The notes under the pieces were generated by a model. That model made no database searches, was not told the origin of the DNA, and saw nothing but the letters and a program-made list of their open reading frames with translations. This document shows positions 1 through 64,000 of a stretch of DNA of 64,000 nt, one piece after another. The stretch covers positions 5,828,001 through 5,892,000 of the forward strand of contig NC_043021.1 of the NCBI RefSeq assembly GCF_006345805.1. Reading direction: 5' to 3'. The DNA comes from Octopus sinensis (Eukaryota). Positions within the stretch are counted from its first letter, which is position 1. The number at the start of each line of letters is the position of its first letter. The position numbers and the translations under genes were made by a program.

Positions 1-159
1 ATTGTAGGAAGATATTTGATAATATATGTGTGCAAACCATTCAATACCATTTTTTTTTCTCCAGTATCGGTTAAAAAAAAAAGAAACCCCTTGTGTCTGT
101 TTTTTACTTTTCTCAGTTGGTGTCATTCCAATTTAACCCATTAAACTAGTCAATCAACC

Positions 160-25750
<25,591 letters not shown>

Positions 25751-26246
25751 TCCCCCGTCGCGGGCGATTGCGATGCTGTTGTCACCATTAAGTTGTGATG
25801 GTTGATGCTGCTGTACTTCATGGATGTGATGGCCGCTGTGTGGCGGTGGTGATTCCTCTTCAACACCCTCATCTCCAAATTGATGCAACGATGAAAACAA
25901 CTTGCAACTACTGTTACTGACTGCATCTTGTGTTAATGCTACATGTTTGGAGATGTCAACAACCTCTGAAGAAGAAAATTTTGTATATCTATGTGTAGAT
26001 GAGTACATACATGTGTATGTATATATATGGACATTTTTCTTAAACAACGAAAAAATAGAGTACAGGACAAATAACACAAGGAAAATTCCCCTTCTTCAGT
26101 CGCCATGGTTTCATCTACTCTACGTTTCAATATATATACATATATATATATATATATAATATATATATATATTATATATATATATATATATACACATGTA
26201 TGTACTCATATATATATATATATATGTAGACGAGTACATACATGTG

Positions 26247-26288
<42 letters not shown>

Positions 26289-26536
26289 AATGCAGAGTAG
26301 ATGAAACCATGGCGACTGAAGAAGGGGAATTTTCCTTGTTTTGTATGTCCTGTACTCTATTTTTTCGTTGTTTAAGAAAAATGTCCAGTTCCTTGGTTTT
26401 GTGTTTATGTTTTCGTTTCTCATTGTGTTCGACGTTTTTTTTTTTGTGTCCTGTACCCATATATGCATGTATATATACATGTAGATGTAGGTACGTACAT
26501 ATATGTATGTATATATGCATGTTTTATTTATTAATT

Positions 26537-26610
<74 letters not shown>

Positions 26611-26611
26611 A

Positions 26612-26649
<38 letters not shown>

Positions 26650-29600
26650 AAGTGTGTTCGTGTGTCGGTGTAATCATAGGTATGAATACAAAGCATTGTT
26701 ATGTGGTTCAGACGTTTGTCTTGCATGTGATTCCCAGGTTCAATCCCACTGTTTGGCACGTTTAGCAAATTTTTTTATAATCACAGACTTGAGTGAAATC
26801 ACAGCCATATGAGTGAAACTAGGCAGCTGAAAACTATGAGGAAGCTCTTTATGTGTGTGTGTGTGTGTGTGTGGGTGAAAGAGATTGAGAGCAAGTGAGT
26901 ATGCGTGTTTGTAAAAAGATGTATGTATATGCTTTTGTGCTAATATACATGTATATAAATATATATGTGTGTGTTTGTGTATGTACATGCATGTGTGCGT
27001 TTATCTTATGCCCATTTTTGGAGCTGGCACAGGTTGGATAAGTATGTATATTTAAGGCAGTTTTTTGTAGTCTTATTTGAAGATGCTCTTCCAGTCAAAT
27101 CTTTTCTTATTTTTTAATTCCACTACTTTGAGAGTGCAGAGCTATGGGATATAATGTTCATGAGGAAGGGGAACTCAACAATATTCTTTTCTTTTATTAT
27201 TTTATTTGTTTCAGACATTTGACTGTGGCCATGCTGGGGCACCGCCTTTAGTCGAGCAAATTGACCCCAGGACTTATTGTTTGTAAGCCTAGTACTTAGA
27301 CTATCAGTCTCTCTTGCCGAACCACTAAGTGACGATGACGTAAACACACCAGCTTCAGTTGTGAAGTGATGTGGTTGTTAAGGAAGCTACTTAACCACAC
27401 AGCCACTCCTACGCCTATTTAAATATAAAATACAGAAGCAAGGTGCTAGCATGGAAAACGGACGTTAAATGATGATGATGATGATGATGATTGTATATAT
27501 ATATATATATTTATTTATCATCATCATCATTTAACATCCCTTTTTTCCATGCTGGAAATAAAATCTGGAATCAAAGGGTCTTGTAGTTAACAAAGCCTGA
27601 AGTTCTAATTAGTGGGGAAAACAGACAGAACATTAAGTACACTCTGTAAAGTGGTCGGCAATAGGAAGGGCATCAATAAGAAGTGACTCAGACCATGACA
27701 ACCCGTCCAATTCTTGCCAGCATTGAAAACTGATATAAAATGAGGATCGTGATGATGTGTGGTGTATGTCTGCCTCAGAATGTATGTATGGTTGCTCTTG
27801 TGTCGAGTTCCATATGAAACCAATTTAACATTAAGCTGAAGAATTACTTAATACTCTTTAGCAGTGTACTTGTTTATTAAAATGTGATAACTAAAAGGAC
27901 GATAGTGACTTTGAAGTTCCAACCTGCTAGCCTTTGTATGCGTGCATATCATGTATACATGTATATGTATGTATGCCTGTATGTGTTACATATATGTGTT
28001 CATGTGTATGTTTATGTGTGTGTATTCTTCAGTGTATGTTTGCGTATATCTGTCATCATTGCCTTTGTCATTCCTTACAAGGGCATAATTTACTTTTGCA
28101 ATGCAATAATCCTACTCACTGTGTCTGCTTCCTGGTTTTCCTGTCTTCCTCTGTGTCACTCTATCTCTATTTGATAACACCAAAATAAAACACATTTTAT
28201 ACCATTTTCAACCTAGAAATAAAAATTAAATTTCAACAGCGAAATATATTTTAACTCCTGCCTACTTTGTACGAGATAAAGAGTTAAATGCATTGATTTT
28301 GTTTATCATATTTTTAATACTTTTATTGAGTATCATATCTTTTTTTTTTCTTTTTTCACTTATTTCAGTCATTACACTGTGGCCATGCTGGAGCACTACC
28401 TTGAAAAATGTTAGTCGGATGAAATAACAAACACTAGTACTTATTTTTTTTAGTCAAATGAAACAACCCCAGTACTTATATTTTTCAAGCCTGGTACCTA
28501 TTCAGTTGGTCTCTTTTGCTGAAGCGCTAAGTTACGGGGATGTAAATGCACCAACATTGGTTGTCAAGTGATGGTGGAGGACAAACACAAAGCCAAAGAG
28601 ACACATATGTATGACAGGCTTCTTTCAGTTTCCGTCTACCAAATCCACTCACAAGGCTTTGGTCAGCCTGAGGCTATAGTAGAAGACACTTGCCCATGGT
28701 GCTATGCAGTGGGACTGAACCCAGAACTATGCAATGGGGAAGCATAGACTTTGCTTTTGTATTACTGCCACTGTTTTGAGAAGGCACATGGGTGTTGCAT
28801 TCATGATTGTTAGATCATCATCATCATCGTTTAACATCCGCTTTCCATGCTAGCATGGGTTGGACAATTTGACTGAGGTCTGGTGAACCAGATGGCTGCA
28901 CCAAACTCCAATCTGATCTGCCAGAGTTTCTACACCTCGATGCCCTTCCTAACGCCAACCACTCTGAGAGTGTAGTGGGTGCTTTTACGTGCCACCGGCA
29001 TGAGGGCCAGTCAGGTAGTACTGGCAGTGGCCATGCTTAAATGGTGCTTTTTATGTGCCACCTGCACAGGAGCCAGTCCAGCGGCACTGGCAACGACCTT
29101 GCTCGAATGTTTTTTCATGTGCCACCAGCACAAGTACCAGCAAGGCGATGCAGGTAACAATCATGTTCGAATGATGTCTTTTACGTGCCACTAGCACAGA
29201 GGCCACCTTGTTGCTCTGGCAACGATCATGCTTGTATGGTACCCTTAGCATTCCACTAGCATGGATGCCAGTCATGGCTTTAAATCCCAGCCTGAGTAGT
29301 TCATTGTGTTTTTGAGCAGAATACTTCAATTCATGTGGTTCCAGCTCACTTAATTGTGTAAACGAATTCCAGCAATACCTGGGAAGTTAATCCTGTGATG
29401 GACAGGTAATACATCTCATTCAGTGGGTCTGTTGTCAAGTCAGTCATTTATATGCCATGGAAATTGGGTTTAACGTCTGCCTTCTATGCTGGCATGGGTT
29501 GGACAGTTTGACAAGAGCTGGCCAGGCAGGAGCCTGCACCATGCTTCTGTGTCTGTTTTGGCATAGTTTTCACAGCTGGTTGCCCTTTCTAACACCAACT

Positions 29601-29661
29601 GTTCTGTAGAGTGGTCTCTGTGTTTTTTATGTGGCACTCACATAGGCAATGTCAATTTTGG

Positions 29662-30000
29662 CATGGTTTTTACGGCTGGATGCCTCTTTGTGCTTCATGC
29701 ATGTCTGGAGAGTTAACAACTTCTTGATCCACTCATCCACACCTCTACACATTGGAGTGTTCTGTCCCTTGTTTTGTACTGAAAGCTTGCAGTGAATTTT
29801 AGCATCTGAAAAACCTTCAGACCAGAGATCTGGTATGGTTTTTACAGCTGGATGCCTCTTTGTGCTTCATGCTTGTCTGGAGAATTAAAAACTTCTTGAT
29901 CCACTCATACACACCTCTACACATTAGAATGTGCTGTCCCTTGTTTTGTACTGAAAGCCTGCAATGAATTCTAGCCTCTGAAAAACCTTCAGACCAGAGA
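29662..30000. repeat. Tandem duplication of ~170 bp (2 copies)
   Basis: gctggatgcctctttgtgcttcatgc...aaaaccttcagaccagaga occurs twice. Confidence 0.85.
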
Positions 30001-30469
30001 AATCAGATCACTGATCTATGGCCTTCCCTGGTGCACACTGCCATCCGAGTGGCCATGTTTACTCTGTAACACAAGAATAAAAAGTGGAGCAATGAAGATC
30101 AAACTTTGGTGACATCGCCACAAAAGTACCATCTTTTAGTATTGATGAAAGTGCAGATAAGTTTTGACTTTCCCTCATATATATATATGGCAGATGCCAG
30201 CGCCGCCTGACTGGCGTCTGTGTCGGTGGCACGTAAAAGCACCAACCGATCGTGGCCGTTTGCCAGCCTCCTCTGGCCCCTGTGCCAGTGGCACGTAAAA
30301 AACACCCACTACACTTATGGAGTGGTTGGTGTTAGGAAGGGCATCCAGCTGTACAAACACTGCCATTGGAGCCTGGTGCAGCCTCCATGGCTTACCAGAC
30401 CCCGGTCGAACCATCCAACCCATGCTAGCATGGAAAACGGACGTTAAATAAAAAATGATGATGATATAT

Positions 30470-30516
<47 letters not shown>

Positions 30517-31093
30517 CTGATAGTATTTTCATTTTCCAGCAAGTATGGGAAACAACTGTGAACATGTTTCATATTTATTCTGACCTCATCAGCGAGACAT
30601 AAATTTCAGTATATTGGGTGAAGCAGTAACGGAAAAATGATTAAATAAGTGCATGAATTTTTACATTGGCTGATGTAGCAAAACAGAAATTGCTGGGGAA
30701 CAAAACAACTCAGAAAGACCATCTGAATAAAAGACAGGATGGCCATGGTTAGAACCGTTTTGATCATTTGTCTGAAAGGTCAAGGCTGGCCTTTCTGACG
30801 CGAACGATCAAACAGTTATACAACAGCTTCACAAATAAACCGCATCATAATGAGGACGTCAACAGGGATGTTGATAATATTAATGAGAAGATGTCAACAG
30901 AAAATTCAAAGCAAATATCTTGATTGCTATATGTGTATGAGTGTATGAATGTGTGATGTATACACATATATATACACTTTTCTGGTTCTAATTTGTGTAG
31001 TTATTTATGGTGGCGTTTGAGTATCACAGAGTGCAAATATATTGTGTATATTATGTATAATATATATATAAGTGGAGAAGGTATGTATGAGTA

Positions 31094-31132
<39 letters not shown>

Positions 31133-32848
31133 TATATATATATGTATGTATGTATATATGTGTGTATATATGATTTCATACAGGATGTCTCCCTCTCGCC
31201 TCATATTTGAAGGAAATATGCATCCTGTGTCATGTCAAATCACATCACCACTCTCACACAAACATGTAAATTATAATCTACATACATACATTCATACACA
31301 CATACATGTATGCATGCATATATATATACATACATATATACATACTTCTATGCGTACATACATACATATGCATATATATAGATATAGATAGATAGATAGA
31401 TAGATAGATATGCACACACACAGACAAATATAAAGTCTGGAGAATATATATTATGAAATTATTAATTGAAATAACTTTACATGTGTCTCAGTGACCACTG
31501 ACATTTATGTTATCAAGCTGGCAGAATCGTTAGCACACTGGGCGAAATGCTTGGTGGTATTTTGTCTGCCATTACATTCCGAGTTCAAATTCCACCGAGG
31601 TTGACTTTGCCTTTCATCCTTTTGGGGGTCGATAAATTAAGTACCAGTTATGCACTGGGGTCGATGTGATCGACTTAATCCCATTGTCTGTCCTTGTTTG
31701 TCCCCTCTGTGTTTAGCCCCTTGTAGGTAGTAAAGAAATAGGCATTTCGTCTGCTGTTACGTTCCGAGTTCAAATTCCGCCGAGGTCGACTTTGCTTTTC
31801 ATCCTTCCGGGGTCGATAAAATAAGTACCAGTTACGCACTGGGGTCGATGTAATCGACTTAATCCCTTTGTCTATCCTTGTTTGTCCCCTCTATGTTTAG
31901 ACCCTTGTGGGCAATAAAGAAATAAGAATATTTATGTAGTTTTGGATGTGTATATCTGTGTGTAAGTTCGTTTATTTCACATCTATTTTTCTATATTCAC
32001 ATTAGTTGGACAAATATGTTATTTGATGCATCACTTTCTATTTTGCAGACCCACTCTGTACAAAATTCTCCTGTATACCTGTTGCATACAAAGGCTACCT
32101 TCAAAGTTAGCTTACCTCTGATCTCACTACACCTCTTGTGCATCTGTTGTTTACACAGGGATTTTACACTAAGGAGTAAAAGCACCATCCGTTCGTGTCC
32201 GTTGCCAGCCTCGCCTGGCCCCTGTGCCGGTGGCACGTAAAAGTACCATCCGTTCGTGGCCGTTTGCCAGCTCCGTCTGGCACCTGTGCAGGTGGCACGT
32301 AAAAAGCACCCACTACACTCATGGAGTGGTTGGCATTAGGAAGGGCATCCAGCCGTAGAAACACTGCCAGATCAGACTGGGCCTGGTGCAGCCTTCTGGC
32401 TTCACAGACCCCAGTTGAACCGTCCAACCCATGCTAGCATTGAAAACGGATGCTAACTGAAATGATGATGATGATGATGATGAGTTTCTGCAACTCTTTT
32501 CCGGCATACCAAGCTTGACCATTTCCTTGATGTCACCAGGGTCCTGTCTCCTTTTCTAGTTCACCTAACTTTAGTCTTGGTTACGCTTACTTTAAGATTC
32601 ATGTCTAGAATTTCTTTTCAAATCTTCCTGCAAGGTGCAGACATGGCTGCGTGGTAAGAAGCTTGCTTCCAAACCACATGGTTCTGGGTTCAGTCCCACT
32701 GCGTGGCATCTTGGGCAAGTGTCTTCTACTATAGCTTTGGGCTGACCAAAGCCTTGTGAGTGGATTTGGTAGATGGAAACTGAGAACCCTTTCATATATA
32801 CATATATATATACAAATCAAAATAAGCAACAAGAATGACTCCGGTAAT

Positions 32849-32934
32849 TTGGTACAATCGTTTCTTACTACATCATTTTATTAAATGTTGTAAGTATTAC
32901 AACAGATTTAAGATGCTGAGTACTCATCAGCCAA
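32849..32934 (-). ncRNA. Type-I hammerhead ribozyme-like motif, long stem II
   Basis: Minus strand: ttgg-CUGAUGA-gtact..gcatc...gatgt-agtaa-GAAA-cgattg-UA-ccaa; GUA site; close to a (TA)n tract. Confidence 0.65.
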
Positions 32935-33869
32935 TTATAGAGGTTTTCCATTAATACAAAAATTTTCAAATCAAGTGGCAACATTATAGAGAAGGTAGAT
33001 ATATATAGACAAAGATATGGATTTAAATTTTAAGAACATATGACATAGTGAAGTCCTTCCACTGACTGACCAAGATATGGCTGTATATATATATATATCT
33101 AAGTGTGTGTGTGTGGGGGATGTTTCTATATACCTACCACCACTTCACAACCAGTGTTAATGTGGTTACATTCCTGTAATGTAACAGTGTAGGTGGGGGA
33201 CAAACAGATGCAAAGACACTCACACACACACACACACACACATAAACACACAAACACACATACACGCAAATATACTGGGCTTATTTCAGTTTCCGTCTAC
33301 CAAATCCACTCGCAAGGCTTTGGTCGGCCCAAGGCTATAATAGAAGACATTTTTCCAAAGGTGCCACACAGTGGGACTGAACCCAGAGTCATGCGGTTGG
33401 GAAGCAAGCTTCTTGCCACACCTATCCATTCCAGAAAGGAAAACATCATATGCGGATAGTAGGTAGTAATTATAATGATGTAATGTTCATGATGACGCTG
33501 GTGGCAGAGTTTGTGATGTTGATGATGATGATGGTGGTTGTGATGGTGATGGTGATGGCGATGTTTGCGGGTTGAGATAATGGTGAGGGTGATGGTGATG
33601 GTATTGATGCTGGTGCTTGGTGATGACATTGATGGTTAGTCTGAGATTTCACTTCACGACACAGCAGCAGCTTCATAGTTACAGACATTCCATAATATTT
33701 TGTTGTATGGGAGAATAGTAGTAGAGGTTGGTGGAAAAAAATATCTGTGGTAGAAACATAACACTACCCCTCAATCTCCCCCCCCTAAAGTGTCACAGCC
33801 AGACAAAACTATAGAAGGTCAAACTAGTTCTTTAACAGATGTCTCTCACACACATACACACGAATTTAT

Positions 33870-33905
<36 letters not shown>

Positions 33906-34296
33906 AGAACACATGCACACACACACATACACATGTATAGATATGTACATATATGTATGTGTGTGTACATATATATGTATATATGTAAATATATATGTGC
34001 GTGTGCATGTGTTCTTTGTATATATATATATCAGTGTATAAATGTGTGTATATACATGTATGCATATATATGTATGTATATATATGTGTATGTATGTGTA
34101 TATATATATATATATATACATGTATGAATATATATGTATGTGTATATATGTATGTGTGTATGTATATTTACATATATGTGCATACATATATATATATATA
34201 CATGTATATATATGCATATATATTTATATATGTATATGAATACACATATACACATGCATATGCATGTGTGTGATTATATACATACACACATATGTA

Positions 34297-34329
<33 letters not shown>

Positions 34330-35715
34330 GAATATAATAACTAAAAAGGATTAATAAATCCAGTCAGATATCTTGAAAGTGTCAAATAAACTTGGTTAAC
34401 TAAACATCAAACATTCAAATATCAATAAATTCAAACGGAATCAACATCCAAAGTAATTTCTCATGTATGACAAGTGAGTCTAAATATCCAGAAATTCAGA
34501 GTAGATGACAGCAAAGGCAAGACTGGAGAAAATCACATCTTTTATTGATGATTATACCATATATTTCTGTCAATCATTTTTTTTTGTGTCAACATATTTA
34601 GATATAGTAAAAAAGGTACAAAATAGCAATCAAATTAATATATCTGAAAATCTATGCTAACACAACGTTATCAAGGCAATCCAAAATGAGCTAAATTCAA
34701 AGAGAATTGAAATAATATCTCCAATAAATGAATGTATACAGAAACAATGTTAAGATGAAATATAATATTCTAAGAAACGCTAGTTCAGTATTTAGACTTG
34801 TGACATCAGTAGATAACGGAAAACTAAAAAATAAACAGAAATTCTATGTCATGACATTTAGTTATTTAGCTATTAAATATGCCAAAAAATAATTTGATAA
34901 TTAATGCATTATGTACTATCAAAATATTTAAATGTTTTTTTTCTATATTTATGAGAACATTTCAATGTAAAGTCGTTTCTACAATTGAATAATTTTAATT
35001 TTGAAGTAATTATATAATACATTTCTTCTAGGCAATGATCACTTTTAAAATTACCATTATTGTACGATGCTGCGTAACTAATAATGGACCACTTTATATC
35101 ATAGCCAATTTTCCTGTCTTTTAAATGCTAAATGCATTTACTAAGATTCGTAGAATTACATATTTTTCTAAACTTAAATGAAGGAGAATGGTTATGTAAT
35201 CTAAATTTCCAAATTGTAGCAGAAAAGAACTTATGTAAATATATCAAAAGAATGTGTTATAATACTGTTCCACATATACAAAAACAGCCATGCCAACAAC
35301 CCAACATACCTCCATCATCAGCTGCCCCATGAATATCATTATGATTTTGACATCTGGGAAGAACCATTCAATCCAGTTGTGTCAACAGCACTAACATAAA
35401 TGTTTGTTCCTTCTCCAGCCATGTCTGGCTCATAAGGGCCGGTTTCCCCGCTAAGTTACGAGGATGTAAACACACCAGCATCGGTTGTCAAGCAATGTTG
35501 GGGGAACAAACACAGACATACAAACATATACACACACATACATAAATGCATATACATATATACGACGAGCTTTTTTCTACTAAATCCACTCACAAGGCTT
35601 TGGTCAGCCCGAGGCTATAGTAAAAGACACTTGCCCAAGGTGCCACACAGTGGGACTGAACCCAGAACCATGTGGTTAGTAAGCAAGCTACTTACCACAC
35701 AGCCACTCCTGTGCC

Positions 35716-35749
<34 letters not shown>

Positions 35750-35765
35750 TAGATATATATATATA

Positions 35766-36046
35766 CAAGGAGGTAGCCAAAAGTAAACGGAAACGGTTTT
35801 AACACTTTAGTAATGGTCACTTATTGCTTGAAGACCGACCTTGTTCAGGATGACCACTGACCTCCTGAATGAATGAAATCATCACGAAAATTCATGAACT
35901 GATCTTAGAAGAGCATCCCTGAACAATTAATGAGCTTGGTGATCTGACTGGTGAGTTCTGGAGCTCCTGCCAATGAATTCTGAGTGAGGAAATGCAAAAG
36001 AAAAGAGTTTGTGCAGCAGAATTTGTGCCTTGCTTGCTCACAGACA
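35766..36046 (+). mobile_element. Mariner transposase N-terminal fragment
   Basis: EDRPCSG*P..IHELILE..TINEL..ILSEEM..FVPCLLT (WVPREL-like motif). Confidence 0.75.
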
Positions 36047-36174
36047 ACTTTGGTCGGCCATGACTATAGCGGGAGACACTTGCCCAAGTTTCCACGCACT
36101 GGGACTGAACCCGGAACCCGGAACCGTGTGGTTCATAAGCAAGCAGCCACTCCTGCGCCTATTAGTATAACAAA

Positions 36175-36262
36175 TCATCATCAATGCTGTCATAATCATC
36201 ATCATCATCATCATGACCATCACAATCATACACATCATCATCATCATCATCATCATCATCAC

Positions 36263-36296
<34 letters not shown>

Positions 36297-36960
36297 GCAA
36301 TCATACACATCATCATCATCATCACCATTCTCAACATCATCATCCTCATCATCCTCATTACCATCATCATCATCCTCATCACCATCATCCTCATCATTGT
36401 CATCACTATCATTGTCATATCTTGTATGGCTGCTGTTCACCGATCTTTCTCTCATCCTTTCTCATTACAGCCTCACTCAACACTTTGCATTCCACTTTAA
36501 CCACACTGATTTTTTCCCCCTCTGACCACACAACTGGTCACTCATCCATCCCAACTCTCTATTCCACACACATTACCGTCCCTGCTGACCATCCATCCAT
36601 CTCGCCCTCACCCTCCCATATGCAACACTCTCCTCTCACCAAACTCCATCCAATCTTGACCCTCACCACACTCCACACTCCCTCTCTCCACTCCACACTC
36701 CCTCTCTCCACTCCACACTCCCTCTCTCCACTCCACTCTTCCTTCTTACTACACCTCCATCCAATCTTGACTCCCACTGCACTCAGCTGCACTCAACCCC
36801 CACTCAACTTCTCTCCATACTCTATACACGCCTCTCACTACATTCCACTCACTCCACTTCACTTCACTCACTCCACTCCACTCCACTCACTCACTCACTC
36901 CACTCACTCCACTACACTCCACTCACTCCACTCCACTCCACTCACTCCACTCCACTCCAC
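36175..36960. repeat. (CAT)n plus (CACTC)n low-complexity tract; similar (CAT)n at 46126..46425
   Basis: Visible directly. Confidence 0.9.
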
Positions 36961-37409
36961 TCCAAAAGACCATTTAGCATCAATCTTTTCTCATCTCTTA
37001 CATAAGCTCGTCTACACCCGACCAGCCACCCACCCACCCACCCACCTTCACTACACCACCCTCTACTCCACTTTCTACAGACTGATTCCACCCCTGCTCC
37101 CCTCCAACCACCACCACTACACCAACCCAAGCTCTGATCTGAAAAGCTCCAAATTAATGTTAGTGTTACTGTTTTAGTGGTTTATTGTGTCACACCAGTT
37201 AAGGAGTCACATGACTTCTTCATAACAGCACCTACAGCAGCAGCAGCAGGAGCAGCAACTGAGAACAACTACATCAAAAGGGGGGAAAAAGACCCCCCCC
37301 ATCTTTCTTCCCCTCTCACCAACTATAAATTATAGTAAACAGCTGGAAGACTATTTTACAAGTTTATTCTAGAAGAAATTTGCTAGTTTCAAGCTCCTGC
37401 TTTCTCTCT

Positions 37410-37499
<90 letters not shown>

Positions 37500-37597
37500 T
37501 ATATGTATATATATATGTATATATATATATGTATATATATATATGTATAATATATATATATAATATATATATATATATGTATATATATATATGTATA

Positions 37598-37630
<33 letters not shown>

Positions 37631-37914
37631 ATATATAATATATGTATATATATATATATATATGTATATAATATATGTATATATATTATATGTAATATAT
37701 ATATATGTATATATATATATGACTACAAATTAGAGAATGGAGAAATATACTTAAATCAGAAAACATCAACTATCCGATGATACTCAATCCATACTTTAAT
37801 ACACCATTACATATGAGTAAAGGCAATACATAAAATGAAATGAGATATACAGTAATAGTAAAAAGATAAGAGATATAAGTAAAAAATTTTCAAATATAAT
37901 ATGCAAATAAATCA

Positions 37915-38020
37915 AAACTGACAGCTGTTTCGGCAGTGAGGACAGTCATACCTCATTTAGCCTATAAGCCATAAGGCAGGTATAAATGAGGCATTAACAA
38001 GGATGCCCCACGCCTCTTCA
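37915..38020 (-). ncRNA. 5'-truncated hammerhead-like motif
   Basis: (TA)n-UGAAGA-ggcg..long stem..tgcc-GAAA-cagctg-UC; C3 and the 5' strand of stem I are replaced by TA repeat. Confidence 0.55.
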
Positions 38021-38029
38021 TATATATAC

Positions 38030-38071
<42 letters not shown>

Positions 38072-38187
38072 ATTGCCAGATCAGACTGGAGCTTGGTGCA
38101 GCCTTCTGGCTTCCCAGACCCCAGTTGAACCGTCCAACCCATGCTAGCATGGAAAGCGGATGATAAACGAAGATGATGATGATGATG

Positions 38188-38218
<31 letters not shown>

Positions 38219-38558
38219 ACAAAGTGAGATAGGGGTTATGATTGTAACTCACTATGGGATATCAGTTATCCAATATACTGCTGGTGAAGCACCCAAAAGG
38301 CAAATACATAAATGCTTATAATTGCAATGCAATTAATTCATTTATTGTATTAGATGAGCGAAGGTAAAATATTTTACCTCAAAATCATAATACAAATAAG
38401 AAAATGGAGGAACAGGTTCATTTCAATCATCGACTTACAGATATTACCAATTCATATTATTTATTAACTACATAAATAGGAACATCCAAATCCAACAGAA
38501 TAAAACAATATACATCAGTAAGTAAGATAATACCATAAAAATAATACACATAAAATGG

Positions 38559-38684
38559 ATCTTACAGCTGTTTCAGCCTGTAGATAAAGATATCTCATTC
38601 TGCCTATATTAGTCATATGTATTGAGGTAATATGCAGTTAAAAATGAGTTACTTATATATATATTTCAAGGCCTCATCAGAGAT
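38559..38684 (-). ncRNA. Type-I hammerhead ribozyme-like motif, long stem II
   Basis: atct-CUGAUGA-ggcct...aggct-GAAA-cagctg-UA-agat. Confidence 0.65.
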
Positions 38685-38741
38685 TAATCTTCAGTATACC
38701 AAATTTTACTAACAAGGCTGGAGCTCTAGCAGAAGATACTT

Positions 38742-39047
38742 ATAATAATAATAATAATGATAATGAAATTATTGTATACAGTGCTCAACTGCACCACAAC
38801 TTGTCAAAAAGTGCATATAAAGTATATGCAGTAATGTACAAATGTCTGGAAAGCGAACAGTGTATGAGTCAGATACATGCTTGCGTGTGTATGGATGGTA
38901 GAAAATCAGGTGTAGTGTTGGCGAATCTCAGGAAGCATGGAAGTTTTGAAGGATGCAGTGCTCCGACAACTAATAACTGATGTCGGCAGTTTGTTCCATG
39001 CTTCAGCAACTCTTAGCATGAAAAAATGTTTCCGAAAGTCATGGGAG
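38742..39047 (-). mobile_element. CR1-type LINE 3' end (same family as 62590..63015)
   Basis: HDFRKHFFMLRVAEAWNKLP; near-identical 3' UTR; (TTA)n tail. Confidence 0.8.
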
Positions 39048-39824
39048 AGCAATGGGACTGAACCGAAGACCACACGGTTGGGAAGCAAGCTTCTTAACCA
39101 TTCAGCTATGCCCATGCATATATGCAAATCATGTCTAATCTTTTGAATAACTTTGTCCCAAATCATGTTCCTAGTTTTGCAATCAGAACATTTTTCACTT
39201 CGCCAGTAAACACAAGTTTTTTTTTCTCATTTTCTGTTAACAACATAAGGAAGTTCTTTAACCCTTCAGCACGTAAACCACTCTTATCCGGCCCAAGAAT
39301 TTCAACCTGTTTTATGTTCAAACCCGTCAGATCTGGTTTTTCACTTCTCTAAAATGTCATTTTAAATATAAATAATAATAATAATCATCATCATCATCAT
39401 CATCAGCAGCAGCAGTAGCATACATACTCTTTACTCTTTTACTTGTTTCAGTCATTTGACTGCGGCCATGCTGGAGCACCGCCTTTAATCGAGCAACTCG
39501 ACCCCGGGACTTATTCTTTTGTAAGCCCAGTACTTATTCTATCGGTCTCTTTTGCCGAACCGCTAAGTGACGGGGACATAAACACACCAGCATCAGTTGT
39601 CAAGCAATGCTAGGGGGACAAACACAGACGCACAAACACGTACACACACACATATATATATATATACATATATACGATGGGCTTCTTTCAGTTTCCATCT
39701 ACCAAATCCACTCACAAGGCCTTGGTCGGCCCGAGGCTATAGTAGAAGACACTTGCCCAAGATGCCACACAGTGGGACTGAACCCGGAACCACGTGGTTG
39801 GTAAACAAGCTACACAGCCACTCC

Positions 39825-39870
<46 letters not shown>

Positions 39871-40458
39871 CATACATATATATGACGGGCTTCTTTCAGT
39901 TTCCATTTACCAAATCCACTCACAAGGTTTTGGTCAACCCAAGGTTATAGTAGAAGACACTTGCCCAAGGTGCCACGCTGTAGGATGAACCCAGAACCAT
40001 ATGGTTCCTAAGCAAGCTACTTACCACACAGCCACTGTGTATGTGGGCATGTATACCAGCATAAATGAGTGTGTGCTTGTAAGTGTCTATACGAAACATG
40101 TGTATGTGTGTTAGTATGTGTGTGCGTTTGTACTTATGTACGTGTGTCTGTTTGTGTGTTTGTGTGCATGTACGTGTGTGTGCGTGTATGTATGTATATG
40201 TGTTTGTGTGCATGTACGTGTGTCTGTGTGCATGTACGTGTGTCTGTGTGTATGTATGTCTGTACGTGTGTCTGTGTGCATGTCTGTACGTGTGTTTCTG
40301 TGCATGTATGTGTGTTTGTGTCTATGTATATCTGTACATGTGTTTGTGTGTATGTATGTTAGCACGTGTATGTGTGTGTGTGTGTGTGTATCATTGAGTA
40401 AGTACTGATGTGATGTCATGTCGAGAGCCAGAGATGCTATAAAGTACGCGCGCGTGTG

Positions 40459-40489
<31 letters not shown>

Positions 40490-40718
40490 CGTGTACATGT
40501 ACATGTACATGTGTGTGTGTACATAGGGCGAGTGTAAGTGTAAGGCGGTGTCGTGTGGGTGGTGGTGGTGAGAAAGAGAGGTGGGGGGTAAATAGTGTTT
40601 AGTTTGTCATCCCAGATCCCAGTCCATCACAGCAGTATCAGTTTGTCTGTCACTAAGGTCGTTTCTGTTGTTTCTTTGCCCCGTCTACTCCCTTATTATC
40701 TCTTCCATTCTCATCCCA

Positions 40719-40772
<54 letters not shown>

Positions 40773-41275
40773 CAGACACACACACACACAAGTAAGACAT
40801 AGAATAGAGACAGTTTTTCTCAACGAATATTCTCTGAGAAAAAGAAAATAATAATAAGAACTAAAATTAACCAAATAAACAAACAGTTTATAAACCTTCC
40901 CTACAGAGAAACACTCGTGCTCGCCTGTCCTAGAAAAGTTTGCAAGAATATCTCTCCCTCTCTCATCTTATTCTTTGAAAGAAACGAAGAAACTTTTGAT
41001 AAAACGATAAGCAAAAAGAAAGAAAGAAAGAAAGAAAGATACGGAGAAGGAGAGCGGGAGATATTGAAAGTCTCAAAAACCCCTTTTTTTAGTGAAGAAA
41101 AAAAAGGGGGGGAACAAAAGAGGGGAAAGAAACTGAAAAATACTTCAAAAGGCAAACGCACACACAAAAGTAATAATAATAATAATAATAAAGAATCAAA
41201 GACGTCCAAATTCTTCACATTGGCTCTCTTTAGAGCTGTGTATAGGTTCCCTCTTTCTTTCAATTCCAAAGACAA

Positions 41276-41614
41276 ATGGTTACTTTATTACCGCCTCTAC
41301 CCATCTTTCGGCGATGCTTGCCCCACGTTTTCTTTTTCTCGTCTTTCTTCTTCTTCTTTGCGAATTGTTCCACTAATGGAAGAACAACAACGAAAGGAAT
41401 CGTCATACGGCACTTACTGTCGCAGACGGCAGCTACGGACTTGGACGGCAGAAGTTCGCACCCGACCGAAGAAGCCCCAGTTGGTCTACTAGTCAGCACC
41501 GCTGCCGCCTCTGCTACCACCATTACTACTACCACCACCACACCCGCCGACGTTAATGCGGGTGGTGATAGCGCTTGGGGTGGGATTTGGCCCAGGAACC
41601 ACTTCGAAGGTGTG
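41276..41614 (+). CDS. MMP exon 1 (signal peptide plus Thr/Ala-rich extension)
   Basis: MVTLLPPL..hydrophobic FFFSSFFFFFA..NHFEGV|gtaagt; phase 0 matches exon 2. Confidence 0.78.
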
Positions 41615-44078
41615 GTAAGTCCAATATTTTTTCTTTTTTTTTCTTTTTTGCACAAATGTTAATATTGCGGCCACCACAACCTTGAGCCGGCGAAGAAAAT
41701 CTACTCAGTCATTTGACCTGCTAGAAATAACAGCCAAATCTCTTTCCAATCATACCTTATTCCCTATTTTCCCCTTTTAAATGTACATGTGAGATAATGT
41801 GGCCCTGGGTTTCCTGCACATACCAAAAAAGTTGGATGGTCACGGCTGTATAGTCTTTGGTTATAATATTTGCTCGATCAGGGTTGACCTGGTCAAAACA
41901 AAACAACGACTCTTGTGTAGCGATTGTTCGGCCCCTTGTTACAATGACATAGGATGGGGTATACGGGCAGCACAGAGGGACCACTTTATTACACATGTGT
42001 TTTGCTGTATGTAGTTGATAGAATGTTACATTTAAAGAAGAGGGAGACCAATTCGGTTATTGCAGAAGACGGCCCAAAACCACGCTGCTCCACCGACTCC
42101 ATTCCGGCCTCGACAGGACTGCCTCTCTTCAGAACACAAGAAATTGAAAAGGGGCAACCAAACTGAAAAGATCCCTATATTATCCAAAATTGTCTTTCCC
42201 ATTTTTCCTAAAGACAGAAAGGGCGTAAGGTGAAAGATTTGGCTGCTATTTCTAGCAGGTCGAGTGACCTCATGAAGACTACCACGTTTATTATTGTTGT
42301 CATTTAGCCCCAGGTCAGCTCTCATCGAGCAGAGTTATGATTAAAGGCGTTCACACTGTCACGCCTGCATCTAAGAGAATTTAATAGATCACATTTTAAA
42401 AATCTGCGTGTCAGGTTCAGGAGTGGCTGTGTGGTGAGTAGCTTGCTTACTAACCACATGGTTCCAGGTTCAGTCCCACTGTGTGGCACCTTGGGCAAGT
42501 GTCTTCTACTATAGCCTCGGGCCGACCAAAGCCTTGTGAGTGGATTTGGTAAACAGAATATATGTATATGTATATATATGTGTGTGTTTGTGTGTCTGTG
42601 TTTGTCCCCCCAACATCGATGCTGGTGTGATTACGTCCCCGTAACTTAGCGGTTCGGCAAAAGAGACCGATACAATAGGTACTAGCCTTATAAAGAATAA
42701 GTCTTGGGGTCGATTTGCTTGTCTAAAGGTGGTGCTCCAGCATGGCCACAGTCAAATAACTGAAACAAGTAAAAGAGTAAAAGAGAGTGACAGCAGTATT
42801 GTTTTTCTTGAAATTAATTAATCATTAAGATAATGTGTATTTTTTTCCTACTCACTACAGACATAATTTGTAGTAAATCCGAGTATCTGTCTCTATTAAG
42901 TATGCTAGCATCCACTTAATGCTTTTGTTTTACATGCAGAGGGGGACCCTGCAGCCCTATTGCATCTCCTTGTTATTCCCATAGTTGTTAGTTTGGATGT
43001 TGCTGATGTTATAACTATTATTTAGTTGTGTTTGTTGTTTAGTTCTGGGTCAGCTACAATCCAGTGGATATTATGATCAAAGGGGTGCCCCAGCATGGCC
43101 ACAGTCCAGTGACTGAAACAAGTAAAAGAGAACCTACTTTATATTTCTTCAGAAGTGGTGTGAGTGGTGTATCTAGAGTAATACACATCTAATGTGACAT
43201 TCCAATTATGAAAGACAATAAACTATATCACTTAATGGCCTCCTGCCATGTGGGTATGGTCTGGCAGGAGAACTGTCTACTTTGGTATGGTTTTTACAGC
43301 TGGATGCCCTTCCTAGCACCAACCACTTTACAAAGTGTACTGGGCGCTTTTTTATGTGGCACCAGCATCGATAAGGATACCCAGTAACTTGCAAGAAAAA
43401 CCCTCGAGTGAGGGTGGCACGTAAAAAGCACCAACCGATCATGGCCGTTGCCAGCCTTGCCTGGCACCTGTGCCAGTGGCACGTAAAAAGCACCCACTAC
43501 ACTCATGGAGTGGTTGGCGGTATGAAGGGCATCCAGCTGAAGAAGCACTGCCAGATCAGACTGGAGCTTGGTGCAACCTTCTGGCTTCCCAGACCCCGGT
43601 CGAACAGTCCAACCCATGCTAGCATGGAAAACGGATGTTAAATGATGATGATGATGATGAGCAAGGAGTAGTATCAAGGGAGGTGGCTTTATGCCAGGTG
43701 ATAGAGATTAGGGTATGTAAAGAGTGACAGAAATAGGTATCTTGCAGTATAGGAAATACATAGGTACCTCAGGTAGAGAGAGATAAAGAGAGAGGATAGG
43801 GAAGAGATGATGATGTGATGGGGCATACACTCAAGTTCCAGTGGAACCAAGAAATGGGTAGGTAAAGTTAGTGAGATTGTAAAAGGAGAGTTAGAGATGT
43901 AAGAGAGAGGGAGATATGTAGTGAGTGGGTACAGGTAGAGAGAGGGGGTGTTGGGAGGATATGTTATGGGGAAAAGATTTGACAGGGACACATTGTATGC
44001 AGGTAGGTTTGTGAAGATGCAAAGGGAGAGTGGGAGATAGAGAGGAGGGGAATACAGCAAGTGGTATGTGTGTGTGTT

Positions 44079-44160
<82 letters not shown>

Positions 44161-44498
44161 TTTATTCAAAGCAGCAGAAAATTCAACAAAAACCTGTTAC
44201 TCTGAGTTTCCCGTTGCCGTTCGTCAGACAGTTTTTGCTAGAATGGAACCGATATGTGGATTCTATCCAGACTATTGTAAACGCTACACCTTTAAAAAAA
44301 TGGACTTGTTTGATTGGCCCTGATAGAATCCACATATCGGTTCCATTCTAGCAAAAACTGTCTGACGAACGGCAACGGGAAACTCAGAGTAACAGGCTTT
44401 TGTTGAATTTTCTGCTGCTTTGAATAAAGCATATTTCTCTACCACTGGTATTTGAGTACTCTTTTTTCCACCTTGTTTCACATTTATGTGTTTACTCC

Positions 44499-44553
<55 letters not shown>

Positions 44554-46378
44554 ATATTTAGCATGCTTGGGTATATTTGAACATGATAAGACCTTTTGCT
44601 GCAGATATAGTCCCAAGAAAAAATTCAATAGTCCCTCAGATAGAAGTCAACACATTGTTTCCCAGAATGAGGTCAAGAATCTCCCTAAAATAGGTCAATT
44701 GTTCCCTGGAACATAAGACAATAAAACCACAAAGTTTATTTCCTTCATTGATTTGCCTTTTTATTCTTTTATTCTAGAATTATCTAATACGGTATGGCTA
44801 CCTCCATCCTGGTTATGGTTGGTTCCTTGGCAATACTGAAGCCAAGATTGAACTTCAAGCTGCTCTCCAGAGATACCAAAGAGTTGCAGGAATAACAGTT
44901 ACAGGTTAGACTTGTATTTTTTATTGATTTTTACCGATTTTTATTGAGTGTCGTTGATTTTTTTTTATTAGTTATTTACATTTTAAGAATCTTTATTGAC
45001 TTTTGTCCATTATTATTGATGTTGTTGGTTGCTATGGTTTCTTATAAGTGTTGTTCTGAAAGTGTTGTTCCAAAAGTGTTGTTCTGAAAGTGTCATTCTG
45101 AAAGTGTTGTTCTGAAAGTGTTGTTCTAAAAGTGTTAAGTGTTGTTCGGAAAGTGTTGTTCGGAAAGTGTTTTTCTGAAAGTGTTGCTCTGAAAGTGTTG
45201 CTCTGAAAGTGTTGTTCTGAAAGTGTTGTTCTGAAAGTGTTGTTCTGAAAGTGTTCTTCTGAAAGTGTTGCTCTGAAAGTGTTGCTCTGAAAGTGTTGTT
45301 TTGAAAGTGTTGTTCTGAAAATGTTGTTCTGAAAGTGTTGTTCTGAAAGTGTTGTTCTGAAAGTGTTGTTCTAAAAGTGTTGTTCTGAAAGTGTTGTTCT
45401 GAAAGTGTTGTTCTGAAAGTGTTGTTCTTGTATACAACAAAAGCTTGGCCTCCAAACACATCATTTACTAACCGACATTTTGTGTTTTTTCTCAAGGAGG
45501 TATTGAGTATCATTTGGAATGGAATTGAAAGCTGATGTCAGTGGTTGATTGAATGGTGTGTGTGTGTGTGGGAGGTGGGGCTTTTTTTATATTATTATTC
45601 AAGCCATCCTGTGTCTTCACAGGCTTTGCAAGTAGCTTGGTGGCCGAGTGGTGTAATCTGAATTTGTGTTATGAATCGGAGCATGTGCATTTTGTGATCT
45701 TTCGAGGGTGTGTGCATAGGAAGGTAATGGATTTGAATGATATTAGTCTTTTTGTTCTTGTCGTTGTTGTTGTGAAAATTTCAGTTGTTCTAACATTGTT
45801 GTAAATAACTGCCGGAAATGAGGAGGAAAGAGATAAACTGTCCACACCCACATTACACTCTCTCTTCCCCCCTCTCTCTCTTCCTCTCACTCTCTCTTCC
45901 TCTCATTCTCTCTTCCTCTCACCCTCTCTTCCTCTCATGCTCTCTCCCTCTTCCTCTCTCTCTCTCTCTCTCTTTCTCTCCCCGCTACTCATCCAACACA
46001 CCCATATGCAAACTTACACACACGCACAACCTGAATCCCACCACCTGCTAATTGAGGATGTCACTGGTTATTTCGGTGAATAATAAAGGCATCCTCCTTT
46101 CCCTCCTCTCCCTGCCCCCTCCTCGTCATCATCATCATCACCATCACTATCATGACCAACATCATCATCATCATCAGGATCATGATCATGATCACCATCA
46201 TGATCACCATCATCATCACCATCATCATCACCACCATCATCATCACCATCATCATCATCATCATCATCATAATTCTCATCCTCCTCCTCCTCATCATCCT
46301 CATCATCATCCTCATCATCATCCTCATCATCATCATCATCATCGTCATCATCCTCATCATCACCATCCTCATCATCAC

Positions 46379-46423
<45 letters not shown>

Positions 46424-47565
46424 TACTATTAAGGTGGTGAGCTGGCAGAATCATTAGCTCACCGGGTGAAATGCTTAGTGGTATTTTGTCTGCCATTACG
46501 TTCTGAGTTCAAATTCCACCAAGGTCGACTTTGCTTTCAGCTTTTCAAGGTCAGTAGATTAAGTACCAGCGAAACACTGGGGTCGGTGTAATCGACTATT
46601 CCCCTCCATCAAAATTTCAGGCCTTGTTCCTATAGTAGATAAGATTATTATTATTATTATTATTACATCTCTTCACATTACTGTCACTGCTACCACCACC
46701 ACCACCACTGCCACCATCACGACCAACCACCACCACTAGTTAAACAACAACAACCCTGATTATTACATCTAAGGTGCAGGAGTGGCTGCATGGTAAGTAG
46801 CTTGTTTATCAACCACATGGTTCTGGGTTCAGTTCCACTGTGTGGCACCTTGGGCAAGTGTCTTCTACTATAGCCTTGGGCCAACCAAAGCCTTGGGAGT
46901 GGATTTGGTAGACGGAAACTGAAAGAAGCCTGTCGCATATATGTATATGTATATATATATGTGTGCGTGTTCGTGTGTCTGTGTTTGTTCCCCCAACATC
47001 GCTTGACAACCGATGCTGGTGTGTTTACGTCCCCATAACTTAGTGGTTTGGCAAAAGAGAACGATAGAATAAGTACTATGCTTACAAAGATAAGTTCTGA
47101 GATCGATTTGCTCGACTAAAGGTGGTGCTCAAGCATGGCCACAGTCAAATGACTGAAACAAATTTGTAAAGAGAGATATATGTTTAAGAAGTAATTAAAC
47201 TCACGAAGTGCATTTGGCAGTAAAACTTTGTCTCAGAAAAAACCCCTCCAACCCATGCCAGCATGGAAAAGTGGATGTAAAGTGATGCTGCTGCCATTGG
47301 TTATGATGATGAAATGTGCTAACAAAGCAGTTTCAGTAAGGTTGCTCAACCAGCTAGAAATATCAGCTAAACTACCACCCTCTTAAAGAAGGCAGGACAT
47401 ACAGGCACAGGCATGGCTGAGTGGTAAGAAGCTTGCTTCCCAACCTCATGGTTCCAGGTTCTGTCCCTCTGCATGCCACCTTGGGCAAGTGTCTTCTACT
47501 ATAGCTTTGGGTCGACCAAAGCCGTATGAGTGGATTTGGTAAATGGAAACTGAAAGAAGCTTGCT

Positions 47566-47596
<31 letters not shown>

Positions 47597-50500
47597 CATA
47601 CACACACACACATATAAGTGTGTGTGTATGTCTTTGTGTCTGTTTGTCCCCCACCACCGCTTGACAACTGGTGTTGGTGTATTTATGTCCCCATAACTTA
47701 GCGGTTTGGCAAATAGGTTAGTTTTGACTTAAATTACCTCAAGGCAGTGCTGCAGCATGGCCAATGTCACATGATTGAAACAAGTAAAAGATAAGCAATA
47801 AAAGATATTAGATTAGGCGTAGGAGTGGCTGTGTGGTAAGTAGCTTGTTTATGAACCACATGGTTCTGGGTTCAGTCCCACTGCGTGACACCTTGGGCAA
47901 GTGTCTTCTACTATAGCCTCGGGTCAACCAAAACCTTGTGAGTGGATTTGGTAGACGGAAACTGAAAGAAGCCCGTCGTATATGTGTATATATATGTATG
48001 TGTGTGTGTGTGTGTGTGTATGTTTGTGTGTCTGTGTTTGTCCCCCCCAACATCTCTTGACAACCGATGCTGGTGTGTTTACGTCACCATAACTTAGCGG
48101 TTCGGCAAAAGCGACCGATAGAATAAGTCCTGGGGTCGATTTGCACGACTAAAGGCGGTGCTCCAGCATGGCCACAAACAAGTGAAATAGTAAATAGTAA
48201 ATAGATTCACTTTGAAGCAGAGGATAACCATCGCTGAAATGGTTTGCTGGATCAAGCTTGACCTAGGGTTAAACACACAACAACACAAATAGCAAAAATG
48301 ATTATAATAACAACAACAATTGTCATATCATATATTTAAAATTAACTGATGTAAAAAAAAAAATGGGGAGCAAAAAGGAGGAGGAGGAAAGGAGGTGATG
48401 CTGGTGGGGGTCGGTGGAAATGTGGCTGGTCTGCTGTTTATCATCTTCAAGCAATTTTTTTCCAACAATTGGGTTTTCCTGCTCTCTCTTTGACCTTTTA
48501 TAAATATGCACCAAGTAACCTTTGATCTGTGTGACCTTTCCTACATCTTACACCCACCTCCTTTTGCCTTCCACTTGTTCTCTACCCTATCTAGGAGCTT
48601 AGTTATATTGTGTGTATGTGTTAAGGATATATATTATATATGCTTGTGCATATGTATATATGTATGGATGTATCATATCTATATGTATATATATACACAT
48701 AAATATATATATAATATAAATAATATATATATGATAGATCGTTAGCCACTACACATATTTTTTTTCTCTCCTTGTTTTCTGTGTCCCTTTCTGTAGAAGA
48801 GCATAGGCTCGAAACGTAAAAGACTTTTTCTATTCCTGAGCGTTATACTAATACATCTGTTTGTTTTGTACACCACCTGTCTTTGTCTTTTGTTGTTTTT
48901 TTCGTAAACTCTCCCTATATATATATAACTAATAAACCTCACCAAAAAATATAAGAATACTCTTTTAAATTAGTAGAATGGTAAGCTAGAATATAATACT
49001 AAAGAACCCACAGGAACCTTATCTCCCTTTAAGACCAAACCCAGCAATAAATACATAACTGGATGAGGTAATCTTCAGGTCACAAGGAAATATGACTATT
49101 TATAGTAACACCAACACCTCATAAAGGTGTGTAACTGGTACTTAATTTACTGACCCCGAAAAGATGAAAGGTAAAGTCGACCTCGGCAGAATTCGAACTC
49201 AGAACGTAATAGCAGATGAAACACCGCTAAGCATTTCACCCGGCGTGATTCAGGCATAGTGTATCTAGGACTATATCTAATGTATCCTTTTTTAAGGACT
49301 TGTTAGTTAACCCTTTTGTTGGCACATTTATGTTGAAATACTCTGCCTTTGATTCACATAATTTTGAAAATAATAAAGAATTTAATTAAACAGATTTCTC
49401 ATGATTAATCAGGTGTTTGGAAATTTTGATGAAAAGTTTAAATTTAGATTGCTTTTAAACAAGGAATTTTTATCATAGAACCAAGGAGTTTCAGGTGGGT
49501 CAGTATGAGAATGGTTAAGAAAGATTTGGTTTATAATATTTTGTTCTATTTTATGCAGGTTTCTTTGATGAAAATACATTTAAAATGATGAGGAAAAAAC
49601 GATGTGGTGTTCCAGATATGAATTATGCACCAAGTTTAGGCCTGAGAGAAGCTATTTCTCCACGTCGCAAGCGAAGATTTGCTTTACAAGGTAAGTGGTC
49701 AGTGAATGTACCCACTACTTCTGCTCTTCATCAGAGATACACATATCATCAGAAGATCTTCTGGGAAGTGGTAAGTAGCTTGTCTACCAACCACATGGTT
49801 CCGGGTTCAGTCCCACTGCGTAGCAACTTGGGCAAGTGTCTTCTACTATAGCCTCGGGCCGACCAAAGCCTTGTGAGTGGATTTGGTAGACGGAAACTGA
49901 AAAGAAGCCCGTCGTATATATGTATATATATATATATATATATGCATGTGTGTGTTTGTGTGTCTGTGTTTGTCCCCTAGCATTGCTTGACAACCGATGC
50001 TGGTGTGTTTATGTCCCCGATACTTAGCAGTTCGGCAAAAGAGACCGATAGAATAAGTAGTGGGCTTACAAAAGAATAAGTCCCGGGGTCGAGTTGCTCG
50101 ATTAAAGGCGGTGCTCCAGCATGGCCACAGACAAATGACTGAAACAAGTAAAAGAGTAAAAGAGAGAGAGCAATAGATTTCACGACACCATATCACTGCC
50201 ACAAAATCATAATCACAGCATCACCAATAAATTGGAAATGTGTTTACAGGCTTATATGATATACCACATGGTGTGAGACAAATTTGGGAAGTTTTATAAT
50301 GGCGATACTTTCCACTATCTACACACCAGAATAAAGAACACATCCATATGAATACCTGAGCAGTTAATAAAATATATTAAAAAATGCCATATAGGTGCAG
50401 GAGTGGCTGTGTGGTAAGTAGCTTGCTTACCAACCACACGGCTCCGGGTTCAGTCCCACTGCATGGCACCTTGGGCAAGTGTCTTCTACTATAGCCTCGG

Positions 50501-51300
50501 GCCAACCAAAGCCTTGTGAGTGGATTTGGTAGACGGAAACTGAAAGAAGCCTGCCGTATATATGTATATATATGTATGTGTGTGTGTATTTGTTTGTGTC
50601 TGCGTTTGTCCCCCCAACATCACTTGACAACCGATGCTGGTGTGTTTACGTCCCCTGTAACTTAGCGGTTCGGTAAAAAAGAGACCGATAGAATAAGTAC
50701 TGGGCTTACAAAAGAATAAGTCCCGGGGTCGATTTGCTCGACTAAAGGCGGTGCTCCAGCATGGCTGCAGTCAAATGACTGTGAAACAAGTAAAAGGGTA
50801 AAAGAGAGAGAGAGAGAGAGAGAGTAACCAGAACATTACCATTCACCATCAAAGCAGTGAGCAAAAATCTTGAGAACATTGTACATCTATAACTACATTA
50901 CTCAATGAAGTCTTAGTATTGAGAATGTGTAATTTCACTGCAAATAGAAATCACCAGAAATTTCAAATGTTGTGTATATCTCATTCAAAACAGAACATCT
51001 ACATACATACATTGGATCACTCTGAATATGCAGATGTGCTTCACAGAACACAGCTTGGATGACTGTCCCTTATATACACCAACACACACACACACACACA
51101 CTGATGCCACAGCCACATAACTGACACTTTGTGCCAGTGGCACATAAGTTTGTGTATATATTTGTATATTTGTCTGTTCAATCTTTATAGGGTCAAAGTG
51201 GAAGCATCGTGAAATTACATACAAGGTCAGTGACTATCCCCAAAACCTGTCCCACCATGATGTGGATGCTACCATAAACGCTGCATTCAAGGTAAGAAAC

Positions 51301-51362
<62 letters not shown>

Positions 51363-54300
51363 AATTGGAAAAGCGTAAGACCGGTGGGGTCTGAGGGTAT
51401 CGGATGAAGAGCGGCGAGCTGGCAGAAACGTTAGCACGCCAGGCGAAATGCGTAGCCGTATTTCGTCTGCCGTTACATTCTGAGTTCAAATTCCGCCGAG
51501 GTAGACTTTGCCTTTCATCCTTTCGGGGTCGATAAATTAAGTACCAGTTACGCACTGGGGTCGATATAATCGACTTAATCCGTTTGTCTGTCCTTGTTAG
51601 TCCCCTCTGTGTTTAGCCCCTTGTGGGTAGTAAAGAAACAAATTATTATTATTATTATTATTATCGAGTGAGAGAGCAGTGCATGCCATCAAAGTGACAC
51701 TGGGGTAGAATATACGAAGCCCAGTATACCCATCATGACTACCCATCTGATAAGGGTACACCAGGCACATGCATCACAACCATAGGTGCGCAACATGGTG
51801 ATCTCATATCCAGATAAACAGCACTTGACCTTGCAGGTGGAGTTCAGTTAGAATTATCTTCAGGTCGAATAGTCCATCCCACTCAAAAGGTCCCTGAGTA
51901 AGGTTTGTTTTAAGGAGTGGCTGTGTGGTAAGTAGCTTGCTTACCAACCACATGGTTCCAGGTTCAGTCCCACTGCGTGGCATCTTTAGCAAATGTCTTC
52001 TACTATAGCCTAGGGCTGAACAAAGGCTTATGAGTGAATTTGGTAGATGGAAACTGAAAGAATCCCTTCTTATATATATGTATGTGTATGTTTGTGTGTC
52101 TGTGTTTGTCCCCCTAACATTGCTTGACAACCGATGCTGGTGTGTTTACGTCCCTGTAACTTAGCAGTGTGTGTGTGTGTCTGTGTCTGTGTGTGTGTAT
52201 ACGTGTCTGTGGAGGAATTACTCTTTTACTTGTTTCAGTCATTTGGAGCACCGCCTTTAATCGAGCAACTCGACCCCGGGACTTATTCTTTTGTAAGCCC
52301 AGTACTTATTCTATCGGTCTCTTTTGCCGAACCGCTAAGTAACGGGGACATAAACACACCAGCATCAGTTGTCAAGCAATGCTAGGGGGACAAACACGCA
52401 AACACACACACGCATATATATATATATACAACGGGCTTCTTTCAGTTTCCGTCTACCAAATCCACTCACAAGGCTTTGGTCGGCCCGAGGCTATAGTAGA
52501 AGACACTTGCCCAAGGTGCCACGCAGTGGGATTGAACCTGGAACCATGTGGTTGGTTAGCAAGCTACTTACCACACAGCCAGAGGAATTATATATTTTTA
52601 ACTCTTTTCTTACTTTACTTTTTCAGGTTTGGAGCAACATAACATTTCTACAGTTTACGTGGAAGCCAAGGGATATTGTAGACATCAACATCCGGTTCCT
52701 GTCTGGTAACCATGGTGACGGGATGCCATTCGATGGGCCAGATGGAATCACAGCTCATGCTTTCTTCCCAAACAGCAACAACGATGACTTTGATGGAGAT
52801 ATTCATTTTGATGCTGAAGAAAATTGGGTGCTGAGTAACAAAGCTGACCAAAAATCAGGTATTTGGGTAGATTCGGTAAATTTCATCCCTTCCTCATGGT
52901 GCCAAAGTTAAAAACCATTATTGTATAGGCAGGTGTTACAGGTTCAGCTCCAATGTGTGACCCCTTGGGCAAATATCTTCTACTATAGCCTTGGCCCAAC
53001 CAAAGCCTTGTGAGTGGAGTTCAAGAATGGAAACTGAAAGAAGCCCATCGTGTATATATGTCTGTGTGTGTGTGTTTGTGTGTGACTGTGTCTGTGTTTG
53101 TTCCCCACTGCTGCTTGACGACCGGTGTTGGTGTGTTTACATCCTTGTAACTAGGCAGTTTGACAAAAGAGAGAGAAAGAGAGATAGTGATGCGGTGTCG
53201 AGGTGTACCCTCGAGGTACAAGGAGGTGAATATAAATGGATAAAGGATTGGACAGGGTGCATGTGCAGAGAATTCAGAAGAGTGCAAAGGGGGAGAAGGG
53301 AAGGAAAGAGGGAATACAGTGGGGTGGGAGTGAAAGAAGTATATAAGGGAGCAACAGAATAACAGTGAAATGGTTGGTAGTAGTGAGGATACACTCTCTT
53401 TGAAAATCAGACAATTCTTTTGCTTCTGGTGCTCATAGCATGGCTAGTTGCTATAAACATTTAATATAATGAGAGGTAATATTTATACCCCTTAAATGCA
53501 GATGTTCTGTTAGAACAAACTATACTGTGGTAGATGCCATGAGAGAGGTTCTCATATTGACTTTTTGATGCAAAACACACTCTTGTTTATGTTGCTTGCG
53601 GGGTGATCTGGATCCACCAAGTCCAGTGCTGAGACTACCAGATCACATAATTTTGACTTTCCTTGGTCTAATCAATGAGGATGTTTGACTGCTAGAGATA
53701 GCAGCGACTCACCTCTCTGCTAATGAAATATAGATTAACAGTGCCAGAACTGGGCAACTGTCTTCTACTACAACCTTGGGCTGACCAAATCCTTGTTAGG
53801 GGATTTGGTAGATGGAAATTGAAAGAAGCCATCATATATGTGTGTGTGTGTATATATATCTACATATACATATATATTGTTATATATATATATATATATG
53901 TATCGATGTTTGTGAATTTTTGTGTCTGTGTTTGTCCTCCTGCCACCACTTGACAACCAGTGTCCATGTGTTTACATCCCCGTGACTTAGCAGTTTGGCA
54001 AAAGTGACTGACAGAATAAGTATCAGGTTTTGAAAAATAAGTACTAGGGGTCATTGCATTCGACTAAAAGTTCTTCAAAGTGGTGGCCCTCCATGGTCTC
54101 AAGTAAAAGATGAAAGAAGATTACAAAATGAAAGTGAAAGTGGTTTATAAAATTTATTTTATTTATTTATTTTATATAGTTTTAGCTCACGAGCTGTGGC
54201 CATGCTGGGGCACCGCCATTTGCTGGGGCACCGCCATATGTCTGTCTTTTAAATAGATGTCATGACTTTTTCATGTTGTAATTGTCTCAATTCACCAAAC

Positions 54301-57300
54301 AACAAAAGGTCCAACTAAAAATATTGTTAATTGTTACATTGATTAATTAACCTGTTGTTGTTTTTTTTTATAAAAGGTCAGATCAGTCTACTGTGTCAAG
54401 CGATCCACCAAATTGGTCACTCATTAGGATTATTCCACTCTGAGAGCATTTCAGCACAAATGTGGCCATACATCATGGAATGCAATGGCACTTCAGTGCA
54501 TGCTGATGACATTCAAGCACTACAGTCACTCTACAGTAAGTATAGCATCTTTATTACACACATGTGAGTGAGAACACTTTGAGATATTTTTGGTATCTAA
54601 CATATGTCAGATACTGCGAGCGCTGCTTCTGATTGGTCAATCCATGGTGATGACCTGAGGTCACGGTGATAGCGCTGCTTCTGATTGGTCAATTCATGGT
54701 GATGACCCGAGGTCACAGTGACGGCACTACTTTTGTCATTCATAAGTTACAACTAAACGTGAAGAATTTAGTTATTGGGTTAATAAAATATGGTCGTTTA
54801 TTTGTGTGTAATAAATAAAATACCAAACTCATTCCCTATGGATACCGTATTTATTACAACTCGTGGCTTGTAATAAATACGGTATCCATAGGGAACTCGT
54901 TTGGTATTCTCTCTGTATCCCCTACCTCTTATTCAACAGCCTCTGCTATGTTGGACATAACAGCCTATCTTGTTGGTGTTAAATAACTGATGACTTGTTT
55001 CATGATTATAACATTTTATGAGAAACATTTCCCTTAACCCTTTCGTTACTGAATTTATTTTGAGATGCTCTGTGTTTCTTTCAATTACTTTAAATATAAC
55101 AAAGAATTTAGTAAAATTACTTGGTTATCATTCAGCTAGTGCTAGGAACATAAATTGTGTCTAAGGTTTGGTGGAAGATTTTAATTCAAAACTTATGAAA
55201 ACAAGGCATTTGTACTCAGAGCCAGAGCCAGTTTCAGCCAGGTTGGTATCGAAAAGGGTTAAGACTTAATTTGAGAAGGAGTGGAAAACACTCTGTAGTG
55301 TATTAATTGGTAACAATAATCTGATAAACAATAGATACAGAGTTTAATCCTTTAGCATTCTCATTATTCTATCAAAATTAATGCTAATTTATTCATATTC
55401 TTTTGAATTAATCATGCCTTATCTCATAGCTTAGAGATTTTGATGAGGTAGCTGTTAACTTTTAGAATGATATTGTAGGGTTGATATAAGATGCCAGAAC
55501 AGGCCAGTTTGAACATAAAACAGGTGGAATATTTTGGCCGGATCTATGGCTGGTTTAAATGCTAAAGAATTAAGTCCCATTAGAAGAACTGTTGCTTTTT
55601 TCTGTCTCAATTTGGTGTTTTTAAAATCTTAATAATATTTGCAATAAACTCTTTGCTATGTTGGACATGAGTTGTAACATCCTGTGTTGTTGGTGTTAAA
55701 TAGCTGATGATTTGTTTCATGGAGATAAATTTTTATCAGAAATGTTTCCATAAAACTTCATTTGAGAAGAAGGAGTGAAAAACACTCTCTTGTGGCAATA
55801 ATTATATTTGATAAACAATAGATACAGGGTTTTATCCCATTAGAAGACCTGCTGCATTTTTTGTTCTAATTTGTGTTAAAATTTTTATAACATTTGCAAT
55901 AAATGCTTCAAAGCTAATTCGTAATTTTAAATCTCTCTCTATATAAACGGCAGTTTGTCTGTGCGTTTTCTGTGTGTCTGTTTTCTCGTACCCTCACTCT
56001 GACCACGGCTTTCAACCGATTCTGATGAAACTTGACACACACATAGCCCAATGTCATAATTCAAAACTAACGCAGCTAAAGTTTTGAAAAGTTCCCCCAG
56101 TTCTGAAAAAAATCGATAAATTCGACATGGGGTCGAGAATCAGAACCCAAACCACAGACCGTCTAGGGGACGCAACTCCACCTTTTTTAACTCTCAAAAA
56201 AAATTTACCATCATTTTTTTCCCATTTTTTTGCTATTTTTTGGCTATAACTCTCTAAAAATGCTTTATAGTTATTTCCCTTACAAACCTGAGCAACGCCG
56301 GGCGATACTGCTAGTATGTTATATTTTCAATCAACAGGTCCCTCTGAGGGCATCCAAACTGCAGTTTCTAGTAATATGTCAACCAACAAGGATGAGAACT
56401 TTGAAGATGACCATTCAGGGTCACAGGGTTCAAGTTCTACAACAGTCAGCAGCTCCCACTTGACCAGCCCATCGATGTCAGCTGGGGACAGATTCTGGTG
56501 GACACACAGCCAAGACACACAGACAGAACGACAAACCTATCCATATTGGTACCGCTTCTCCAGACTGGGGCCATCAACGACCTCACCCTCGGCCTTACTG
56601 ACATCAGCTCAAACTACAGTTAGGCCAAAGTACTGTGATGGCAGATTGGATGCTATCACTGTTGCAACAGATCACCTGACCTATGGATTTAGAGGTTGGA
56701 TTTTAAAAAAAAATTTCTTTTTCTTTTTCAAAAGATGGATTAGTGGTTTTGTGGCTGAGCGTAACGTTAGAGTGATCAGTTCAAATCATACTCATGATTC
56801 AGAATATTATTATGCTTTAATTTTTTATTGTTGTTTTTAAGAATGGTTGTCATAATGTAAAGGTTATAAGATAAGGTCAGGGGTTATGTGAGAGAGGGAG
56901 GTCATAGAGTATTATCATAGCAAGAGTTCATAAAGAGAAGAGGTCATAGAATGAGGTTCTACAGCAGTCAAAAAGTGAATAGGTCAAAGAAAGAGGTCAT
57001 TAAGTAAAGACTATGGGATTAGTTAAAGGCCGATAGATCGGAGATCATGGTGTAACAATCTCCACCACTGTCCAATCTACTTCTGTATGTCTATAGATTC
57101 TGGTGGTAACCACAGCAGAGATTAACAAGGTGAATGTGTAGGTTGCTTTTGGGGTAGGGTGTAAGTCAATTACACCAACCCCAGTGCTCAACTGGTACTT
57201 ATTTTATCAACCTTGAAAGAATGAAAGGCAAAGTTGACTTTGGTGGAATTTGAACTCAGAATGTAAAGATGGTTGAAATGCCACTAAGCATTTTGTCTGG

Positions 57301-57872
57301 TATGCTAACAATTCAGCCATCTCACTGCCTTCTAACAGCTACAATTTTAACTGTTAGATCTTCAAGTACTGGAGTCAGCAGGAGAGTCCACTATATGTAC
57401 TAGATGAGCTTCTGCTCAGTTTCTGTCATCAAATTCGATGACTGGCATCCATGATAGTAGAGCATTAAGAGTACCATACAAGTGAGATCATTGCCAGAGC
57501 AACAAGCTGGCTTCCATGCCAATGGTACATTAAAAACACCATTCGAGCTACTAGCATTTGTGTAGGTGGCACCTGAAAAAAACATTTGAGTGAGGTCGTT
57601 GCCAGTGCCACTGGACTGGCTCCTGTGCAGGTGGCACATAAAAAGCACCATTTTGAGCGTGGCTGTTGCCAGTACCACCTGACTGGCCCTCGTGCCGGTG
57701 GCACGTAAAGGCACCCACTACACTCTTGGAGTGGTTGGTGTTAGGAAGGGCATCCAGCCGTAGAAACTCTGCCAGATCAAGATTGGAGCCTGGTGCAGCC
57801 ATCTGGTTCGCCAGTCCTCAGTTGAATCGTCCAACCCCTACTAGCATGGAAAGCGGACGCTAAACGATGATG

Positions 57873-57903
<31 letters not shown>

Positions 57904-58721
57904 CTTCTGTAAATTCACTTGCAAGTTATTGGTCAACTTAGGTCTTTGTTAGAAGGCAGTTGCCCATGGTGTTGTACAGTGGAATTGGTCAGAGAAATAT
58001 AATGACTGAAATGTGGTGTTAGAAAAGTTGAGTAGATATCTACTTTCTGAAAGTGGAGATGGTAAAGAATAAAATAAAAGAAATCAAGGTGTTAGCAAGT
58101 TAAGTAGTGATCAATGTTTTATTTCAGATGAACTGGTGTTCAGGTTCAACCAGATCAATGTTGATTACACATTTCCAAAGAAAATTCAAGAAGTCTTCCC
58201 CAGGGGTCCTTTGTCTGTAGATGCTGCAGTGACCTTCAGTAAAAATCGAAAGAAAGCAGCCCTTGGTAGCACATACCTAATAAAAGTGAGTTGGCCTATT
58301 TATTGTTTTCTTTTGTTTGTTTATTTTTTTACTATTGTTTTTTTTTTTTGTTGATGTCTAGCCAAAAGTGATCCAGATTCCTTACGGCATTTTGGTCATT
58401 GGTCAAACAACTAACAGCAATTCAAAGGACACGTTAAAATGGACTGACACACAATGTGTTCTGTTGTAAGTACAGAGCAACACATGTGAGGGGACACTGA
58501 AAAGTTCCTGGCTTTAAGGGTATCGTGAAACGCCTGATTGGAGGCCCAACCTTGAGCTCTTTTACAGGGCTTAGAAAAACTGAAGGTCCACTGCAATATG
58601 TGTGAATATGAGAGCTCAATATGTTGACTAAAATCATAATTAACCGATCCTCTTGTATTTTCTTTTATCCAAAGCCAGGAACTTTCCGGCAGGTATGTTT
58701 GAATGGTGGGCTATATTGAAT

Positions 58722-58759
<38 letters not shown>

Positions 58760-61505
58760 GGCAGTTTTCACAAGACCAGCTAAAACAGACCAGGCTGATC
58801 CATCCTATCCAACAGGTTAGGAAGTATTCGTTTAACTTATGAATTTTCTGGTCCCATAACAATAACATCACACACACACACACACACACACACACAAGAA
58901 GGTGCTGAAAATTTCCTTGCTTTATGGGTATTGAGAAAGGCCTGGCTGGATGTCCAACCTTTTGAGTTTTTTACAGGGCTTAGAAAAACTGAAGGACCAC
59001 TGCAATAAGTGTGTGAATCTGAGAGGGAAAGATGTTGAATAAAATCAGGGTGGAATGCAGTGCATTATACTAAATTTTTTCCTAAATTTAGTGACATCTT
59101 CTTTATTTAGGGTTTAGTAAGTGAAGAAAGGGCAGTCCCCATTGTAGTGTGTGCGCGATACAAATATAAAGGCACTTACCTTCTCTTCCTAGTGATGGAG
59201 ACCCTTCGGTGGTAACGGATCCTTCGACACAGCCCCAACCCGAACACTAATGATAGCAGCTGCTGCACCCAACCTAGCGACGTCTTCCCACGTCCTCACA
59301 CCTCGATGACCCTGATTCGAAAGGCCGAATCCCCGCTGCCTGCGCACGTCTCACGGCTACCCCTTCTGGTTGCCCCAGCTTCTGGTCAACGCACCCAGTT
59401 GCTGACGTTATCCTACACCCATTTATACTGTTTTTTTATGACTATCAAAACTTGGAGGAGAAAGAAGGAAGATTGTGACATCATTACACTGGACACCTGT
59501 TCAAAATGCTTACAAAGGAGCAAACTCTGCTAAATTCATCCAAGGGTCAGGTGATGGTGTTACATCAAGTAATAAATTAACATCAGTATGCCCCCTATGC
59601 AGACTATTTGGCAGTTTCCTAAATAGTCTCTGTCTACTTAATCTTACAAGTTTTGGGTCAACTTAAAACCATGGTCAAAGACACCTATTGAAAGTGTTCA
59701 ACTCATCATTGTCATCATCATCATCATTATCATCATCATCATTGTCTGTTTTCCAAGCTAGCATGAGTTAGATGGTTTGACTGGAGATGATAAGCCACAG
59801 AGCCGCATCAGGCTCCAGCCTGTTTTGGCTTGGTTTCTACAGCTGCTCTATGGAGTGTATTGGGTGCTTTTCATGTGTCACTGGCATGAATGCCTTTTAC
59901 ATGTCACCGGTACTAGTCACAACTTCCTGCAGAATTGAACTCAGATTGTCCATGATTACAAAGCAAACTTTTTAACTACTGAGCTCTATAAAAAATGCAT
60001 ATTGAGTTGTTATATAAGCTTTTTTTACTTTTTTTTTTATCGCTTTCCTTTTAAGGGCAACCTAGTTTGGCGCTACAGACACACAGAGGACGGTTTCCAA
60101 CTGGAACACTTCTATCCAAAACCCTGGGCCAAAGAATGGGATGTAACTGGTACCAAAATTGAATCAGCCTTTAAATTAGGCCGGAAAATCTACCTGTTAA
60201 TTGGTGAGTAATTTTTGCATGTGTGTGTATATGTCACAGATAGCAGATGTGTGTTTGTGTTCATTGACATGCCATGACATTCATTATATGTGTGTATATT
60301 CTGTATGTGTGTATGTGTGTTGACATCATGGAAGCCATGTTTTGTCAAGATTAACAAACGAAAACTGTGTTTAATTGTTTGCATTAATAAATAGAGATCC
60401 AAATATCACAAAAATTTGTACTGCAATGCTGAAGGTAAGTATGAAAATAAATATTAAAAAAATTAAGATAAAATATACTATTTCTGAGATATTTTGGTTA
60501 CACACAAACATCTCTAAAGTTTTAGTATTATTATGATATGTTAACCACAACTATTTTTATATATTTTCTCCCAGATGTACTTAATTCTTTATTTCAAGAA
60601 ACACATGGTATATTTCTGAAATCATTAATAATTATTTAAAATTTTGGCTCAAGACCAACAATTTTGAGGTGTGGGGAAGTAAGTTGCATCAACCTCCTGT
60701 ACTCAGATGATACTTATTTTATCTTGAGCATGCATGAAATAGCAGCCAAATCTTTCCTTTTCAGGGGACTGAAAGGCAAAGTTGACTGTGGCAGGATTTG
60801 AACTCAGTATCTAGGGTGTTAGAAGAAATACTACTTGGCATTTTGTCTGGTACACTAATATTTCTGCTAGCTCCACTGCCTTTCAAACTATTTATAATAA
60901 AGACAATACTATTAAGTTATTGCTAAGGCGGTAAGCTGGCTGAGTCATTAGCACACCGGGCAAAATGCTTGGCAGTATTTTGTCTGTCTTTACATTCTGA
61001 GTTCAAATTCCTCTGGGGTTGAATTTGTCCTTCATCCTTTTGGGGTTGATAAAATAAATATCAGTCAAGCGCTGGGGTCAATGTAATTGGCCTATCCCCT
61101 CCCCTAAAATCGATGGCCTTGTGCTAAAATTTTAAATCAATAATAAGTTATTCCAACAATGATTTATAATTAACGTTCTCTTCATTTTCTCCGATCTTAG
61201 ACAATCGAATCTGGTTGTTGAAAGGCAAGAAATCTCGTCAACGGAAGTATGAGAAGAAGCGAATTAAACTGTTCAACCAGCTGCCAGACTTCCAGGCTGC
61301 AGTACAATGGATCAACAGGAATACCTATTTCTTCACTGGCAATGAGTATTACAGAGCTGACTTGCCAGCACAGAGGAGACGATATGTACTGAATGGACCG
61401 AGGGATACAGCATATTGGTGGTTTGGCTGTAATGAAATACCACACATACGGCAACCTTTTGAAGATAAAGATGATAACGGGTGGGATCTTGAACTGACTA
61501 AATAA
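41276..61505 (+). CDS. Matrix metalloproteinase (M10A family), secreted and furin-activatable, with hemopexin domain; 10 exons, 685 aa; catalytic Glu->Gln
   Basis: Signal peptide, propeptide YLIRYGYL, cysteine switch KRCGVPD, furin site RRKRR, HGDGMPFDG..AHAFFP..GDIHFDAEE, HQIGHSLGLFHS, Met-turn AQMWP, Ser/Thr hinge, four hemopexin blades ending WWFGC. Exons total 2058 nt with consistent phases. Orthology to a numbered MMP cannot be assigned. Confidence 0.93.
44194..44231 (-). ncRNA. Minimal type-I hammerhead (inverted copy)
   Basis: Reverse complement of 44358..44395. Confidence 0.7.
44358..44395 (+). ncRNA. Minimal type-I hammerhead ribozyme
   Basis: ctgt-CUGACGA-acg(gcaa)cgg-GAAA-ctcagag-UA-acag; palindromic stem III; predicted cut after 44391. 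Confidence 0.7.
44778..44904 (+). CDS. MMP exon 2 (propeptide)
   Basis: ttctag|NYLIRYGYL...LQAALQRYQRVAGITVT(G)|gttaga. Confidence 0.9.
45047..45428. repeat. 14-bp minisatellite (aaagtgttgttctg)n, ~27 copies
   Basis: Direct tandem repeat in MMP intron 2. Confidence 0.92.
48787..48822 (+). ncRNA. Variant minimal hammerhead-like motif
   Basis: cttt-CUGUAGA-a-gagc(atag)gctc-GAAA-cg-UA-aaag; core carries A6U and one extra A. Confidence 0.4.
49559..49690 (+). CDS. MMP exon 3 (cysteine switch, furin site)
   Basis: tgcag|FFDENTFKMMRKKRCGVPD...RRKRRFALQ(G)|gtaagt. Confidence 0.93.
51191..51291 (+). CDS. MMP exon 4 (start of catalytic domain)
   Basis: tatag|SKWKHREITYKVSDYP...INAAFK|gtaaga. Confidence 0.92.
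51410..51640 (+). mobile_element. SINE family B (Nin/Deu-domain-like). Other approximate copies: plus at 7407-7625, 15560-15787, 16157-16380, 31515-31930 (two in tandem), 46431-46645, 60925-61140; minus at 49130-49247, 57155-57330, 60640-60880
   Basis: gagctggcagaaacgttagc..gagttcaaattcc B box..gcctttcatcctttcggggtcgataaattaagtaccag. Confidence 0.8.
52627..52858 (+). CDS. MMP exon 5 (structural Zn/Ca sites)
   Basis: tttcag|VWSNIT..HGDGMPFDGPDGITAHAFFP..GDIHFDAEENW..|gtattt. Confidence 0.94.
54377..54535 (+). CDS. MMP exon 6 (zinc-binding motif and Met-turn)
   Basis: aaaag|QISLLCQAIHQIGHSLGLFHSESISAQMWP..DDIQALQSLY|gtaagt. Confidence 0.93.
55038..55258. mobile_element. TTAA-target MITE (piggyBac-like); related copy at 49311..49514
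   Basis: TTAA|ccctttcg...cgaaaaggg|TTAA. Confidence 0.75.
55348..55569. mobile_element. Second TTAA-target MITE family; copies at 2837..3008, 22977..23270, ~13890..14097 and ~39262..39370
   Basis: TTAA|(c/t)cctttagcatt...aatgctaaag(a/g)|TTAA; shared core tatctcatagctt..gagattt. Confidence 0.7.
55932..56314 (+). mobile_element. Non-autonomous Helitron
   Basis: a|TCtctctctatataaacgg...gagcaacgccgggcgatactgCTAG|t. Confidence 0.8.
56338..56694 (+). CDS. MMP exon 7 (hinge and start of hemopexin domain)
   Basis: aacag|Ser/Thr-rich linker..PKYCDGRLDAI..TYGFR|gttgga. Confidence 0.87.
57440..57903 (+). mobile_element. (GAT)n-tailed retroposon family D. Other approximate copies: plus at 4885-5260, 23360-23627, 30187-30465, 32177-32482, 43410-43660; minus at 19513-19838, 28815-29280
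   Basis: Internal gtggcacgtaaaagcacc repeats; aggaagggcatccagc; ccatgctagcatgg; (gat)n tail; variable 5' truncation. Confidence 0.8.
58128..58285 (+). CDS. MMP exon 8 (hemopexin)
   Basis: tttcag|ELVFRF..FPKKIQEVFP..VDAAV..TYLIK|gtgagt. Confidence 0.9.
58487..58693. mobile_element. Mariner-derived MITE (partial second copy at ~58895..59046)
   Basis: TIRs ctgaaaagttcctggcttt / aaagccaggaactttc. Confidence 0.6.
60056..60203 (+). CDS. MMP exon 9 (hemopexin)
   Basis: ttaag|GNLVWRY..FYPKP..IESAF..IYLLI|gtgagt. Confidence 0.9.
61201..61505 (+). CDS. MMP exon 10 (end of hemopexin domain, stop)
   Basis: cttag|NRIWLL..FQAAVQW..TYFFTGNEYYR..WWFGC..LTK*. Confidence 0.9.
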
Positions 61506-61750
61506 ACGGATGAGTGAATGAATGGGGTAGATGACTGAATGGGTAGATGGGTAGAAGGGTGGGTAAGTTGAATGGATGGATGAATTGTGTTAAGTGAGTA
61601 AATAAATAGGTGGGTAGGTGGATGGTGGTGTATAGTTGGATGTCAGTGTAGGTGCATGGATGGATGAAGAGACACATAGCATACAAACATACATACATAT
61701 TTTAGCAGATATATAGACAACTATATTGCCAAATGAATAGATACACTGAC

Positions 61751-61792
<42 letters not shown>

Positions 61793-61803
61793 TTTATAGA
61801 AGG

Positions 61804-61854
61804 AGCTTCTACAGAACTAGAACTGTTTCATTCAAATGAAATCATCAGGAAGCT
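61804..61854 (-). ncRNA. Type-I hammerhead (inverted copy)
   Basis: Exact reverse complement of 61937..61987. Confidence 0.72.
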
Positions 61855-61936
61855 TGCTGTCAAAATAAGTCTTGGCATTTATACATTTGTACAAATGCAT
61901 ACAAATGTATAAATGCCAAGACTTATTTTGACAGCA

Positions 61937-61987
61937 AGCTTCCTGATGATTTCATTTGAATGAAACAGTTCTAGTTCTGTAGAAGCT
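61937..61987 (+). ncRNA. Type-I hammerhead ribozyme
   Basis: agcttc-CUGAUGA-tttc(attt)gaat-GAAA-cag(ttctagtt)ctg-UA-gaagct; 6-bp stem I; predicted cut after 61981. Confidence 0.72.
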
Positions 61988-62068
61988 CCTTCTATAAAAT
62001 AAATTAATTTACTCTGCTATGTATTGAGTACCTTATTTACTGTGGTTAACCCCGACTCAACCGGGACC

Positions 62069-62216
<148 letters not shown>

Positions 62217-62309
62217 GAGAGGTAGAAATTTTGGTAAACAAAATTAGATTTGACACATCTATACATACATATGTACATACATATATATCAATTTAAATAC
62301 ACAACCGAA

Positions 62310-62399
62310 AGAGCTACTAATAGTTTCATGCTTTTATGATACTTGAGCAGGCATATTCATAAAATATGCCATGTACCTTAAAGCAATCTTTCAGGCTCT
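62310..62399 (-). ncRNA. Type-I hammerhead-like motif, long stem II
   Basis: agagc-CUGAAAGA-ttgcttt...aaagcat-GAAA-ctattag-UA-gctct; one extra nucleotide in the core. Confidence 0.6.
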
Positions 62400-62589
62400 G
62401 TCTGTGCATTATATATATATATTTTAAAAACAAGGATGTCTAGGCAATAAGAAAATAAAAATAGACATGGGAGAAATGTGAAGAAGGTTGGTGCAGAAAA
62501 CGGAACGAGAAACAAGAAATGAAATCAAGAAAACTAAGATCCTCATCCTCTCTGATTGCAGAATTAGTTTAGAACAAGATAACGGAAAA

Positions 62590-63015
62590 TATAATATAAT
62601 ATAATATAATATAATATAATATAATGAAATTATTGTATACAGTGCTCAGGTGCACCACAACTTGTCAGAAAGTGCGTATAAAGTATATGCAGTAATGTAC
62701 AAATGTCTGGAAAGCGAACAATGTATGAGTCAGATACATGCTTGTGTGTGTATGGAGGGGAGAAAATCAGGTGTAGTGTTGGCGAATCTCAGAAAGCATG
62801 GAAGTTTTGAAGGATGCAGTGCTCCGACAACTAACAACTGATGCCGGTAGCTTGTTCCATGCTTCAGCAACTCTTAGCGTGAAAAAATGTTTCCTAAAGT
62901 CATGGGAGCTGTGCTGTTTTCTGACTTTGTAAATATGTCCACGGGTGTTAGACGGGTGGAGTTTGAAAAGGTGCTCAGAGTTATTGTTTGTAAGATGGTT
63001 AATAATTTTGTCAAT
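62590..63015 (-). mobile_element. CR1-type LINE 3' end
   Basis: NTRGHIYKV..RKHFFTLRVAEAWNKLP..SFK, followed by a 3' UTR and (TATTA)n tail. Confidence 0.8.
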
Positions 63016-63019
63016 GTTT

Positions 63020-63310
63020 GCATGACAGCAGCTCAATCCAGAGTGGGTGGTGCCCTTCAATTTGATTAAAAAAACAAAAAACCTGTCCATGTGTTTACAC
63101 TTGCTAAAAATTTCAGATCTTAAATTAAGCAGTGTGTTGAAATTGCTGGATCTAAGAATAATATGAGATCTTTCTGCTATACATAAGTTGCATTTCTGAG
63201 ATCCATTAACATATGGCTTGAATTTCTTCACTATTCTCCACTTAATTGCATGTGCTGTGAAGCTGCTTTTCAAATTCCATACATGGCTAGCCAATTTAGA
63301 TGCACTGTCT
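63020..63310 (-). mobile_element. Penelope-like GIY-YIG endonuclease C-terminal remnant
   Basis: SHVWNLK..IKWRIVKKFKPY..KCNLCIAER..LLNLRSEIFSKCKH. Confidence 0.8.
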
Positions 63311-64000
63311 TATATACAAACAAATGTACAGGTAAGATTGATAGTTAAATAATTAAGTAAGAGGCATATATAGTTAAACCATCTCAGAATTCTTCCCTCC
63401 AGAAAAAAAGATTTATTAAATTGTCAAGGTATGAAAGAGATCATTAGTGTGTGAATGACCCTGGATAACCTGAAATACAGAGATTCCTAACTTTAAAAAG
63501 TAACTGAAAATTTAGAAGTAATAATAAATTGAAATTTTTGTATTATGTGTGTGCATGTTTGTTTATATGTATGTGTGTATACATGCATGCGTGTTTGTGA
63601 ATGTATATGTACATGTGTGCAGATGTATATGTGAGTATGTGTATGTCTATTTTATATAACAATGTGTATATCAATGAAAAAATAATAATAATATCAATTT
63701 TTAGTTGTTTTATTTCAATGAGAGAACTGGACAATTGAATCTCTCTCTCGCTTGCAGTATGTACTTTATATTCGACATTCAAGAAATGCAACAACAAAAA
63801 ATAGTCCTAAACTATCTATATATATAAAAAAGGACCTATTGCTCTGTTTATTAGTCAATTAAAGGAATGAAATTAGCTGCTGAGACTTTCCTGAAATCTG
63901 GCACCAGGGAATCCAAAGACACAGTGTCATGATGGTGCATTTTAATATAATTATAACAATAAATTTAATGACAACGATGATGATGTTAATGATGATGATG

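Follow-up and report, generated by a model that had tools for sequence, protein, structure and literature searches.

This locus raises the question of whether an MMP gene of Octopus sinensis that carries Gln in place of the catalytic Glu still encodes a protease, and what its product would do otherwise. Within the window, the whole analyzed stretch of 64,000 nucleotides, the gene occupies 41276..61505 on the + strand and consists of 10 exons and 9 introns, all GT-AG. The translation of its 2058-nt CDS matches exactly the 685-aa record P0002 (Octopus sinensis XP_029650943), which is named 'collagenase 3-like'. The Pfam domains of P0002 were PG_binding_1 (114-166), Peptidase_M10 (202-363), and Hemopexin, with matches to PF00413 (E 4.9e-45) and PF00045 (E 1.2e-10); the furin motif RRKRR comprises residues 191-195. 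Translation of window:54394-54483 (C317..C346) yields CQAIHQIGHSLGLFHSESISAQMWPYIMEC, which contains the zinc motif HQIGHSLGLFH of exon 6 with codon 54409-54411 reading CAA (Gln322), three His ligand codons that are all CAC, and the Met-turn ATG at 54460-54462. The features of the gene are as follows.

41276..41614, + strand: exon 1, with the start codon, a Thr-rich disordered N-terminus, and a WPRN motif (exact match to P0002 1-113)
41315-41371, + strand: hydrophobic signal-peptide-like stretch of exon 1, approximately residues 14-32 (hydropathy; model helix 15-29)
44778..44904, + strand: exon 2, prodomain helices, PG_binding_1 (Pfam, CDS match)
49559..49690, + strand: exon 3, with the cysteine switch KRCGVPD at 49597-49617 and the furin motif RRKRR at 49663-49677
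51191..51291, + strand: exon 4, start of the catalytic domain (match to P0002)
52627..52858, + strand: exon 5, structural zinc ligands H262, D264, H277, and H293 kept (alignment)
52750-52755, + strand: edge-strand residues 275-276 of exon 5, drifted from the usual Leu-Ala (alignment)
54377..54535, + strand: exon 6, with the zinc motif HQIGHSLGLFH at 54406-54438, the Met-turn at 54460-54462, and Q318 (translation; spliced contigs)
54394-54396 and 54481-54483, + strand: Cys pair of exon 6, C317 and C346 (translation, alignment)
54409..54411, + strand: Gln322 codon CAA replacing the catalytic Glu (assembly, second copy, contigs)
56338..56694, + strand: exon 7, disordered linker, then the start of the hemopexin domain (C463, 56634) (model, alignment, splice joint)
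56487-56501 and 56538-56564, + strand: conserved aromatic islands of exon 7, DRFWW and YPYWYRFSR (alignment)
58128..58285, + strand: exon 8, hemopexin blades 1-2 (model, CDS match)
60056..60203, + strand: exon 9, hemopexin blades 2-3 (model, CDS match)
61201..61505, + strand: exon 10, hemopexin blades 3-4 up to C661, and the stop (model, CDS match)
61431-61502, + strand: conserved acidic C-terminal tail of exon 10 (alignment)

The first-pass annotation had described the three His ligands, the Met-turn, the furin site, and the 685-aa frame as intact, and translation and the identity of the CDS with P0002 confirmed this description. Elsewhere in the window, exon-like coiled-coil stretches of an upstream gene were observed at 5626-5760, 6761-6886, ~20590-20640, and 24990-25193 (+ strand), and three of them yielded no significant match in Pfam.

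The reading of the codon as CAA rather than GAA was upheld by translation, by a second copy in the assembly, and by spliced contigs. The second copy (G000:C10211:53000-70132; L021, L022) comprises exons 2-10 on a 70-kb unplaced contig and also carries CAA. It is 99.4% identical to the window gene including introns, with 8 mismatches and 101 gap positions in 17,184 columns, none of them in exons; it is annotated separately as XP_029656442, and as a probable haplotig it makes the MMPs appear more numerous. Among the 12 zinc-motif exons found in the scanned genome loci, CAA is confined to the two copies of the window gene, and the other 10 carry GAA or GAG. Four of the 24 listed sequencing runs (X5, X8, X12, and X19) were compared with the gene. 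In X12 (organism A) and in X19 (organism B, from a different study), the contigs span 54375-54535 without any differing letter and lack the intron 54536-56337 with its GT..AG ends; this joint, 54535>56338, is the only splice joint seen in the contigs. The match between joint and intron fits an origin from spliced RNA, the RNA status of these contigs being a guess; none of the listed runs is recorded as RNA, which speaks neither for nor against such an origin. X5 exhibited no depth on exon 6, X8 covers exon 6 with 3 other letters at unlisted places, and neither contains the joint. None of the three differences printed for X19 in exon 7 alters the encoded amino acid. A base-call error is excluded by the CAA reading of the second assembly copy and of the X12 and X19 contigs, which derive from two organisms. 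The claim that A-to-I editing is unable to restore Glu was borne out by the codon table: A-to-G changes convert CAA only into CAG, CGA, or CGG, which encode Gln or Arg, and rescue by this route is thus impossible. Contigs drop rare variants and are hence blind to low-level Gln-to-Arg editing.

The substitution extends to a whole family. The general-base Glu of active metzincins is replaced by Gln in all 16 of the 17 family proteins that hold the motif, each reading HQIGHSLGLFH, and the 17th is a 330-aa fragment without the region. Because many of the 17 rows are near-identical, the family amounts to approximately four independent lineages. The motif is identical in O. sinensis, O. vulgaris, O. 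bimaculoides, Argonauta hians, and Acanthosepion (Sepia) pharaonis (CAE1289724), and it also occurs in unnamed Logan proteins of two clusters. The Gln-bearing lineages span the octopod/decapodiform split, which dates back ~270 Myr. A situation in which the orthologues keep Glu and the O. sinensis copy alone has relaxed did not hold, and Gln across the orthologues, together with intact frames and spliced contigs, excludes a recent mutation or a pseudogene. The family forms a single 50% cluster among 1.84 billion representatives (1250 bits; the next clusters scored 384 and 326). A search with residues 260-644 of P0004 returned only four family clusters; no family member named as Nautilus, squid, or bivalve was among the matches found, from which absence does not follow.

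The origin of the family was analyzed with trees from which the E/Q column had been removed. The results placed the family as a single clade (UFBoot 100) within a molluscan Cys-pair subfamily, itself recovered with a UFBoot of 100 in a tree of 40 of the 63 rows, from which 16 distant rows and 7 rows of partial exons had been excluded, and of 95 in a tree of 20 rows. The subfamily includes an octopus paralogue on G000:C6, O. bimaculoides XP_014785209, Lottia XP_009053959, Haliotis XP_067667989 and XP_046568580, and chiton XP_064613332. Every other subfamily member with the zinc motif carries Glu; the chiton record does not have that exon. The likeliest sister of the Gln family is the paralogue on G000:C6 (UFBoot 93, 85, and 66), a grouping absent from the hemopexin-only tree. 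Because the Gln family is one clade inside a subfamily of Glu-bearing members, a single loss of Glu, affecting one duplicate and predating the divergence of the coleoid groups, is the most likely history. In the tree, P0002 falls among molluscan MMPs and is separate from fish MMP-13. The names 'collagenase 3-like' and 'MMP14' on family records are unsupported by the tree, and no membrane anchor is present; by hydropathy, the final 60 residues contain no hydrophobic stretch. One of these records, P0269 (CAE1289724, Sepia pharaonis), is called MMP14 although its complete relatives have no membrane anchor; it begins with a spurious low-complexity stretch, and its C-terminus is incorrect. Substituted motifs were also observed in MMP records elsewhere, with HQ in Owenia (P0130) and two unnamed proteins and HN or HS in Daphnia; the non-HE records comprise P0130 (Owenia), the P0267 cluster (HQ in four of four members), P0082, P0032, and P0292 (Daphnia). 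In the tree, the substituted-motif MMPs of other lineages fall outside the Gln family and thus represent independent origins.

Several related loci were recovered in the genome. The G000:C6 paralogue (20927100-20942100; L023-L027), from which five exon pieces were recovered, carries HEFGHSLGLMH and the same Cys pair, and its sequence suggests that it could serve as a natural active control. O. bimaculoides XP_014785209 was considered as its orthologue and rejected because the two are only 52-56% identical and the O. bimaculoides protein maps to C1. A third subfamily member resembling XP_014785209 lies at G000:C1:75097527-75184725 and on C8902 (L032-L034); its zinc exon was not found in the 60 kb downstream. 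XP_014785209 itself shares the WPRN motif with the window gene and has Glu and a His/Lys-rich tail, and the O. bimaculoides isoform record XP_014785210 is without the zinc motif. The chiton protein P0127 (Liolophura sinensis XP_064613332), in which the whole zinc-binding exon is missing, exhibits the highest hemopexin identity to the family (39-41%); either the gene model is in error, or catalysis was lost independently in this lineage. For TIMP, at least one genome match was identified at G000:C11:69474521-69489710; it is split into exons, the first of which begins CSC...HPQ. Cephalopods are reported to have one TIMP or none (PMC10755359).

We compared the catalytic domain of the family rows with that of 87 other MMPs. 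The metal ligands C171, H262, D264, H277, H293, H321, H325, and H331 were unchanged in the six family rows shown, and D269, D295, and E298 were unchanged in the family; the calcium ligands, like those of zinc, do not vary. Gln at 322 is invariant while neighboring residues vary, which may reflect selection on its amide for some function within the cleft. Changes were found at positions of the edge strand and the S1' wall (275, 276, 318, and 343), in some or all members. Position 275, Leu in 85 of the 87 other MMPs, reads T, T, L, T, and N in the family, with Argonauta retaining Leu275; position 276, Ala in all 87, is Ser in both cuttlefish-type rows; position 318, Val in 81, is Gln or Leu in the family; and the Met-turn position 339, Met in all 87, is Leu in the P0005 cluster. 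Among the Glu-bearing relatives, residues 275-276 remain LA or VA, residue 318 is V or T, and the Met-turn retains its Met. Positions 275, 276, and 318 align to what we take to be the edge-strand and S1' residues of MMP-1, with the corresponding structural role. The cysteine switch had been called intact in the first-pass annotation; its Cys is indeed kept, and invariant across the family, but in P0002 the switch reads KRCGVPD instead of PRCGVPD. The Pro-to-Lys form is that of the octopods, the Sepia cluster has PRCGVPD, and Lys at this position also occurs in 9 of the 87 other MMPs. The furin site is canonical in octopods and reads TQKR in one cuttlefish-type cluster.

Other peculiarities of the family are not specific to it. 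The cysteines C317 and C346 are invariant and co-occur; they align with positions that we take to be 214 and 243 of MMP-1, presumably at the S1' pocket, where they may form a disulphide. Position 343 (the S1' Tyr) is changed in the family and likewise in its Glu-bearing relatives. The hemopexin propeller has a net charge of +16 to +17 in the family, compared with a median of +2 in the other rows, and reaches +22 in Lottia and +15 in Haliotis. The Cys pair, the lost Tyr, and the basic propeller were considered as signs of inactivation and rejected; because the Glu-bearing relatives have them too, they are no mark of a new role.

The domains of the family are conserved in an inverted order. Octopod and cuttlefish-type catalytic domains were 47-51% identical, compared with 80-83% for their hemopexin domains; P0002 was 57% identical to the cuttlefish-type proteins in the prodomain and 30-33% in the linker. 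Over 16 rows, 72 of 167 catalytic columns and 154 of 197 hemopexin columns were invariant. As controls, we used 3486 pairs among 86 Glu-bearing MMPs, which are non-independent, are mostly vertebrate and arthropod paralogues, and include no octopus-cuttlefish pair of an active MMP. In these pairs, hemopexin identity exceeded catalytic identity by at most +16 points, and in the 1171 pairs with 45-55% catalytic identity, hemopexin identity averaged 34% with a maximum of 60%. The domain trees revealed a stem of 0.80 and an octopod to cuttlefish-type distance of 0.21 for the hemopexin domain, and a stem of 0.34 and a distance of 0.94 for the catalytic domain. The hemopexin pattern suggests a burst of change followed by near-stasis, the course expected if a new binding partner was acquired. 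Conservation between octopod and cuttlefish-type proteins also extends to two aromatic islands of the linker (56487-56564) and to the acidic C-terminal tail (61431-61502), both of them candidate binding motifs.

An AlphaFold2 model built from 92 sequences had a mean pLDDT of 71.5, with the pro, catalytic, and four-bladed hemopexin domains mostly at 80-98 and disorder at residues 30-107 (pLDDT <50) and 370-456; the disordered linker comprises 94 residues. The best Foldseek match was proMMP-1 (1su3, E 1.6e-28), and the model catalytic domain superposed on those of MMP-1/8/12/13 with an rmsd of 1.6-2.3 A. An Atlas search returned only generic hemopexins, with hemopexin as the first match (0.94). 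The MMP fold is thus predicted to be normal. The signal-like helix and the lack of a C-terminal anchor point to a secreted product.

Descent and fold, with the matrixin domain, switch, metal ligands, and propeller, place the protein in MMP family M10A. It shares with the secreted furin-activated M10A MMPs a signal-like N-terminus, a prodomain with the switch, the furin motif, Peptidase_M10, a linker, and the four-bladed hemopexin domain, an architecture that is presumably like that of MMP-11, MMP-21, and MMP-28. It differs from them in Gln for Glu, the eroded cleft, the Cys pair at the S1' pocket, the conserved aromatic islands of the linker, the C-terminal tail, and the inverted domain conservation. 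The molluscan Cys-pair MMPs belong to the same clade and have Cys at -4 from the first His, the S1'-loop Cys, and no PxY Tyr, the basic propeller being shared by the gastropod members; in contrast to the Gln family, they keep HExxH, Leu/Val-Ala, and the Met-turn, and their hemopexin identity to it is 23-41%.

Naturally substituted metzincins have precedents. MtMMPL1, a protein without a hemopexin domain in which the change is reportedly Glu to Gln, is likewise a natural MMP with a substituted catalytic position, but it is a plant protein of independent origin. This legume MMP-like nodulin is described as having a function that may not need proteolysis (PMC2715019). Substituted HExxH motifs are reported to be common among zincins, with Glu most often replaced by Gln, and HQxxH or LQxxL ADAMs are regarded as decoys or accessory proteins (PMC3650047); these ADAMs resemble the octopus family in their substituted metzincin motif and differ in being membrane-anchored M12B proteins with disintegrin domains. 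The engineered MMP-9 E402Q, reported to lose activity and to keep its fold and TIMP-1 binding (PMC4224431), and MMP-1(E200A), reported to bind and unwind collagen that a cutter enzyme in trans then cleaves (10.1101/2020.08.28.272104), are altered at the same catalytic position but are laboratory mutants with an otherwise intact cleft. A further mutant, MMP-1 E219Q, is reported to be inactive on collagen while still degrading two fibrinogen chains (preprint 10.1101/853796). In the full-text literature on cephalopod and mollusc MMPs, inactive MMPs, and cephalopod pseudoenzymes, with subscription journals and supplements lying outside, no paper on the Gln-MMP family was found among the matches listed, nor did a full-text search for five accessions and the motif return one. 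No link to the window gene emerged from three cephalopod papers that mention an MMP (PMC8976471, PMC3349304, and PMC7551771). Natural Glu-substituted metzincins are already known from HQxxH ADAMs and MtMMPL1.

With Glu replaced by Gln, the family proteins likely no longer cut. Taking all readings together, it is highly probable that the protein is not a working protease, and the spliced contigs and the conservation support its description as a pseudoprotease, that is, the product of an expressed, conserved gene that has lost its catalytic residue. The first-pass annotation's suggestion of a probable pseudo-protease is thus supported by the CAA codon, by Gln in the orthologues, and by the erosion of further cleft residues. 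Its proposal of a decoy or a matrix scaffold was sustained in part: a scaffold or adaptor fits a hemopexin domain conserved at 80-83% beside a catalytic domain at 47-51%, whereas a decoy acting through the cleft agrees less well with the drift of that part. We consider that the family most probably consists of secreted zinc-binding pseudo-proteases that serve as adaptors, their hemopexin domain contacting a conserved partner in the matrix or on the cell surface, with a probability of about 0.6. An MMP gene would have duplicated, and one copy would have lost Glu for Gln before the octopod/cuttlefish split. The product would be secreted, with its prodomain removed by furin in octopods, and most proteolysis would have been lost, by analogy with engineered E-to-Q MMPs. 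The duplicate may then have taken on a new binding role, which would account for the long hemopexin stem and the subsequent near-stasis. Its four-bladed hemopexin domain would dock on a conserved partner, most likely a matrix polymer or a cell-surface protein; a polyanion such as a sulphated proteoglycan is a candidate because the net charge of the propeller, +16 to +17, suits one. The dead catalytic domain would probably be retained as a folded spacer or a second binding surface.

Other functions were weighed against this adaptor role. Edge-strand and S1' residues contact TIMP and substrate in known complexes; their drift, which differs between octopods and cuttlefish-type proteins, and the faster evolution of the catalytic domain make it unlikely that a zinc-loaded dead domain acts as a decoy through its active-site cleft by binding TIMP or by shielding substrates from active MMPs. 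The invariant zinc ligands and Gln nevertheless speak for such a decoy, as does the reported ability of MMP-9 E402Q to bind and neutralize TIMP-1 (PMC4224431), and with at least one TIMP match against at least 10 Glu-bearing MMP exons in the genome, a sink could matter. Slightly less likely still is a slow or narrow protease with weak Glu-free activity on one preferred substrate recruited by the hemopexin domain. Such an enzyme would explain why all zinc ligands, the switch Cys, and the octopod furin site are kept, and MMP-1 E219Q is reported to cut the fibrinogen alpha and beta chains (10.1101/853796). However, the alignment offers no obvious acidic residue near the zinc that would compensate, the Met-turn is lost in one cluster, the edge-strand Ala is lost in both cuttlefish-type clusters, and E402Q reportedly abolished the activity of MMP-9 (PMC4224431).

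The catalytic and hemopexin domains might instead act together on collagen, binding and opening its triple helices or guiding how fibrils assemble, and leave the cutting to an active paralogue, a role for which MMP-1(E200A), reported to unwind collagen for a cutter in trans (10.1101/2020.08.28.272104), and MMP-3, reported to bind collagen without cutting it (PMC6906530), offer models and for which Glu-bearing paralogues exist in the same genome. This role needs the cleft, which has drifted, and the 94-residue disordered linker is unlike the short linker of collagenases, so we regard it as improbable. An artefact, a recent mutation, or a decaying gene is scarcely credible: the duplicate copy on an unplaced contig indicates that the assembly is partly redundant, but Gln occurs in five named species and in spliced contigs, the frames are intact, the printed exon differences are synonymous in three of three cases, and the hemopexin domain remains 80-83% identical across the octopod/cuttlefish split.

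These findings correct an annotation, as transcriptome studies would score a gene named 'collagenase 3-like' or 'MMP14' as matrix-degrading activity. Non-proteolytic MMP functions are usually studied with engineered Glu mutants, and the family bears on the share of MMP biology that is carried out by binding alone. It supplies a full-length animal MMP that lacks the general base naturally and has long been conserved, with Glu-bearing paralogues in the same genome as controls, and gene knockouts are feasible in squid. A broader and more tentative reading, to which we assign slightly less than even odds, is that this is a coleoid-specific, lineage-wide animal pseudo-MMP, a duplicate that abandoned catalysis and was kept for ~270 Myr as a hemopexin-driven adaptor of the matrix or cell surface, with a partner both new and strongly conserved, and tied to cephalopod tissue, for which cartilage, skin, arm connective tissue, and regeneration are suggested.
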